In this document: positions 1-64,000 of the stretch, in pieces | Numbering within the stretch: the stretch's first letter is position 1 | How the letters are laid out: each line of letters opens with the position of its first letter | Source: Dehalococcoidia bacterium | Lineage (GTDB): Bacteria > Chloroflexota > Dehalococcoidia > Bin125 | DNA: 64,000 nt | Assembly: GCA_963555985.3 (NCBI GenBank) | Contig: OY820591.1 | Coordinates: forward strand, 96,001 to 160,000 | Reading direction: 5' to 3' | The notes under the pieces: model-generated | What the model saw: only the letters and a program-made list of their open reading frames with translations | Told to the model about the DNA's origin: nothing | The model's database searches: none | Made by a program: the position numbers and the translations under genes

Positions 1-610
1 TCGCGCAGCCGCGAAACCCGAATGAGGCGGCGGCTTCAGCGTCGTCTGGATCGTCGTAGACCACGGGTAGGTCGAACGCCGCCGCGGTCAATACAGCTTG
101 CGCCGACGCCGCCGCGATCGTGGGGCTCGCGGGGTCGACGCCGAGCGTCTGCGCGAGCTCGACATGGTTGAACGCAACCCAAGTCATCCGGTCAGCCGAA
201 TCCCGCATCGCGCGCAGCGACTCGGCCATGATCACCAATGCGCGGGGGTGCTCGAAGCCAACCGCCATTGCGGTCAATCCCGGCCGAACCCCGGCGCGAA
301 CCTCCAGCTCTTCCAGCAGACTTTCCAGATAGCGCAGTTGATCCACGCTTTGCGGCGTCCGCGAGGCGACGCCGTACACGCCAGGCATGAGCAGCGATTG
401 GAGATACGTTTTGATCGAGCCCTCCTCCAGCGGCGGCAGCGCGATGTAGACGGGCGGACCCAGTTCGATTGCCGCTTTGACGTGATCGGCTGAGGCGTCG
501 AAGTCTTCAGGGTCGGGGACCAGCACGAGCGCGCCAGCGTCGGCGACTTCGTTCGCCTCGGGGAGCGGCTGGCCGGGGAGCAGAATCAGCGTGGCGCGGA
601 CATCGTCCAT
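1..610 (-). CDS. HpcH/HpaI aldolase / citrate lyase beta (CitE)-like protein, runs off the window edge
   Basis: Not in the ORF track; manual translation from ATG 610 gives MDDVRATLILLPG...QSVDQLRYLESLLEELEVRAGVRPG..GFEHPRAL..AFNHVELAQTLGV, a CitE-like pattern. Confidence 0.55.
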   Translation of the reverse strand, partial: MDDVRATLILLPGQPLPEANEVADAGALVLVPDPEDFDASADHVKAAIELGPPVYIALPPLEEGSIKTYLQSLLMPGVYGVASRTPQSVDQLRYLESLLEELEVRAGVRPGLTAMAVGFEHPRALVIMAESLRAMRDSADRMTWVAFNHVELAQTLGVDPASPTIAAASAQAVLTAAAFDLPVVYDDPDDAEAAASFGFRGCA

Positions 611-629
611 GACAGTTCCCGAGTACGCA

Positions 630-1931
630 TCAGTTCGGGCTGTAGCCGAGCGTGCGCTCGCGGAGCGCATCCTCATCGTCGAACGGCCCCACCACCGCCG
701 CCGCCAGATTACCCTCCCGCACGATCCGCTCGGCGACGCGCTGGATATCAGCGGCGCTGACCGACTCGTAACCGGCGATCGTCTCGTCGACCGGCTCGAT
801 GAAGCCGTTGCTGATCAGCATCCCGCCGGCGCGATGACACCAACTCGCAGCGGTATCGAGGCTGAGCCGGAACGAGCCGCAGACGTGCTCGCGCGCTCGC
901 GACAGTTCTTCGTCGCCGACCGGCTCGGCACGCAGCAGTTCGAGCTGTTCGAGCATGACCGTGGCGGTCTCGAGCACGTGCTCGGCGGTGACGCCGGCGG
1001 AGATGCCCAGATGACCGGTGTCGTCAAAGGCGGCGGCGTGCGATCCGACCGAGTAGGCGAGACCGCGGCGCTCGCGGATTTCGAGGAACAGGCGCGAGCT
1101 CATCCCGCCGCCCAGCACCTCATCAAGCAGGCGGAAGGCGTAGCGGTCGGGATCCAGTCGCGGCATCGCCCTCAGCGCGAGCATCAGATTGCACTGCTCG
1201 ATCTCTCGCTGCTCAATCCGCACCGGATCAGCGTCCATCGCGTCCGCCGCCAGCGTACGTGCCGGCGTGCCGGCTGGCGCGGCGTCGCCCCAGTGACGTT
1301 CCGCGAGCTCTAGGACTTCTTCACGAGTGACATTGCCGGCGACGGACAGCACCGTGTTGCTGGGCTGATACCAGGTTGCAATATGGGCGGCGAGGTCGTC
1401 GCGCGTGATCGCGCCGACCGATTCCAGGTCGCCCGCGATCTCCCAGCCCAGCGGCTGCGCGCCATAGGCGGCCTGAGTGATCAGCTGTCCGGCGCGCTGT
1501 TGAGGCTGATCGTGCGCGCGCCGGATCTCGGAGCAGATCACGGTGCGTTCGCGCTCGATCTCAGATTCGGCCAGGGTGGAGTGCTGCACCGAGTCGGCGA
1601 GCACATCCATCGCCAGCGCGAGACGGTCATAGGGAACGCGGTTCCAGTAGGCGGTGAGTTCGCGCGAGGTGAAGGCGTTGAGCGATCCGCCCGCGCCCTC
1701 GATCGCGGCGGAGATGGCGGTTGGCTCCGGCCGTCGCTCGGTGCCTTTGAACAGCATGTGCTCGAGGTAGTGGGAGAGCCCCAGCGTGTCGCGCGCCTCA
1801 TCGCGCGAGCCGACGCCGACATACGCGGCGAGCGTGGCCGCCTGCGAGTGGGGCAGCGAGGTGGTGGCCACACGCAGCCCGTTGGCGAGCGTGTCGACGC
1901 TGGTCAGAGTGGTAGGGGCGGTGGAAGTCAT
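630..1931 (-). CDS. M16 family (pitrilysin-like) zinc peptidase
   Basis: Inverted zinc motif HYLEH in GLSHYLEHMLFKGT; LNAFTS; LGGGMSSRLF-EIRERRGLAYSV. Confidence 0.93.
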   Translation of the reverse strand: MTSTAPTTLTSVDTLANGLRVATTSLPHSQAATLAAYVGVGSRDEARDTLGLSHYLEHMLFKGTERRPEPTAISAAIEGAGGSLNAFTSRELTAYWNRVPYDRLALAMDVLADSVQHSTLAESEIERERTVICSEIRRAHDQPQQRAGQLITQAAYGAQPLGWEIAGDLESVGAITRDDLAAHIATWYQPSNTVLSVAGNVTREEVLELAERHWGDAAPAGTPARTLAADAMDADPVRIEQREIEQCNLMLALRAMPRLDPDRYAFRLLDEVLGGGMSSRLFLEIRERRGLAYSVGSHAAAFDDTGHLGISAGVTAEHVLETATVMLEQLELLRAEPVGDEELSRAREHVCGSFRLSLDTAASWCHRAGGMLISNGFIEPVDETIAGYESVSAADIQRVAERIVREGNLAAAVVGPFDDEDALRERTLGYSPN

Positions 1932-1967
1932 GTGCGCGGAGTATACGGGCGCTTGGGTTCGGGAGCC

Positions 1968-2993
1968 TTACCCGCCCTCGGCCAGGGCGGCGATGTCCTG
2001 CGCGGTTGCCAGCGCGAGGTCGGTGCAGGGCAGCACGACATTGTCCCCACCGTGCGTGGTACCCATCACCTGCCGGCAGCGAGCGGATTGTCCGGCGCGC
2101 AGGAGCAGCCGATAGAACGCAATCCCCTCGTCGCGCAGCGGATCGCACTCATTGACCGAAATGATGGTGTAGGGAAAGCCCTGGACGTGTTCCTCGTTAG
2201 CGAACAGCGGCCAGGCCTCGGGATCCTCGGCCTCAAATGCCTCCATGCCGTAGCCGAGCGCGCCGAAGTTGCTGTGCAAGTCAAGCAGCAGACCGTTGTT
2301 CTCGGTCGAGGAGGGCAGGTCGTCACGAGGCCAACTGCCGGCGATGTAGGGGCACATCGAGTAGAGGCCTTGGATCAGGCCGGCGTCGCCCTCACGAGTG
2401 AGGCGCAGCCCCACCGCAAGCGTCAGATTGCCACCGCCGCTCTCGCCCGCGACCGCGATCCGGCCCGCGTCGATGCCGAACTCGTCCGCCTGCGAGATCA
2501 ACCAGCGCAGGCCCGACACGCAGTCGTTGAGGCCGGCCGGGAACGGCTCGATCTCCGGCGCCGACGACGGCGTCACGCAGTTGCGGAAGTCGACCATTGC
2601 CACGGCGACGCCCTGATGGGCGATCATCCGGCCCCAGGCCTGGTACATCACGTCGAAACAGGACGCAAACGCCATCCCGCCGCCGTGGATGTAGTAGACG
2701 CAGGGCAGCGGCGCATCGGACTCAGGCCGGATCAGCAACAGCTTGATCGAGTTGCCGTCAGGCTCCGAGACGAACGACTCGGTCGTGATCGTCAGTCCGG
2801 CTGAGGGCGCAACCGCCTGAGCCGCTTCCTCGCTGAAGAAGTCGAGGTTCATCGCCTCCAGCGCCTCCGGCGTGTTCATCGCCGCTACCAGCGCTTCGCG
2901 GGTGTCGAAGTTGGGCAAGGGGAAGTTTGGCATATCGCCGAACGCCTCCTTGATTCGCGGGTCGATGCGTGGGTCTTCACTGATCAGGCTCAT
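1968..2993 (-). CDS. Alpha/beta hydrolase, HSL-type esterase/lipase
   Basis: HGGG oxyanion motif, GESGG nucleophile, DPLRDEG; start moved to MSLISED because the upstream extension is a repeat element. Confidence 0.88.
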   Translation of the reverse strand: MSLISEDPRIDPRIKEAFGDMPNFPLPNFDTREALVAAMNTPEALEAMNLDFFSEEAAQAVAPSAGLTITTESFVSEPDGNSIKLLLIRPESDAPLPCVYYIHGGGMAFASCFDVMYQAWGRMIAHQGVAVAMVDFRNCVTPSSAPEIEPFPAGLNDCVSGLRWLISQADEFGIDAGRIAVAGESGGGNLTLAVGLRLTREGDAGLIQGLYSMCPYIAGSWPRDDLPSSTENNGLLLDLHSNFGALGYGMEAFEAEDPEAWPLFANEEHVQGFPYTIISVNECDPLRDEGIAFYRLLLRAGQSARCRQVMGTTHGGDNVVLPCTDLALATAQDIAALAEGG

Positions 2994-3014
2994 GTCGTTC
3001 TCCTGGAATTCCTC

Positions 3015-3063
3015 TTCTCCCCCCGCATCGCGGGGGGAGATGTCACGAAGTGACAGAGGGGGG
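3015..3063 (+). repeat. REP-like palindrome, family B
   Basis: TCTCCCCCCGC-ATC-GCGGGGGGAGA followed by TGTCAC-GAA-GTGACAGAGGGGGG. Confidence 0.8.
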
Positions 3064-3106
3064 TCCGGTTTCGTCCGCGTGCGTGCAAGCCTTCCACCAA
3101 CAGCAA

Positions 3107-3898
3107 TCAACCATACGCCTCCGACAGCAGCTCTTCGAGGATCGCGTTGAACTCCGCCGGCAGTTCCCAGTAGACCGAGTGGCCGCCGGTCGGCACTTCA
3201 ACGTATCGAGCCTCCGGCACCATCGCCGCCGCTCGCTCAATCACGGCGGCGGGGATGATCGCGTCCTCCTCCCCGGCGAGGAAGACGACCGGCATCGTCA
3301 GCGCCGAAAGCTCCTCGACTGCGATCGCGCCGTCCTCAACGCCGAAGCTGAGCGGACGATCCAAATCGAGCGGCGGATTCAGCGCCCGAATCTGGTTGTA
3401 GAGGAAGACGCCCGTGGGCGAGCGCTCCAGGTAGGCCGGGCCGACCATCCGCGTCATCCCGCCCAGGCGAGCATTCTCGGCGGCGGCTGCGGTGGCGGTG
3501 CGCATGTCGTCAAGCAGCCCCTGGTCGGCGATCCCGAGCATCGTGTCGGCCATCAGCAGGGCGGTCACGCGCTCGGGATTGCGTGCGGCGTAGGGCAGGA
3601 TCGAGAACCCGCCCATCGACTGCCCAACGAGTGCGGCTCGTTCGATCTCCAGCTGATCCATCAGCTCACCCAGGTCGCGTGCGAACGCAGTGCGGCCCTC
3701 GCCGGACAGATCCTGGCTCTGTCCCCAGCCGCGAACCTCGTAGGTGACGCAGCGGAAGCGGTCGCTGAACTGGGGAATCTGGTTCCACCAGCTGAGATGA
3801 TTCCCGCCCGCGCCGTGGACGAAGACGATCGTGTCCGGCCCTTCGCCGAACTCGTCGTAGATCAGCGACGCACCGCTGACGTTGAGGGTCTGAGGCAT
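3107..3898 (-). CDS. Alpha/beta hydrolase
   Basis: VFVHGAGG, GQSMGG, GEEDAI, GGHS triad; start MPQTLN. Confidence 0.88.
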   Translation of the reverse strand: MPQTLNVSGASLIYDEFGEGPDTIVFVHGAGGNHLSWWNQIPQFSDRFRCVTYEVRGWGQSQDLSGEGRTAFARDLGELMDQLEIERAALVGQSMGGFSILPYAARNPERVTALLMADTMLGIADQGLLDDMRTATAAAAENARLGGMTRMVGPAYLERSPTGVFLYNQIRALNPPLDLDRPLSFGVEDGAIAVEELSALTMPVVFLAGEEDAIIPAAVIERAAAMVPEARYVEVPTGGHSVYWELPAEFNAILEELLSEAYG

Positions 3899-4027
3899 GG
3901 GGAGCACTCCCTTCCTGCATGAGGGTCTGGCAAAGGCTAAAGCCTGACGTGGAGACGCGGTTCTGTACTCTCGAAATGCGAGACCACGGCGATCTTGGCG
4001 ATCGCCATCGCTCCGGACGCCAACAGC

Positions 4028-4774
4028 ATGACGACCTCGACCCGGACACATATCGGCAGCCTGGAACCCGTCATCGCGACGATGGTCGACCGCCTCGTGT
4101 CCGAGTTTCGGCCCAAGCGCATCATCCTCTTCGGCTCGCGCGCCCGTGGTGACGCCCGTGCAGGGAGCGATGTGGACTTGCTCGTCGTCGTGCCCGATCT
4201 GACCGACACCAACGAAGCTGCGCTCCAGATGCGAAGCTGCTTGAGCGGCCTGTCCGTCGCCAAAGACATCTTGGTCACCACGCCAGCAGAGATCGCATAC
4301 CGTGGTCATGTCACGGGCAGCGTCCTCCACGCGGCGCTCCGCGAGGGACGGGTCGTGCATGATGGCGACGGCGTGATCGAAACCGAAGCGTTGCAATGGC
4401 TGGAGATTGCCGAGGAAGACCTAGAGGTCGTCCGTTGGGCGCTCTCGAGTGAGCCGCCTCGACTCCGCTCCGCCTGCTACCACGCGCAGCAGGCTGCCGA
4501 GAAAGCCTTGAAGGCGGCGCTCGTGTTCGAGGCAGTCGAGATCCCCTACACCCACGACCTGACGGAGCTGCGTGGTCTCCTGCCCGAAGGCTGGCCGCTG
4601 CAAACTCCGAGCGCCGACCTCAAACTCCTCACTGGATGGGCTGCCGGAGCGAGATATCCCGGCAGTGCGACAGCGCCAAGCGCTGAGGACGCCGCCGCTG
4701 CGGGGGCGGCCGCGGAGTCGGTCTACGATGACATCACCGCTGGATTTGAGCGCCGCGGCGTGCTCGCCGACTGA
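4028..4774 (+). CDS. Fused minimal nucleotidyltransferase (MNT)-HEPN protein
   Basis: N-terminal LFGSRARG..SDVDLLVV; C-terminal ACYHAQQAAEKALKA, THDL, ARYP. Confidence 0.85.
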   Translation: MTTSTRTHIGSLEPVIATMVDRLVSEFRPKRIILFGSRARGDARAGSDVDLLVVVPDLTDTNEAALQMRSCLSGLSVAKDILVTTPAEIAYRGHVTGSVLHAALREGRVVHDGDGVIETEALQWLEIAEEDLEVVRWALSSEPPRLRSACYHAQQAAEKALKAALVFEAVEIPYTHDLTELRGLLPEGWPLQTPSADLKLLTGWAAGARYPGSATAPSAEDAAAAGAAAESVYDDITAGFERRGVLAD

Positions 4775-4828
4775 ATGAACATCCGGCGCACCGCCTACCC
4801 TGCGACCGCACCGGATCGGAGTTGTCCC

Positions 4829-5917
4829 ATGACCACTGAGACTCAACCAGCATTCGCATACGCGGACACCGACTGGCCAATCCGCGAGACGACGATTGCC
4901 GCGCACCGCATGAGTTGGGATGTGATTGCCCGCCCGGGTCGTTGGTGGAGCGGAGCCGAGCGGGTGGCGATCGCAGCTGTCACTCGAGCGGCGGCGGAGT
5001 ATCAGCCCGCGCCGGGGGGCACGCCGCTGCCGGAGGCGGCGATTCACGCGATCCAGAAGCTGGTCGTTGATAACGCCAATCTCTCGCGGGAGTGGTACGA
5101 GGAGATGATCGCGCAGCCCGGAATGTCGGACGCGCGCTATGTGGAGTTGGTGGCGGTGGTGGTGCACGCGCTCTCGATCGACGAGTTTCACCGGGGCCTC
5201 AGTTTGCCCCTGGAGCCGCTGCCGGAGCCGATCGCGGGCGAGCCGTCGCAGATTCGCCCCGAGCTGGCGGAGCAGCGCGACTCCTGGCCGCCGCTGGTGC
5301 CTCGCGGCGGACTCAACCCGAGCGATGCGATGCTCTACGGCCCCTGGGAGTGGGGCGCGAACGTGATCTCGGCGCTCTCGCTGGTGCCTGAGAACGTGCG
5401 CTGGCTGCACGATCTCTCGGAGGGGCACTACCTCAGCTTTGCCGAGATGCGAATGCCCGATCCGCTGCGGGCGATCTCGCGTGCGCAGATTGAGTTGATC
5501 GCGGCGCGGGTCTCGGCGCTCAACGAGTGTTTCTATTGAACAACCTCTCATGTGCGGATGCTCCGTGAGAGCAGCCCCAACAACTCGGCCCTGAACATCC
5601 AGGCCACAGTCGATCCGGACGAGGACAGCGGCGTCGCCGAGGGCGAGCTGATGATCGCGTTCGCCGAAGCTGCGGTGCAACGGCGCGAGAACTTGCCAGC
5701 CGTGCGCGATCAGATCGCAAACCGGTTGGGCGCGCAGGCGGCGGTCGACGCGGCCGGCGTGGTGGCGAATTTCCAGCGCATGGTGCGGATCGCGGACGGC
5801 TGTGGGATTCCGCTGGACGAATTCACCGAGCGCGCCTCCGACGACTGGCGCGGTCAGCTCGGGATTCACGAGTACGCTTCGGCGTCGAACTCGCCGTCGG
5901 CGGTGCTGACGGATTAA
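4829..5917 (+). CDS. AhpD/CMD-like selenoprotein (CFYU; Sec codon 5537-5539)
   Basis: ORFs 4775-5539 and 5552-5917 are in frame, separated only by TGA, reading ELIAARVSALNEC-F-Y-U-TTSH; hairpin follows. Confidence 0.85.
5559..5573 (+). promoter_or_regulatory. Putative bacterial SECIS hairpin
   Basis: TGCTC-CGTGA-GAGCA; loop starts 25 nt after the UGA. Confidence 0.65.
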
Positions 5918-5936
5918 CCGAGTTGAGGAGTCTGCG

Positions 5937-7025
5937 ATGACCACCACTACCGCCCCCTTCGCCTACGCGAACACGACTTGGCCCGTGCTTGATCGGATGG
6001 CTGAGGCGCACCGTCGCAGTTGGCAGATGCTGGCGTCGCCGGGCGACTGGTGGACGGGCGCGGAGCGGGTCTCGATTGCAGCTGAGAGCCGGCGCGCCTC
6101 GGCATTGGTAGACGGCTTGCCCGATCCTGGACCGGGACCGGCCGAACTGCCCGAGGCGGCGGCGTTCGCGGCGCATAAGCTGATCGGCGACCTGCCCAAC
6201 GTCTCGCATGAGTGGTACGAGGAGACCACGACCGCCGAGGGGATGTCGGACGCGCACTACATCGAGCTGCTGGGCGTGGTCGTGCACGTCTGGTCGGTAG
6301 ACGAGTTTCACCGCGCGCTCTCGCTGCCGCTGGAACCGTTGCCCGAACCGATCGGAGGCGAACCCACGCGGATTCGGCCAACGGGCGCGAAACAGCACGG
6401 CAGTTGGTCGCCGACCGTCCGGCCCGAAGACCTGGGCGAGCGCGAAGCGGACATCTACGGCGGGGCCGAATACGCCGCCAACGTGCGCGCGGCCATGAGC
6501 CTGCACCCCGACAGCGTGCGCTGGCTGGCCGATCTGTTCGACGCGCACTATCTGAGTTGGATCGAGATCGCCGGCGAGCAGGAGTCGTTCCGCATACTGA
6601 CCCGTCCGCAGCGAGAGTTGGTGGCGGCGAGAGTATCGGCGCTGAACGAATGCTTCTATTGAACGATCTCGCACGTGATGCTGCTCGGTCGGAGCAGCGA
6701 AGGTAACGACGCATTAAACCTGAACGGTACGGTGCGGAACGATATTGATAGCGGCGTCGAACACGGCGAAGTACTGCTTCGCTATTCCGACGCAGCGGTG
6801 GCTCACACATCCGATCTGGCGGCTGCGCGCAATGCGCTGAACGCGGCGATGGGGCCGGACGCAGTCGTGGATTGCGCCGCCACCATCGCCAATTTCCAGC
6901 GCATGGTGCGGATCGCGGACGGCTGCGGCATTCCTCTCGATTCATTCTCCCGCCGCGAGTCGGAGAAGTGGCGAGACGGTCTGGGGATCGACGGCTTCCG
7001 CAGTCGCGGGAACACGTTCGGCTGA
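5937..7025 (+). CDS. AhpD/CMD-like selenoprotein paralog (CFYU; Sec codon 6660-6662)
   Basis: ORFs 5937-6662 and 6675-7025 are in frame across TGA (NECFY-U-TISH); homologous to the upstream gene on both sides of the UGA. Confidence 0.85.
6680..6698 (+). promoter_or_regulatory. Putative bacterial SECIS hairpin
   Basis: GCTGCTC-GGTCG-GAGCAGC; loop starts 25 nt after the UGA, same register as in the paralog. Confidence 0.7.
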
Positions 7026-7351
7026 GGAGGTTTTGGGCCGGCGAGCGTGCGAGTTGATCTGGTTTGCCGCTCGCTCTATCGTTGAGCCTTGAGCACCCAG
7101 CTCTGGGTCGCCAAATGTTCGGAGTTGAGCCCACTCTCGGCCTTCGACGTATTCCGGCAGTCCAGTCCCGGTCACCACACCTTCGGTGGTCGGAGCGCCA
7201 CCGAAACCAGGACCGGCGCGTTGGATCGCTCGATGCAGCGCCGAACCACGGGACCTCGCTTGGCTCCATACGAACGTGGCGTCTTACCGCTGGGGAATTC
7301 TCTGGACGCCCCCACTCACTGCGAGCGGGGGCGTCCGGCTGATTGGCGATC

Positions 7352-8005
7352 ATGTCACAACGGGTTTCGTTGTTCATCGACTACCAGAACGCATACGGCC
7401 AAGCACGCGACCTGTTCCACCAGCCGGATGACGATCCCACCTGCGGGCAGTTTCGCCCCTGGGCGCTTGGCGAATTCGTCTGCGGCCAGTACAACGAGCG
7501 ACATCCTGGGGAACCGCCCCTGGAGCTGAATGAAGTGCGGCTCTATCGGGGAGAGCCCGTGCGGCGAATGAGCCAGGTTGCATATGACGCCTTTCAACGC
7601 CAGCGCGCTGCCTGGGAGCAGGCGGGCGTGCAAGTCTTCTCAGCACCATTGCAGTATGACCAGCATGGCGAACCGCAGGCTGAGAAAGAGATCGACGTAC
7701 AACTCGCGATTGACTTCGTCATTGGCGCGGTCGAGCGGACATACGATGTTGGCGTGCTCTTCTCATTCGATCGCGATCTGCTACCGGCACTGCGATACGT
7801 TCGTGCGCAGCAGGCAAGCCACTGCCGGGCCGACGTTGCCGGCTGGGGCGGGATCAGAGACGGTAGATACTTGAGTCCGCCTGGTCAACGCCCTGTTCGT
7901 CATCTGGTTGGCAAGTCGGATTATCAGCGTCTGGCGGACGCCACCGACTATACGAAGCGAAGCTCGAACTATCGCCGAGCTCGACGACAGCGCCGCCGCC
8001 GCTGA
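7352..8005 (+). CDS. NYN domain (PIN-like, LabA/DUF88) putative RNase
   Basis: FIDYQN, EKEIDVQLAID, LFSFDRDLLP acidic motifs. Confidence 0.85.
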   Translation: MSQRVSLFIDYQNAYGQARDLFHQPDDDPTCGQFRPWALGEFVCGQYNERHPGEPPLELNEVRLYRGEPVRRMSQVAYDAFQRQRAAWEQAGVQVFSAPLQYDQHGEPQAEKEIDVQLAIDFVIGAVERTYDVGVLFSFDRDLLPALRYVRAQQASHCRADVAGWGGIRDGRYLSPPGQRPVRHLVGKSDYQRLADATDYTKRSSNYRRARRQRRRR

Positions 8006-8009
8006 CCAC

Positions 8010-8498
8010 CTATTTCACCGTCCCCAACACTCGCACCACCTCGATCGCGGCCTGCGCAGCTTCTTCGCCTTTGTTGCCGGCTTCGCCTCCGGCTCTGGCG
8101 AGGGCGAGGGCGACGGTTTGGGTGGCGAGGACTTCGAAGATGATGGGGACGCCGGTGTCGAGGCCGACTCGGGCGATGCCTTGAGTGGCTCCGTCTACGA
8201 CGAGGCGGTAGTGGTCGGTTTCGCCCTCGATCACGGCGCCCAGGCAGATGACGGCGTCGAAGCGTCCGGTTTGGGCGCACTTCTGGGCGACCAGCGGAAT
8301 CTCGAACGCTCCGGGCACCCAGTAGACGTCGATTGCATCCGAGTCTGCGCCGCTGGCTTCGAGGTGATCGAGGCAGCCGTCCAGCAGTTTGCCGGTGACG
8401 AAGTCGTTGAAGCGGGAGACGACGATGGCGAAGCTGAGGCCGGCGGCGGGGCCGCGTTCGGGGTCGGGCGGGAGTGCGCCGTCGTGGATGCGGACCAT
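8010..8498 (-). CDS. ribH: 6,7-dimethyl-8-ribityllumazine synthase
   Basis: VSRFN, VPGAFEIP, LGAVIEGETDH, GNKGEEAA. Confidence 0.95.
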   Translation of the reverse strand: MVRIHDGALPPDPERGPAAGLSFAIVVSRFNDFVTGKLLDGCLDHLEASGADSDAIDVYWVPGAFEIPLVAQKCAQTGRFDAVICLGAVIEGETDHYRLVVDGATQGIARVGLDTGVPIIFEVLATQTVALALARAGGEAGNKGEEAAQAAIEVVRVLGTVK

Positions 8499-8507
8499 GG
8501 GCGGCTC

Positions 8508-9902
8508 CTAGCCGATGGCGGCTCGGCGCGGAGGACGGGGCGGTTCGTCGTCGGCCGGTTCGGTCGAGCGAATGTCGTCGGCGTCGAGCATGTGCCCCAT
8601 CTTCTCGTGTTTGACCGAGAGATAGCGCACGTTGTGGGGGTTGGCGCTGGCGATCACGGGCACGCGCTCGACGATTTCGAGGCCGTAACCGGCGAGACCG
8701 TGGCGCTTGGCCGGGTTGTTGGTCATCAGGCGGATGCGGGAGACGCCGAGGTCGCGCAGAATCTGCATCCCGATTCCGTAGTCACGGCGGTCGGGGGCAA
8801 AGCCGAGCGCGAGATTGGCTTCGACCGTATCCATGCCCTGATCCTGGAGCGCGTAGGCGGCGATCTTGTTGTGCAGACCGATCCCGCGGCCCTCCTGAGC
8901 CATGTAGACGATCACGCCGCGGCGCTCTTCGGCGACCATGCGCATAGCCAAGTCCAACTGCTCGCCGCAGTCGCAGCGCTGGGAGCCGAAGACGTCGCCG
9001 GTGAGGCATTGCGAGTGGACGCGGACGAGGGTGGGATGTTCGCCGTTGACGTGACCCATCACCATCGCTACGTGCTCTTCGGCGTGGTCCGAGGTGCGGT
9101 AGCCGATCAGCCGCCAGGTGCCGTGCGCGGTCGGCAGCTTGGCCTCGGAGACGCGCTCGACCAGCTGCTCGGTGCGCAGGCGATACTGGATGATCTGCTC
9201 AACCGAGACAATCTTGAGCTTGTGGCGCTTGGAGAAGCGAACGAGCTCAGGCAAGCGCGCCATCGTGCCGTCGCGCTTCATGATCTCGCAGATCACCGCA
9301 CCCGGCTGGAGTCCGGCCAGACGGCAGAGATCGACCGAAGCCTCGGTCTGGCCGGCGCGGACGAGCACGCCGCCGTCGCGGGCGCGGAGCGGGAACATAT
9401 GCCCCGGCCGCACGAGGTCGTCGGGGCCGGAGTTGAGATCCATCAAGACTTGAATCGTGCGGGCGCGGTCGTGGGCGGAGATGCCGGTGGTGACGCCGGT
9501 GCGAGCTTCGACGCTGACCGTGAAGGCGGTGCCGAGCGGCGCCGTGTTCTGTCCGACCATCGGGTAGAGGCTGAGTTGATCGAGCCGATCGCCGTCCATG
9601 GGTACGCAGATCAGTCCGCGCGCGTGGGTGGCCATGAAGTTGATCGTGTCGGCGGTCACGAACTGGGCGGGCAGCGCGAGATCGCCCTCGTTCTCGCGAT
9701 CCTCGTCGTCCGTGATGATCAGCATTTCGCCCTGGGCGAAAGCCTCGATCGCCTCTTCGACGGTGCAGAAGGGAGACTGCCTGCGCTTGGACGCGCGGCG
9801 CTTGGCGGGCTTGCGCCGCGCGCGCGGCTGCTTCGCCGCCGCTTCCCGGCCGGCGCTCTCATTGGCGGGAGCGGATTCAGGGACGGACTCGGCCTCAGTC
9901 AT
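8508..9902 (-). CDS. ribBA: Bifunctional DHBP synthase / GTP cyclohydrolase II
   Basis: DDEDRENEGD, RAGQTEA, RVHSQCLTGDVFGSQRCDCG, QEGRGIGL, TNNP; alternative start at 9941. Confidence 0.95.
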   Translation of the reverse strand: MTEAESVPESAPANESAGREAAAKQPRARRKPAKRRASKRRQSPFCTVEEAIEAFAQGEMLIITDDEDRENEGDLALPAQFVTADTINFMATHARGLICVPMDGDRLDQLSLYPMVGQNTAPLGTAFTVSVEARTGVTTGISAHDRARTIQVLMDLNSGPDDLVRPGHMFPLRARDGGVLVRAGQTEASVDLCRLAGLQPGAVICEIMKRDGTMARLPELVRFSKRHKLKIVSVEQIIQYRLRTEQLVERVSEAKLPTAHGTWRLIGYRTSDHAEEHVAMVMGHVNGEHPTLVRVHSQCLTGDVFGSQRCDCGEQLDLAMRMVAEERRGVIVYMAQEGRGIGLHNKIAAYALQDQGMDTVEANLALGFAPDRRDYGIGMQILRDLGVSRIRLMTNNPAKRHGLAGYGLEIVERVPVIASANPHNVRYLSVKHEKMGHMLDADDIRSTEPADDEPPRPPRRAAIG

Positions 9903-10536
9903 GGATTCCCCCTCCGGCGAGATCGAGTTGGGGTCGGTCATGGCTTTCCCGTTCCGCTTCTCTGGCGCTGATCAGCGCGTCCACATAGCGCGCGAGGATG
10001 TCGGTCTCCAGATTCACCTCGTCGCCCGCTCGGCGGTCGAGCAGGTTGGTGTGCTCCTGAGTGTATTGAACCAGGGAGACGGCAAAGCCCAATTCGTCCT
10101 TGTCAATAATCGTGAGCGAAACGCCGTCGATGCAGATGGGCCCTTTGACGATCATGTAGCGAAGCAGTTCGGGCGGCGCGTCGTAGGAGACGACGATCGC
10201 GTCGGCCTCCGGGCGGGTGTCGCGGAAGGCGCCGCGCCCCTCAACCACGCCGCGCACCAGATGCCCGCTGAGCCGATCCATCGGCCGCACCGATCGCTCC
10301 AGGTTGACCCGCGCTCCCGCTCCGAGTTGGCCCAGATTGGAGCGGCGGTAGGTCTCGGGCATCACGTTGGCGAGGAAGCGATCGCCGTCGATTGCAGTGA
10401 CGGTGAGGTCAACGCCGTTAATGGCGATGGAGTCGCCGAGCTTGGCGTCTGCGAGGATGAGGGGAGCGTGGATCCAGAGGAGTCCGTCGTCGGCTTGGTC
10501 GATCAGGCCGACTTCTTCGATGATGCCGGTGAACAC
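9895..10536 (-). CDS. ribE: Riboflavin synthase alpha chain
   Basis: N-terminal MFTGIIEE, GDSIAINGV, VNLE repeats. Confidence 0.95.
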   Translation of the reverse strand: MFTGIIEEVGLIDQADDGLLWIHAPLILADAKLGDSIAINGVDLTVTAIDGDRFLANVMPETYRRSNLGQLGAGARVNLERSVRPMDRLSGHLVRGVVEGRGAFRDTRPEADAIVVSYDAPPELLRYMIVKGPICIDGVSLTIIDKDELGFAVSLVQYTQEHTNLLDRRAGDEVNLETDILARYVDALISAREAERESHDRPQLDLAGGGIHD

Positions 10537-10624
10537 GTGCGCCTCCTGGGTTTGGGGTCATGGTACCTGGGAGGCTGGCTTTTGGGCGTTGGGGCGTCCC
10601 CTCGCCCCAGCTCCTTCCGCCTAC

Positions 10625-10935
10625 CTCCGTCATACCCGCGCCCAGAGCTCCGCCATCCCCGCCCCAACAAGCTCCGTCATACCCGCGCCCCGTCGCGGAG
10701 CCTGTCCCCGCGAAGGCGGGGATCACTCGCCGCGACCAGCACCCCAGCCCCGGCCGCCTCCCATTTCCGTCATTCCTGCGCAGGCAGGAACCACGAACCT
10801 CCCAACCCCCAAACGCAAATCAAAACCCCCGCCGTACCCCGACCGCCCCAAACCCCAACTCCCCTCTCCCCCCTCCGCGGAGCCTGTCCCCGCGTAGGCG
10901 GGGAGGGAGATGTCCCGTAGGGACAGAGGGGGGGG
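10625..10935 (+). repeat. Cluster of REP-like palindromes (families A and B), left flank of the terminase module
   Basis: Several CCGTCAT(A/T)CC.GCG units plus CTCCCC..GGGAGATGTCCCGTAGGGACAGAGGGG; bounds approximate. Confidence 0.8.
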
Positions 10936-11039
10936 CGCCCCTCAAATGCCAACCACGACACACCCCCAAATTACCCACCCGAACACCCATCCATATAAGA
11001 TCAAGTGTCCTTCATTGAGCAAGAGAGGAACCCGGACCC

Positions 11040-11396
11040 ATGCCCTTCAACTACAGCTACCAGTCCGCCATGGCCGGCGTCGGCGAGCTCGCCTTCTCCA
11101 AGCGCGAACCCGGCTACGTCCGCGCCCAAGCCTTCGCCATCCTGCGCCGCGAACTCTCCCCCGCCAACCCCAAGAGCCGCGAGATCCACTACGCGCTCGG
11201 CATCGAACCCCACCCCGAGCCCCCGCCCCGGCCCAACCATTCCCCCCACCTGCCCGAAGCCCCGCTCACCGCTGAGCAGCAGAAGGAGTTCCACCTCCAC
11301 TCGGTCCACGCCCAAGCAGCCGCCCTCATGCGCGGCGAAGACGTCCCCCTGACGGAGGACGAGGAAAGCGAAGAGGAAGAGGATGAGCCACAGTAA
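11040..11396 (+). CDS. Hypothetical protein with acidic tail; occupies the small-terminase position
   Basis: GAGG SD; clear paralog at 63582-63950; 3' end overlaps the terminase start. Confidence 0.8.
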   Translation: MPFNYSYQSAMAGVGELAFSKREPGYVRAQAFAILRRELSPANPKSREIHYALGIEPHPEPPPRPNHSPHLPEAPLTAEQQKEFHLHSVHAQAAALMRGEDVPLTEDEESEEEEDEPQ

Positions 11397-12804
11397 TACC
11401 CCCAGCTCAAAGCGGGCGGTCGTTGCGTTCGACCGCTTGCACAAGTCTCGCGGTTTTTTTCCGACGGACAGACAGCGCGAGCTCTGTTGCGCAGTCGCTA
11501 CCGTGCCCAATCCCGGCCTCGCCCTGGTCGGCTACGGCGGCGCCATGGGCGGCGGCAAGACCCGCGCCCTGGCCGAGCTCGCCCTGGACGCGGCCTTGAT
11601 CTTCCCGGGCAACAACATCCTGCTCGCACGCGACACGTTCACAGACCTCTACACCACGACCATGGGCGAGTTCCTGCGCATCTGCACCGCAGACCCCGAC
11701 CTCACTGTCCAACGCCGCAGTTCACCCACCCATTCCCTCACGGTCAGCAGCCTCCAGTACTCGAGCGAACCCTCCACGATCCACTTTCGCCATCTCTCCG
11801 ACTGGACCGGACTCGGCTCCCAGCAGTACGGAACCGTGCTCATAGACGAAGCCGGCGAAGTGGCCGAAGAAGCCGCCCAAATGCTCTTGACCAGACTCCG
11901 CCACCCGGCCCAACCGCAACGCTGGTTCGTGGCCGCCTCCAACCCCCATCCAGGCTGGTTCGAGCGCTGGTTCGTCCAACGCGAACTGAACAAAGCTGAA
12001 CTGGAGCACGCCGGCGGACAAGCCCGCTTCATCCCCGCCAAGATCGAGGACAACCCCTATCTCCCGGACAACTACGCCGAGCAGCAGCGCGCCCTGCTCC
12101 CGCCCGACTGGGTCGAACGCTTCATCGAGGGCCGCTTCGACGCCTTCGACGGCCTCGTCTACCCCAAATTCGACCCCAAGCTGCACTGCTGGACGGGACG
12201 CCTACCCAGCTTCGAGCGCTACATCGGCGGCCTCGACTTCGGCGCTCAGACCGAGCAAGCCCACTACACCGCCGGCATCGTCGCCGGCCTCACCGCCCGC
12301 TACGCCGTCTGCGGACCCAACGTCTTGATCCGCCTGGCCGAGTTCGAGGACAGAGGCCCCGGCGTCACCCAGCGGCTCGAACAGTGGATGCTCCAGTGCC
12401 GCCGGCGCTTCGGCTCAATCAGTTGGAACGCCGACCGCAGCCAATCCGCCTGGATCGACCATCTTCACCGCCGCGGCCGCGACATCCGTCCCAGCCGGGG
12501 CGGGCCCGGCTCCGTCCACCAGGGCATCGGCCTGGTCCAAGAGCGGCTCGCCGCCGACCCGCCCCAGTCCTTCTACACCCCCGAGCTCGTCCAGTTCCCG
12601 CGCCGCATGAGGGAGTACCAGTGGCGAGACCCCCGCGCCGCCAACCCCCAACCCCGAGACCGCGACGACGACCTCCTGGACGCCGACCGCTACTGCCACG
12701 AGCTGGCCCAACCCCAGCCCCAAGCCCCAACCACCCGGATCGAGTTCTTCCACCTCCCGCCCGTCGACCGCGGCCGCATCGCCAGCATGAGAAACCAGCT
12801 CTAA
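11383..12804 (+). CDS. Phage-type terminase large subunit (ATPase plus RNase H-like nuclease)
   Basis: FPTDRQ adenine motif, Walker A GGAMGGGKT, Walker B VLIDEAGE, ASNP coupling motif, DNPYL, nuclease GLDFG and DDLLDADRY. Confidence 0.9.
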   Translation: MSHSNTPSSKRAVVAFDRLHKSRGFFPTDRQRELCCAVATVPNPGLALVGYGGAMGGGKTRALAELALDAALIFPGNNILLARDTFTDLYTTTMGEFLRICTADPDLTVQRRSSPTHSLTVSSLQYSSEPSTIHFRHLSDWTGLGSQQYGTVLIDEAGEVAEEAAQMLLTRLRHPAQPQRWFVAASNPHPGWFERWFVQRELNKAELEHAGGQARFIPAKIEDNPYLPDNYAEQQRALLPPDWVERFIEGRFDAFDGLVYPKFDPKLHCWTGRLPSFERYIGGLDFGAQTEQAHYTAGIVAGLTARYAVCGPNVLIRLAEFEDRGPGVTQRLEQWMLQCRRRFGSISWNADRSQSAWIDHLHRRGRDIRPSRGGPGSVHQGIGLVQERLAADPPQSFYTPELVQFPRRMREYQWRDPRAANPQPRDRDDDLLDADRYCHELAQPQPQAPTTRIEFFHLPPVDRGRIASMRNQL

Positions 12805-12819
12805 CCCATGCCCACCCAC

Positions 12820-13172
12820 AATTCCGTCATCCCCGCCCCCAAGAATCTCCCCCTCAAGGGGGAGATGCCCCAACGGGGCAGAGGGGGTGAAACGCCACCC
12901 CCAGCACAAACGCCCCCAACCAACCTCCCCTCTCCCCCTCTGCGGAGCCTGTCCCCGCGCACGCGGGGAGGGAGATGCCGCGCAGGCGGGGGACAGAGGG
13001 GGGTACCCACCCCCAGCATCCAAGCCCCAAGCAACCCCCAAGGAGACCTGCGCGTAATCCCAAATTCCGTCATTCCAGGCTTGACCTGGAATCTCGTCCA
13101 GAATTGCAGACTATCTGGTCGGAGCGAGATTCCAGCGTTCGCCGGAATGACGAGAGCAACGGGAATAGCCAA
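12820..13172 (+). repeat. Cluster of REP-like palindromes, right flank of the terminase module; includes an intact REP doublet at 13065-13172
   Basis: Family B units at about 12844-12892 and 12928-13003; CCGTCATTCCAGG..CCTGGAATCTCG...CGAGATTCCAGCG..GGAATGACG. Confidence 0.8.
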
Positions 13173-13180
13173 GTGAGGCG

Positions 13181-14773
13181 CTACTCGGTGAGGGCTTTGA
13201 TGAGGGTGTTGAGGCCGTTGGGGGATTTTCGGTAGTAGCGGTAGCCGGCCTTGCGCCAGCTATCGGCGGTGGGGGCGTTTCGGGAATGGAGCGGGGCTGT
13301 GATCCATTGGCGCTCGCGGCCTTGTGCGGAAGCTTCGGAGGCTTCGCGGAGGCGTTCGGCGGCGCTGGGAGCGGCGCCTGCTCGGAGAGTGAGGCAGACC
13401 AGTTCGGCGCTCTCGCGCTCGGCCGGCAGACGCAGCGCGGCCACGCCGAGCGCGGGACGTCCGCGCTCGGCGCTTGCCATCCAGAGCACAGCCTCGCCCC
13501 GCCGAGCCTCTTCGAGCAGGGTTGCGGCCATGGGCGGAAGTTGGGCGGCGGCCAAGAGTTCATCGATCTCAGCTGCGTCGGCGGGGCCGGCGGGACGCAG
13601 GCGGATATCGAGTTCGTGCTCGGGCGGCGTGGGATAGCCGCTGATCAGGAGGTCGTCGCCCAGCTGCTCGACGCTGAGGCCGGAGAGCCGGAGCGCGTCG
13701 CGCATCCGCTCGGCGCCGCGCCCGCGCACGGCGGTCTGAGCGTCGCCGCCGATCAGCATCGGCGCGACGACGGCGTGGACTTTGTCGATCAGGCGTTGGT
13801 CGAAGAATGCGCCCAGGACTTCGCCCCCGCCCTCGACCAGCAGGTGGACGACGCCGGCCTGCTGTCCGAGCTGGTCGAGCAAGGGTTCGAGGGGGACGCG
13901 CCCGTGCTCGGCGGGGAGCGTGAGCACGCTGACGCCGCGCGCTTCGAGGCTGACGCGCCAGTCTTCGGGCGCAGCCTCGGTAGTCGCGATCAGAGTGGGG
14001 GAAGTGTCGATCCCGTCCAGGATGCGCGCATCGAGAGGAGTGCGGCCGCGGCTGTCGAGCACGACGCGGAGCGGTTGGGGCACGGGTCCGCGCCAGTCGG
14101 CGGGGCGGGCGGTGAGTTGAGGGTTGTCGAGCAGGATCGTGCCGACGCCGACCAGGATGGCGTCGAAACGGGGTCGGTTCTGGTGCGCCCAAGCGAGCGT
14201 CTGAGGACCGGAGATCCAGCGGGAGTCGCCGCTGACGGCGGCGATCCGTCCGTCGAGCGAGGCGGCGAACTTGGCCGAAACGAAGGGGCGTCCGCTGCGG
14301 CGGTGATGTTGGTACGGCTCGTAGTGTTGCGCGGCCTGGGCTGCGTCGTCGCCGACGCTGACGCTGATGCCGGCCTTGCGGAGTTGTTCGAGTCCGCGTC
14401 CGGCGACTTGGGGATCGGGGTCGAGGCAGGCGACGACGACTTGGGCGACGCCGGCGCGGATCAGAGCGTCGGCGCAGGGCGGGGTGCGTCCCTGGTGGGC
14501 GCAGGGTTCGAGGGTGACATAGAGGGTGGCGCCCCGGGCTTGGGCGCCAGCCTGGCGCAGGGCGACCGCTTCGGCGTGAGGGCCGCCCGGGGGCTGGGTC
14601 GCGCCTTCACCGACGATCCGGATCGATTGGCGGCGCTCGTCGCTGCGGGGGTGTTGGACGAGGACTGCGCCGACGGCGGGGTTGGGGCTGGTCCAGCCGA
14701 GCGCGGAGCGGGCGAGTTCGAAGGCTCGCGCCATGGGGCGGGAGAGTGCGGGTTGGGCGGGCGTGGTCGTCAT
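13181..14773 (-). CDS. ribD: RibD deaminase/reductase with a C-terminal GNAT-like extension
   Basis: PNPAVGA, HAE, TLEPCAHQGRTPPC, SLDG, DNPQLTAR, VEGGG; about 145 extra residues starting IRLRPAGPAD. Confidence 0.92.
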   Translation of the reverse strand: MTTTPAQPALSRPMARAFELARSALGWTSPNPAVGAVLVQHPRSDERRQSIRIVGEGATQPPGGPHAEAVALRQAGAQARGATLYVTLEPCAHQGRTPPCADALIRAGVAQVVVACLDPDPQVAGRGLEQLRKAGISVSVGDDAAQAAQHYEPYQHHRRSGRPFVSAKFAASLDGRIAAVSGDSRWISGPQTLAWAHQNRPRFDAILVGVGTILLDNPQLTARPADWRGPVPQPLRVVLDSRGRTPLDARILDGIDTSPTLIATTEAAPEDWRVSLEARGVSVLTLPAEHGRVPLEPLLDQLGQQAGVVHLLVEGGGEVLGAFFDQRLIDKVHAVVAPMLIGGDAQTAVRGRGAERMRDALRLSGLSVEQLGDDLLISGYPTPPEHELDIRLRPAGPADAAEIDELLAAAQLPPMAATLLEEARRGEAVLWMASAERGRPALGVAALRLPAERESAELVCLTLRAGAAPSAAERLREASEASAQGRERQWITAPLHSRNAPTADSWRKAGYRYYRKSPNGLNTLIKALTE

Positions 14774-16095
14774 GTCGCGCGGCGGCGGTTGAGGTTCCAG
14801 AGGAAGGCCCAGAGCAGGAGGGCGGCGACGGTGACGGCGGCGAGCGCGATCTGGACGGGGGTTTCCCAGCTCGGGTCGGCGCTGAATTCGCCTGCCGCCT
14901 GGGGCCGGGCGGGGATGGGCCAGTCGTCGGCGTGGCGATCGGCGCTGCGGTGGACGGTGCGCTGGTCGTGGTCGGGGATCTGGATGCGGCGGACGCGCTC
15001 TCCGTCCTGTCCGGCTGTGGAGACGACGATCACGCGAACGGGTTGGGGATCGTCCGGTTGGTCGTCGCTGAGGGCGGCGGGTTCGCTCTGCTGCTCGGGC
15101 TCGGCGACGGGTTGGCTCTGCGCTTCGGCTTCGGGTTGGGCGTCGGCGTCAGTGGAGGCGGTGTCTGCGCCGGCGTCGTCTGCCACGTCTACAGCGTCCG
15201 CTGCCGGCTCAGCTTGGGCCGTCTGGTTGGTGTTGGGCGCGTCGTGCTCGGGGGTGGCGGACTGGGACTGGGACTGCCCGGTGTTGATGCCGGCGGTGAC
15301 GGCGCCGCGAGCGGGATCGCGGGCGGCCTCCTGTTGCTCGGCGGTGATGGCAGGAGGCGTGTCTTCGGCGGCGGTCTGTTCGGCTTGGGCGAGCGGCTGC
15401 GCTTGCTCTGTTTCGGCTTGCGCTTCTTCGGCTGCCGCCGGCGCAGCGGTTGGTTCAGGTGCTTGGGATTGCACCGCTGCGGTCGCCGACTGTTGGGCCG
15501 GTTCGCTTGAGGCGGCGGCGACAGTCGCGGTTTGTTCGGCCGGTTCGGTTTCGATTGGAGCGGCGGGCGGATCGGCGGCCTGGGCTGCGGACTGTTGGGC
15601 GGTCTGCGCGTCGGCGGTTGCAGCGGTCGTGACTGCGGCGGCGGTTGGTTCCGGAGTCGCGGCGAGCGGTGCGGAGCCGTCGGGATCGTCGAGCATGTCG
15701 AAGCCGCTGACGGTGGCGAGCGCGACCAGGGAGGCGACGGCGCCGGCGGTGGCGAGCCGCAGGGGGATGGCGCGGACGGCGGTCGCGCGTTCGTTGAGGG
15801 GTTGGGCATGGGCGGCGCGGGCGGCGGCGAACTGGGTTTCACTGAGCTCGAAGCTGCGGGGCAGTTCGGCCGTGGAGAGCAAGGCGAGGGTTTGCTGGAC
15901 GTGTTCGATCTCGGCGAGCCACTGGCGCCGCTCCGGAGAGTCGTCGAGGCGGGCCTGGGCGCGTTCGCGTTGGGCGGAGGTGAGTTCGTCGTCGGCGTAT
16001 GCGGAGAGTTCGGCGCGCCAGGCGCGGGTCCAGGGTAGGCGCGGCCGGAGCCGGAGTCTGAGCCCAGATCGGCGGGGTGGATTCGGACCTCTCAC
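14770..16095 (-). CDS. Putative membrane anti-sigma factor with an Ala/Gln/Glu-rich linker
   Basis: LSAYADDEL..(zf-HC2-like, Zn ligands absent), two hydrophobic segments, directly downstream of an ECF sigma. Confidence 0.75.
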   Translation of the reverse strand: MRGPNPPRRSGLRLRLRPRLPWTRAWRAELSAYADDELTSAQRERAQARLDDSPERRQWLAEIEHVQQTLALLSTAELPRSFELSETQFAAARAAHAQPLNERATAVRAIPLRLATAGAVASLVALATVSGFDMLDDPDGSAPLAATPEPTAAAVTTAATADAQTAQQSAAQAADPPAAPIETEPAEQTATVAAASSEPAQQSATAAVQSQAPEPTAAPAAAEEAQAETEQAQPLAQAEQTAAEDTPPAITAEQQEAARDPARGAVTAGINTGQSQSQSATPEHDAPNTNQTAQAEPAADAVDVADDAGADTASTDADAQPEAEAQSQPVAEPEQQSEPAALSDDQPDDPQPVRVIVVSTAGQDGERVRRIQIPDHDQRTVHRSADRHADDWPIPARPQAAGEFSADPSWETPVQIALAAVTVAALLLWAFLWNLNRRRAT

Positions 16096-16133
16096 GGTTG
16101 CTGCTCCTGTACAGCTAGACGCTGAAGCATTGG

Positions 16134-16718
16134 TCAGAGTTCCCCTCGCTCGGGCAGCAGCTCGCGCATTTTGGCGCGGGCGCGGGCGATGCGCGACTTC
16201 ACCGTACCAACTGAGACATTGGTGGCGCTGGCGATTTCCTGGTAAGAGAAGCCGTCGATGTCGCGCAGGGTCAGGGCTTGGCGCTGATCGTCGGGCAATT
16301 GGGCGAGAGCGGCGACGATTACGCGACGTAACTCGCTATCGAGCGCGCGGCGTTCGGGGGAGCGCTCTCGGCTCGGCAGGGCGTAGGCGTCGCCAAAGGT
16401 CTCCATTTGCTGGTCGATGGAGTCGGTCGGTCGGCGTTTGCGGCGTCGCAGTTCGTCGCGGCAGCGGTTGCCGGCGATGGTCAGCAGCCAACCGGCGAAA
16501 TTTCCACCGCGATAACGATCGAGCGAGCCGAGGGCGCGAATGAAGGTGTCCTGGGTGATGTCTTCGGCGGTGTCCGGTCCGACCATGCCGGCGCAGAGTG
16601 CGAAGACGCGGCGCTGGTAGCGGCGGACGAGGGTGTTGAAGGAGGCGCGGTCGCCGGCGCGCGCGGCGGCGGCGAGATCGTCGTCGCTGGGAGGCGGTTG
16701 GTCGGCTGCGCTGCTCAC
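16134..16718 (-). CDS. ECF RNA polymerase sigma factor
   Basis: AEDITQDTF, WLLTIAGN, SYQEIA..GTVKSRIARAR. Confidence 0.93.
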   Translation of the reverse strand: MSSAADQPPPSDDDLAAAARAGDRASFNTLVRRYQRRVFALCAGMVGPDTAEDITQDTFIRALGSLDRYRGGNFAGWLLTIAGNRCRDELRRRKRRPTDSIDQQMETFGDAYALPSRERSPERRALDSELRRVIVAALAQLPDDQRQALTLRDIDGFSYQEIASATNVSVGTVKSRIARARAKMRELLPERGEL

Positions 16719-16874
16719 CCTGTCCTCCGCCGCCCCGCGCCGCGCAGTCGCCCCCTGTTCACGCCAGGGGCAGGCAGTGGAGCGGAGCAGCGGCCAACGT
16801 GAATACGGGGGAATTTTATCAGGGGGCGGGGGTGTTGTGCGAGACTGGATGGAGGCTGGATTCCGGTCTCGGAC

Positions 16875-16921
16875 CTCCCTCTGTCCCTGCGGGACATCTC
16901 CCCCCGCAAGGGGGGAGAGAT
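16875..16921 (-). repeat. REP-like palindrome, family B, reverse orientation
   Basis: CTCCCTCTGTCCC..GGGACATCTCCCCCCGCAAGGGGGGAGA. Confidence 0.75.
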
Positions 16922-16932
16922 TTGGAGTTGTG

Positions 16933-17769
16933 ATGGTGTTGGTTGATCCTCGTCCGGTGGTTGCTGCGGCCTATGAGTCGGGGCGGGCGGTGGTGGCGGG
17001 GAATGTGTCGACAGTGGAGATGGTTCGGGGGTTGGTTGGAGCGGCTGAGGATGCGGAGCGGCCGATCTTGATTCAGTTCAACCGGGCGGGCTTGGGGCAG
17101 ATTGGGGGACTGGAGCTCGCGGCGGCGGCGGTGCGGGCGGCGGCGGGAGAGTCGGTTGCGGAGGTTGGTTTGCACCTGGATCACGCGGATTCATTGCAGG
17201 AGTTGTCGGACGCGATCAATGCGGGCTTCGGCTCGGTGATGATCGACGGCTCGACCTTGCCGTATGCGCGTCATGTGCAGCTGGCGCAGTCGGCGCGGGG
17301 GCTGGCGGCGTGGAGCGGTCTGCCGCTGGAGGCAGAGTTGGGGCACGTGGCGGGGACGGAGGAGGGAGTGACGATCGGGGCGGCGTCGTGGACGGATCCG
17401 GACGAGGCGGCGGCGTTCGTGTCGGCGACGGAGGTGGACTGGCTGGCGGTGGCGGTGGGGAACGTGCACGGGGGCGCGCCGATCGGTGGTCTGCACGTGG
17501 AGCGCTTACAGGCGATCCGGGAACGGGTGGCGGTGCCGCTGGTGCTGCACGGCGCGAGCGGTCTGGGGGAGGCGGAACTGAAGCTGGCGGCGGAGTTGGG
17601 GGTGGCGAAGATCAATGTGGGCACGGCGCTGCATGAGGCGATGGCGGAAGGGATGGGTTCGAGTCTGCGTGAGCGTCCGGGCGATTTGCGGCGGGCGTTG
17701 CGGAGCGGAGAGGCGGCGGTGCGAGAGGTTGGCCGGGGGTTGTTGTTGTCGAGTTGGGCGGTGGGGTGA
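16933..17769 (+). CDS. Class II fructose/tagatose-bisphosphate aldolase family protein
   Basis: LHLDH, SVMIDGS, EAELGHV, GNVHG, LHGASG, KINVGT. Confidence 0.9.
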   Translation: MVLVDPRPVVAAAYESGRAVVAGNVSTVEMVRGLVGAAEDAERPILIQFNRAGLGQIGGLELAAAAVRAAAGESVAEVGLHLDHADSLQELSDAINAGFGSVMIDGSTLPYARHVQLAQSARGLAAWSGLPLEAELGHVAGTEEGVTIGAASWTDPDEAAAFVSATEVDWLAVAVGNVHGGAPIGGLHVERLQAIRERVAVPLVLHGASGLGEAELKLAAELGVAKINVGTALHEAMAEGMGSSLRERPGDLRRALRSGEAAVREVGRGLLLSSWAVG

Positions 17770-18142
17770 GAGACGGATGTAAAGCTTGTACTTGATATAG
17801 AACGAAGGTGATTCTCGGTTGTAGTGTTCGCTGCACAGATGTTAGACTGGTCTACGTACACCGATGGCGTTTGCTCCCTGCGTGGATGGTGTACAAAGTC
17901 GAGGGAGTTCCACTCTTCCCCGCTTCCGGCGCTCACGACGGCGCTGGACTGGCGGGGAATATTCGAAGCCTCAGCTTGCGGCGATCTGAAGCTTGAACAC
18001 GGTCTGTTCCTGATAGGAGTGCAAATGGTTCGGCGGCTTGTCTCTGCGGAAGCTCGCGTGCTAAGGTAAGGAGCACTCCTCCCCGCCCTTCGGCGTCCAC
18101 CGAGGCGTCGACCTGGCGGGGGTTGTTTGCGTCCAGCCAAGT

Positions 18143-18763
18143 ATGCCTCAGCGCGTCGCCCTGTTCATTGATTGGCAGAATGCCCTGATCGGGGCTCGAA
18201 ACCTCTATCACTCCAGAAGAGGCTCGCGGCTTCCAACCGATGGCCAGTTCGATCCGGTGCAGCTGGGCGAACTGATCTGTCAGCGAGCCGGAGGAGGTGA
18301 GGACCGTCAGCTCAGTCAGGTGCGGGTCTACTGCGGGTTGGCGGATCGTCGTCTTGATCCCAAAACGCATCAGGCACGGTCACGTCAGGCGGCCGCGTGG
18401 CGAATGGCTGGCGCGACGACTGTCATGCGTCCACTGCAGTACCTGCGGGATCGTGAAACCGGCTTTCGGCGGGCACGCGAAAAGGGTATCGACGTCGCAA
18501 TCGCTGTCGACTTCGTCACGATGGCTGTACGAGGAATTTACGATGTCGGAGTCCTCTTCTCCGCTGATACAGATTTGCGTCCGGCGCTTGAGTACGTCGC
18601 ATATTTTCACCCCGAAGTCCGGGTGGAGACGGTGGCTTGGCGCGCGGACGGACGCAGCCGTCCACTCACATTTGACTCGCCGTACTCCACCTGGTGTCAC
18701 CAACTCGATGAAGTGGACTACGACCGGGTGCGCGATCTGACCGACTACCGCCCGGCTCGCTGA
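18143..18763 (+). CDS. NYN domain putative RNase
   Basis: FIDWQN, EKGIDVAIAVD, SADTDLRP; paralog of 7352-8005. Confidence 0.87.
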   Translation: MPQRVALFIDWQNALIGARNLYHSRRGSRLPTDGQFDPVQLGELICQRAGGGEDRQLSQVRVYCGLADRRLDPKTHQARSRQAAAWRMAGATTVMRPLQYLRDRETGFRRAREKGIDVAIAVDFVTMAVRGIYDVGVLFSADTDLRPALEYVAYFHPEVRVETVAWRADGRSRPLTFDSPYSTWCHQLDEVDYDRVRDLTDYRPAR

Positions 18764-18801
18764 GGCTTCGCTAGCCTGAGGGGGTTGAGAGGGGGTGTCG
18801 C

Positions 18802-21174
18802 ATGTTGCGGGACTACCGGATTCTTGATCTGGCGGATGAGCGGGGGTTGATTGGGGGGATGATTCTGGCTGATTTGGGGGCGGATGTGATTGCGGTGGAG
18901 CCTCCGGGCGGGAATGCGGCGCGGCAGCGGGGGCCGTTTGCGAATGGGGCGGGAGTTGAGGATTCTCTGATCTGGCAGGCGTGGGCTCGAGGGAAGCGGT
19001 CGGTGGTCTTGGATCTGGACACGGAGGAGGGACGGGCGGCGTTTCGGGAGTTGACTCGGGGGGCGGACGCGATCATCGAGTCGGACGAGGTTGGGGCGAT
19101 GGCGGCGCGGGGGCTGGGATACGAGGAGCTAGCGGCGGAGAATCCAGGCCTGGTCTACGCGGCGATTACGCCGTTTGGGTCGAGCGGTCCCAAGGCGGGT
19201 TGGGCGGCGACAGATATCACGGTGGCGGCTGCGGCGGGGCCGATGGCGCAGAGCGGAGACCGTGATCGTGCGCCGTTGCGGGTCGACTTGCCGCAGACGG
19301 GGTTGCACGCCGGAGCGGAGGCGGCGATCGGGGTGCTGATGGCGCTGCACGAGCGGCGGCGGTCAGGACGGGGACAGTTTGTGGATGTGTCGGCGCAGGC
19401 GGCGTATGCGCAGGCGACCCAATCGGGGATTCTGGCCGCGCCCAATCATGCAACGCTGTTTGGGCGATCGGCGATCGGCGCTGCGATGGGTCCGCTGGAG
19501 ATTCGGTTGTTCTGGCCGTGCAAGGACGGGCATGTTGCTATTACATACTTGTTTGGCGCTGCAATTGGTCCGTTTTCGGCTCGCTTAATGCAGTATGCGT
19601 ATGAAGAAGGCTTCTGCGATGAAGCAACGCGAGACAAGGATTGGTTAAACTATACGAACTTGCTACTGACCGGGCAGGAGCCGATTACCGAATACCTTCG
19701 CTGTTGCGAAGTGGTGGGAGCGTTGTGCGCGGAGAAGACGAAGGCGGAACTGTTTGCCGTCGCGCAGGAGCGGCGTTTGCTGCTGGTGCCGGTTTCGACC
19801 GTGGACGATCTGGATCAGAACGCGCACCTGGCGGCGCGCGAGTACTGGCGCGAGTTGGAGCTGAACGGTCAGACGGCGCGCTTTCCGGGGCCGTTCGCGC
19901 GGCTTTCGGGGACGCCGATCCAATACGAGCGCCCCGCGCCGAAGCTGGGCGAGCACACGGACGAGGTGCTGGGCGAATCGCGTTCGGCGGCGAGCCTGCA
20001 CGGCGCGGACTCGGACAACACCGATCCGCCGCTCTCCGACCTGAAGATGCTCGACCTGATGTGGGTGATGGCGGGTCCGGCCGGTACCCGCGCGCTGGCC
20101 GATTTCGGCATCGACACGGTGCGGGTGGAGTCGAGCGTGCGGATCGATACGGCGCGCACGCTGCAACCGTTCATCGACGACGATCCGACCCAGCCGGAGG
20201 GGTCGGCGATGTTCCACAACATGAACGCGAACAAGCGGATGACGACGGTCGATCCGGCCAATCCGGCCGGGCGCGAGCTGCTGCTCGACCTGGTGCGCTG
20301 GGCTGATGTGGTGACGGAGTCGTTCACGCCGCGCGCGATGCGGGGCTGGGATCTGACCTGGGAGACGATCCACGAGGTCAACCCGCGCGTGATCATGATG
20401 TCGTCCTGCCTGATGGGTCAGAACGGGCCGCTGGCGGAGTTTGCGGGGTTCGGCAACCTGGCGGCGGCGTTTGCCGGATTCACGCCGCTGTGCGGCTGGC
20501 CGGATCGGTCCCCGGCAGGTCCATTCGGGGCCTACACGGACTACGTGGCGCCGCGCTTCGCCTCGGCGGCGCTGCTGGCGGCGTTGGAGGAGCGGGAGCG
20601 AACGGGTCAGGGACAGTACATCGACGTCTCGCAGATGGAGGCGGCGATTCACTTCCTCACACCGGCTCTGCTGGACTACCACCTGAACGGGACGATCTGG
20701 TCGCCGAGCGGCAACGACGATCCACACATGTCGCCGCATGGGGTGTATCCGTCGGCAGGAGCCGACCAGTGGGTCGCGATCGCGTGCCGCGATGACGCCG
20801 AGCGAGCGCAACTCGCTTCGCTGACAGGCGAACTGACAAGCGAGGCGATCAGCGCCTGGACGCAAGCGCGTTCGCCGGAAGAGGCGACGGATGCGTTGCA
20901 GGCCCTGGGCGTGCCGGCGCACGGCGTCCAGACGAGCGCGCACCTGGCGATGGATCCGCAGTTGGCGCATCGCGGGCACCTGGTCGAGATGCGCCACCCG
21001 ACCCAGAATCACTCGGTGGTCGAAGGGGCGCGGATCGTGATGTCGCGGACACCCGCGCGAGCGCCGACGGTCGCGCCGACGATGGGCGCGGACAGCGACA
21101 CGGTGCTGCGGGAGTTGCTGGGTTACAGCGATGAGCAGGTCGTGGAGCTGGTGGCGTCGGGGGCGTTGCAATAG
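18802..21174 (+). CDS. Family III CoA transferase (CaiB/BaiF), two fused domains
   Basis: LADLGADVIAVEPPGG and LADFG..VRVES; KRSVVLDL; GRGQFVDVS and GQGQYIDVS. Confidence 0.92.
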   Translation: MLRDYRILDLADERGLIGGMILADLGADVIAVEPPGGNAARQRGPFANGAGVEDSLIWQAWARGKRSVVLDLDTEEGRAAFRELTRGADAIIESDEVGAMAARGLGYEELAAENPGLVYAAITPFGSSGPKAGWAATDITVAAAAGPMAQSGDRDRAPLRVDLPQTGLHAGAEAAIGVLMALHERRRSGRGQFVDVSAQAAYAQATQSGILAAPNHATLFGRSAIGAAMGPLEIRLFWPCKDGHVAITYLFGAAIGPFSARLMQYAYEEGFCDEATRDKDWLNYTNLLLTGQEPITEYLRCCEVVGALCAEKTKAELFAVAQERRLLLVPVSTVDDLDQNAHLAAREYWRELELNGQTARFPGPFARLSGTPIQYERPAPKLGEHTDEVLGESRSAASLHGADSDNTDPPLSDLKMLDLMWVMAGPAGTRALADFGIDTVRVESSVRIDTARTLQPFIDDDPTQPEGSAMFHNMNANKRMTTVDPANPAGRELLLDLVRWADVVTESFTPRAMRGWDLTWETIHEVNPRVIMMSSCLMGQNGPLAEFAGFGNLAAAFAGFTPLCGWPDRSPAGPFGAYTDYVAPRFASAALLAALEERERTGQGQYIDVSQMEAAIHFLTPALLDYHLNGTIWSPSGNDDPHMSPHGVYPSAGADQWVAIACRDDAERAQLASLTGELTSEAISAWTQARSPEEATDALQALGVPAHGVQTSAHLAMDPQLAHRGHLVEMRHPTQNHSVVEGARIVMSRTPARAPTVAPTMGADSDTVLRELLGYSDEQVVELVASGALQ

Positions 21175-21195
21175 CGAAGAGGAAGAAGGACTGAG

Positions 21196-22080
21196 ATGGC
21201 AACGCATCACGACGAGCGAATGATTGAGGCGAATGGGATCGAGATCTGCGCCGACGCCTTTGGCGATCCGGCCGATCCGGCGATCCTGCTGTTCTCGGGC
21301 GGATCGGCGTCGATGCTGCTCTGGGAGGAAGCGTTCTGCGAGCTTCTGGCCGACGGCGGGCGCTTTGTCGTCCGTCACGACCAACGCGACACCGGCAAGA
21401 CCACGTCGTGTCCGCCAGGCGAACCGAACTACACACTCAACGATATGGCTGCGGACGGCGTGGCGGTGCTCGACGGCTATGGAATCGAGCGGGCGCATAT
21501 CGCGGGCATGTCGATGGGCGGCTTCATCACTCAATTGGCCGCGCTTGAGTATCCGGAGCGGGTGCTGACCCTGACGCAGGTCATGTCCACGTCTGACCTG
21601 CACGGGTTCCTGGCCCCGTTGCTGGGCAATCCCGAGGGGGCGAAGCTGCCGCCGCCTAGGCCTCAGGTGATGGAGGCGTTCGCCGCGGTCGGCGAGATCG
21701 ACGGGAATGACCGGGACGCCGTCCTGGCTGGCAGAGTCAGGTTGTTTCAGTCGCTACAGGGCTCGAAGTACCAGGGTCAGGGCCGCAGCGAGGAGCTGCT
21801 GCGCGCAGAAATCGACCGCGCGATCAGCTTCCAGAGCAACATGAACCACGTCGGCGCAGAGCTGCAGACCAAACCCTGGGTCCACCGGCTCGGCGAACTG
21901 GACCTGCCCACGCTGGTGATCCACGGCGACGAGGATCCGATCGTGCCAATCGAGCACGGCGAGGCGGTTCAGGCTGCCATCAACGGCTCGACGATGCTCA
22001 CCCTTGAGGGAGTTGGTCACGAGCTGCCCAGAGGCGTGTGGGACGTAGTCGTGCCCGCGATCCTGGAGCACACCAACTGA
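21196..22080 (+). CDS. Alpha/beta hydrolase (esterase)
   Basis: GMSMGG, HGDEDP, GVGHE. Confidence 0.9.
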   Translation: MATHHDERMIEANGIEICADAFGDPADPAILLFSGGSASMLLWEEAFCELLADGGRFVVRHDQRDTGKTTSCPPGEPNYTLNDMAADGVAVLDGYGIERAHIAGMSMGGFITQLAALEYPERVLTLTQVMSTSDLHGFLAPLLGNPEGAKLPPPRPQVMEAFAAVGEIDGNDRDAVLAGRVRLFQSLQGSKYQGQGRSEELLRAEIDRAISFQSNMNHVGAELQTKPWVHRLGELDLPTLVIHGDEDPIVPIEHGEAVQAAINGSTMLTLEGVGHELPRGVWDVVVPAILEHTN

Positions 22081-22187
22081 GGGCTCGCGTCTGCGGCCGG
22101 TCTGACGCTCTCACGGTTGCGCGAGCGCACTGTTAGCGTCATCAGCACAGCGACCGACTTCAGACGACTCTGGAGTGGAGACAGACC

Positions 22188-23084
22188 ATGGCGACCCATC
22201 ACAGCGAGCGAATGATCGAAGGCAACGGGATCGAGATCTGCACCGACTCCTTCGGCGACCCTAACGATCCCTGCATCCTGCTGGTCATGGGCGCCGGAGC
22301 GTCGATGCTGCGCTGGGACAACGACCTCTGCAGCCAACTGGCCGACGGCGGCCGCTTCGTGATCCGCTACGACAACCGCGACACCGGACGCACGACCTGT
22401 TACCCGCCGGGTGAGCCCAACTACACGCTTACCGACATGGCCGCCGACGGGGTTGCGGTGCTGGATGCTTACGGGGTCGAGCGTGCGCACATCGCGGGCG
22501 CGTCGATGGGCGGCATGATCACGCAGATGATCGGTCTCAACCACCCCGAGCGGGTGCTGACCTTGACGCCGATCATGTCGACTCCGGATCCCGGCGCGAC
22601 GCTGGAAGCGTCGGACGCCTTCGAGAGCGGAGGGCACGGGGAAGCGCTGTCGCCGCCGAGGCCTGAGATCCTGGAGGCGATCGGCGCGATGGCGGGCCTC
22701 GACTGGAGCGACCGTGAGGCTGTGATCGCGGTTCAGGTGCAGATGGTGCGCGCGCTGGCCGGGTCGGGCTACCCGGATGACGGCTCACTCGACGAGGAGT
22801 TCTTTGGGGCCGACTTCGACCGCTCGATCAGCTACGTCAGCAGCTTCAATCATGGGCCGGCGATCGCGCAGTCGGAGCCGTGGGCGCAGCGGCTGAGCGA
22901 ACTGGACGTGCCGACGCTCGTGATCCACGGCGACGACGATCCGATCCTGCCCTACGATCACGGCCAGGCTCTACACGCTGCGATCCCGGGTTCGACGATG
23001 CTCACTCTCGAGGGGGTCGGGCACGAACTGCCGCGCGGCGTCTGGGATGTGGTGATTCCGGCGATCCTGGAGCACACGAGCTGA
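22188..23084 (+). CDS. Alpha/beta hydrolase, tandem paralog
   Basis: GASMGG, HGDDDP, GVGHE; termini very similar to the upstream gene. Confidence 0.9.
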   Translation: MATHHSERMIEGNGIEICTDSFGDPNDPCILLVMGAGASMLRWDNDLCSQLADGGRFVIRYDNRDTGRTTCYPPGEPNYTLTDMAADGVAVLDAYGVERAHIAGASMGGMITQMIGLNHPERVLTLTPIMSTPDPGATLEASDAFESGGHGEALSPPRPEILEAIGAMAGLDWSDREAVIAVQVQMVRALAGSGYPDDGSLDEEFFGADFDRSISYVSSFNHGPAIAQSEPWAQRLSELDVPTLVIHGDDDPILPYDHGQALHAAIPGSTMLTLEGVGHELPRGVWDVVIPAILEHTS

Positions 23085-23144
23085 GTCGCAAGACGACCAA
23101 CACGCCGCTACGCTGAATCGCAGCAAGCGAAGGAGCGGGGTCTG

Positions 23145-23453
23145 ATGTCCGAGACCGTCAGTGTTGAGTCGGTCGAGTCACTGAGGAATCCCTATTGGGT
23201 GATGGACTCGCAATCGCCGGATTGGGTCTGGTATCCGGAAGTGTTGGCTCAATTTCCGCCGATCGAGGAGTGGACGGACGAGGTTCGGGAAGACGCGGAG
23301 CACATGCAAATGTCCGAATGGCGCCGGCGTCATCCGCAGCCGGGGTCATCGGTTCCTTGGGAGGAACTCAAGCGGCGGTGGGCGGAGCGTCTGGCACAAA
23401 TCGACGATCCAGAAGCGGCAGAGTTGCTACGAGAGCTCGAATCAGAGCGTTAG
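23145..23453 (+). CDS. Putative antitoxin (PPxxEW family, divergent copy)
   Basis: FPPIEEWTDE motif, VPWEELK; upstream of a RelE; AGGAG SD. Confidence 0.65.
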   Translation: MSETVSVESVESLRNPYWVMDSQSPDWVWYPEVLAQFPPIEEWTDEVREDAEHMQMSEWRRRHPQPGSSVPWEELKRRWAERLAQIDDPEAAELLRELESER

Positions 23454-23494
23454 CCGTCGCCGGTTCAGAGAAGAACCAGGAGTGAGTCTGCACG

Positions 23495-23767
23495 ATGTCG
23501 GCGGGCTACCTGGTTGACATTCCAGATCATGTCCGCGAGACGATCGATGATCTGCCGGATCGGGATTTTATGGTGGTCTTTCGGCGATTGCACCGCTTAC
23601 AACTCGATCCATGGGCGGGAGATGTGCGCCGTCTGCAGGTGAGGGGTGAAGTCGAGTTCCGCGTGCGTGCGGGTGACTACCGCATTGTCTACACGGTTGA
23701 CGAGGAGCGGAGGATTGTGCAGGTCAAGCAGGTCGGGCTGCGCAGGGATGTCTATCGCCGGCGGTAG
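23495..23767 (+). CDS. RelE/ParE family toxin
   Basis: FRVRAGDYRIVYTVD..VGLRRDVY. Confidence 0.88.
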   Translation: MSAGYLVDIPDHVRETIDDLPDRDFMVVFRRLHRLQLDPWAGDVRRLQVRGEVEFRVRAGDYRIVYTVDEERRIVQVKQVGLRRDVYRRR

Positions 23768-24333
23768 ACCGTCATGGCGACGCCGTTTGGGGTGGAGCCG
23801 GTTCGGACCAAGCTGAGCTCGGCGGGACTGACGCTGCGCTCGAATAGATGCTTGCCGCCTCCGACGACGACGGGGAACGTCCAGAGTCGGTATTCGTCGA
23901 TCAGATGGTGGCGGTGCAGGGTTTGGTTTAATCGCCAACTGCCGTGTACCTGGAGCAGCGGGCCGTTCTCGCGCTTGAGCCGGCGGATGTCTTCGACGGT
24001 GTTGCCGTTGATGCGGATGCTGTTGCTCCAGGTCAGCGGGCGGCGCGAGTTGGAGACTACGTACTTGCGTGCCTGGTTGAGGCGGGCGGCGACTGGGTCG
24101 GAGTCGGGTTGGTCGGGCCAGTGGGCGGCGAAGATGTCGTAGGTCTTGCGGCCGAGGAGCAGGTCGTAGGGCTGGGACATGAACTCGGCGTAGACCCGGG
24201 GCATGGCTTGTTCCCAGAAGGGGGCGGCCCAACCGCCGCCGGTGAAGCCGTTGGAGGTGTCCTCTTCGGGGCTGGTTGGGCTTTGCACCACGCCGTCGAG
24301 GGTGATGAAGCTGAGGATGGCGAGTTCACGCAT
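23752..24333 (-). CDS. Dihydrofolate reductase (RibD_C) family protein
   Basis: FITLDGVVQ, LLGRKTY, IDEYRL..PVVVGGG. Confidence 0.88.
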   Translation of the reverse strand: MRELAILSFITLDGVVQSPTSPEEDTSNGFTGGGWAAPFWEQAMPRVYAEFMSQPYDLLLGRKTYDIFAAHWPDQPDSDPVAARLNQARKYVVSNSRRPLTWSNSIRINGNTVEDIRRLKRENGPLLQVHGSWRLNQTLHRHHLIDEYRLWTFPVVVGGGKHLFERSVSPAELSLVRTGSTPNGVAMTVYRRR

Positions 24334-24432
24334 GTCGAGGTCAGCCTACTCGGGTCATGGTGTTAGCGGCGGCGGGCAACGACAAATCGCAGATTGGCGA
24401 GGGCGGGCTGCTGGCGACGACGGTACTGATCA

Positions 24433-24467
24433 CGGCGAGATACCCGCGGCAAGCGCGGGTATGACGG
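24433..24467 (-). repeat. REP-like palindrome, family A, reverse orientation
   Basis: GAGATACCCGCGGCAAGCGCGGGTATGACGG. Confidence 0.8.
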
Positions 24468-24504
24468 TGTTGTGTGCGGTAACGACGGAGTTCTGTGGTC
24501 GCGG

Positions 24505-25605
24505 TTAGAGGCTGTCCAGGTTGATTGGGCTTCCCGACTTGGCCGACTCGTAGATGCCGAAGACGATTTTCATCGTTTCGAGGTTGTCGCGGCCGCTGCT
24601 GATTGGTTCTCCGCCGTCTTCGCAGCAGCGGGCGAAGTGCTGGATTTCGTTGATGTAGGGGTTGTCGGTGGGCAGTGTGAGGTCGCTGGTGTCGATTGGC
24701 TGGAAGCTCGTGTCCAGACTGAAGCTGTTCTCGCCGTCCTGCTGGGCGCTGGCGATTACGGCGGGGGTTCGGTGCCACATCAAGGGCGTGTTTTCGGCGG
24801 GCGGGGGAGTCCAGGCTGCGCCTTCATCGCCGAGGATCAGGATTTGGAAGAGCCAGGGCGCGCGGCTGGTGAGACTGGCGGTGAGTTGGCCGACGGCGCC
24901 GTTGGCGAATTCGAGGGTGGCGACGGCGCGGTCTTCGGCGTCGTTGGTGAAGCTGGGGTGTCCGCGCCAGGCGCGGGCGTCGACGCGGGCGACTTCGCCG
25001 ACGAAGTAGCGCATGAGGTCGAGGTGGTGGACGGAGAGCAGGGTGACGACTCCGCCGCCGCCGCGCTTGCCGTCGAAGCCCCACCAGCCGGCGCGGGGGG
25101 CGATGGGCTGGTTTGGGTCGTCGAGGGCGGCGGTGAGGAAGGTGTCGACGCGGGCGGACCAGATGCGGCCCAGTTCGCCGGCCTGGATGCGCCGGCGGAG
25201 GGCCATGTAGGTGGGGACGTGGCGGAGATGCTGGGCGACCATGAAGGTGACGCCGGCTTGGTCGGTGGCTTCGACGATGGCGCGGCATTCGTCGATCGAG
25301 ACGGCCATCGGTTTTTCGAGCAGGACGTGTTTGCCGGCGCGGGCGGCGGCGATGGCGAGCTCGGCGTGGGTGTCGTGGATGGTGCAGATGTCGACGGCGT
25401 CGATGTCGGCGTGTTCGAGCATTGCGTCGGCGCTGGTGAAGATGCTGTCGACGTTGGCTTCGGCGGCGAACTCTCGGGCGGCGTCTTCGCGGATGTCGCA
25501 GACGGCGCTGAGGCGGATGTCGTCGGGTTTGAGTTGGTAGCCGGGGAGGTGCTGGCGGGAGATGCCGCCGGTACCGATGAGGCCGACCTTGAGCGGTTCG
25601 GGCAT
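24505..25605 (-). CDS. Gfo/Idh/MocA oxidoreductase
   Basis: VGLIGTGGI, GKHVLLEKP, HHLDL. Confidence 0.9.
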   Translation of the reverse strand: MPEPLKVGLIGTGGISRQHLPGYQLKPDDIRLSAVCDIREDAAREFAAEANVDSIFTSADAMLEHADIDAVDICTIHDTHAELAIAAARAGKHVLLEKPMAVSIDECRAIVEATDQAGVTFMVAQHLRHVPTYMALRRRIQAGELGRIWSARVDTFLTAALDDPNQPIAPRAGWWGFDGKRGGGGVVTLLSVHHLDLMRYFVGEVARVDARAWRGHPSFTNDAEDRAVATLEFANGAVGQLTASLTSRAPWLFQILILGDEGAAWTPPPAENTPLMWHRTPAVIASAQQDGENSFSLDTSFQPIDTSDLTLPTDNPYINEIQHFARCCEDGGEPISSGRDNLETMKIVFGIYESAKSGSPINLDSL

Positions 25606-25687
25606 GGTCTGAGTCCTGCCAAGCTGGGGCGCGGGGAGCGGGGGCAGGATAGCGATTTGGGAGTTGAGGTCGGCGTAGACTGGATTT

Positions 25688-25764
25688 GGGCCCTTAGCTC
25701 AGTTGGCCAGAGCAGCGGACTTTTAATCCGAAGGTCCTGGGTTCGAGTCCCAGAGGGCCCACCA
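25688..25764 (+). tRNA. tRNA-Lys (anticodon TTT)
   Basis: GGGCCCT/AGGGCCC acceptor stem, AGCTCAG D arm, CTTTTAA anticodon loop, GGTTCGAGTCC T arm, encoded CCA. Confidence 0.95.
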
Positions 25765-25823
25765 CTCGCGCTTGGGCAGGCGGGGATATCTTGGCGTTGC
25801 GGTAGCGGAGATTAGAGGTTGTC

Positions 25824-26240
25824 ATGGGCGAGATTGTGGTGGAGATTGAGTTGGAGAACATCGGCGATCGGAAGCTGGCTGAGGCGGGGATTCGAGCTGA
25901 GGCGGATGTGCGGCGGGAGACGCTTCGCGCGGTGGCCGATACCGGAGCGGTGATGTTGGCGCTGCCGGCGGATGTGGTGGAGCGGCTCGGCGTGCCCGTG
26001 GTGGACACGATTACGACGACGTATGCCGACGGTCGCCGGGGGGAGCTGCCGGTGTCCGACACGCTGACGATTCGGATTGGGGATCGGCGCATGGGGACGG
26101 AGTGCATCGTCGTGCCGGAGGGCGCGGAAGCGCTGGTCGGGCAGGTGGTGATGGAGGTGCTGGATCTGATTGCGGACCCGGTGAACCAGACGCTGGGCCC
26201 GAGGCCGGAGTCGCCCGATCGGCGGTTGTTGCGGGTGTGA
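25824..26240 (+). CDS. Clan AA (retropepsin-like) aspartic protease
   Basis: ADTGA catalytic motif, YADG flap, ALVG. Confidence 0.87.
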   Translation: MGEIVVEIELENIGDRKLAEAGIRAEADVRRETLRAVADTGAVMLALPADVVERLGVPVVDTITTTYADGRRGELPVSDTLTIRIGDRRMGTECIVVPEGAEALVGQVVMEVLDLIADPVNQTLGPRPESPDRRLLRV

Positions 26241-26315
26241 GGGGTCGGCCCTTCATCGTTCGTGACAGGGGCGGCGGGTATATTGGGGCTGTGAGCGCGG
26301 CGTTTGGAGGTTGTC

Positions 26316-26732
26316 ATGGGCGAGATCATCGTTGAGATCGAGTTGGAGAATCGCGAGGATCGTTACGACGCGCTCAGGGGGCGGATAGACGAGAATTCGG
26401 TGCGGCGGGAGACGATTCGCGCGGTGGCCGACACCGGGGCGGTGATGTTGGCGCTGCCTGAGGATCTGGTGGAGCGGCTCGGCGTGCCCATGGTGGACAC
26501 GATTACGACGACGTATGCCGACGGTCGCCGGGGGGAGCTGCCGGTGTCCGACACGCTGACGATTCGGATTGGGGATCGGCGCATGGGGACGGAGTGCATC
26601 GTCGTGCCGGAAGGCGCGGAGGCATTGGTTGGTCAACTGGTGATGGAGCGCCTCGATCTGATCCCCGACCCGTTGAATCAGACGCTGGGTCCGAGGCCGG
26701 AATCGCCCGATCGGCCGTTGTTGCGGGTGTGA
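26316..26732 (+). CDS. Clan AA aspartic protease, tandem duplicate
   Basis: ADTGA; GGAGG SD; core nearly identical to the upstream copy. Confidence 0.87.
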   Translation: MGEIIVEIELENREDRYDALRGRIDENSVRRETIRAVADTGAVMLALPEDLVERLGVPMVDTITTTYADGRRGELPVSDTLTIRIGDRRMGTECIVVPEGAEALVGQLVMERLDLIPDPLNQTLGPRPESPDRPLLRV

Positions 26733-26742
26733 GGGGCACCAA

Positions 26743-27120
26743 CTAGTCGGTGATGTAGGTGTGGGTGATTACTTCCCAGACGTGGCCGTTTTCACAATCG
26801 AAGTAGAAGCCGCGCCCCTGATGGCGGTGATTGATCCGGCCGTCCGTGCGTGAACCGGGACCGCTGCCGAACACCACGCCCTCATCCTTGACCCGCTGCA
26901 AGATCGCATCGAACTCCTCGTCGGAGGCGAGGAAGGCGTAGTGATTCGAGCCCGGGCTGTCTGAATGATCGAAGTCCAGGGTCAGGGTGTCGTTGATCTT
27001 GACCGGGGCGAAGTGTCCCCAATTTCCCTCATAGGTCAGGCCGAAGATGCGAGCGATGAATTTCGCCGAGCGTTCCTTGTCGTAGGCCGGCACGATGGTG
27101 TGATCGAGCTGCAATGGCAT
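26743..27120 (-). CDS. VOC/glyoxalase family protein
   Basis: LDHTIV, HYAF, GRGFYFD..GHVWE. Confidence 0.85.
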   Translation of the reverse strand: MPLQLDHTIVPAYDKERSAKFIARIFGLTYEGNWGHFAPVKINDTLTLDFDHSDSPGSNHYAFLASDEEFDAILQRVKDEGVVFGSGPGSRTDGRINHRHQGRGFYFDCENGHVWEVITHTYITD

Positions 27121-27138
27121 GGCGTCCCTCCTGGCGAC

Positions 27139-27447
27139 TCAGCAGGCGTCGTCTGCTGCCAATGTATCGATTTGGCCGCAGTCCGGAGCAGGCGTCGCGA
27201 GCCGGGCGGGCCGCCAGGCCATCTTCATGTAGACGTCTCCGCGCTCCAACTCGTCCAGCATCTGCTGGAGGCGGCGCTGCTTCGTCTGCGCTCGCTTGGC
27301 GCGGTTGATCCAGCCCAGATAGTCGTTCCGCTGATAGGGCGGTCGAGCGCGGTAGGCCGCCATCAAGCCGCGCTCAAGCAGGGCGCGCTCAACGGCGGAC
27401 GGCATGGACTGGATCGGGCGGGTGAGCCGAGAGCCGGGTTCAGTCAC
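27139..27447 (-). CDS. YdeI/OmpD-associated family protein
   Basis: RPPYQRNDYLGWINRAKR..TKQRRL; GTG start inferred. Confidence 0.75.
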   Translation of the reverse strand: MTEPGSRLTRPIQSMPSAVERALLERGLMAAYRARPPYQRNDYLGWINRAKRAQTKQRRLQQMLDELERGDVYMKMAWRPARLATPAPDCGQIDTLAADDAC

Positions 27448-27467
27448 CGCTCGCCCCTTGCGGTTGC

Positions 27468-28541
27468 TCAGCGTTGGCTGGCGGCGGTTGGGTGCGGATC
27501 GGCCACGCTCGCGTGGACTTCCAGCAGAGCGGGAATGGTCTCGGCAGGCCGGCGTCCGAAGCCGCACTCGGTGGCGACGCCGAAGCCTGCGACCGCCGTC
27601 TGCGCTGCCATAATCCGGGCGCGCGTCCCGTCGGCGCCGTCGGTCAAGTGAACCAGGCCCAGGTAGAGCTCCGTCTGCGGCGGCAGCCGTAGGTCTCGCA
27701 GCGGCGCGAAGTAGGCTGCGTCGCTGCGATCTCGGGGGACCGGCAGGTGCAGCCACTGGAGCGGGCGGGCAATGCCCTCGGCGAGCCCGCGCGCAATTGT
27801 GGCGAGCTTGCCCGCATCGGCCGGCTGAATGAAGTGCTGGTGTTCGACATCGCCGTAGCAGAGGTGGTAGCCCAGTTCGACCGCCTCGGGCACGTGATTG
27901 CCGAGCCGGACGAGGCGCTCCAGGATGTCCCGCTCCGGCTCCGCGAGGAACGAGTCGACCAGTCCCTCCAAGATGGCGAACTCGACCGCGGTGTCCCACT
28001 GGATCGCCAATTCGCCGGCGGGGATCGCGGCGGCGATGCCGTCTAGCTCCTCCAGCAGCTTGCGCTCGTAGGCCTGCTCGACCGCTTCCTGATCGCGCGG
28101 GACGAAGCGGACGTGAATCACCGCCAGCGGCGTCGGCAGACAGACCTGGAACCTGACTCCGGCCGGGATGATGCCATCCTGCTTGAGCCGCGAGAAGACC
28201 GCATACGACTCGAGCGCCGCCGCCTGATAGCCGAGTTCGGGAAAGGCGATCTCTGCGCGGCTGACTCCGCTTCGAAGCTGGAGCCTGGGACCAAAGGGGC
28301 CGGGCGTCTCATCGGCCGGCTCGAACTCCGGGACCTGGGTCAGCAGCGGGAACTGCCACTGGATCCAGTTGGTGCGAATGCCGGTCTCGCCGTCGGGTAT
28401 GCGGCGGAGGCAGGCGCCGAGCCCGGCCGAGACTGCGCGAAAGACAGTCTCGCTGTCGGCGAGCGGAACGCTGCCGACAAGATGCGCGCCGCGCGGCCGT
28501 GGGGCTGCGCTCGCGCTCTCAGCGCCGGACGAGTCGGCCAT
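27468..28541 (-). CDS. Cobalamin-independent methionine synthase (URO-D/CIMS)-like protein
   Basis: HLVGSVP, PDGE, IQWD..E, HLCYGD, TECGFG. Confidence 0.7.
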   Translation of the reverse strand: MADSSGAESASAAPRPRGAHLVGSVPLADSETVFRAVSAGLGACLRRIPDGETGIRTNWIQWQFPLLTQVPEFEPADETPGPFGPRLQLRSGVSRAEIAFPELGYQAAALESYAVFSRLKQDGIIPAGVRFQVCLPTPLAVIHVRFVPRDQEAVEQAYERKLLEELDGIAAAIPAGELAIQWDTAVEFAILEGLVDSFLAEPERDILERLVRLGNHVPEAVELGYHLCYGDVEHQHFIQPADAGKLATIARGLAEGIARPLQWLHLPVPRDRSDAAYFAPLRDLRLPPQTELYLGLVHLTDGADGTRARIMAAQTAVAGFGVATECGFGRRPAETIPALLEVHASVADPHPTAASQR

Positions 28542-28644
28542 CTCGAGCCTCCATACCCCAAGACACTCCGTCGTCCCGCCGCCGGCGGGATTACGAAGCG
28601 TGGTCAGGATATCGGAGCATCGCCAGCGCGTGCCAGCCGTCTGC

Positions 28645-31119
28645 TCAGAGGACCTGATCGTCCGAGGCGGCCGCGAGCAGGTTGATCAGAGGGGGATTGG
28701 GATGTGGGGGGGGGGGGGGGGGTACGTGTGTTCGGCTTTCAGGCTCGGGCATGCGGTAGCCGAGGCCGGGCTCGGTGAAGACGTAGCTGGGGCGGTCGGC
28801 GTCGTCGTTGAGCTTGCGCCGCAGCCGCCGGACCAGGGAGCGGACCGGGCGGGTGTCGTCGAAGCGGCGTCGGTGCCAGACGCGGCTGAGCAGGCGTTCG
28901 TAGCTGATCGTCTCTCCGGCGTGGAGGGAGAGTTCGCGCAGCACGGCGTATTCGGTAGCGGTCAGCTGGACGGTTTTGCCGGCGACAGTGACGGCGCGTT
29001 GAACGTAATCGATGCGGAGTTGGCCGAGTTGGAAGGGCGGTTCCGCTTCGGGTGCAGGCGCGGCGGGCGCGGCGGGGATCGTGGAGGACGTTTCTTGGCG
29101 ATTGAGGACGATTTGGAGTCTAGTGATGAGTTCGGTGGGCGAGATTGGTTTATTGAGATAGTCGGCGGCGCCCTGTTGGAGTGCGCGGGCGATGCGTTCG
29201 TCTTGGCCGGGCCGGGAGAGCAGGAGTACTGGGACCTTGAGACGCCCGGTAATTTTGGAGATCAGTTCGTCTTGGTCGATCTCGGGCAGCATCAGGTCGA
29301 GGATGGCGGCCTGGGGCCGGTGACGTTCGATCAGGTTGAGGACGTCCGCCGGATCTTCGGAGGCGATCGGCGCATACTGCGCTTGAGCGAGCTGTTGGTG
29401 GAGGATGCGCAGACTCTCCGGGTCTCTGTCTACCAGCAGGACGGAAGCGCGAGCGGTCGGGTCTGCTGCGGGCGGCTGGGCGGCGGCGAAGGGGAGGGTG
29501 AAGCTGAAGTGGCTGCCTCGCCCGGGTCCCTCGCTCTCGACCCAGATGCGGCCGTCGTGAGCCTCGACGATGCCGCGGCAGACGGACAAATCGAGGTCGG
29601 TTGCGAGGGACCCGGGTTGCTCGTCGTTGTTCGAGAAGTCGAGCTTGCGGAAGACTTGGCGCAGGCGTCCGGGGGCGATGCCCTCGCCCCGGTTCGTGAC
29701 CGTGATGGCGACGTGCGCGTCGTTGATTGCGGCGCGGAGCAGGATCGGCGTATTGGCGGGGGAATGCAGGACGGCGATGGTGAGCAGGTCGTGGAGGACG
29801 CGGGTGATCCGCTGACGGTCGGCGAGCACCGGGGGCAGCTGCGGTTCGAACTCGAGCACGATGCGGCGTCCGCCCGGGAAGGCGTTGCGAGTCTCGCTCA
29901 GAAGCAGCGCGACATCAACGGTTTCGCGGTTCAGCGAGAGCGTGCCGGACTGGGCCTGCACTTGTTCCAGCAGGTCTTGGATCAATCTCTGCAAGTGCTC
30001 CGCCTGGTCGTTGATGATGCGCAAGAACTGGCGCATCTCGTCCGCCCGGAAGTCGTCGCGCTTGTCCAGCAAGGCAGCCGCTGCGCCTTTGATCGAAGTC
30101 GCCGGGAGGCGCAGTGCGTCGGCGGCAAAGGTGGCGAACTCGCCAAACCGGCGTGTCACTTCCTCGATCGGCTGCATATCCTGGAAGGTGACGACGACGG
30201 ATTCGACCTCGCCTTCAGCTGAGCGGATTGGAGCGACGTTGAGGATCGTGGTGACCGATTGACCGTTGGGCAGTTTGAGTACGATTTCCTCGGCGCGGGT
30301 CCGCAAGATGTTGGTGTTGCGCAGGACGCGGGGGAGGGAGATTTCGTTGAGCGCCTGCTCGCGTCCGTCGCCGCGCCGGATCGTGCCTCGCTGCATCAGC
30401 TCATCGAACAGTTTCTCCGTCGGGCGGCCGGGCTGGTTCACCTTGGCGAGGATGTGCCGCGCTCCGCGGTTGAGCCAGGGCGTCGCGCCGGTCTTGGCGT
30501 CCAGGATGATCACGCCGACCGGCAAGGCCTCGAGCAGATCGCTGGTGTCGATTTGAGCGTGCGCCTGCTCGGCCTGACGGCGCGCGTTGGCGAGCGCGAG
30601 CGCGGCCTGGTCGGTGAAGAGACGCATCAACTCTTCGTCTTCGAGGCTGTAGCCGCCCGTTGCCTTGGTCGCGTGCAGGACGGCCATGGGCGTATCGCCG
30701 TCGCGCAGGGGGAAGGCGAAGATCGCACTGATCGGCATGGGCAAGTTGAGCCAGTCGAGCGGGGTGGGGTTGCTCTCGATCTCACCTACGCGCATCGGCG
30801 TGCGCAGCCCCGGTACCGGCGTGTAGGACTGCCGGTGCATGTCCAGGGCGCGCAGGGCCTCGTGTTCGTCGGGCGTGAGCCCCGAGGAGTACAATTCCTC
30901 CAGCGCTTCGCTGGGGTCGTAGAGGCCGAGGGCGGCGTAGTCGGAGCCGAGCAGACTGCGGACGCTCTCCATGATCACATTCGGCAGCGTCTCCAGATCG
31001 AGGTTCGCGTGGAGCTTCAGGATCGCCTCGCTGAGCCTGGACAGGCGCTCGCCGGGTGACGTCTCGGTCTGCTCTGCGATCTGCGCTGCCTGCTCTATGA
31101 GCTCCGTTGACTGATTCAT
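28645..31119 (-). CDS. GAF-PAS-histidine kinase-like-receiver-winged helix hybrid regulator
   Basis: GAF and PAS patterns, IVEAHDGRIWVESEG, ILDLMLP, GAADYLNKP, LTATEY, TEPGLGYR. Confidence 0.85.
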   Translation of the reverse strand: MNQSTELIEQAAQIAEQTETSPGERLSRLSEAILKLHANLDLETLPNVIMESVRSLLGSDYAALGLYDPSEALEELYSSGLTPDEHEALRALDMHRQSYTPVPGLRTPMRVGEIESNPTPLDWLNLPMPISAIFAFPLRDGDTPMAVLHATKATGGYSLEDEELMRLFTDQAALALANARRQAEQAHAQIDTSDLLEALPVGVIILDAKTGATPWLNRGARHILAKVNQPGRPTEKLFDELMQRGTIRRGDGREQALNEISLPRVLRNTNILRTRAEEIVLKLPNGQSVTTILNVAPIRSAEGEVESVVVTFQDMQPIEEVTRRFGEFATFAADALRLPATSIKGAAAALLDKRDDFRADEMRQFLRIINDQAEHLQRLIQDLLEQVQAQSGTLSLNRETVDVALLLSETRNAFPGGRRIVLEFEPQLPPVLADRQRITRVLHDLLTIAVLHSPANTPILLRAAINDAHVAITVTNRGEGIAPGRLRQVFRKLDFSNNDEQPGSLATDLDLSVCRGIVEAHDGRIWVESEGPGRGSHFSFTLPFAAAQPPAADPTARASVLLVDRDPESLRILHQQLAQAQYAPIASEDPADVLNLIERHRPQAAILDLMLPEIDQDELISKITGRLKVPVLLLSRPGQDERIARALQQGAADYLNKPISPTELITRLQIVLNRQETSSTIPAAPAAPAPEAEPPFQLGQLRIDYVQRAVTVAGKTVQLTATEYAVLRELSLHAGETISYERLLSRVWHRRRFDDTRPVRSLVRRLRRKLNDDADRPSYVFTEPGLGYRMPEPESRTHVPPPPPPHPNPPLINLLAAASDDQVL

Positions 31120-31390
31120 CTTGCCTCCTCCGTCACGCCATCACTCAACTCGACACGGACTGTGCTCGATTCAGCACGGATTGTGTGACAGTAGCCGATA
31201 ATTCGCGTCTGTCAAGCGGGCTGCCCGTCACGGCGGCGGCGCCAGATCGTCACAGAGCGCTTTGGGGCTGTGACACAGTGTCTTCGGGTTGTCGCTTTCA
31301 CTGCTCAAAAGTGAACAGACACCCAGAACGGGCGGCGTTCGCTAGACGGTAATATCACAGATCTGATGTGATATGGCAAGGAGCGCAGCG

Positions 31391-32302
31391 ATGCGGATTA
31401 CAGACGACGCCGGTATTTCCGATTTGCTGATTGGCGAGGAAACGCGGCTTTGCGGCGGTTTTGGGTTCATTGAGGGGCCGATCTGGATCGCCTCCGACAA
31501 CGCACTCGTCTTCAGCGACATCCCGGGCAACCGCCAGCACATCTGGCGGCCGGGCGACTCCGAGGCGGAGGTCTACCGCGAGCCGAGCGGCTGGTCGAAC
31601 GGGCTAACGCTCGATGCAGCCGGCAACCTGCTCGCCTGCGAACACGGCGGCCGCCGCGTCTCGAGCGCGCCCTACGGCTCGCCCGGCAGCGAGACCGCGC
31701 TCGCCGACAGCTGGGACGGCAAGGCGCTGAACAGCCCCAACGACCTCGTCGTTCACTCCTCGGGCGCGATCTTCTTCACCGATCCGGCCTACGGCGTCGA
31801 CACGGGACGCACCCCCCGCTTCGGCCAGGAGGGTCAGACCCAGGAGCTCGACTTCCAGGGTGTCTACCGGATCGACCCCGACGGCTCGCTCCACTGCGTC
31901 GCCCCCGCCGGCTTCTCCAACCCCAACGGCCTCGCCTTCAACCCCGACGAGTCCCAGCTCTACATCGGCGACTCGCAGGAGGGGCTGATCTGGCGCTACG
32001 AGGTGAACGCCGACCTCACGCTCGGAGACCGCATCCTCTTCGTCGATCAGTCCAACGACGACCGTCTAGGCGCGCCGGACGGGATGAAGGTGGATAGCGA
32101 GGGTCGGCTGTGGACGACGGGCGCGGGTGGGGTCTCAGTCCACGCCGCCGACGGCGCCTACCTCGGTGTCTTCGAGATGGACGAACACGCCGCCAACCTC
32201 ACCTTCGGTGGCGATGATTTTTCGACGCTCTACATGACGGCGGGGACGAGTCTCTACAGCATTGAGACGTCGGTGCGCGGGATCGTGCCGGGTTCGCGGT
32301 AG
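31391..32302 (+). CDS. SMP-30/gluconolactonase family protein
   Basis: EGPIW, FSDIP, NSPND, FTDP, PNGLAF, PDGMKVD. Confidence 0.92.
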   Translation: MRITDDAGISDLLIGEETRLCGGFGFIEGPIWIASDNALVFSDIPGNRQHIWRPGDSEAEVYREPSGWSNGLTLDAAGNLLACEHGGRRVSSAPYGSPGSETALADSWDGKALNSPNDLVVHSSGAIFFTDPAYGVDTGRTPRFGQEGQTQELDFQGVYRIDPDGSLHCVAPAGFSNPNGLAFNPDESQLYIGDSQEGLIWRYEVNADLTLGDRILFVDQSNDDRLGAPDGMKVDSEGRLWTTGAGGVSVHAADGAYLGVFEMDEHAANLTFGGDDFSTLYMTAGTSLYSIETSVRGIVPGSR

Positions 32303-32309
32303 GGCAATG

Positions 32310-32526
32310 CTCCGTCATTGCCGCGCTTGCCGCGGCAATCTCGCCGCGCTGTGCACTGACGTCCGAGCTGGAACGGCGAGTGATCCCCGCCTTTGGAGGC
32401 CTGTGCAAAACGCCCGTTTCCGTCATTCCCGCGCAGGGAGGCCTTTGCAAAACAGCCATTTCCGTCATTCCAGGCTTGACCTGGAATCTCGTTCGGAGTT
32501 CGGTCTATCCGGTCGGGCGAGATTCC
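32310..32526 (+). repeat. Cluster of family A REP-like palindromes; the last doublet is interrupted by IS30
   Basis: CCGTCATTGCCGCG..CGCGGCAATCTC; CCGTCATTCCCGCG; CCGTCATTCCAGG..CCTGGAATCTC. Confidence 0.8.
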
Positions 32527-33565
32527 CTAGTCTCACAGACGAAGTGCGACAGATGATTGAGGTGAGCCCATGGGCGCGCAGTACACGCAGTTGGACCTGG
32601 CGGAGCGATGCGCGGTTGCCCGCTTACAGGCCGAGGGGCGCTCGATCCGGCAGATCGCTGCAGCTCTGGATCGCTCGCCATCGACGATTGCTCGAGAGCT
32701 GAAACGCAACACGGCGCGCGACGGCTACCGTCCCGACTACGCCCAGCAACAGGCCCAGGCGCGGCGCTGGCGCGGTTCGCGGCTGGAACGCGACGATCAG
32801 CTGCGCGCGCGGGTGCTGCGCGAGTTGGCCCGCGGGCTCTCGCCGCAACAGGTCGCAGGCCGGCTGGCGCGCGAGGCGGGCGCGCCGGTGATCTCGCACG
32901 AGAGCATCTATCGCTTCATCTACGCCCAAGCCTCGCGGGCCAAGCCCGGCCGCGGCGGCGGTTGGCGCCAGTATCTGCCGCGGCGCAAGGCGAAACGCGG
33001 TTGGCGCGGGCGCAAAGGCGGCAGTTCGGTCGAGCGCATCCAACTGCGGCGGCCCCTGAGCGAGCGCCCGGCGGCGGCCGCCGGGCGGCTCGAAGCCGGT
33101 CACTGGGAGGCCGACCTGATGCTCTTCGGGCGCGGCGGTCCGCTCCTGCTGATGCTGCACGAGCGCTCCTCGCGGCTGCTCGTGGGCTTGCCCGTGGCGG
33201 GCAAGGCGGCCGCTCCGGTCGCGCGCCTGCTGCTCAGCCTGCTCCGCGCCTGGCCGCCCGCCCTGCGGCGCACGGTCGCGTTCGACAACGGGACCGAGTT
33301 CGCCCGCCACTACGAACTGCACCGGCTGGGCGTGGAGACCTTCTTCTGCGACCCCTACGCGCCCTGGCAGAAGGGCGGGATCGAGAATGCGATCGGACGC
33401 CTGCGCCGGGTCCTGCCGCGCCGGCTCGACCTCGCCCAACTCAGCCTCGCGCGTTTGATCGAAGTGCTGCAGTTGTACAACAACACCCCCCGCCAGTGCC
33501 TCGACTACCTCTCCCCGGCCGAAGTCTTCGGTCGGCAGTTGTTGCAGTTGCAATGTGAACCCACC
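32527..33565 (+). mobile_element. IS30 family insertion sequence
   Basis: Bounds from comparison with the empty REP doublet at 13065-13172; imperfect terminal IRs (TCACAgacgAAgTGCgACA vs TGTtGCAgTTgcaaTGTGA). Confidence 0.8.
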
Positions 33566-33586
33566 TTCCAGCTTTCGCTGGAATGA
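32570..33586 (+). CDS. IS30 transposase
   Basis: HTH SIRQIA..RSPSTIARELKRN, SHESIY, GHWEAD, FDNGTEF, PWQKGGIEN, NNTPR..L. Confidence 0.93.
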   Translation: MGAQYTQLDLAERCAVARLQAEGRSIRQIAAALDRSPSTIARELKRNTARDGYRPDYAQQQAQARRWRGSRLERDDQLRARVLRELARGLSPQQVAGRLAREAGAPVISHESIYRFIYAQASRAKPGRGGGWRQYLPRRKAKRGWRGRKGGSSVERIQLRRPLSERPAAAAGRLEAGHWEADLMLFGRGGPLLLMLHERSSRLLVGLPVAGKAAAPVARLLLSLLRAWPPALRRTVAFDNGTEFARHYELHRLGVETFFCDPYAPWQKGGIENAIGRLRRVLPRRLDLAQLSLARLIEVLQLYNNTPRQCLDYLSPAEVFGRQLLQLQCEPTFQLSLE

Positions 33587-33968
33587 CGAGAGCAGCGGGA
33601 ATGCCAATTTGCAAAGGCCTCCGCAGGCGGGAATCTCGAAGCAACCAAGCCCGAAGCCACCTCCACATCTGGTCGTACCGCCAAATTCACATCGCGCGAT
33701 CCGCTCCTCCGAGTCCTCAGCCGCCCGCAGTGGATTTTCGCAAACGTTTCCTCGGGCCTGTTCACACAACCACGAGCGCGGTCGGCCCGCACGCGCGCCG
33801 GTCTCGAGGCTGAGCCTCGGCGCTCCGCTCCCCGCCCTCCGCAACCGAGCCGAAACCGGGTATGCTCAGAACATATACGCGCACGAATCCAATGGGAGCT
33901 CGCGATGTTCCGTGAACGACTCGCGCCAAACCTGGACGCTGCTGGACAGGCCCGGATTCTTCGGGAAA

Positions 33969-34038
33969 AATCTGCCCGAATCGAGATCAATCCAGACGGA
34001 TCTGGACAAATCTGGACAGATCTGGACAAATCCAGACC
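33969..34038 (+). repeat. Degenerate 10-bp tandem repeat, (A/G)ATCTGGACA-like, about 7 units
   Basis: aatccagacg gatctggaca aatctggaca gatctggaca aatccagacc. Confidence 0.7.
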
Positions 34039-34140
34039 CGCGAACGCGCGATCCTCAGCGCTCAACAGGAGATCCGCTCAATCCCTCCGAAATTCTCCCG
34101 CCAAACAGCGCCGACACACTTCGCGCAGTGTGAACACGTC

Positions 34141-34632
34141 CTAGCCCGCCTCGCGCAGCACCGACTCGAACACCGCCAGCGTCCGCTTCGTGAACAGCCA
34201 CATGTTCTCTTCGCGGTCTTCGAGGCCGGTTTCGAGGGTTTCGACATATTCCGTCGGGCCGGCGATCGCGATGCAGGTGTGGCCGGAGGCATCCCCATAA
34301 ACATTCCCGCCCGGACCCGCCGCGCCCGTCTCGCCGATGCCCCAGGTCGCGCCGAGCCGCTCGCGGATCGTCTCGGCGATGATCTGCGCGTAGGGTTCGC
34401 TGCTGGATCGGACACCCGGGTAGTCGTCAAGCTCGATTTCGAGGAAGGTCGAGCGCGCCACCCCCGTGTAGGTCACGGCCGCGCCCGCGTAGTAGCGCGA
34501 GGCGCCCGGGATCGAGAGCAGCGCCGCCGAGACCAGCCCGCCCGCCGTCGTCTCGCAGATGGCGACGGTCTCGCCCCGCTCTCGCAACAGTCCCGCGATC
34601 GCCTCGGCCATCGGTTGCAGTGATTCGGCCAT
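34141..34632 (-). CDS. CinA C-terminal / PncC family protein
   Basis: ETTAGGL, PGASRYY, GETGAAGPGG. Confidence 0.85.
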   Translation of the reverse strand: MAESLQPMAEAIAGLLRERGETVAICETTAGGLVSAALLSIPGASRYYAGAAVTYTGVARSTFLEIELDDYPGVRSSSEPYAQIIAETIRERLGATWGIGETGAAGPGGNVYGDASGHTCIAIAGPTEYVETLETGLEDREENMWLFTKRTLAVFESVLREAG

Positions 34633-34701
34633 GATTCCTCCGTCCGCGTTCGCCCAGGCGATAGTATCGGGCAAGATTGCAGCGCTTGCAGGAGGACCGT
34701 C

Positions 34702-35520
34702 ATGAGCACACCGATCCGCGTCCACGTCGTCGCCGGAGGATTCCCGCCCGGCAAACACGCCGGACATGACATCGACTACGCGCGGATGCGCATCCTGATG
34801 GCGTTGCAGTCGAACGAGGACGTGCACACCACCGTGAGCAGCGACTTCAGCGACTGCCACAAGTGGATCCGCGACGCTCACCTGCTGATCTGCTATGTGG
34901 CGGGGCCGTTCGCGGACGAGTACCAGACCGGCATAATCCGCGACTGGCTTGGCGAGGGCGGTCGCTGGCTGGCGCTGCACGGGAGCACCGGCGGCAAGGC
35001 CGAGCGCATCGGCCGCGACGACAACCGGCGACGCCTCGTCAAGATGGACTACCACGAGGCGCTAGGCGGATTCTTCATGACTCACCCGCCGATCCGCGAG
35101 ATGGACGTCAAGGTCTCCGACCACAACCACCCGCTCACCTACAACCTGCCCAACAACTTCCCAGTCCAGGACGAGCCCTACATGGTCGAGGTGATCCACC
35201 CCGACACGCAGGTGTTGCTGACCACCGAAGACATCGAGTCGCCGCCTTACGTCGAGGAGATCTACGGCGGCGACCTCTCGCTCTTGCCCGACGGCAAGTC
35301 GCACGCGCTCGGTTTCGCTCGCAAGGTCGGGGAGGGCGAAGTCGCCTACATCGCGCCGGGCCACTGCCACACGCCGCTGACCAACGGCCAGCGATCGGTG
35401 CATGAGAGCATCTCGCCGGACGGCAGCGTGCCGCTGCACTTCCGCGGTCCGTGGGAGACCGACGCTTACGAGCAACTGCTGAAGAATGCGATCGACTGGG
35501 GCACGGGGGTCAATGGGTAG
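34702..35520 (+). CDS. ThuA-like (glutamine amidotransferase fold) domain protein
   Basis: GGRWLALHG, LGGFFMTHP, DEPY, GEGEVAYIAPGH. Confidence 0.8.
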   Translation: MSTPIRVHVVAGGFPPGKHAGHDIDYARMRILMALQSNEDVHTTVSSDFSDCHKWIRDAHLLICYVAGPFADEYQTGIIRDWLGEGGRWLALHGSTGGKAERIGRDDNRRRLVKMDYHEALGGFFMTHPPIREMDVKVSDHNHPLTYNLPNNFPVQDEPYMVEVIHPDTQVLLTTEDIESPPYVEEIYGGDLSLLPDGKSHALGFARKVGEGEVAYIAPGHCHTPLTNGQRSVHESISPDGSVPLHFRGPWETDAYEQLLKNAIDWGTGVNG

Positions 35521-35609
35521 CGCAGCCGACTGCCCAGGTGGCGGCATTCGATGTACAATGACTGAGCACATTTGCAGAGGCGCTTAGGCATCGAGCCGAA
35601 CGCCGCACC

Positions 35610-35635
35610 CTACGGCCGCTTTCGGGCGGTCGTAG
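35610..35635 (+). promoter_or_regulatory. Stem-loop just upstream of the DUF3800 gene
   Basis: CTACGGCCGCT-TTCG-GGCGGTCGTAG. Confidence 0.55.
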
Positions 35636-35650
35636 TCGTTTCACACTCCT

Positions 35651-36475
35651 ATGTACGTTTGCTACGTCGACGAGTCAGGTGGGTTTGAGGCGCCGAATTC
35701 GGGAAGCGGCGCAACGCCGCTGATGGTGATCGCTGGGTTGATCGTCCCGGCAACGGCCATTTCTGCGATGACTGAGGATCTTCTGTTCTTGAACCGCGAA
35801 TTTTACCCGAACCGAACGTCGCGGAGACTCGACGATGTTCTGCTGGAGATCAAAGGGTCGGCGCTTCGCGCGCAGGCTCGCTCAGACCGGCGCCGCAGCC
35901 GGCGACATGCGATTCAGCTCCTCGATCGCATTGTTGGACTCCTAGAGCGGCATGAAGTCCGGCTGTTGGGCCGCGTATGGATCAAAGAGCCAACCGAGGG
36001 GCTGGAGCCGCGAGCGACCTATACATTCTCGATTCAAGACATCGCAAGGCACTTCAACCACTTTTTGGAGGCGCAGGATTCAGAGGGCATCATCTTGTGC
36101 GACAGCAGAAGGCACGCCCAAGACGTCCAGGTCGCGCACTCCATCTTTACCCAGAAGCACAAGGCTTCCGGAGATGAGTTTCCTCGCCTCATCGAACCGG
36201 TCGTGTTCGGCCGAAGTGAGAATCATGCCGGCCTGCAGATCGCGGATATCGTGGCATCAAGCCTGCTCTTCCCGATCGGGGCGCGCGTGTATTGCAGCCA
36301 AGAGACAGGCGGAGTCCACTCGGATCCGAGATTTGACGACCTTCGCCTGAGATACTCCTCCCGCCTGGGCGCTCGCCGGTATCTCTACGTTGATTCCGCC
36401 GGGAAGACGCGGGGCGGTGTGGTAGTCAGCGACAGACTGACCAGAAAACCGTCCGGGTTACTCTTTCGGTTGTGA
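35651..36475 (+). CDS. DUF3800 domain protein
   Basis: N-terminal YVDESG, EIKG, C-terminal LQIADIVA. Confidence 0.85.
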   Translation: MYVCYVDESGGFEAPNSGSGATPLMVIAGLIVPATAISAMTEDLLFLNREFYPNRTSRRLDDVLLEIKGSALRAQARSDRRRSRRHAIQLLDRIVGLLERHEVRLLGRVWIKEPTEGLEPRATYTFSIQDIARHFNHFLEAQDSEGIILCDSRRHAQDVQVAHSIFTQKHKASGDEFPRLIEPVVFGRSENHAGLQIADIVASSLLFPIGARVYCSQETGGVHSDPRFDDLRLRYSSRLGARRYLYVDSAGKTRGGVVVSDRLTRKPSGLLFRL

Positions 36476-36586
36476 TCGCAGCGAATTGCATCCCGTAGCC
36501 TGCCTTTGGCTCGAACAGAGGCGCAATCAGGACTCCCGCCCAATCATGATCCCTCCGATTCCCACACACCCGAACAGACCCGACCC

Positions 36587-38089
36587 ATGACCACCAACGC
36601 CGACCTCGAACACCTCGCCGAACTCCGCCGCCGCCGCGACGAATTCTTCGCACCCAATCCTGACGCCGAAGAACGCGCGCACGGACGCGGACTCCTCACC
36701 GCCAACGAGCGAATCAACCTGCTGCTCGATCCCGGCAGCCAGTGGGCGTTCGGCTACGGCCTGGGACCAACTCCGCTGCAGCTGGGCTTCGGCGAGATTC
36801 ACGGCCGGCCGGTGCTCTACAAGGCGCACGACGCGTCCGGCGGCGTAGGCGCGTACAACCTGCGCTCGCGGGTCAACATGCGCGCCGTCGGACACATCGT
36901 CGACAAGGCCGCCCTGCCCATGTTCTACCTCTTCCAGGGCGCGGGTGGACAGATCGAGGACCACATCATGTCCTCGGGTTTCTCCGCCGTCGGCGGCCAG
37001 AACGTCGGTGCCCGCTCCAGCGTGCCCCGACGCGGCGGCGTCTATACCGCCATCCTCGGCAACTCGTTCGCTCCTTGGGCCGCGTCGGTCGCCGACTTCT
37101 CGGTGATGACCCCACGCGCCACGGCGACTTTCGTTAGTCCCTTCATCATCGAGTTCGCCACCGGCAAACGCCCCGATCTCTACGAGATGGGCGGCGTCGA
37201 CGTCCATACCAAGCTCACGGGACAGATCTGCCGACGCGCCGAGGACGAAGCCGAGGCGATGGAAACGCTCCGCACCTGCTTCTCCTATCTCCCCGGCCAC
37301 GCCTTCGAGTCCGCCCCCCGCGTCATGTCCGGCGACCCCAAGGATCGCTGTGACGAAGAGCTGCGCACGCTGGTACCGAAGTATCCCAACCGTCCCTATG
37401 AAGTGCGCAAGATCATCGAGCGGGTCGTCGACCGCGACAGCTTCTTCGAGTGGCAGCCCGAGTTCGGCATGAACCTGGTCACGGGCTTCGCCCGCCTGGA
37501 CGGGCACACAGTCGCGATCATGGCGAATCAGCCCAGAGTGCGCGGCGGCGCGATCGACATGAACGCCTTAATCAAGGCGCGGCGCATGGTCAAGACCGCC
37601 CGAACCTTCTCTCTGCCGCTACTTACCTTCTGCGACACGCCGGGAATCATGACCACGCAGGAAGAAGAACACAAAGGGCTGCTGACCGAGACCACGATCT
37701 ACATCTCCGAGAAGATGGCCTCAGAGGTACAGACCGTCTGCGTCACGCTGGGCAAAGGCATCGGCATGGGCTACTTCATCATGGGCGGCAGCGATCCGGA
37801 GGCGATCACGCTCTCCTGGCCGACGACCCAGATCGCTTATCTGGGACCGGAAGGCGGCGCGGCGGTCGTGTATCGCAAGGCCTTGGCTGCGGCAGAGCCG
37901 GACGACCATCGCCGATTGCTCGACGAACTGGCCGAGCCCTTCCGCCGCAACATGAACCCCTGGCGCGGCGCTCAGATGGCCACGATCGACAACATCATCG
38001 ATCCCGTAGAGACGCGACCGCGCGTGATTCAGGCGTTTGAAGCCCTGCGCCGCAGATCAACTCACCGGGGACGTGGAGGACGCAGATGA
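36587..38089 (+). CDS. Acyl-CoA carboxylase carboxyltransferase-like subunit
   Basis: GLLTANERINLLLDPGS, MGGVDVH, TGFARLDG..IMANQP, DTPG, IIDPVETR. Confidence 0.85.
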   Translation: MTTNADLEHLAELRRRRDEFFAPNPDAEERAHGRGLLTANERINLLLDPGSQWAFGYGLGPTPLQLGFGEIHGRPVLYKAHDASGGVGAYNLRSRVNMRAVGHIVDKAALPMFYLFQGAGGQIEDHIMSSGFSAVGGQNVGARSSVPRRGGVYTAILGNSFAPWAASVADFSVMTPRATATFVSPFIIEFATGKRPDLYEMGGVDVHTKLTGQICRRAEDEAEAMETLRTCFSYLPGHAFESAPRVMSGDPKDRCDEELRTLVPKYPNRPYEVRKIIERVVDRDSFFEWQPEFGMNLVTGFARLDGHTVAIMANQPRVRGGAIDMNALIKARRMVKTARTFSLPLLTFCDTPGIMTTQEEEHKGLLTETTIYISEKMASEVQTVCVTLGKGIGMGYFIMGGSDPEAITLSWPTTQIAYLGPEGGAAVVYRKALAAAEPDDHRRLLDELAEPFRRNMNPWRGAQMATIDNIIDPVETRPRVIQAFEALRRRSTHRGRGGRR

Positions 38090-39519
38090 CCACCCGACCA
38101 AAACGACACATCAGCCCCGAGAAGAACCTGACCATGGAGCAGCGGCTCCAGCGGGTTGATGCGGAACGGGCGCGTATTGAGTCGTTCGACCGCGACCGCG
38201 AATTGCAGCCGGGTCAGCTCACGCCGCGCGAGCGGATCGCCGCGCTGGTCGACGCGGGCACGTTCCTCGAAATCGGCGCGTTCGCCAAGAGCCAGCATCG
38301 TGAGGCGGCGGCGCAGACGCCCGCCGACGGCGTGATCACGGGCTATGCCGAGATCGGCGGTCGCCGCGTCATCGTTCTGGCCGAGGATCCGGTTGCGCTG
38401 GCTCGCACCGATGCGCAGGTGGGTAAGGTCAAGCGCAACCGGATGCTCTCCAGCGCGGTCTACCGCCGCTTGCCGCTGGTCTATCTGGCCGACGGCACGC
38501 CTGAGGAGTCGCCCGAGTTCGACATGCACCGGGGCTACCTGCTCAGCCGCGTGGCGGAGCAGGCGCCCGCCCGCGACATCGCCGAGCGTGAAGCGCCGTT
38601 CGTGACGATTGCCTTCGGCCTGTGCGCTGGCCAGAACGGATCGCTGGCGGTGCGCTCCGACCTGCTGATCGCCACGCCGGCGGCGCGTCTGGGCGGACTG
38701 GGCGGCTCGCCGGAGAGCATCGCCGACCTGGTCTGCGACGACGAGTCCGGCGCGATCGCCAGCGCGCGACGGTTCCTGAGCACTGTTCCCGAAGAGCTCG
38801 ACACACCGCTAGCGCCGCTCAGCGATACGCCGGCGGCGCCGATCCGCGTCCTCGCGGAGGAGGAGCTGTCGGCGACGCCGCGCGAGCAGTTCGAAGCCAT
38901 CTTTGACTTCGAGGGAGCAGTCCTGCTCAGTCCGGCGGACGGGAACTGCTTTGTGGGTCTGGGCCGGATTAGGGGTTTTCCAGTCGCGTTCGCCTTGACC
39001 GGCGGTTCGCCTCGTCCGGCGCTCAACACAGCCGACATGAAACGGATCGCCCGCGCTGCGAGCTGGAGCGCTAACTACCAGATCCCCTTCTTCTCAACTC
39101 AGGACACGCTCGGTTACGACCCGCATGACGCAGCGACACCGGAGTTCATGCACGCCGCTGCGCGCGCGGTGGAGTCGTTGCGGGCGTCGCACGCAGCCAA
39201 GATCACGATCATCACCGGCTGGGGCTACATGCTGGGCGATTTCGCCCTGGGCGGAATGGGTACCGGCTTCGATCTGCTCTGGTGCTGGCCCTCGGGCCGG
39301 GTGGGCGTGACCGAGAGTCCGGGCTACCTGGCTCGTGATCCGGATTCGCCGCCTGCCGATGATCCCTGGTCGGCGGCGGAGCTGGGCATCGTCTCGGAGA
39401 TGCTCACGCCTGCGGATACTCGCGATTGGCTGGTGCGGGCGCTGCGGCTGATTGGTCCGGGGCGGGCGCTGCCCGCTGCCCACTACGATCGCGGCCAGCA
39501 GATCCACGACATGACCTGA
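38086..39519 (+). CDS. Divergent carboxyltransferase-like subunit
   Basis: LTPRERIAALVDAGTFLEIG, PADGVITG; ATGA overlap with the upstream gene. Confidence 0.75.
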   Translation: MTTRPKRHISPEKNLTMEQRLQRVDAERARIESFDRDRELQPGQLTPRERIAALVDAGTFLEIGAFAKSQHREAAAQTPADGVITGYAEIGGRRVIVLAEDPVALARTDAQVGKVKRNRMLSSAVYRRLPLVYLADGTPEESPEFDMHRGYLLSRVAEQAPARDIAEREAPFVTIAFGLCAGQNGSLAVRSDLLIATPAARLGGLGGSPESIADLVCDDESGAIASARRFLSTVPEELDTPLAPLSDTPAAPIRVLAEEELSATPREQFEAIFDFEGAVLLSPADGNCFVGLGRIRGFPVAFALTGGSPRPALNTADMKRIARAASWSANYQIPFFSTQDTLGYDPHDAATPEFMHAAARAVESLRASHAAKITIITGWGYMLGDFALGGMGTGFDLLWCWPSGRVGVTESPGYLARDPDSPPADDPWSAAELGIVSEMLTPADTRDWLVRALRLIGPGRALPAAHYDRGQQIHDMT

Positions 39520-39563
39520 GCCTGCCTACGAGCATCCTCCCTCAAGCAGCTTGCCTGCTTCGT

Positions 39564-40391
39564 CTACCGATCCTCAACTCCCTCAAACAGCACCTCGCGC
39601 ATGATCTTGCCGTTCCCGCGGACACGCTCGAAGTCGGCTTCGTTCAGCCGACCGCTTGGGAGTGGGGCGTGAGTGAAGTGGCCGTAGCGATCTTCTCCGC
39701 TGACGTGGGCGACCAGCGGCTTGATTCCGCTGCGCTGGGCCATGGATGGGGTGATGTAGCGCAACGCGGCACCGATCCGGCGATCGTCGCTGCCGTTCGG
39801 GTTGGAGGCGTGGAAGAGGTGTCCGTGGTGCAGCGAGACCTGCCCGGGTCTGAGCACCACGTCGACCGCATCGTCCTCGTCGACTTCGACCTCAATCTCC
39901 TGCCCGCGCGTGAGCAGATTCTGCTCCGCGTGGGTATCGAAGTGACTGACGATCGGCTCCTTGTGCGTACCCGCCACGAAGCGCATACAGCCGCTCTCAA
40001 TCGTGGCTGGTGAGAGCGCCACCCAGGCGGTGACCTCCATTTGCTGGTCAAGTCCCCAGTAGGTCAGATCCTGGTGCCAACTCACGTAATCCGGAGTGCG
40101 CGGCTCCTTGATGAAGAGTCCGCTGCCCCAGACGAGCAGATCAGGGCCGAGTACCTCGGAGACCGCCTCGATCAGACGCGGATGCCGGATCAGTTCAGCG
40201 AAGGAGGGGAGGACGTGAGCGGGGCTGCTGCGCAGCATGGCAAGCTCAGCGGGACGGTCGGCGAGTTCGGCCTCGGCAGCCTCAAAGTCGTCGCGGACGA
40301 CCCGGGCCTCCGCCTCGGTCAGGATGTCGACGGGGAAGTAGAAGCCGTCGCGCTCGTAGACGTGGGCGATCTCAGAGGTCGATGTGGTCAT
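39564..40391 (-). CDS. Phytanoyl-CoA dioxygenase (PhyH) family protein
   Basis: WHQD, TAWVAL, HAS..N..DRR. Confidence 0.9.
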   Translation of the reverse strand: MTTSTSEIAHVYERDGFYFPVDILTEAEARVVRDDFEAAEAELADRPAELAMLRSSPAHVLPSFAELIRHPRLIEAVSEVLGPDLLVWGSGLFIKEPRTPDYVSWHQDLTYWGLDQQMEVTAWVALSPATIESGCMRFVAGTHKEPIVSHFDTHAEQNLLTRGQEIEVEVDEDDAVDVVLRPGQVSLHHGHLFHASNPNGSDDRRIGAALRYITPSMAQRSGIKPLVAHVSGEDRYGHFTHAPLPSGRLNEADFERVRGNGKIMREVLFEGVEDR

Positions 40392-40485
40392 GCTGCGCGT
40401 GCTCCGCTGAACGGTGGTGAACTGCGTCTCTCAGGCGCGAGTCTACCCCGTTCCCTTTCCCTCCTCACGCATCGTGAGGAAGAGC

Positions 40486-41232
40486 CTACGGAATCCCGAT
40501 CAACTCCGTGTCCGCGCCGAACCAGATGGTCTCAGCCGTATCCACCATCGGACCGAACGCATCCGGCGTGATCGTCTCGCCGTAGCGCGTCCAGCCTGAG
40601 GGGTCGCGGAAGTAGAGCTCCGCCATGCCCGCGTAGGGCTCGTCGTCGGGATCCATGCTGTGGCTGACCACGTAGCGCAGTCCTCCGACCTGGTGCATGG
40701 TCTGCTCGACGTTGGGCGCGTGGTCATCCAGCCAGGTAGCGAAGAACTCGTCCCAGTCGACTCCTTCTTTGGCTTTGACCAGGAATGTGACCTTGAACAG
40801 GTTGCTGCGAGTCGTCGGGAAGGGCTCGTTCAGCGTCAGCGGCACGACCGGCAAATCCTCGGCCCCGTCGATCACGACGTGCTCGGTCGTCGCCCAGGGC
40901 ACGAACGGCTCGACCTTCTGGTCGAACGTGTCCCTCGGCTCGGTGAACATGGGACCGTTGGGCTTGCGCAGCGGCCGGTCGAACCAGAGCTGGGCCATGC
41001 CGTCGTAGGTTGGCCGCTGCTCCTGCTTGCCCCGCTCGCCGTTGAACAGGGTGACTAGGTACTTGCGCGCCGGCTTGCGGCCGGCCGCTTTCGCGTCCTC
41101 TTGAGCCTGGAGCACGCCGGGCATGTGGTTCTTGTACCAGTGCGCGATCATCTCGTCGCGCGTGGCGTCTTCGCGCCGCCGGATCATGAACATCATCTTT
41201 GCGCCGGGCGTCGTTGTGATGGTGTCGCTCAT
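40486..41232 (-). CDS. EthD-like protein with two domains
   Basis: HW..NH..YDGMAQLWF and W..DH..YAGMAELYF. Confidence 0.7.
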   Translation of the reverse strand: MSDTITTTPGAKMMFMIRRREDATRDEMIAHWYKNHMPGVLQAQEDAKAAGRKPARKYLVTLFNGERGKQEQRPTYDGMAQLWFDRPLRKPNGPMFTEPRDTFDQKVEPFVPWATTEHVVIDGAEDLPVVPLTLNEPFPTTRSNLFKVTFLVKAKEGVDWDEFFATWLDDHAPNVEQTMHQVGGLRYVVSHSMDPDDEPYAGMAELYFRDPSGWTRYGETITPDAFGPMVDTAETIWFGADTELIGIP

Positions 41233-41328
41233 CGTTAGCTCCTTGCGCACGGGCGAGCGCTGTTGAGTTTTGGCCGAGTCTACGCGCTGGAGCTTGCAAC
41301 CGTGCGGCCGAGCGCCCACAATCGCCAC

Positions 41329-42612
41329 ATGACTACACCAACCACCGAAGAACTGCTGGCCCGCCGCGAACGACTGCTCGGGACGGGCATCGCCACGTTC
41401 TACCAATACCCGGTCCACATCGTGCGCGGCGAAGGCGTCTGGCTCTATGACGCCGAGGGACGGCGCTACCTCGACCTCTACAACAACGTGCCCTGCGTGG
41501 GGCACGCGCACCCCCATGTGGTCGAGGCAATGCGGCGCCAGACCGAGACGCTCAACGTTCATGCGCGCTACCTGCACGAGGGCATCCTCGACTATGCGGA
41601 GCGCTTGACGGGGCTGCACGCGGACCCGATCACGACTGCGGTCTTCACCTGTAGCGGCACCGAGGCCAACGAAGTCGCGATCCTGATGGCCCGCGCCGCC
41701 ACCGAGGGACGCGGGCTGATCCACACCGACGGCGCCTACCACGGCAACTCAACCGAGGTGCGCAAGCTCTCGCGGCTGCGCGGCGAAGACGAGCGGGAGA
41801 TCCGCTCGATCCCGGTCCCACAGCACTACCGCGCGATCGCTGATGAGCTTGAAGGCGAGGCCCTGACCGACGCATACCTCGCCCGTCTGCAAGCCGAGAT
41901 CGACGGCTTCGCCGAAGACGGCGTGCCCTTCGCGGGCGTGATCTTCTGCTCGATCCTCGCCAACGAGGGTCTGCCTGACATCCCACCGAACTTCATGGCT
42001 CGCGCGGCAGACCTGGTGCATGAGGCCGGCGGGTTGTTCATCTGCGACGAGGTGCAGGCCGGCTTCGCCCGCAGCGGTCGCTGGTGGGGCTACGAGACCT
42101 CCGGCGTAGTGCCCGACATCGTCAGCATGGGCAAGCCGATGGGGAACGGCCTGCCGCTGGCGGGAGTGGTCGCCTCGCAGGAGTTGGTCAACACCTTCCG
42201 CGCCAAGACGCACTACTTCAACACGTTTGCCTCCAGTCCCTTGCAGGCCGCGGTCGGACAAGCCGTGATCGACGTGATCGAACAGGAGGGCCTGGTCGAG
42301 AGCGTCGCCTCCGTGGGCGCCTACGTGCGCGACGGATTGCGGGCCATCCAGGAGCACTGCGAGCCGATGGCCGAGGTGCGCGGACCGGGACTGTTCATCG
42401 GGGTTGAGTGGGTTAAGGATCGTCAGAGCAAAGAGCCGGATCGCACGGGCGCATACGAGATCGTCAACCGCATGAGGCAGGCAGGCTTCCTGATGGGCCA
42501 ATCCGGGGAGCACGGCAACGTGCTCAAGCTGCGGCCTCCGCTGGTCTTGCAGCGGGAACACGCCGACCTGTTCCTCGAAGCGTTCGAGACCGCCGTCGCC
42601 ACGCCCGTCTGA
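41329..42612 (+). CDS. Class III aminotransferase / phospho-lyase-like (AGXT2L type)
   Basis: YLDLYNNV..VGHAHP, SGTEANE, AYHG, DEVQAGF, MGKPMGNG. Confidence 0.9.
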   Translation: MTTPTTEELLARRERLLGTGIATFYQYPVHIVRGEGVWLYDAEGRRYLDLYNNVPCVGHAHPHVVEAMRRQTETLNVHARYLHEGILDYAERLTGLHADPITTAVFTCSGTEANEVAILMARAATEGRGLIHTDGAYHGNSTEVRKLSRLRGEDEREIRSIPVPQHYRAIADELEGEALTDAYLARLQAEIDGFAEDGVPFAGVIFCSILANEGLPDIPPNFMARAADLVHEAGGLFICDEVQAGFARSGRWWGYETSGVVPDIVSMGKPMGNGLPLAGVVASQELVNTFRAKTHYFNTFASSPLQAAVGQAVIDVIEQEGLVESVASVGAYVRDGLRAIQEHCEPMAEVRGPGLFIGVEWVKDRQSKEPDRTGAYEIVNRMRQAGFLMGQSGEHGNVLKLRPPLVLQREHADLFLEAFETAVATPV

Positions 42613-42624
42613 GCCCACATAGAA

Positions 42625-42745
42625 CTCCGTCATACCCGCGCTCCGTCGCGGAGCCTGTCTCCGTCCTGTGGGATATCTCACTGTCCAGAGCACCGCCGTC
42701 GCGCGCAGATCGAGATTGCCGCGGCGGGGCACGGCAATGACGGAG
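42625..42745 (+). repeat. Family A REP doublet
   Basis: CCGTCATACCCGCG...GAGATTGCCGCG..CGGCAATGACGG. Confidence 0.75.
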
Positions 42746-42772
42746 GGGGGCGATCTTTGTAAGGATCCGTCA

Positions 42773-43774
42773 ATGCCTGAGCCGACCAATCTCAGCGACG
42801 CTGAGCTGCGGACAATCGCGGAGCGCGCCCTGCCCTACTGGGGACTCAAGCCCGAAGCAATCGAGCTCGTCTCGCGCAGCGAGAACACCGTCTACCGGCT
42901 CGACATGCCCAGCGGCAATCGCTACGCGCTGCGCATCCACCGTCCCGGCTACCACACGCTGCCCGAGCTCGAGTCGGAGCTGCTCTGGACGCAGGCGCTC
43001 AACGACGCCGGCATCAGCGTCCCGGTCGGCGTGAGAACATTGGACGGCCCCGGCTACGCCACCATTCCCACGCCCGACGGGAAGTCGTCGCGGGCGGTTG
43101 GACTGGTCGAGTGGATCGACGGCGAAATCCTCGGCCCCTCACTGCAAGGTGAGACCGACGCAGAGCGGATCGTCCCCCACTTCGAGCAGATGGGCCGCAT
43201 CGCGGCGGCGATGAACAATCAAGCCACCGTTTGGACACCACCGGATGGATTCACGCGGCACGCCTTCGATGTGCCGGGTTACGTGGGCGAAGCGCCGTTC
43301 TGGGGCCGGTTCTGGGATATTCCCCCGGTGCAACCCGCTCAGCGCCGGATGCTCGGTCGCGCCCGCGAGCAGATCCGCGGCATCCTCAGCGACTACGGCA
43401 AGGATCGCGGCACCTATTCGATGATCCACGCCGACCTCCACCTCCACAACATCCTCGTCGCCGACGACGGCTCCCTGCACGTGATCGACTTCGACGACGC
43501 CGGTTTTGGCTGGCACCAGTACGACTTCGCCACCGCCTTGTTCGGTTACGACGATCAGCCCTACTTCGACGCCATCCAGGACGCCATGATTCGCGGCTAC
43601 CGCACCGTGAGGCCGTTCGGCGACGAAGGGGTCTCGTTGCTGCCGCTGTTCCTGCTGATCCGTCGCCTCGTCCTGATCAGCTGGCAGTGGGATCGTCCCG
43701 AACTCGGTCGGAGAGAGGGTCTGGAGGCCTACATCGCGGATGCCTGCGAGCGGGTGGAGGCGTTTGGGTTCTGA
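42773..43774 (+). CDS. APH/choline kinase-like phosphotransferase
   Basis: ALRIHR, IHADLHLHN, IDFDD. Confidence 0.88.
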   Translation: MPEPTNLSDAELRTIAERALPYWGLKPEAIELVSRSENTVYRLDMPSGNRYALRIHRPGYHTLPELESELLWTQALNDAGISVPVGVRTLDGPGYATIPTPDGKSSRAVGLVEWIDGEILGPSLQGETDAERIVPHFEQMGRIAAAMNNQATVWTPPDGFTRHAFDVPGYVGEAPFWGRFWDIPPVQPAQRRMLGRAREQIRGILSDYGKDRGTYSMIHADLHLHNILVADDGSLHVIDFDDAGFGWHQYDFATALFGYDDQPYFDAIQDAMIRGYRTVRPFGDEGVSLLPLFLLIRRLVLISWQWDRPELGRREGLEAYIADACERVEAFGF

Positions 43775-43832
43775 GGCCCGATGCACTCTGCTTCTGGCCC
43801 CCTCTCTCTAGAGACCTGCGCGTAAATCAAAG

Positions 43833-43990
43833 CTCCGTCATACCCGCGCTTGCCGCGGGTATCTCGCCGTGATCTGCACCGTCGTCGCTCACACGGCGAG
43901 ATTGCCGCGGCGGAGCGCGGCAATGACGGAATCGAGGATTTACACGCAACTCTCCCTTGAGAGAGGGAATCCCGCGCAGGAATGACGGAT
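43833..43990 (+). repeat. Family A REP doublet plus an extra unit
   Basis: CCGTCATACCCGCGCTTGCCGCGGGTATCTCG...CGAGATTGCCGCGGCGGAGCGCGGCAATGACGG. Confidence 0.82.
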
Positions 43991-44004
43991 CTGCGACGTG
44001 CTGC

Positions 44005-44033
44005 TTGACATGACCGCTGGATCTCTGTACTTT
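44005..44033 (+). promoter_or_regulatory. Sigma70-type promoter of the ArsR-SRPBCC operon
   Basis: TTGACA-17 bp-TACTTT followed by an AT-rich operator-like tract. Confidence 0.6.
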
Positions 44034-44067
44034 ACTAATAGGTTATATAATCGATTGGTGAAATACC

Positions 44068-44481
44068 GTGCCGAGCGCCAGAACCACCCGCGACCCACTC
44101 AGCGCGACCTTCGCGGCCCTCGCCGATCCGACCCGCCGCGCGATCCTGACCACGCTGGCCGACGGTGAGGCGACTGTCACCGCCCTGGCCGAGCCCTTTG
44201 ATATGACCCTGCCGGCCGTCTCCAAGCACCTCAAGGTGCTGGAGCGGGCCGGCCTGATTAAACGCAGCAGCCGCGCCCAGTGGCGTCCCTGTCGGCTCGC
44301 GCCGGAGCCGCTCAAGGACGTCTCCGACTGGGTGGAGCGCTACCGCGATCTCTGGGAACCACGCCTCGACCGTCTCGACGACTACCTCAGCGACATGCAG
44401 AGGAGCGCCGAAGCGGACGGGCGCGAGCAACCACAGCAGGATCCAGCCGAAGAACAGGAGACCGGCAATGACGACAGCTAA
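44068..44481 (+). CDS. ArsR/SmtB family transcriptional regulator
   Basis: FAALADPTRRAIL, AVSKHLKVLERAGL. Confidence 0.92.
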   Translation: MPSARTTRDPLSATFAALADPTRRAILTTLADGEATVTALAEPFDMTLPAVSKHLKVLERAGLIKRSSRAQWRPCRLAPEPLKDVSDWVERYRDLWEPRLDRLDDYLSDMQRSAEADGREQPQQDPAEEQETGNDDS

Positions 44482-44920
44482 CAGCACCATCACCGCAGAC
44501 GAGCAGGGCGTGATGATCGAGCGCATCTTCGACGCGCCGCCCGAGCTCGTCTGGCGCGCCTGGACCGAAGCCGAGCATTTTGCTCGCTGGTATGGCCCCG
44601 ACGGGTTCACCGTGCCCGAATGCGAGATCGACTTCCGCGTCGGCGGCAGCTACTCCCTCACAATGCACTCGCCCGACGGCTGGGAGGTGAAGAACACCGG
44701 CGTCTACCGCGAGATCGTCCCGAACGAGCGCTTCGTCGCCACGATGGCGGCGGACATGCACGAAGAGACTGTGCTCACGGTCGCGCTCGAAGATCTGGGC
44801 GACGGCCGCACCAAGCTGACCATGCGCCAAGACGGCTGGGCAAACGCGGACATGGCCGCCGGCGCCGGCGGGGGCTGGTCGCAGGCGCTTGAGAAGCTGG
44901 CTGCGGAGTTGGCGCGTTAG
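44468..44920 (+). CDS. SRPBCC/AHSA1 domain protein
   Basis: RIFDAPPELVWRAWT, WYGP, DFRVGG, GW..ALEKL. Confidence 0.9.
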   Translation: MTTANSTITADEQGVMIERIFDAPPELVWRAWTEAEHFARWYGPDGFTVPECEIDFRVGGSYSLTMHSPDGWEVKNTGVYREIVPNERFVATMAADMHEETVLTVALEDLGDGRTKLTMRQDGWANADMAAGAGGGWSQALEKLAAELAR

Positions 44921-44990
44921 GAGCGCCGAATCCTGCGTCGATCCGTATACGACTGGTTACGCTGCAAGCAGTCTCGGAGAGGACGGCGCG

Positions 44991-45221
44991 ATGTGCTGGA
45001 AAGACCGAATTGAGCTGAACCCCGACGTGTTGGTCGGCAAGCCGATCATCAAAGGCACGCGCATCTCGGTTGAGTTTGTCATTCAGCTGCTCGCCGACGA
45101 CCTGTCCGTCGACGACGTCCTCGAGAACTACCCCCACCTCTGCCGCGAGGATGTACTTGCCTGTCTCAGCTATGCGAGTCACTGGCTGCAAACCGAGCGC
45201 GTCTACCCGCTCAAGACATAG
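44991..45221 (+). CDS. DUF433 family antitoxin
   Basis: GKPIIKGTRISV..LENYPHL..DVLACL.YA. Confidence 0.9.
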   Translation: MCWKDRIELNPDVLVGKPIIKGTRISVEFVIQLLADDLSVDDVLENYPHLCREDVLACLSYASHWLQTERVYPLKT

Positions 45222-45227
45222 CCGCGC

Positions 45228-45590
45228 ATGAGAGTCCTCGCCGACGAAAACATCTGGCCGGGCGCCGTTGACGCGTTGCGTATGCGCGGAGACGATGTGG
45301 CCTGGGTGCTCCAGGATGCACCTGGCACGATCGACGAAGAGGTACTGGCCCGAGCGGGCAGAGAACGGCGCCTGTTGATCACAGCCGACAAAGGCTTCGG
45401 AGACTTGGTCTTCGTACGGTTGTTGCCCGCAGACCACGGCGTCATCTTGATCCGGACCGAAGGCCCGCTTGACTTTCGAACCGCTCGATTGCTTGAGACG
45501 ATCAACATGCGCGAAGACTGGAGCGGCCTGTTCGCATCGGTCGGCGACACCAGCGTACGCATACGGCCAGTACCGCCGTCGAGCGCCTGA
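45228..45590 (+). CDS. DUF5615 PIN-like toxin
   Basis: LADENI, DEEVL, LITADKGFG (KDF appears as KGF). Confidence 0.85.
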   Translation: MRVLADENIWPGAVDALRMRGDDVAWVLQDAPGTIDEEVLARAGRERRLLITADKGFGDLVFVRLLPADHGVILIRTEGPLDFRTARLLETINMREDWSGLFASVGDTSVRIRPVPPSSA

Positions 45591-45649
45591 ATCTGCGAAA
45601 CATCCCGCTCCGGAGCGCCACTATCCTGCCTCCCGACGGAGGAACTGCC

Positions 45650-48600
45650 ATGCCCATCACCAAGCTCCTGGTCGCCAATCGCGGCGAAATTGCGATCCGC
45701 ATCATCCGCGCCGCGCGCGAACTGGGGCTGGACTCCATTGCCATTCACTCGCAGGACGACGCGAGCTCGCTCCACGTGCGCCGCGCGGACGAGGCGATCG
45801 CGCTCGAAGGCGTCGGCGCGCGAGCATACCTCGATGTCGAGGCCGTAATCGATGCGGTCAAGTCCTCAGGCTGCGACGCACTCCACCCGGGCTACGGCTT
45901 CCTCGCCGAGAGCGCGGAACTGGCGCGGCGCTGTGAGCAGGAAGGCATCACCTTCGCCGGACCGACCGTCGCTTCGCTCGAACTGTTCGGCGACAAGGCG
46001 CGCGCGCGGGCGCTGGCGGCGGAGCATGACGTGCCGGTTCTACCGGGCAGCGCCGGAGCAGTTGATCTGGCCGGAGCCGCCGCATTCTTCGACTCGCTCG
46101 GCGACGGCGGCGCGATGATCATCAAAGCGATCGCTGGAGGCGGCGGCCGCGGGATGCGCATGGTCACGGCGGCCGATCAGCTTGAGGAGGCGTTCGAGCG
46201 CTGCCAATCCGAAGCCGCCGCCGCCTTCGGCAACGGAGCAGTCCTGGTCGAGCGCCTGATGACCCGCGCCCGCCACGTCGAAGTCCAGATCATCGGCGAC
46301 GGAACCGGCGCGGTCTCCCACCTCGGCGAACGCGAGTGCAGCTTGCAGCGGCGTCATCAGAAGGTCGTCGAATGGGCGCCCAGCCCGTCGATCAGCGCAG
46401 AGACGCGCGAGCGACTGACCGCCTCCGCCGTACGCATAGCGGCTGCGGCGAACTACCGCACCCTGGGCACGTTCGAGTTCCTCGTCAACGGCAATGACGA
46501 GCGCGATTTCTCCTTCATTGAGGCGAATCCGCGACTCCAAGTCGAACACACCGTGACCGAGGAGGTCACCGGCGTCGATCTGGTGCGAGCGCAGCTACGA
46601 ATCGCTGGCGGCCAAAGCCTTGCCGAGGTCGGCCTGGCCCAAGACAACGTGCCCGCCGCGCGCGGTTACGCGATCCAGGCGCGGGTCAACATGGAGCGGA
46701 TGGAGCCGAGCGGCGAGGTGCGGCCCTCGGGCGGGATGCTGACCACCTTCGAGCCGCCCTCGGGTCCGGGCGTGCGCGTGGACACCTACGGCTACCCGGG
46801 CTACACGACCAACCCCAACTTCGACTCGCTGCTGGCGAAAGTGATCGCATACTCCGCCTCGTCCGACTTCGGCGATGCCGTGACGCGGGCGCAGCGAGCG
46901 CTAGCCGAGTTCCGAATCGAGGGCGTCGAAGCCAATCTGCCCTTCCTCGAACGAGCCCTGGCTCACGGCGACTTCGCCGCAGGCGAGATCTACACCCGCT
47001 GGGTCGATGACCAGATCGCCGATCTGGCAGCGCCCGCGACATCCGGCGCGGCTTCCCAGAATGGCGCAGCCGATCTCGCCGCCGGACTGGCGGGAGCGCA
47101 ACTGGATACCCGCGATCCGCTGGCTGGACTGAATTACTTCCGCGAAGGCTCAGGTACCAGAGCGCAGCAGGCGGTCGCAACCGTCGCGCCGGGCACGCAG
47201 CCCACACCCCAGATCGCCGGACCGCCGGGCACCGAGCCGGTGCGCTCGCCCTTGCAAGGCACGATCATCCAGATTCTCGTGGAAGAGGGCGACGCAGTGC
47301 GCGAGGGTCAGCAGATGTTCGTGATGGACTCCATGAAGATGGAGCACGTGATCAACTCCGACCTGGGCGGCTACCTGCGCCAGCTCACGGTCGCAGTCGG
47401 CGATGTGGTCTATGAGGGACATCCGCTCGCCTTCATCGAAGCGGCGGACGTCGGCGATGCGATCCGCGAAGAAGTCGCCGAGATCGACCTCGACTACATC
47501 CGCCCCGACCTGCAAAAGCTGCTCGACAATCTCGCCGCCGGCAAGGACGAGAACCGCCAACCATGGGTCGAGCGCCGACACGCCAAAGGCAAGCTCACCC
47601 AGCGCGAGAGCCTGGCCGAACTGGTCGATGAGGGCAGTTGGGTCGAGCTGGGCGAACTGGTCCTGCCCGCCCGCCACCGGATCATGTCGATCGAGGAGAT
47701 GCGCGTGCGCGCTCCCGCCGACGGCATGATCACCGGCATCGGCACCGTCAACGGCAACCTCTTCGACGAACACCGCGCGACCACCCTGGTGGCGATGTAC
47801 GACGAAACGGTCTGGGCCGGCACCCAGGGGATGATGGGTCACCAGAAGACCGACCGGATCATCAAGTTCGCCGACGAGCAGGCGACGCCCCTAATCGTCT
47901 GGGCCGAGGGCGCAGGCGGACGCTCCGGCGACACCGACTTCGGCGACATCTCCGCCGCCGGTCAGTGGGTGCCGACCTACGACATGATGGCGCGGATCAG
48001 CGGCACCGTCCCGATGATCGGGATCACCGCCGGCCGCACCTTCGCCGGCAACGCCTCAATCCTCGGCATCACCGACTGCATCATCGCCACCCGCGACGCC
48101 AACATCGGCATGGGCGGCCCCGCCACAATCGAGGGCGGCGGTCTCGGTCTGTTCACGCCCGAAGAGATCGGCCCGATGTCCGATCTCGGCCCCGCCGGCA
48201 GCGTCGACATCCTCGTCGACGATGAGCACGAAGCCATCGCCGCCGCCAAGCAGTACCTCTCCTACTTCCAGGGCTCGATCCCAAGCTGGGACTGCGTCGA
48301 CCAACGCCTCCTGCGCCACGCCATCCCCGAAAACCGCAAGCGACCCTTCAGCGTGCGCAAGGTGATCGAGCAGATGGCGGACATCGACTCCGTACTGGAG
48401 TTACGCGCCGAATTCGGCGTCGGCATCATCACCTCGCTGATCCGGATCGAGGGCCACCCGATCGGCGTGATCGCGAACAACAACGAGCACCTCGGCGGCG
48501 CGGTCGACAGCCCCGGCGCGGACAAGCTCTGCCGCTTCGCCCAGCTCTGCGACTGCTTCAACATCCCCATCCTCGTCCTGGTCGACACGACCGGCATGAT

Positions 48601-49060
48601 GGTCGGCCCCGATGTCGAGCGCACCGGCCTCGCCCGCAAGTGCAATAACGTCTTCGTCACGTTGGCCAACGCTCAGTCGCCGCGCTTCACAGTGATCCTG
48701 CGCAAGTCCTACGGACTGGCCGCGCAAGCGATGATGACCGGCAGCTCGCGCGCCCCGCTCTTCGCCCTTGCCTGGCCGACCGCCGAACTGGGCGGCATGA
48801 ACCTCGAAGCGGCAATCCGGTTGGGCAACCGAGCCGAGTTGGAGGCGATCGAGGACATCGAGCAACGTGCTGCCCGCTATGAGGCGCTGGTTGCCAACGC
48901 CTATTGGAGGGGCAACGCGATCAACTCCGCCTCCGTCCACGAAAACGACGGCGTGATCGACCCCGCCGAAACCCGCCGCTGGATCGTCCGAGGCCTGATG
49001 GCCTGCGAAAACCCCGAACCAATCCGCCGCGGCCGCCGCCCCAACATCGACACCTGGTAG
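45650..49060 (+). CDS. Single-chain acyl-CoA carboxylase (biotin carboxylase-BCCP-carboxyltransferase)
   Basis: ANRGEIA, HPGYGFL, GGGGRG, NPRLQVEH, biotin motif SMKM, CT motifs. Confidence 0.93.
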   Translation: MPITKLLVANRGEIAIRIIRAARELGLDSIAIHSQDDASSLHVRRADEAIALEGVGARAYLDVEAVIDAVKSSGCDALHPGYGFLAESAELARRCEQEGITFAGPTVASLELFGDKARARALAAEHDVPVLPGSAGAVDLAGAAAFFDSLGDGGAMIIKAIAGGGGRGMRMVTAADQLEEAFERCQSEAAAAFGNGAVLVERLMTRARHVEVQIIGDGTGAVSHLGERECSLQRRHQKVVEWAPSPSISAETRERLTASAVRIAAAANYRTLGTFEFLVNGNDERDFSFIEANPRLQVEHTVTEEVTGVDLVRAQLRIAGGQSLAEVGLAQDNVPAARGYAIQARVNMERMEPSGEVRPSGGMLTTFEPPSGPGVRVDTYGYPGYTTNPNFDSLLAKVIAYSASSDFGDAVTRAQRALAEFRIEGVEANLPFLERALAHGDFAAGEIYTRWVDDQIADLAAPATSGAASQNGAADLAAGLAGAQLDTRDPLAGLNYFREGSGTRAQQAVATVAPGTQPTPQIAGPPGTEPVRSPLQGTIIQILVEEGDAVREGQQMFVMDSMKMEHVINSDLGGYLRQLTVAVGDVVYEGHPLAFIEAADVGDAIREEVAEIDLDYIRPDLQKLLDNLAAGKDENRQPWVERRHAKGKLTQRESLAELVDEGSWVELGELVLPARHRIMSIEEMRVRAPADGMITGIGTVNGNLFDEHRATTLVAMYDETVWAGTQGMMGHQKTDRIIKFADEQATPLIVWAEGAGGRSGDTDFGDISAAGQWVPTYDMMARISGTVPMIGITAGRTFAGNASILGITDCIIATRDANIGMGGPATIEGGGLGLFTPEEIGPMSDLGPAGSVDILVDDEHEAIAAAKQYLSYFQGSIPSWDCVDQRLLRHAIPENRKRPFSVRKVIEQMADIDSVLELRAEFGVGIITSLIRIEGHPIGVIANNNEHLGGAVDSPGADKLCRFAQLCDCFNIPILVLVDTTGMMVGPDVERTGLARKCNNVFVTLANAQSPRFTVILRKSYGLAAQAMMTGSSRAPLFALAWPTAELGGMNLEAAIRLGNRAELEAIEDIEQRAARYEALVANAYWRGNAINSASVHENDGVIDPAETRRWIVRGLMACENPEPIRRGRRPNIDTW

Positions 49061-49198
49061 AGACCAATCACAACATCGCCCCTCTCCTCTGCACCCTCAC
49101 CGTCATACCCGAGCTTGCCGCAGACAGGTTGAACTGCACAGCGAGCGGGCGTAGGGTCAGCCCCAGACCTGAGTGGATGCAGCGCGAGGAGTCAAGCA

Positions 49199-50368
49199 AT
49201 GTCTGAACAACCGTCGGGCGACGCGATGCTGCGCGAACGCATCGGCCAAATGCCCGTGCCCGAATTCGCCGAAACCGCCTGGACTACGCCGCCCCCGCTC
49301 TCCGAGGCGCGCGTCGCAGTCGTCACCTCTGCCGCTCTTTACCCGCGCGACGGCGACGCCTTCATCCCCGGCGACACCAGCTACCGCGCGCTCGATCCCG
49401 CCGTGCGTGAGCTGGTGCTGGGCCACTGGAGTCCGAACTTCGACCGCTCCGCCTTCGCAATCGACTACAACGTGGTCTATCCGCTCGCTCGCCTGGACGA
49501 ACTGGCCGAACAGGGCGTCATCGGATCAGTCGCCTCGAAGCACTACTCGTTCGCGGGCAATCAGCCCGACGATGTGGCCACCGTCCGGCTCGATTCCGGT
49601 CCGGCCTGCGCCGCCGAGCTCAAGGCCGACGGCGTGGACGTCGTGCTGCTGACACCGGTTTGACCGCTCTGTACTCGTACCGTGTGTACGCTCGCCCACG
49701 TCTTCGAGGCAGCCGGCCTCACCACCGTCACGATCTCCGCCATTCGCCGCGTCCCCGAGCGCATGCGCCCGCCCCGCGTCCTGCACGGCGAGTTCCCGCT
49801 CGGACGACCGCTGGGCAAGCCCAACGATCCCGACTTCCAGCACGATGTCCTCCGCCGCGCCTTCGCGCTGCTCGAGCGCGACGCCGGCCCCGTGCTCGAA
49901 GACCACCCGGAGACCATCGTCGCCGACGAAGAGCCGCTCAGTTGCACCGTCCCACCGCGCTTCGATCCCGATCTCGCGCCCGCCGTCGATGAGGCTGGCG
50001 GTCTGCGCAAGGCCTACGACCGCGCGCTCGCGCGGCGCGGTGTCAGCAATGTCGGCCGCGCCGTCGACGCCGACGGCGTCCCCGCCGCGCTTGACGTCCT
50101 CCAGCAGATCGTCGATGGCACGCCCTGGAAGACAGCCGGCATCCCGGGCGGCAACACCATGGCTATCGCCCACGACATCCGCTCCTACTACGAGGAGGCC
50201 GCGCTAGAGCTCACCGACGCGCCCAACCCGGGCGGTCGCCAGGCCGAAGCCTGGTTCTTCGAGCGCACCGAAGCCGGCAAGCTGATGCTCGCCGTCCGCA
50301 AAGCCCTCGCCGCACAGGGCGCCCCACAAGGAGTTTGGTTCTACATGGCCCCAGGCCACCGCAGCTAA
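49199..50368 (+). CDS. GrdB/PrdB (reductase selenoprotein B)-like selenoprotein (UxxC; Sec codon 49661-49663)
   Basis: ARVAVVTSA, DYNVVYPL..L.ELA..G.IG, DGVDVVLLTPV-U-PLC-TRTV; the two ORFs are in frame; FPLGRPLG downstream. Confidence 0.87.
49676..49690 (+). promoter_or_regulatory. Putative bacterial SECIS hairpin
   Basis: CGTAC-CGTGT-GTACG; loop starts 18 nt after the UGA. Confidence 0.65.
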
Positions 50369-50437
50369 CCGCCCTCCCTTCGAGAGAGGCTGTCTCGCGG
50401 GAGACCTGTGCGCAAATCAAACACCGTCGTCGCGCAC

Positions 50438-50560
50438 GCGGCGAGATTGCCGCGGCGGAGCGCGGCAATGACGGAGCCGGGCGGTTCCCATCTCCCCCCG
50501 CACTGCGGGGGGAGAAGTCACGAAGTGCCTGCCCCCGCGTAGGCGGGGGACAGAGGGGGG
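50438..50560. repeat. REP-like cluster (families A and B)
   Basis: GAGATTGCCGCG..CGCGGCAATGACGG; TCTCCCCCCGCACTGCGGGGGGAGA..GACAGAGGGGG. Confidence 0.78.
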
Positions 50561-50585
50561 TCCGCCCACCTGAGAGGGAGCTCCG

Positions 50586-51575
50586 ATGACGCTCCGAATC
50601 GGCATCCTCGGAGCCGCCAACATCACCCCCCGCTCACTGATCGCGCCGGCGGCGGCGATGGACGACATCGAACTCGTCTGCGTCGCCGCCCGCGACCGCA
50701 ACCGCGCCGAGCGCTTCGCCGCCGAACACGGCATCCCCGTCGTCCACGACCGCTACGAGGAGGTAGTCGCCGATCCGGGGATCGACGCCGTCTACAACCC
50801 GCTCCCGATCAGCGGGCACAAGCCCTGGACCATCGCCGCGCTCGAAGCCGGCAAGCATGTCCTTTGCGAGAAGCCGCTGGCGATGAACGAGGCTGAGGCG
50901 CAGGAGATCGCCGATACCGCCCGCCGCACCGGACTGGTCTGCATCGAGGGCTTCCACTACTGGTATCACCCGGTGGCGTACCGAATGCGCGAACTCGTGC
51001 AGAGCGGCCGGCTGGGCAACGTGCTCTCAGCCGATGCCCATTTCCAGAACACCGCCCCGGACACGCCTACCCAGATCCGCTACCGAATCGAGCTGGGCGG
51101 CGGCGCGACGATGGACTTGGGCTGCTATCCGCTGCACATGCTCCGTCACATCTTCCAGGCCGAGCCGGAGGTGGTCAGCGCCCGCCCGGAGATCGTCTAC
51201 GACACCATCGATGTGGCGATGGAGATCGATCTGCGCTTCCCCGGAGACATCCCCGCCCAAGCCAAGTGCCGCATGTCGCCCGGCACGCCGCGCTCTGTCG
51301 AGGTCGTCGTCATCGGCGAGACTGGGCGGATGCGCGTGGTCGATCCGCTCACACCCCATCGCGGCCACCGAATCGAACTGGAGACAGAGTTCGGCCGAGT
51401 AGTCGAAACGCTCACGCTCCGCCCTACCTTCGAGTTCCAACTACAAGCGTTCGCCAATCAGATCGCGGGCGGCGAACCAATGCCCACCGACGCCGACGAC
51501 GGCGTGATCAGCATGAGAGTGATCGACAACGTCTACCGCGCAGCCGGCCTGCCCCTGCGCGGCAATCTGGAATAG
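50586..51575 (+). CDS. Gfo/Idh/MocA oxidoreductase
   Basis: IGILGAANI, GKHVLCEKP, MDLGCY. Confidence 0.9.
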   Translation: MTLRIGILGAANITPRSLIAPAAAMDDIELVCVAARDRNRAERFAAEHGIPVVHDRYEEVVADPGIDAVYNPLPISGHKPWTIAALEAGKHVLCEKPLAMNEAEAQEIADTARRTGLVCIEGFHYWYHPVAYRMRELVQSGRLGNVLSADAHFQNTAPDTPTQIRYRIELGGGATMDLGCYPLHMLRHIFQAEPEVVSARPEIVYDTIDVAMEIDLRFPGDIPAQAKCRMSPGTPRSVEVVVIGETGRMRVVDPLTPHRGHRIELETEFGRVVETLTLRPTFEFQLQAFANQIAGGEPMPTDADDGVISMRVIDNVYRAAGLPLRGNLE

Positions 51576-51647
51576 CTCGCCATTACCCTCCCCGCAACCT
51601 CGAGCTCCCTGCTTTTCCCCCTCTGGAGACCTGCGCGTCAACCAAGG

Positions 51648-51745
51648 CTCCGTCATACCCGCGCTTGCCGCGGGTATCTCGCTGTTATCTGCACCGTCGT
51701 AGCCAGCACCGCGAGATTGCCGCGGCGGGGCGCGGCAATGACGGA
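51648..51745 (+). repeat. Family A REP doublet
   Basis: Near copy of 43833-43930. Confidence 0.82.
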
Positions 51746-51793
51746 AAAACCGAACTACGCACGGGTCTTCTCTGGGGGCACAGCCAATCTCCC

Positions 51794-52960
51794 CTACCAA
51801 AACGGCGCAGCAGGCTCCTGACCCAGCAACACTCGCCCCGCCGCCGCATAGTTCGACACCCCCAGCACCACGTGCTGATTCATCGCATGCATATCGCGCA
51901 GCCGCCGATCCAGACTCGAACGCTCCGTATACAGCGCCGTCGAACCGGCGATTGCGTACAGCTCGTTCATCACCTTCAGACTCTCCTGGTGGACCCAGGT
52001 AATGGCGAGCCGTAGGTGTGCTCGGTTCCGATCCGACATGGCTCCGGTTTCGCAGACCTCCTGCCAGGCCGTATCCGCCGCCGACAGCGCATACGCGCGG
52101 CAGGCTCCGATCCGCGCGGCAGTCTCCCCCAACGTCGCCTGCGTGAGCGGATCGTCTCGCAGGGCACCGCGTACTGCCCTGCGATCGCGGCTCAGCTCGA
52201 CCACCTCCTCGTGTGCCGCCTGCACGAGTCCAAGCGGCACGCCCATGTGCTTGGGCAACAGCCAGGCCGGATGCCGCAGCGGATCGCCGGGTACCGACCG
52301 CTGCGAAGGTCGCGGTGCGACGCTGCGCTCGTTCGGGATGAAGAGGTCGTTCACTTCGACATCATGGCTGCCGCTGCCGCGCATCCCCGTCGTGCGCCAG
52401 GTGTCCAGCACCGTGACTTCGCTGGTCGGCGCGACCAGCCGCACGAATGCAGGCGCAGCCGACCGATCCGAGCCGTCGCCGACGAGCCGGCAGCTGAACT
52501 GCATCCAGGCAGCGTGAGTGATCCCGCTCACATACGGCCAGCGACCCGTCGCCAGATAGCCGCCGTCAACAGCGACCGCCTTGCCCGGCGGAAATGCTGC
52601 GCCGCAGGTGGCGGCGTCAATGTCGGCGTACAGCTCACGCGCCACAGCCGACTCGAGTTCGCGGCTGAGCAGGCCGCCGTCGCAGCCGATCATCACACAC
52701 CAGGCCGCCGACGCATCAGCCTTGGCGATCGCTTCGATAAAGAGAATCTGCGTCACCGGATCGGCGTCGTGCCCGCCCATCGCCTTGGGCTGAATCATCC
52801 GAAACGCGCCCGCCTCCTTCAGCAGCTGCACGACATGCGGCGGGAGCTGGCGCCCCGCCTCAATCTCGTCGGCGGCCTCGCGGATCTGCGGCACAATCCG
52901 GCGGGCGGCGGCGAGCAGCGCCTCGCGTTCCTCGGGGGTCGGTCCGAAGGCCGTGCTCAT
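51794..52960 (-). CDS. Acyl-CoA dehydrogenase-like flavin-dependent hydroxylase
   Basis: GRWPYVSG, DTWRTTGMRGSGS, RRLRDMHAMNQH. Confidence 0.87.
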   Translation of the reverse strand: MSTAFGPTPEEREALLAAARRIVPQIREAADEIEAGRQLPPHVVQLLKEAGAFRMIQPKAMGGHDADPVTQILFIEAIAKADASAAWCVMIGCDGGLLSRELESAVARELYADIDAATCGAAFPPGKAVAVDGGYLATGRWPYVSGITHAAWMQFSCRLVGDGSDRSAAPAFVRLVAPTSEVTVLDTWRTTGMRGSGSHDVEVNDLFIPNERSVAPRPSQRSVPGDPLRHPAWLLPKHMGVPLGLVQAAHEEVVELSRDRRAVRGALRDDPLTQATLGETAARIGACRAYALSAADTAWQEVCETGAMSDRNRAHLRLAITWVHQESLKVMNELYAIAGSTALYTERSSLDRRLRDMHAMNQHVVLGVSNYAAAGRVLLGQEPAAPFW

Positions 52961-53026
52961 GCGTTGGTCCTGCTTCCCCGCCGCGCAGGTCGTGACGATC
53001 AGCAGGCTAGGACTTGTTGATCCCTC

Positions 53027-53809
53027 CTAGTGCATCACCAGACCGCCGTCGACGTTGTAAGCCTGGCCGGTGATGTTGCGCGCGCCGGGACCGGCGAGGA
53101 ACCGCGCCATCGCCGCGATGTCGTCGGGCGCGTTGGCTCGGCCGATCGGGATCCGCGCGTCGCGGGCCTGCTCCAGTTCGGCGATGCTCACACCGGAGCG
53201 CTCGGCGCGGCCGCGCATGTTGTCGAGCGACAGGTCGGTCACCGTCACGCCCGGACAGATCGCGTTGACGTTGATCGCGTGCTGCGCCAACTGGTGGGCG
53301 GCGATCATCGTCATCGCCAGCACCGCGCCCTTGCTGGCCGCGTAGGCCGCGTTGGAGGTGCCCGAGTAGCCCTTGCCGGCGATCGAGGCGATGTTGATAA
53401 TCCGACCGCCGCCGCCCTGCTCAATCATCTCGCGCGCGGCGCCCTGCATACAGAAGAACACGCCCTTGGCATTCACCCGGTGGATCCGGTCCCAGTCCTC
53501 TTCCTCCACGTCCATCACGTACAGGTAGCGGGTCACGCCGGCGTTGTTGACAATGATGTCGATCCGTCCGAAGGCGTCCCGGGCTTGACCGATCATGCGG
53601 TCGATCTCCGCGAGGCTGCCCACATCGGCGTGGATCGCCAGACTCTCACGGCCCAGCTCCCCGATCGCAGCGCCGGTGTCTTCCACATTCGCGGCGTTGA
53701 TGTCGGCCACCGCCAGGCTGGCTCCGGCTTCGGCCAGTTGCAGCGCAATCGCCCGGCCGATCCCGCGCCCCGCGCCGGTCACCACCGCAATCTTGTCCTG
53801 AAGTTCCAT
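53027..53809 (-). CDS. SDR oxidoreductase
   Basis: TGAGRGIG, NNAG, YAASK. Confidence 0.93.
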   Translation of the reverse strand: MELQDKIAVVTGAGRGIGRAIALQLAEAGASLAVADINAANVEDTGAAIGELGRESLAIHADVGSLAEIDRMIGQARDAFGRIDIIVNNAGVTRYLYVMDVEEEDWDRIHRVNAKGVFFCMQGAAREMIEQGGGGRIINIASIAGKGYSGTSNAAYAASKGAVLAMTMIAAHQLAQHAINVNAICPGVTVTDLSLDNMRGRAERSGVSIAELEQARDARIPIGRANAPDDIAAMARFLAGPGARNITGQAYNVDGGLVMH

Positions 53810-53963
53810 GAGGGCGCGTCCTCCTTGCTCGAATGCGTGGCGAGTGTAGATGCGGCGCTAGGAATTTCTCTACTCCCGCAAACAGGCGGAGGAGGATTGT
53901 TCGGCGCATTCCTAGAATGCGCTGCACGGACAACGGATCGCCGAAACTGAGAGGGCGCTCGTG

Positions 53964-54716
53964 ATGGATGAAGTGCAGTACGACGTCGACGGACGAATCG
54001 CCACGGTCACCCTGAATCGACCTGAAAAGCTCAACGCGATGACGGATGAGATGTACCGCGCCATCGCCGACGCCCTGCTCGAAGCCGACGCCGACCCCGA
54101 GGTGCGTTGCAGCATCATCGCCGGTACCGGCCGCGCCTTTACCTCAGGCCACGATCTGGGAGAGTTCGCCGGCCGCAGCCAGTGGATGCCCTGGCGCGGC
54201 GAGCGCTTCGATAACGGCCTCGAGACCGCCAAACCCACAATCGCCGCAATCAACGGCTACTGCCTCGCCGGCGGCCTCGAATTGGCCCTCTACTGCGACA
54301 TCCGCATCGCCGACGAGACCGCCCAGTTCGGCTGCCCCGAAGTTCGCTGGGCGATCCTGCACGGCTACGGCGCGCTGCGTCTGCCCGGATTAATCGGCGG
54401 CTCCGACGCGATGCGGCTGCTGCTGACGGGCGCGTTCATCGACGCACAGGAAGCCCTGCGGATCGGTCTGATCAGCGAGGTGGTGGCGCCCTCCGACCTG
54501 CTCACGACTGCCCGCAGCATCGCCGATCAGATCGCGGCCAACGGCCCAATGGCAATCCGCATGACCAAAGAGTTGGCCCGCCGCGGCCGCGACCTGCCCC
54601 TAGCCGACGGTCTCCGCATCTATCAGGAGTACTCCCGCCAAGCCTTCGCCTCCGACGACGCCCGCGAGGGAATCCAAGCCTTCGCCGAACGGCGCGATCC
54701 GCAGTACGGCGCTTAA
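53964..54716 (+). CDS. Enoyl-CoA hydratase/isomerase
   Basis: LNRPEKLNA, FTSGHDL, AINGYCLAGGLE, PEV. Confidence 0.92.
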   Translation: MDEVQYDVDGRIATVTLNRPEKLNAMTDEMYRAIADALLEADADPEVRCSIIAGTGRAFTSGHDLGEFAGRSQWMPWRGERFDNGLETAKPTIAAINGYCLAGGLELALYCDIRIADETAQFGCPEVRWAILHGYGALRLPGLIGGSDAMRLLLTGAFIDAQEALRIGLISEVVAPSDLLTTARSIADQIAANGPMAIRMTKELARRGRDLPLADGLRIYQEYSRQAFASDDAREGIQAFAERRDPQYGA

Positions 54717-54743
54717 GATGAAGGGGATGCTGGAGGAGCCCTC

Positions 54744-54968
54744 ATGCCGAAACCAAAGACCGTGGATCCCCGACTGGAGTTAGTCAACTTCGATGTCCTC
54801 GACATGGACAAGTTCCCGCCGGTTGAAGAGTGGACCGAGGACGACTGGGAAGAAGCGGGCCTGCTGACGCTGGCGGCGCTAGGGCGCGAAGAAGCCGAGC
54901 GGGATGGCTGGGTTCCCGGCGAAGAGATTGATGCGAAGTACGGTCCGCTTACCGATGCCGCGGACTGA
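54744..54968 (+). CDS. Putative antitoxin (PPxxEW family)
   Basis: DPRLEL..D..FPPVEEWTEDDW; GGAGG SD; upstream of a RelE. Confidence 0.75.
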   Translation: MPKPKTVDPRLELVNFDVLDMDKFPPVEEWTEDDWEEAGLLTLAALGREEAERDGWVPGEEIDAKYGPLTDAAD

Positions 54969-54974
54969 TCGACT

Positions 54975-55250
54975 GTGGCGTATCACTACGAATACTCGCC
55001 GCGCGCGGAACGGCAGTTGGCCAGACTCCCACAACGGGAACGCGAGCGCGTACTTCGCCGAGTGAAACAGCTCTCCGAAGATCCAACCGGGCGCTTGGCG
55101 AAGCAACTGAAGGGCCGCCCTGTTCTGTGGACATCACGAATAGGCAGCCTGCGAGTCGTGTACGAGATCGACGAGGTGGCCGAACTGATCTACATCGAAG
55201 CGATCGGCAACCGCGACCGAATCTACGAGCTGATGCGCCGGCGACGCTGA
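54975..55250 (+). CDS. RelE/ParE family toxin
   Basis: AERQLARLP, KQLKG, RIGSLRVVY, IGNRDRIY. Confidence 0.88.
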   Translation: MAYHYEYSPRAERQLARLPQRERERVLRRVKQLSEDPTGRLAKQLKGRPVLWTSRIGSLRVVYEIDEVAELIYIEAIGNRDRIYELMRRRR

Positions 55251-55257
55251 CTGAGCC

Positions 55258-55698
55258 CTACAACTCCAACGGCGCTCCCTGCGCGACCTGCTGCGGGTCG
55301 GTCTTCCAGACATCGGAGCCGTCCACGTACAGCTCCACTCCGTTCCCGTCGGGATCGTTCAGGTAGAGCGACTGCGAGACCACGTGGTCGATCGTGGCGA
55401 AGACCTTCACGCCGGCCGCTTCGAGTTCCTCGCGCGCATCGCGGAGCTCGTCCAGCGTGTCGCCGATGCAGAAGGCGAGGTGATAGAGGCCCGGAGCCTT
55501 CGGGTCGGCCGTCTCGGGACCCTCTTCGCCCACCTCGAGCAGGGCGAGGTCGTGGTGGTTGCCGAGCGTGTAGAAGGTCATCGGCATCGATTCGTGGCGC
55601 GCGGCCAGCTTCATCCCCAGCACATCGCCGTAGAACGCCTCCGAGCGCTCGCGGTTGCGCACTTTGATCACCGCGTGACCAAGTTCTCGAACCTTCAT
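55258..55698 (-). CDS. VOC family protein
   Basis: LGHAVI, HHDLAL, HLAF, YLNDPDGNGVE. Confidence 0.88.
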   Translation of the reverse strand: MKVRELGHAVIKVRNRERSEAFYGDVLGMKLAARHESMPMTFYTLGNHHDLALLEVGEEGPETADPKAPGLYHLAFCIGDTLDELRDAREELEAAGVKVFATIDHVVSQSLYLNDPDGNGVELYVDGSDVWKTDPQQVAQGAPLEL

Positions 55699-55795
55699 CG
55701 ATCTCTCCTTCGACGCTGAACCTCAAGGCGAATCGAGTATACGTCCGCCGCCGCCGCTACGCCTGCCCTACGATTGAGACAGACGGAGACGAGCC

Positions 55796-56023
55796 ATGCC
55801 CAAACCGGCGACAGCAGACCCCCGCGCGGAACTGATTGACTGGGACGAGATCGATCTCAGCGAACTACCGCCCATCGACGAGTGGACGGACGAGGAGTGG
55901 GAGGACGCGGTGCTTGGAACGATGGCAGTGCGTAGCCGCAAGCGGCGCGAAGCTGGGCTCGACGGGCCGGGAATCACGCTTGGAGAGTACCTCAAGACGC
56001 GCGGAATCAAGCTCGATCCCTGA
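55796..56023 (+). CDS. Putative antitoxin (PPxxEW family)
   Basis: DPRAELIDWDEIDLSELPPIDEWTDEEW. Confidence 0.75.
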   Translation: MPKPATADPRAELIDWDEIDLSELPPIDEWTDEEWEDAVLGTMAVRSRKRREAGLDGPGITLGEYLKTRGIKLDP

Positions 56024-56035
56024 GACTTGGCAATC

Positions 56036-56320
56036 GTGCCCTACCGTTTCATCCTCTCTGATCAAGCCACGGACCAGCTTGACGAGTTGCCTGAGACGGT
56101 TCAGTTGCGGGTGCTCAATCGGATCACGCAGATTCCGGATGCGCCTAGAGGGCGTAGATCTAAGAAGTTGCAGGGATTCGAGACGGTCTGGGCAGTGCGT
56201 GTCGGCGACTATCGTCTCGCGTACGCGATTGATGACGATCGCCAGACCATCACGCTGGAATCGATCGGCCATCGGCGCGACTTCTATCCGAGCCTCCGCC
56301 GACTCCCCCATCTGCGCTAA
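56036..56320 (+). CDS. RelE/ParE family toxin
   Basis: KKLQG, VRVGDYRLAY, IGHRRDFY. Confidence 0.88.
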   Translation: MPYRFILSDQATDQLDELPETVQLRVLNRITQIPDAPRGRRSKKLQGFETVWAVRVGDYRLAYAIDDDRQTITLESIGHRRDFYPSLRRLPHLR

Positions 56321-56386
56321 CCCGCATCAGATCTGCGCTGCGACGCCGCGCGCCTGCCCTACGATTGAGGCAGATGGAGGCAAGCC

Positions 56387-56641
56387 ATGCCCAGACCAGC
56401 CACAGCCGACCCCCGCGCGGAATTGATCAACTGGGATGTGATCGATCTCAGTCAGCTGCCCCCGATCGAGGAGTGGACGGATGACGAGTGGGATGATGCG
56501 GCGTTAGGCACATATGTGCATTGGTGCATTCAAGAACGAGAAGCGGGCCGAGGCGGACCGCTGATCACGTTTGAAGAGCTCCTCGACCGGCTCGGGATCA
56601 GGCCTGAGCAACTGGACCTGCCGCTATCCGATACCGACTAG
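56387..56641 (+). CDS. Putative antitoxin (PPxxEW family)
   Basis: DPRAELINWDVIDLSQLPPIEEWTDDEW; ITFEELL. Confidence 0.75.
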   Translation: MPRPATADPRAELINWDVIDLSQLPPIEEWTDDEWDDAALGTYVHWCIQEREAGRGGPLITFEELLDRLGIRPEQLDLPLSDTD

Positions 56642-56910
56642 CGTCCCCTGATGAGATCGAAGGCCACATTCGCGATCTCCCGGAGGAGATCCAGTTGCGG
56701 GTGCTCAACCGAATCGCGCGGATTCCACTCGATCCGCGCGGACGAGGCAGCAACAAGCTCAGCAACTACGTAGCAGTCTGGGCGGTTCGCGTCGGCGACT
56801 ATCGAATCGCTTACACGATCGACGATGTGACCGCAGAAGTTCGGATTGCAGCGGTCGGCCACCGCCGCGACTTCTACCGACGTCTCCGCCGGATCCCCCA
56901 TCTGCGCTGA
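56626..56910 (+). CDS. RelE/ParE family toxin, start codon uncertain
   Basis: VRVGDYRIAY, VGHRRDFY; homology to the paralog extends upstream of TTG 56695 to YRL at 56632. Confidence 0.75.
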   Translation: MRYRLASPDEIEGHIRDLPEEIQLRVLNRIARIPLDPRGRGSNKLSNYVAVWAVRVGDYRIAYTIDDVTAEVRIAAVGHRRDFYRRLRRIPHLR

Positions 56911-56914
56911 GTGC

Positions 56915-57715
<801 letters not shown>

Positions 57716-57790
57716 GCGAACCTCCAGATGCTGAACGCGCCCGACCGCCTACGAGTCGCCGCGCAGTAATCATCCTAGCGAGGGGTCGGC

Positions 57791-58213
57791 TCAGTCCGCC
57801 GCCGGCTGCCAGATGACCTGCCAGCCGATCCCGAAGCGATCCCTGCACGAGCCGAAGTAATCGCCCCAGAACATCTCCGCCATCGGCATATCGACCTCGC
57901 CCCCGTCGCAGAGCGCCGCGAACTTCCGATCAGCGTCGTCGCGTCCGCCGGCGCTGTAGGAGATCGTGAAGTTCGTCCCCACGACCGGCCCCGGACCGAA
58001 CGCCGGGTTGGAATCGCTGCCCATCAACACGCTCTCGCCAATCGGCAGCGAGACGTGCATGATCCGCCCCTTCGCCTCCTCTGGCACGCCCATGTCGGGC
58101 GGACCATCGCCGAACGTCTGCAACTCCGAGAACTCCCCGCCGAACACGGAACGGTAGAACTCGAACGCCTCGCGGCAACTGTCTTCGAACGTGAGATAGG
58201 TATTCAGGGTCAT
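57791..58213 (-). CDS. PhnB-like VOC family protein
   Basis: YLTF..A.EFY.SVFGG, IMH, MFWG..G..DRFGI.W. Confidence 0.88.
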   Translation of the reverse strand: MTLNTYLTFEDSCREAFEFYRSVFGGEFSELQTFGDGPPDMGVPEEAKGRIMHVSLPIGESVLMGSDSNPAFGPGPVVGTNFTISYSAGGRDDADRKFAALCDGGEVDMPMAEMFWGDYFGSCRDRFGIGWQVIWQPAAD

Positions 58214-58406
58214 CGTCGTCTCCGTTGTTGGCCTCGTTGGTCGCTGTGGCCACTCTAGGTGTGCAAGCTTCGGATCGCAGTGCCACCAGATACAGAGAGG
58301 GCGACGTCGGGGCCTGGCGCATAGCGGATCGCGGAGCTGCGACATACCCGCCGCGATTCTTCTAATCTGCGCGAGCAGTTGGCTCGTGAACACGTGAGGT
58401 ATCGAA

Positions 58407-58841
58407 ATGCCGCTTTCCGCCGAAGACCGCTCCGAAATCCAGAACCTGGCCGGACGCTATTCACACGCCCTCGACCTCGGCGAACCCGAGGCCTGGCGCT
58501 CCGTCTTCACCGGCGACGCCGTGATGGAAATGATCACCCAGAGGCGTTGGATCACCGGCGACGAGCTCTGGGGCCTGTCCGCAGACCGCGACCCCGACGC
58601 CCCGCAGAGCCGCCACATACCCTCCACCTTCCACATCGAAGGCGACGGCGACGACGCCACCATGCGCTCCTACGTCACCGTGATGCGAACCGGCGACGGC
58701 GGACCCGCCCATGTCGTCTTCCAGGGCCGCTACGAAGACGTCCTGAGGCGCGAAAGCGGGGCCTGGAAAATCGCCCACCGCACCATCCACACCGACTGGA
58801 TCGACGCCGACACCGCCCGCGAGGTCACAGCAGAGGAATAG
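58407..58841 (+). CDS. SnoaL/NTF2-like protein
   Basis: DR.EI.NL..RY..ALD, RH, GRYED.LRR..G.WKI..R. Confidence 0.85.
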   Translation: MPLSAEDRSEIQNLAGRYSHALDLGEPEAWRSVFTGDAVMEMITQRRWITGDELWGLSADRDPDAPQSRHIPSTFHIEGDGDDATMRSYVTVMRTGDGGPAHVVFQGRYEDVLRRESGAWKIAHRTIHTDWIDADTAREVTAEE

Positions 58842-58886
58842 CCCCGCAGCTCGGTATCGTGGAGGCTCAGTGAAGGGGTGTGCCCC

Positions 58887-59267
58887 GTGGCCGAGCCTGT
58901 CCACGCCGATCCGCGACTTGAGCTCGTCGACATGGACGCGCTCGATCTGGATGACTTCCCGCCGCTCAAAGAGTGGGACGAGTTCGATTGGCAAGAGGCG
59001 ATCGTGATCACCCGCTACGACCGCGCCCGAGCGGCGCACCGGCCGGGCGACCCCGACCCGCGCCTGCACTTGATCGATCTACAGGTCCTCGATCTGGACA
59101 AATTCCCACCGCTGGAGCAGTGGAGCGAAGACGACTGGGACGAGGCCATGCTGATCACGCGCTCGGCGATGATCGAGAAGTACACGACTGAGTGGATTCC
59201 ACTTGAGCAACTGATCGAGAAATACGGGTTCGAGGTCGTGGATGGCGAACTGCGGCGGCGCGAGTGA
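58887..59267 (+). CDS. Putative antitoxin with two tandem PPxxEW repeats
   Basis: DPRLEL..FPPLKEWDEFDW.EA and DPRLHL..FPPLEQWSEDDW.EA; WIPLEQL; GTGA overlap with the RelE. Confidence 0.75.
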   Translation: MAEPVHADPRLELVDMDALDLDDFPPLKEWDEFDWQEAIVITRYDRARAAHRPGDPDPRLHLIDLQVLDLDKFPPLEQWSEDDWDEAMLITRSAMIEKYTTEWIPLEQLIEKYGFEVVDGELRRRE

Positions 59268-59530
59268 ACTATCGCGTTCTTCCCACTCCCGACTTCGACC
59301 GTGACTTGGCCAAGTTGGACGTCCGCACACAGGAACGCATCATGCTGAGGGCGCTCAGACTCGTCGCGGATCCACGTGGGTCCGGAACGAAGCAGTTGCA
59401 GGGCCGCCCAATTCGTTGGTCTATGCGTGTTGGTCAGTACCGGGTCATCTTTCGGATTGTTGAGGATGAAGAGATCGTGTACCTCACCGGCATCGATCTC
59501 CGCGACCGCATCTACCGTAGAATTCGCTAA
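59264..59530 (+). CDS. RelE/ParE family toxin
   Basis: FDRDLAKL, DPR..KQLQG, RVGQYRVIF, RDRIY. Confidence 0.88.
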   Translation: MNYRVLPTPDFDRDLAKLDVRTQERIMLRALRLVADPRGSGTKQLQGRPIRWSMRVGQYRVIFRIVEDEEIVYLTGIDLRDRIYRRIR

Positions 59531-59555
59531 ACCCCCACTCTCAGGACAACACCAC

Positions 59556-60683
59556 ATGACCAACACCTCTGTCCGCTTCGGCTGGTACATCCCCACGCAT
59601 GGAGATTTGACCAACTTCGCCGATCCCGATCAGTTCATTCCAGCCTCGATGGAGATGTTCGAGCGCGTCGCGCTGGCCGCAGAAGCGGCCGGCTTCGAGT
59701 ACGCGCTCGTGCCCGTCACCCCGACCTGCTGGGAAGCCTGGATCTCGACCGCGATGATGTCGGCCAAGACCACGAAGCTGAAGATGCTGGTCGCTGCCCG
59801 CCCCGGATACATCCTGCCCACCCAGATGGCGCGCATGATCGGCGCCTTCGACAACCTCAGCGACGGCCGCGTCTACATCAACCTGATCGCCGGCGGCAAT
59901 CCCCGCGATCTCGCCGGCGACGGCATCACCTACTCGCACGACGAGCGCTATGAGGTGATGGACGAGAGCGTCGAGATCATGAAGGCGCTCTGGACCGCCG
60001 ACGGCCCGCTGAACTGGGACAGCCGCCACTTCCAGTTACAGGGCGCGCGCTCCTATCCGCCGCCCTTGCAGAAACCCTGGCCGCGCTTCTACATCGGCGG
60101 CGAGTCCGACGCCGCCCGCGACGTCGGCGCGAAACACGCCGACTGCTACCTCTTCTGGGGCGACACACCCGAACGCACCGCCGAGAAAGTCATCGACATC
60201 CGCCGCCGCGCCGATCGCTTCGGGCGCGAAGGCATCGACTTCGGCATGAGGCTCCAAGTCTGCGTGCGCGAGACCGAGGACGAAGCCTGGGCAGCCGCCA
60301 ACGACCTGATCGCCGGTACCACCGACCGCCAGCGCGCAGCCCGCGCCACCTGGCGCGGTGACTCCCGCGCCGATACCCGTATGTGGGAGCTGGCCAACGG
60401 TTCACGCGACAACGACTACAAGATCGCGCCCCACATCTGGAGCGGTCTGAGCACGGTCCGCGGCGGCGCCGGCGTCTGCATCGTCGGCGACCCGCAGCAG
60501 GTCGCCGACACCTTCCAGCAGTTCATCGAGATCGGCTGCACCGAATTCTGCCTCTCCGGCTACCCCCACGACGACGAAGCCACCCGCTTCGGCAAGTGGG
60601 TCATGCCCCTCATCCAGGAACGCAACCGCAACGGACTGCCACAGCCGACACACACGCCCGCTCTGGTTGCAACCGCCGACTGA
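59556..60683 (+). CDS. Luciferase-like flavin monooxygenase (SsuD-like)
   Basis: WYIPTHGD, AEAAGF, LVAARPG, SGYPH..EA.RF. Confidence 0.88.
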   Translation: MTNTSVRFGWYIPTHGDLTNFADPDQFIPASMEMFERVALAAEAAGFEYALVPVTPTCWEAWISTAMMSAKTTKLKMLVAARPGYILPTQMARMIGAFDNLSDGRVYINLIAGGNPRDLAGDGITYSHDERYEVMDESVEIMKALWTADGPLNWDSRHFQLQGARSYPPPLQKPWPRFYIGGESDAARDVGAKHADCYLFWGDTPERTAEKVIDIRRRADRFGREGIDFGMRLQVCVRETEDEAWAAANDLIAGTTDRQRAARATWRGDSRADTRMWELANGSRDNDYKIAPHIWSGLSTVRGGAGVCIVGDPQQVADTFQQFIEIGCTEFCLSGYPHDDEATRFGKWVMPLIQERNRNGLPQPTHTPALVATAD

Positions 60684-60727
60684 CTGCCGCCGCGTTAGGC
60701 TCAGAAGCAGAGGATTGGAGCCGCCCT

Positions 60728-61174
60728 ATGTCCCGTGTCCAACTCGCCCTCAACGTCGCCGAGCTTGACTCCGCGATTGATTTCTACTCCCAGCTTTTCA
60801 AGACCGACCCGCACAAGGTGCGTCCCGGCTACGCCAACTTCGAGGTCGCCGACCCGCCGCTCAAGCTCGTCCTGATCGAGCATCCCGACGCTGGCGGGCC
60901 GCTCAACCATCTCGGCGTTGAGGTCGAGTCCACCGCCCAGGTCGTCGCCGAGACCCAGCGCCTGGGCGAACTCGGCCATCCCATCGAGGTCGAGGACGCT
61001 ATCGTCTGCTGCCACGCCGAGCAGGACAAGGTCTGGACCAGCGACCCCTCGGGCACCCGCTGGGAGGTCTACACCATCACCGACGACGCGCCCGTCGCCG
61101 ACACCGCCGTCCTGGTGCCGCTGATCGAGACGAACGGCGTCCTCAGCCCGTCCGGCGCCTGCGTCTGCGACTGA
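60728..61174 (+). CDS. ArsI/CadI family glyoxalase-fold metalloenzyme
   Basis: SRVQLALNV, PGYANF, LNHLGVEV, CCHAEQDKVW..DP. Confidence 0.88.
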   Translation: MSRVQLALNVAELDSAIDFYSQLFKTDPHKVRPGYANFEVADPPLKLVLIEHPDAGGPLNHLGVEVESTAQVVAETQRLGELGHPIEVEDAIVCCHAEQDKVWTSDPSGTRWEVYTITDDAPVADTAVLVPLIETNGVLSPSGACVCD

Positions 61175-61211
61175 GTGAGCGCCAGCGCTCGCATCTGCAT
61201 AGACTGAGATC

Positions 61212-62213
61212 GTGCCCCCGATCCTCAGCATCTCCGACCTCAGCATCGAGTACCGCACCCGCGAGGGTCCGGTCCGCGCCGTGCGCAACGCCTCCCTCGA
61301 ACTCGAACGCGGACAGATCGTCGCCCTCGTCGGCGAGAGCGGCTCCGGCAAAACCACGCTCGGACTCAGCATCCTCCGCATCCTGCCCCGCAACGCTGCC
61401 GTCACCAGCGGCGAAATCCACTACCAACGCCAGAACATCGCCGAACTGAGCCGCGAGGAATTGCAGCGCATTCGCGGCGACCAGATCTCAATGATCTTCC
61501 AGGACCCGATCGCCGGCCTGAACCCAATTATCTCGGTCGGTCAACAAGTCGAAGAAGTAATCACCTCGCACCGCCCCGTCGATAAGAAGGAAGCCCGCGC
61601 CCGCGCCCTCGATGCGCTCGCCGCCATGCAACTGCCCGACCCCAAGCGAATCGCCAAAGCCTACCCCGGCGAACTCTCCGGCGGCATGTGCCAGCGCATC
61701 ATGATCGCCATCGCCACCGCCCTCGATCCGCAGGTTTTGATCGCCGACGAACCCACCGCCTCACTCGACGTCACCGTCCAGGCCCAGATCCTCTACGAAC
61801 TCGAGCGCCTGCGCGACGAGCGCGGCACCGCAATCCTGCTGATTACGCACGACATGGGCGTCGTCGCCCAGATCGCCGAGCGCGTCGCCATCATCTACGC
61901 CGGGCGGATGATGGAGATCGACGAGATCATCCCGCTCTACCGCGAGCCGCGCCATCCCTACACCTGGGCCCTGCTCGACACCCTGCCCCGGCTCGACCGC
62001 CGCCGCCGCTCACGCCTCACTCAAATCCCCGGCACACTCCCCGACCTCGCCGACACCGAAATCGGCGAGCACTGCGCCTATCTCGCCCGCTGCCCCAAAG
62101 CTCTCACCCAGTGCCGCACCGATCCCGAACCCGAACTGACCCACGTCCCCGGCGGACGCATTGGTCAACGGCTCGCCTGCTACAACCCGGTCGAAGTGGT
62201 CAACGCCGTCTAG
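61212..62213 (+). CDS. Oligopeptide/dipeptide ABC transporter ATPase (OppD/DppD-like)
   Basis: [31 protein letters not shown]-terminal Cys motif. Confidence 0.93.
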
Positions 62214-63207
62214 ACCGTCCGCCGCTCGCCCCCGCCAGTTCCGCCACCAACAATTCCACCGCCACATTCTCCGGCAACCCGCCCTCTCCCCGGCGGTAGT
62301 CGATGATCGCCGTCTCCGCCTCCAAAATTCTCGCCAGCGCCCCATCCGCCGACGCCTGCGTATACGCCTGCGCCTGCCGGCGCATTCGCCGCGCCAGCCA
62401 CTCGAAGTTCGTCTTCAGCGCCGCCTGAATCTCCTGGTCTCGCCCGCCCGAATCCAGCACTTCGCGCGTAACAATGATCTGCCGGTACTGCCGCGCCAGC
62501 ATCTGCATAATCCGCTGCTCCGATTCGCCCTCCGCCCGTACCCCCTCCAACGCCTGCATCGCCGTCGCCAGCCGACCCTCCGCCACCGCGTCGACCAGAT
62601 TGAAGATCGTGACCGAGCGCATCGCCGGCGTCATCGTCTCCACCAGCGCCTCGTCAATCTGAGCATCGCCCGCATACAACGCCAACTTCTCCAACGCCTG
62701 CGTCAGCCCTCCCCGATCACCCCCGGTCCGATCCACCAACATCCGCGCCGCGTTCATGCTCAGATGCAACCCTCGAGTTCGCACTTCCCCCCGCAGCCAC
62801 TCCAACGCCTGCTCAGGCTTCAGCCGCGCAAACTCCTGCACCTCCACATACGGCTCAATCAGCTGCCGCAGCGGATTATTCCGCCGCAACCGATCATCCA
62901 CGAACACCAACACCGTCGAAGCCGGAATCCCTTGCAACAGATCGTCAAGCTGCGCCCATTCCCCAATCCCCCGCCGTCCGCCCTGCTCAAACCGCCCCAA
63001 CAACCCATCTACTCGAACCCAGCGGATATCCCCCAAAAACGGAGCCGCCGAAGCCGCCCCCGCAAGCTCCCCAAGCGTCACCCGCTGCCCCTCAAACGAG
63101 ACCGAGTTGTTGCCCAGCGAACCGTCTGAGTCAAGCGAAGCCCGAAGCTGAGCCACCGCCTCAAGCCGAGCAAAACGATCCTCGCCAAAAATCAGATAAG
63201 CCGGCAT
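62200..63207 (-). CDS. holA: DNA polymerase III delta subunit
   Basis: YLIFGED, APFLG, LEKLALY, IFNLVDAV. Confidence 0.85.
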   Translation of the reverse strand: MPAYLIFGEDRFARLEAVAQLRASLDSDGSLGNNSVSFEGQRVTLGELAGAASAAPFLGDIRWVRVDGLLGRFEQGGRRGIGEWAQLDDLLQGIPASTVLVFVDDRLRRNNPLRQLIEPYVEVQEFARLKPEQALEWLRGEVRTRGLHLSMNAARMLVDRTGGDRGGLTQALEKLALYAGDAQIDEALVETMTPAMRSVTIFNLVDAVAEGRLATAMQALEGVRAEGESEQRIMQMLARQYRQIIVTREVLDSGGRDQEIQAALKTNFEWLARRMRRQAQAYTQASADGALARILEAETAIIDYRRGEGGLPENVAVELLVAELAGASGGRSRRR

Positions 63208-63260
63208 CCCCTCCACTCTAAACAGACCAACCCCCCAACAGAAAGCTCACCCCAAAAGAG

Positions 63261-63470
63261 CTCCGTCATACCCGCGCTCCGCCGCGGGTATCTCGCCGTG
63301 ACCAGCCCCCAACCCTCATCCCACCTCCCCAAAATCTCCCCCTTGAGGGGGAGATGCCCCGTAGGGGCAGAGGGGGTGAAACGCCACACCCAGCACAGAC
63401 GCCCTGCACCTCCCTCCCCGCCCCCACTTCCGTCATACCCGCGCTCCGTCGCGGGTATCTCGCCGTGACC
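63261..63470 (+). repeat. REP-like cluster (A-B-A) upstream of the second small-gene copy
   Basis: Two CCGTCATACCCGCGCTCCG.CGCGGGTATCTCGCCGTGACCAGC units; 63333-63404 is nearly identical to 12844-12915. Confidence 0.82.
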
Positions 63471-63581
63471 AGCACCCAACCTTCCGACAACCGCAACACA
63501 CCATCGGTTTGCAACCCGAACATCAGAACATATAAACTCACCTATCCAAAACACAGGTTCCCAAGAAAGGAACACCCCACC

Positions 63582-63950
63582 ATGCCCTTCGACTACACCT
63601 ACCAGTCCAGCATGACCGGCGTCGGCCAACTCGCCCACTCCAACGAAGCCGGCCACGTCCGCATCAAAGCGCTCGCCCTCCTCATCCGCGAACTCTCCCC
63701 CTCCAACTCCAAGAGCCGCGAGATCCACCACGCGCTCGACATCCCACCACATCCCGAACCCGCGCCCAAACCCCGAGCCAACCACTCTCCCCGCCTGCCC
63801 GAAGCTCCGCTCACTCCCGAGCAGAAGAAGGACTTCCACCTCCACCCGATGTTCGAGATCTACGACGAAGTCGTCGCCTTCATGCGCGGCGAAGACGTGC
63901 CCCTGCTGGACGACGACGACAGCCTCGAAGAAGAGGAAGAGCCGCAGTAA
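63582..63950 (+). CDS. Hypothetical protein, paralog of 11040-11396
   Basis: MPF.Y.YQS.M.GVG.LA, RELSP.N.KSREIH, NHSP.LPEAPLT.EQ.K.FHLH, MRGEDVPL, acidic tail ending EPQ; AAGGA SD. Confidence 0.82.
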   Translation: MPFDYTYQSSMTGVGQLAHSNEAGHVRIKALALLIRELSPSNSKSREIHHALDIPPHPEPAPKPRANHSPRLPEAPLTPEQKKDFHLHPMFEIYDEVVAFMRGEDVPLLDDDDSLEEEEEPQ

Positions 63951-64000
63951 TCCCCCGACCGCAAGCGGCAAACCCAACCTCGTTTTTTTCTCACAGCCCC

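Follow-up and report, generated by a model that had tools for sequence, protein, structure and literature searches.

The described systems closest to the locus reported here are phage holoterminases, PICIs and satellites with their own small terminase, insertion sequences with MITE-like derivatives, and REPtrons, that is, REP elements with a RAYT transposase. With the phage holoterminase (phrog_51 small subunit and Terminase_3 PBSX-like large subunit; D6E TerL, 5oe8) our two-gene terminase cassette shares folds, motifs, a gene order with the small-subunit gene just upstream (overlapping here) and a predicted contact between the two proteins, but it has no adjacent portal, capsid or tail gene, its small subunit appears to correspond to the C-terminal half only, and it is chromosomal, multicopy and long-persisting in one bacterial family. 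Like SaPI-type elements and cf-PICI, it places packaging genes outside a prophage; unlike them, it has no integrase, repressor, replication or capsid-remodelling gene, is only ~1.9 kb in size, carries a large terminase, and exists in dozens of copies, shortened derivatives among them. Intact copies accompanied by many shortened, non-autonomous-looking intergenic copies with a common end recall insertion sequences and their MITE-like derivatives, but no known transposase family, inverted ends or target duplication was found for the cassette, and its derivatives, which are without the right end, still carry the small gene as an open frame under selection. REPtrons likewise embed a gene in palindromic repeat arrays, whereas here there is no Y1 transposase, the repeats are direct on one side, and cassettes of relatives are not repeat-flanked. 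Literature listings and abstracts contained no description of stand-alone or multicopy terminase cassettes and, judged from these, an element like this cassette seems to be new to the literature.

The window, meaning the whole stretch of 64,000 nt that was analysed, covers positions 96,001-160,000 of contig OY820591.1 (assembly GCA_963555985.3) from a Dehalococcoidia bacterium. Window ORFs and Pfam place the two-gene terminase unit antisense between ribE and ribD, and dense repeats bracket the pair. The features are, in window coordinates:

9895..10536, minus strand: ribE (riboflavin synthase), its start facing the left end of the insert (ORF, Pfam, tblastn with relatives)
10620..10946, plus strand: left repeat zone, with direct 'TCCGTCAT + hairpin' boxes that are IS30-like terminal-repeat units
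10625-10643, 10672-10690 and ~10764-10790: the left-zone boxes, all direct
10688-10722 and 10855-10935: other palindromic units interrupting these boxes
10947..11039, plus strand: conserved leader of the cassette core, its start 'CAACCACGACACAC' common to all three cassette subfamilies
11040..11396, plus strand: putative mini small-terminase gene, 118 aa; three helices at the N-terminus are followed by a linker rich in Pro and by an acidic tail with DEPQ as its last residues, and there is no N-terminal HTH
11383..12804, plus strand: large terminase (TerL), 473 aa, ATPase plus RNase H-like nuclease, intact (ORF, Pfam, PHROG, NCBIfam, alignment, structure match)
within the TerL 5' region: candidate right-end site, '..ACCGTGCC'
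after the TerL stop: candidate right-end site, '..ACCCATGCC'
12805..12816, plus strand: right end of the core, '...CCAGCTCTAACCCATGCCC', common to the five full copies
12817..13040, plus strand: right repeat zone, in which palindromic units come after a single direct TCCGTCAT box, common to four of the five full copies
13041..13172, no strand assigned: MITE of ~130 nt with IS30-family terminal repeats, right edge at 13166-13172
13181..14773, minus strand: ribD, 530 aa including an extension at the C-terminus; ~9-15 nt separate its stop from the MITE (ORF, Pfam, tblastn with relatives)
32418..33592, plus strand: IS30-family insertion sequence, transposase at 32570-33586, ends carrying the TCCGTCAT + hairpin motif
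63428..64000, plus strand: shortened second cassette copy (box, leader, small ORF at 63582-63950), cut off by the window edge

The gap between ribE and ribD measures 2,644 nt in the window, and the tblastn alignments of the two genes end 4-183 nt apart in 22 of the 23 loci of relatives, the remaining one having no ribD within 1.5 kb. Because the genes are contiguous in these 22 relatives, we regard the terminase pair as an insertion, as the initial annotation had proposed. Four short-read runs cover the stretch as contigs that break at repeats, none of them spanning the insert; a short-read joint linking 10744 to 13041 rests on flanks of no more than 20-24 nt that lie in repeats, and so speaks neither for a misassembly nor for an empty site; an exact 44-mer of the ribE start had no match in the one metagenome scanned. 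Neither a riboswitch nor another relevant Rfam family was found in 7000-17000, nor did a consensus promoter and terminator scan of 10400-13300 return any hit.

The TerL gene overlaps the 118-aa gene by 14 nt. Its product matches Pfam Terminase_6N (4.9e-8) and Terminase_3 (1e-7), NCBIfam, and seven PHROG families, all of them large terminases (best phrog_2, 1.6e-26, residues 51-440). The AF2 model (pLDDT 82.2) finds TerL of phage D6E (5oe8) as its best solved structure (E 1e-21), followed by Sf6, HK97 and T4 gp17, and for the C-terminal nuclease fold it matches whole TerL proteins as well as the SPP1 and G20c nuclease domains. Across a family alignment of 42 sequences, G56/G57/K59, D155/E156, S186/N187, D285, D351 and D433/D435 are invariant, the first three sets in the forms GGxK, DE and SN; we assign these residues to the Walker A and B motifs, the coupling motif and the acidic residues of the nuclease. 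TerL thus combines a P-loop ATPase domain bearing Walker A/B and coupling motifs with an RNase H-like nuclease bearing an acidic triad, and D285, D351 and D433/D435 probably form the nuclease active site. Profiles, fold and alignment bear out the earlier description of an uninterrupted TerL with intact motifs. Isolated phages reach no more than 28% identity, the nearest viral contig 42%. Both cassette genes are of phage ancestry.

Searched as a single sequence, the small protein has no significant hit in Pfam, PHROGs, NCBIfam or PADLOC; among viral structures the best hit has an E of 0.23, the Atlas offered only unnamed viral clusters (at 0.92), and its AF2 pLDDT is 69.9. Its family profile is more informative: it matches phrog_51 small terminases over their C-terminal half (hhalign against viral phrog_51 TerS, E 8.3e-5, residues 113-154), contains the phrog_51-type core helices ('..RLRAxELLxxxxGxF'), and has phrog_51 as 19 of its 23 longer matches, while the link of the window's own protein to phrog_51 runs through the family alignment and is weaker. 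The profile spans only the C-terminal half of full-length TerS and includes no N-terminal HTH DNA-binding domain; in full-length TerS, the N-terminal 60-70 residues match phrog_17390 and phrog_641. These alignments indicate a phrog_51-type small terminase as the ancestor of the small gene, with the C-terminal half retained and the DNA-binding N-terminus gone. Such a C-terminal core would form rings and contact TerL. A complex prediction for TerL and the small protein scored 0.59 against 0.01 for the best control, with runs agreeing in at least 70% of contacts and a partner pLDDT of at least 56, which passes a mark that 58 of 80 solved complexes, but also 2 of 110 mismatches, attain; among those reaching the mark, scores of 0.60 or below belong to only 7 of the 80 solved complexes and to both mismatches. 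The prediction hints at a contact between the two proteins, and the pass may reflect likeness to solved terminase complexes.

The cassette is present in about 30 copies, full or shortened, in this Chloroflexota genome: tblastn finds 28 copies of the small ORF including that of the window, and a third subfamily adds 2 further copies. Full TerL copies number five (100/97/97/97/87% identity) and are monophyletic. The ~25 shortened copies keep the left end, the leader and the small gene and stop within the first 40-70 codons of TerL. The left end of the cassette is fixed, with box and hairpin, and the right end occurs in two forms. By our own reading, '...CCCTACCGTGCC' is where 19 of the 23 non-full copies stop, with unrelated DNA beyond it (a stricter pattern marks 18); this motif resembles the full-length end 'CTAACCCATGCCC'. 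As a point against mobility, the common end of the short copies could stem from site-specific deletion in place. The leader reads by eye as promoter-like, with TTACCC/TTGCAA ... TATAAG and then a GGA-rich ribosome site, a reading by eye only since the consensus scan found none. The small-ORF frames are open (108-126 aa) in 27 of the 28 tblastn copies, with a pooled dN/dS of ~0.4, and in our reading of the loci a counterpart is recognisable upstream of TerL in 12 of 15 related loci. The initial annotation had seen a stand-alone unit with an orphan small ORF; neither description is supported as it stands, given the cassette copies, the 27 tblastn paralogues, these counterparts and the small-terminase ancestry.

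The five full TerL copies are under purifying selection, with dN/dS among paralogues of 0.10-0.28, and a dS of 0.12-0.31 marks them as old. Of 27 copies, 22 have a co-oriented gene downstream; leaving out a duplicate contig, the count is 21 of 26 (two-sided binomial p ~0.0025, own arithmetic). As with an insertion sequence, several copies lie at unrelated loci and relatives have an empty site, whereas a transposase of a known family is missing from the cassette, in which only terminase families match.

The TerL family is confined to one Chloroflexota family. It occurs in 12 of 41 genomes, restricted to genera g1, g3, g7 and g8 of that family, and in 11 of the family's 24 sampled genomes, with none in 300 other genomes of the phylum at E<=1e-40. 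Neighbours of the cassette differ among relatives (for example purB|TerL|purC in L037), alpha-type copies sit at varied loci, and solo small-ORF copies also occur in g7 genomes and in other Chloroflexota. In five genomes of g7 and g8 the cassette is single-copy and apparently syntenic beside two CoA-transferase genes, a synteny that may be overstated because such genes are very common in these genomes. TerL clades follow genera, and orthologue dN/dS is 0.08-0.15.

Apart from the pair, the 56 GC3-filtered window ORFs contain no other phage family and no integrase by Pfam, and their sole mobile-element gene is the IS30-like transposase. A genome-wide structural search with two families found no portal (PF04860) and one sub-threshold capsid match (PF05065, 18.7 bits, C1:1976379), which is also the whole yield of a gene transfer agent check with these families. 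None of the 11 scanned loci of relatives has portal, capsid or tail genes; neither there, nor in the window, nor in the genome by the two families does TerL sit in a head-morphogenesis module with a portal, and integrase, structural, lysis and regulatory genes do not occur together. The initial annotation was right on several counts here: there is no other phage gene in the 64 kb, this is not a prophage, the homologues that it wanted checked do recur without a portal (11 of 11 loci without head genes), and the picture that would have spoken against it, homologues in head clusters with a copy under relaxed selection, is not what the loci and the paralogue dN/dS display.

Part of the repeats around the cassette resembles those of the IS30-family element, the likeness of the boxes to its left end being judged by eye. 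That element is active, with 10 copies at 99-100% identity, and the MITE has more than 30 genomic copies. Of the 23 genomic copies of the box tail GGGTATCTCGCCGTGACCAGCAC, 20 lie no more than 260 nt upstream of where a small ORF starts and point the same way, and the 600 nt upstream of the 28 cassette copies hold 59 direct boxes and 0 inverted ones. The whole stretch 10626-13166 is common to the window copy and one at C1:1.69 Mb, and is flanked on both sides by an IS30-type repeat. No longer element bounded by inverted boxes was found above the MITE size class by a pattern that missed one repeat variant. A Y1 (RAYT) transposase (PF01797) is absent from this genome and from eight related repeat-rich genomes of the family in a search whose controls matched, and no IS110-type transposase was found in the genome. 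The earlier picture of a REP bracket stands as regards dense repeats on both sides, but part of this material is IS30-family MITE and terminal-repeat sequence. Within the family, the TCCGTCAT motif occurs in 9 of 12 genomes with TerL and 0 of 13 without, a co-occurrence that is not independent because only three genera are involved; G029 has 53 motifs without TerL, and genus g3 has TerL without motifs. The cassettes of relatives mostly have no such repeats or upstream boxes. The proposal of a REP-associated or REP-mobilising nuclease is therefore rated low: the co-occurrence is at genus level, G029 and g3 are counter-examples, and an active IS30-family element itself bears the motif.

It is to us about an even call that the 2.6-kb insert represents one full-length copy of a terminase-only cassette, phage-derived and lineage-specific, with present or past mobility, a fixed left end and a loose right end. 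Some 30 full or shortened copies, with no other phage gene nearby, make it look like a selfish or half-tamed element. Copy number, patchy distribution, common ends, selection and ribD-ribE adjacency support this reading, as do the monophyly of the genome's own copies, the lack of head genes, solo copies in relatives, the small-terminase ancestry, the weak complex prediction and the lack of a Y1 or IS110 transposase. As for the mode, we infer that the cassette would be, or have been, a mobile, selfish element of this Chloroflexota family, spreading by a polar process that starts at the fixed left end and leaves the right end loosely defined; TerL would provide an ATP-driven nuclease, the mini small terminase would be its partner, and one copy would have settled at a fixed locus in some genera. 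That the phage terminase itself is the mobility enzyme of a transposon-like element, with the truncated small terminase and TerL recognising the fixed left end, cutting there, and copying or moving DNA one way, is a possibility we think rather unlikely. Several observations count against the cassette reading: by eye the copies have neither terminal inverted repeats nor a target duplication, the short-read contigs reveal no insertion polymorphism, relatives' cassettes are without upstream boxes, the cassette is old (dS 0.12-0.31) beside near-identical IS30 copies, and no terminase is known to catalyse transposition. The IS30-type likeness of the left end means that another enzyme may move the cassette, which argues against self-mobility, and the single-copy state, apparent synteny and strong purifying selection in g7/g8 fit a host function.

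That last point leads to domestication, which we think unlikely though deserving real weight: the pair would be kept for host use of an ATP-driven nuclease or translocase, for instance in cutting or mis-packaging invading phage DNA or in processing the cell's own, and the extra copies would be duplications. The g7/g8 arrangement beside the CoA-transferase pair, TerL clades that track genera, low orthologue dN/dS, catalytic motifs invariant in 42 sequences and paralogues that are old yet intact all suit it; but duplication does not readily account for ~25 shortened copies that share their left end, alpha-type copies sit at varied loci, only 11 of 24 sampled family genomes and none of the 300 others have the gene, the commonness of CoA-transferase genes weakens the synteny, and neither protein matches any system model in PADLOC-DB 2.0. 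It is quite unlikely, in our view, that the cassette is passive cargo, spread by the IS30-family transposase acting on the left TCCGTCAT + hairpin boxes or through recombination of one repeat array with another. In the 900 nt beyond their right ends the short copies show no inverted box, the IS30 copies are much younger than those of the cassette, cassettes occur without an IS30-like gene in G014, G024, G006, G013 and genus g3, and those of relatives mostly have no boxes, against which can be set the active element with the same terminal motif, the position of 20 of 23 box tails just upstream of a cassette, the uniformly direct boxes, and the IS30-type repeats on each side of the window and C1:1.69 Mb copies.

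The packaging origin of both genes also allows a satellite-like module, in which the terminases would redirect empty heads of a helper phage to host DNA and the copies would act as packaging starts for the co-oriented genes downstream. In some pac phages the pac site lies near the end of the small-terminase gene, and the short copies keep the region around that end; the nearest viral contig has the same gene order, and the co-orientation is significant by our arithmetic. Yet the small protein appears to be without the DNA-binding domain that recognises pac, the two Pfam families reveal no helper phage or capsid gene in the genome above threshold, there is no integrase or excision gene, and the multiplication of copies would be left without explanation, so we rate this reading as very improbable. 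A decaying prophage remnant that kept its terminase by chance is barely credible: the protein family is of phage origin, but five intact copies under purifying selection, a two-gene unit conserved across genera and the lack of any other phage gene in the window and in 11 of 11 scanned loci contradict it.

Terminases are regarded as hallmarks of tailed viruses, and sequences in metagenomes are called 'viral' largely on their strength; here a bacterial family can long retain and multiply intact terminase pairs with no virion genes at all. Should the terminase move the cassette, mobility enzymes would gain a new class, a packaging motor turned genome-spreading machine; should the cassette serve the host, the packaging motor would have found a new exaptation. 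Either way, lone terminases should not count as prophages, and the cassette offers something concrete to test, with two small proteins, a single defined DNA end and a pair of candidate cut sites. For the organism, spread by the terminase would mean that the shortened copies put a small gene bearing a putative promoter before some twenty host genes.

The ribE–ribD interval, beyond whose ribE side lie ribH and ribBA, spans 2,644 nt and holds two plus-strand genes, listed here with the related features of the window:

9895–10536, minus strand: ribE, left neighbour of the insert
11040–11396, plus strand: 118-aa small ORF, between ribE and ribD
11383–12804, plus strand: 473-aa ORF (TerL), 14-nt overlap with the 118-aa ORF
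13041–13172: 130-nt repeat, MITE of the IS30-family element
13181–14773, minus strand: ribD, right neighbour of the insert
32418–33592: IS30-family insertion sequence with a 338-aa transposase (HTH_38 + rve)
63428–64000: second, shortened cassette copy (box, leader, small ORF 63582–63950) at the window end

The longer gene (473 aa) encodes a large terminase (TerL). The protein matched Terminase_6N (4.9e-8) and Terminase_3 (1e-7) in Pfam and seven PHROG families, every one a large terminase, with phrog_2 best (1.6e-26, residues 51–440); NCBIfam TIGR01547 also matched, under that model's cut-off. The AF2 model (pLDDT 82.2, pTM 0.56) retrieved whole solved terminases, D6E at the top (E 1e-21), then Sf6, HK97 and T4 gp17, and across 42 family members no variation occurs at the positions taken to be Walker A, Walker B, the coupling motif and the acidic residues of the nuclease. 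Given this identity, and with no other phage family or integrase among 56 GC3-filtered window ORFs, the observation of the initial annotation stands: a TerL with an overlapping small ORF and no other phage gene. Its proposal that the pair was inserted into the rib operon also agrees with the relatives, where ribD and ribE alignments end 4–183 nt apart in 22 of 23 loci (in the other, ribD is absent within 1.5 kb); synteny thus identifies the pair as an insertion between these genes. On a possible misassembly, the short-read contigs covering the stretch break at the repeats; the window itself sits inside a 3.1-Mb contig. Ten small contigs of this assembly (C2–C11) are near-duplicates of parts of the 3.1-Mb contig; they are probably alternative assemblies, which may be the source of the 7.5% contamination estimate.

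Several features of the surroundings were also recorded. No riboswitch was detected around the rib locus (7000–17000). RibD is 530 aa long, with about 150 residues past the RibD_C domain, and this extension appears conserved in its taxonomic family, since tblastn alignments reach residue 517–530 in 13 of 16 loci. Immediately beyond the ribH end, on the other strand, is an NYN-domain gene (7343–8005), and two neighbouring small genes at 25824–26732 carry retroviral-type aspartyl protease domains (gag-asp_proteas, E ~1e-7).

The small ORF had been called an orphan, a label that gives way to its counterparts overlapping the TerL start in 12 of 15 related loci and to a small-terminase ancestry. 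It occurs in two forms, '..NVRLRAWELxGxxxGMF..' and '..PAYVQxxATKALARxxGLY..', the latter, to which the window's protein belongs, with an acidic tail and a DEPP end. In the nearest viral contig, whose TerL is 42% identical, a phrog_51 small terminase (5.8e-30) lies just upstream, and the small-ORF profile aligns to its residues 113–154 (hhalign E 8.3e-5, probability 61%). Searching 1.8 billion representatives with this profile gave 90 matches, and 19 of the 23 longer or weaker ones scanned were phrog_51 small terminases aligned in their C-terminal half. These alignments argue that the small gene encodes a small terminase lacking the N-terminal DNA-binding region. In the predicted structure of the protein, three N-terminal helices are confident and the acidic tail is disordered. 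Complex prediction with TerL hints at contact (at least 70% contact agreement between runs, partner pLDDT at least 56; best control 0.01), with a median score of 0.59 that falls in the range, at or below 0.60, where only 7 of 80 solved complexes but both mismatches passed the mark, against 58 of 80 and 2 of 110 overall; the pass may reflect likeness to solved terminase complexes.

The unit is multicopy. Five full TerL copies (100, 97, 97, 97 and 87% identity), forming one clade with dN/dS 0.10–0.28 at dS 0.12–0.31, are present in the genome, and tblastn finds 28 small-ORF copies, one of them on a small contig duplicating part of the main contig. Frames of 108–126 aa are open in 27 of the 28; the copies divide into two subfamilies that have in-frame cassettes in common (pooled dN/dS ~0.4); a third subfamily adds two shortened copies with a small gene of more typical kind. 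By our reading, 19 of 23 non-full copies share the end '...CCCTACCGTGCC' (18 under a stricter pattern), which falls within a degenerate remnant of TerL codons 1–42, with unrelated DNA beyond, and resembles the full-length end '...CTAACCCATGCCC'; other shortened copies break off close to the Walker A codons. Shortened copies of the same kind occur in other Chloroflexota (loci L012–L014), and genomes of genus g7 have up to 6 small-ORF matches beside 2–3 TerL genes, amplification to ~25 shortened copies being confined to this genome among 41 searched. The full copy at 1.69 Mb of the main contig lies just downstream of a sequence that by eye resembles a tRNA 3' end (..TTCGAATCC..CCA; ~1690570–1690640).

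All subfamilies share a leader starting 'CAACCAC(G/A)ACACAC', ~90 nt ahead of the start codon. To its left stand one to three tandem 'TCCGTCATACCCGCGC' boxes, the last forming a hairpin followed by a 'ATCTCGCCGTGACCAGCACCCAACC' tail; 20 of the 23 genomic copies of this tail precede a small-ORF start by no more than 260 nt and share its orientation. Across the 600-nt regions ahead of the 28 small-ORF copies, 59 boxes are direct and 0 inverted; genome-wide, both strands carry the motif equally often. Genome self-comparison revealed a 1.15-kb element in 10 copies at 99–100% identity, encoding an HTH_38 + rve transposase, which we take to be IS30-family architecture. The element's ends are built in the same way, as 'TCCGTCAT + hairpin + ATCTCG', and the TCCGTCAT + hairpin motif recurs in hundreds of small repeats and in the 13041–13172 MITE. 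The dense REP bracket described initially therefore holds in part: some of it is IS30-type material, including this MITE, and the rest is made up of other palindromic units. A REP-directed nuclease role finds little footing, co-occurrence extending across three genera only and counter-examples existing. In a complete genome from another family of the class (G029), the TCCGTCATWCCYGCG motif occurs 53 times; our queries found there no TerL of this family, Y1 transposase or IS30-like gene.

A TerL protein search returned 200 matches; the best 120 of these are 55–97% identical, and all organism-named ones among them are Chloroflexota or Chloroflexi. The family is present in 12 of 41 related genomes, all of one taxonomic family (genera g1, g3, g7, g8), and in 0 of 300 additional genomes from the phylum at E<=1e-40. 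Isolated phages reach at most 28% identity to TerL. That the cassette is a prophage remnant is extremely improbable: as had been anticipated, homologues recur without head genes, a scan of 86 ORFs from 11 loci in relatives showing housekeeping neighbours and no head or tail gene (a twelfth locus, near-identical to one of these, was left out). A satellite-like packaging start is improbable. Domestication to a host function is somewhat likelier, yet still improbable. Genera g8 and g3 have a single copy each, TerL clades follow genera, five g7/g8 copies adjoin the same CoA-transferase gene pair, and orthologue dN/dS is 0.08–0.15; set against the multiple scattered copies, this suggests that the family comprises both stable, selected single copies and dispersed ones. 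In two relatives' loci, L037 (G006:C4, near 99569–99598; purine cluster) and L010, a palindromic repeat unit lies inside the TerL frame at the ATPase–nuclease junction (~residue 306–311), and the frame stays open; in L037 the repeat falls in a loop of TerL.

That the IS30-family transposase, or recombination between repeats, carries the cassette along as cargo ranks slightly below domestication. No inverted box was found within 900 nt right of the end of short copies, and no inverted ends or target duplication were seen by eye at cassette copies. With middling confidence, we favour a cassette of phage origin, mobile now or in the past. From the fixed left end, the variable right end and the retained small gene we infer a polar process that would start from the left, with TerL, the only enzyme the cassette encodes, as likely nuclease and motor and the truncated small terminase as its putative partner. 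Alternatively, short copies could arise by site-specific cutting at a '..ACCGTGCC' site, the DNA to the right then being lost.

Our full-text literature search, as far as the texts were accessible, found no published description of such terminase cassettes; new here are the amplification together with the shortened copies, the descent of the small gene from a small terminase, the polar arrangement of IS30-type boxes and the narrow taxonomic range. The shortened copy at 63428–64000 lies upstream of a co-oriented gene. The window's full copy, antisense and separating ribD from ribE-BA-H, is among five orientation exceptions; in 22 of 27 copies the host gene that follows runs in the same direction, mostly 0–165 nt off, and shortened copies may thus now drive host genes.
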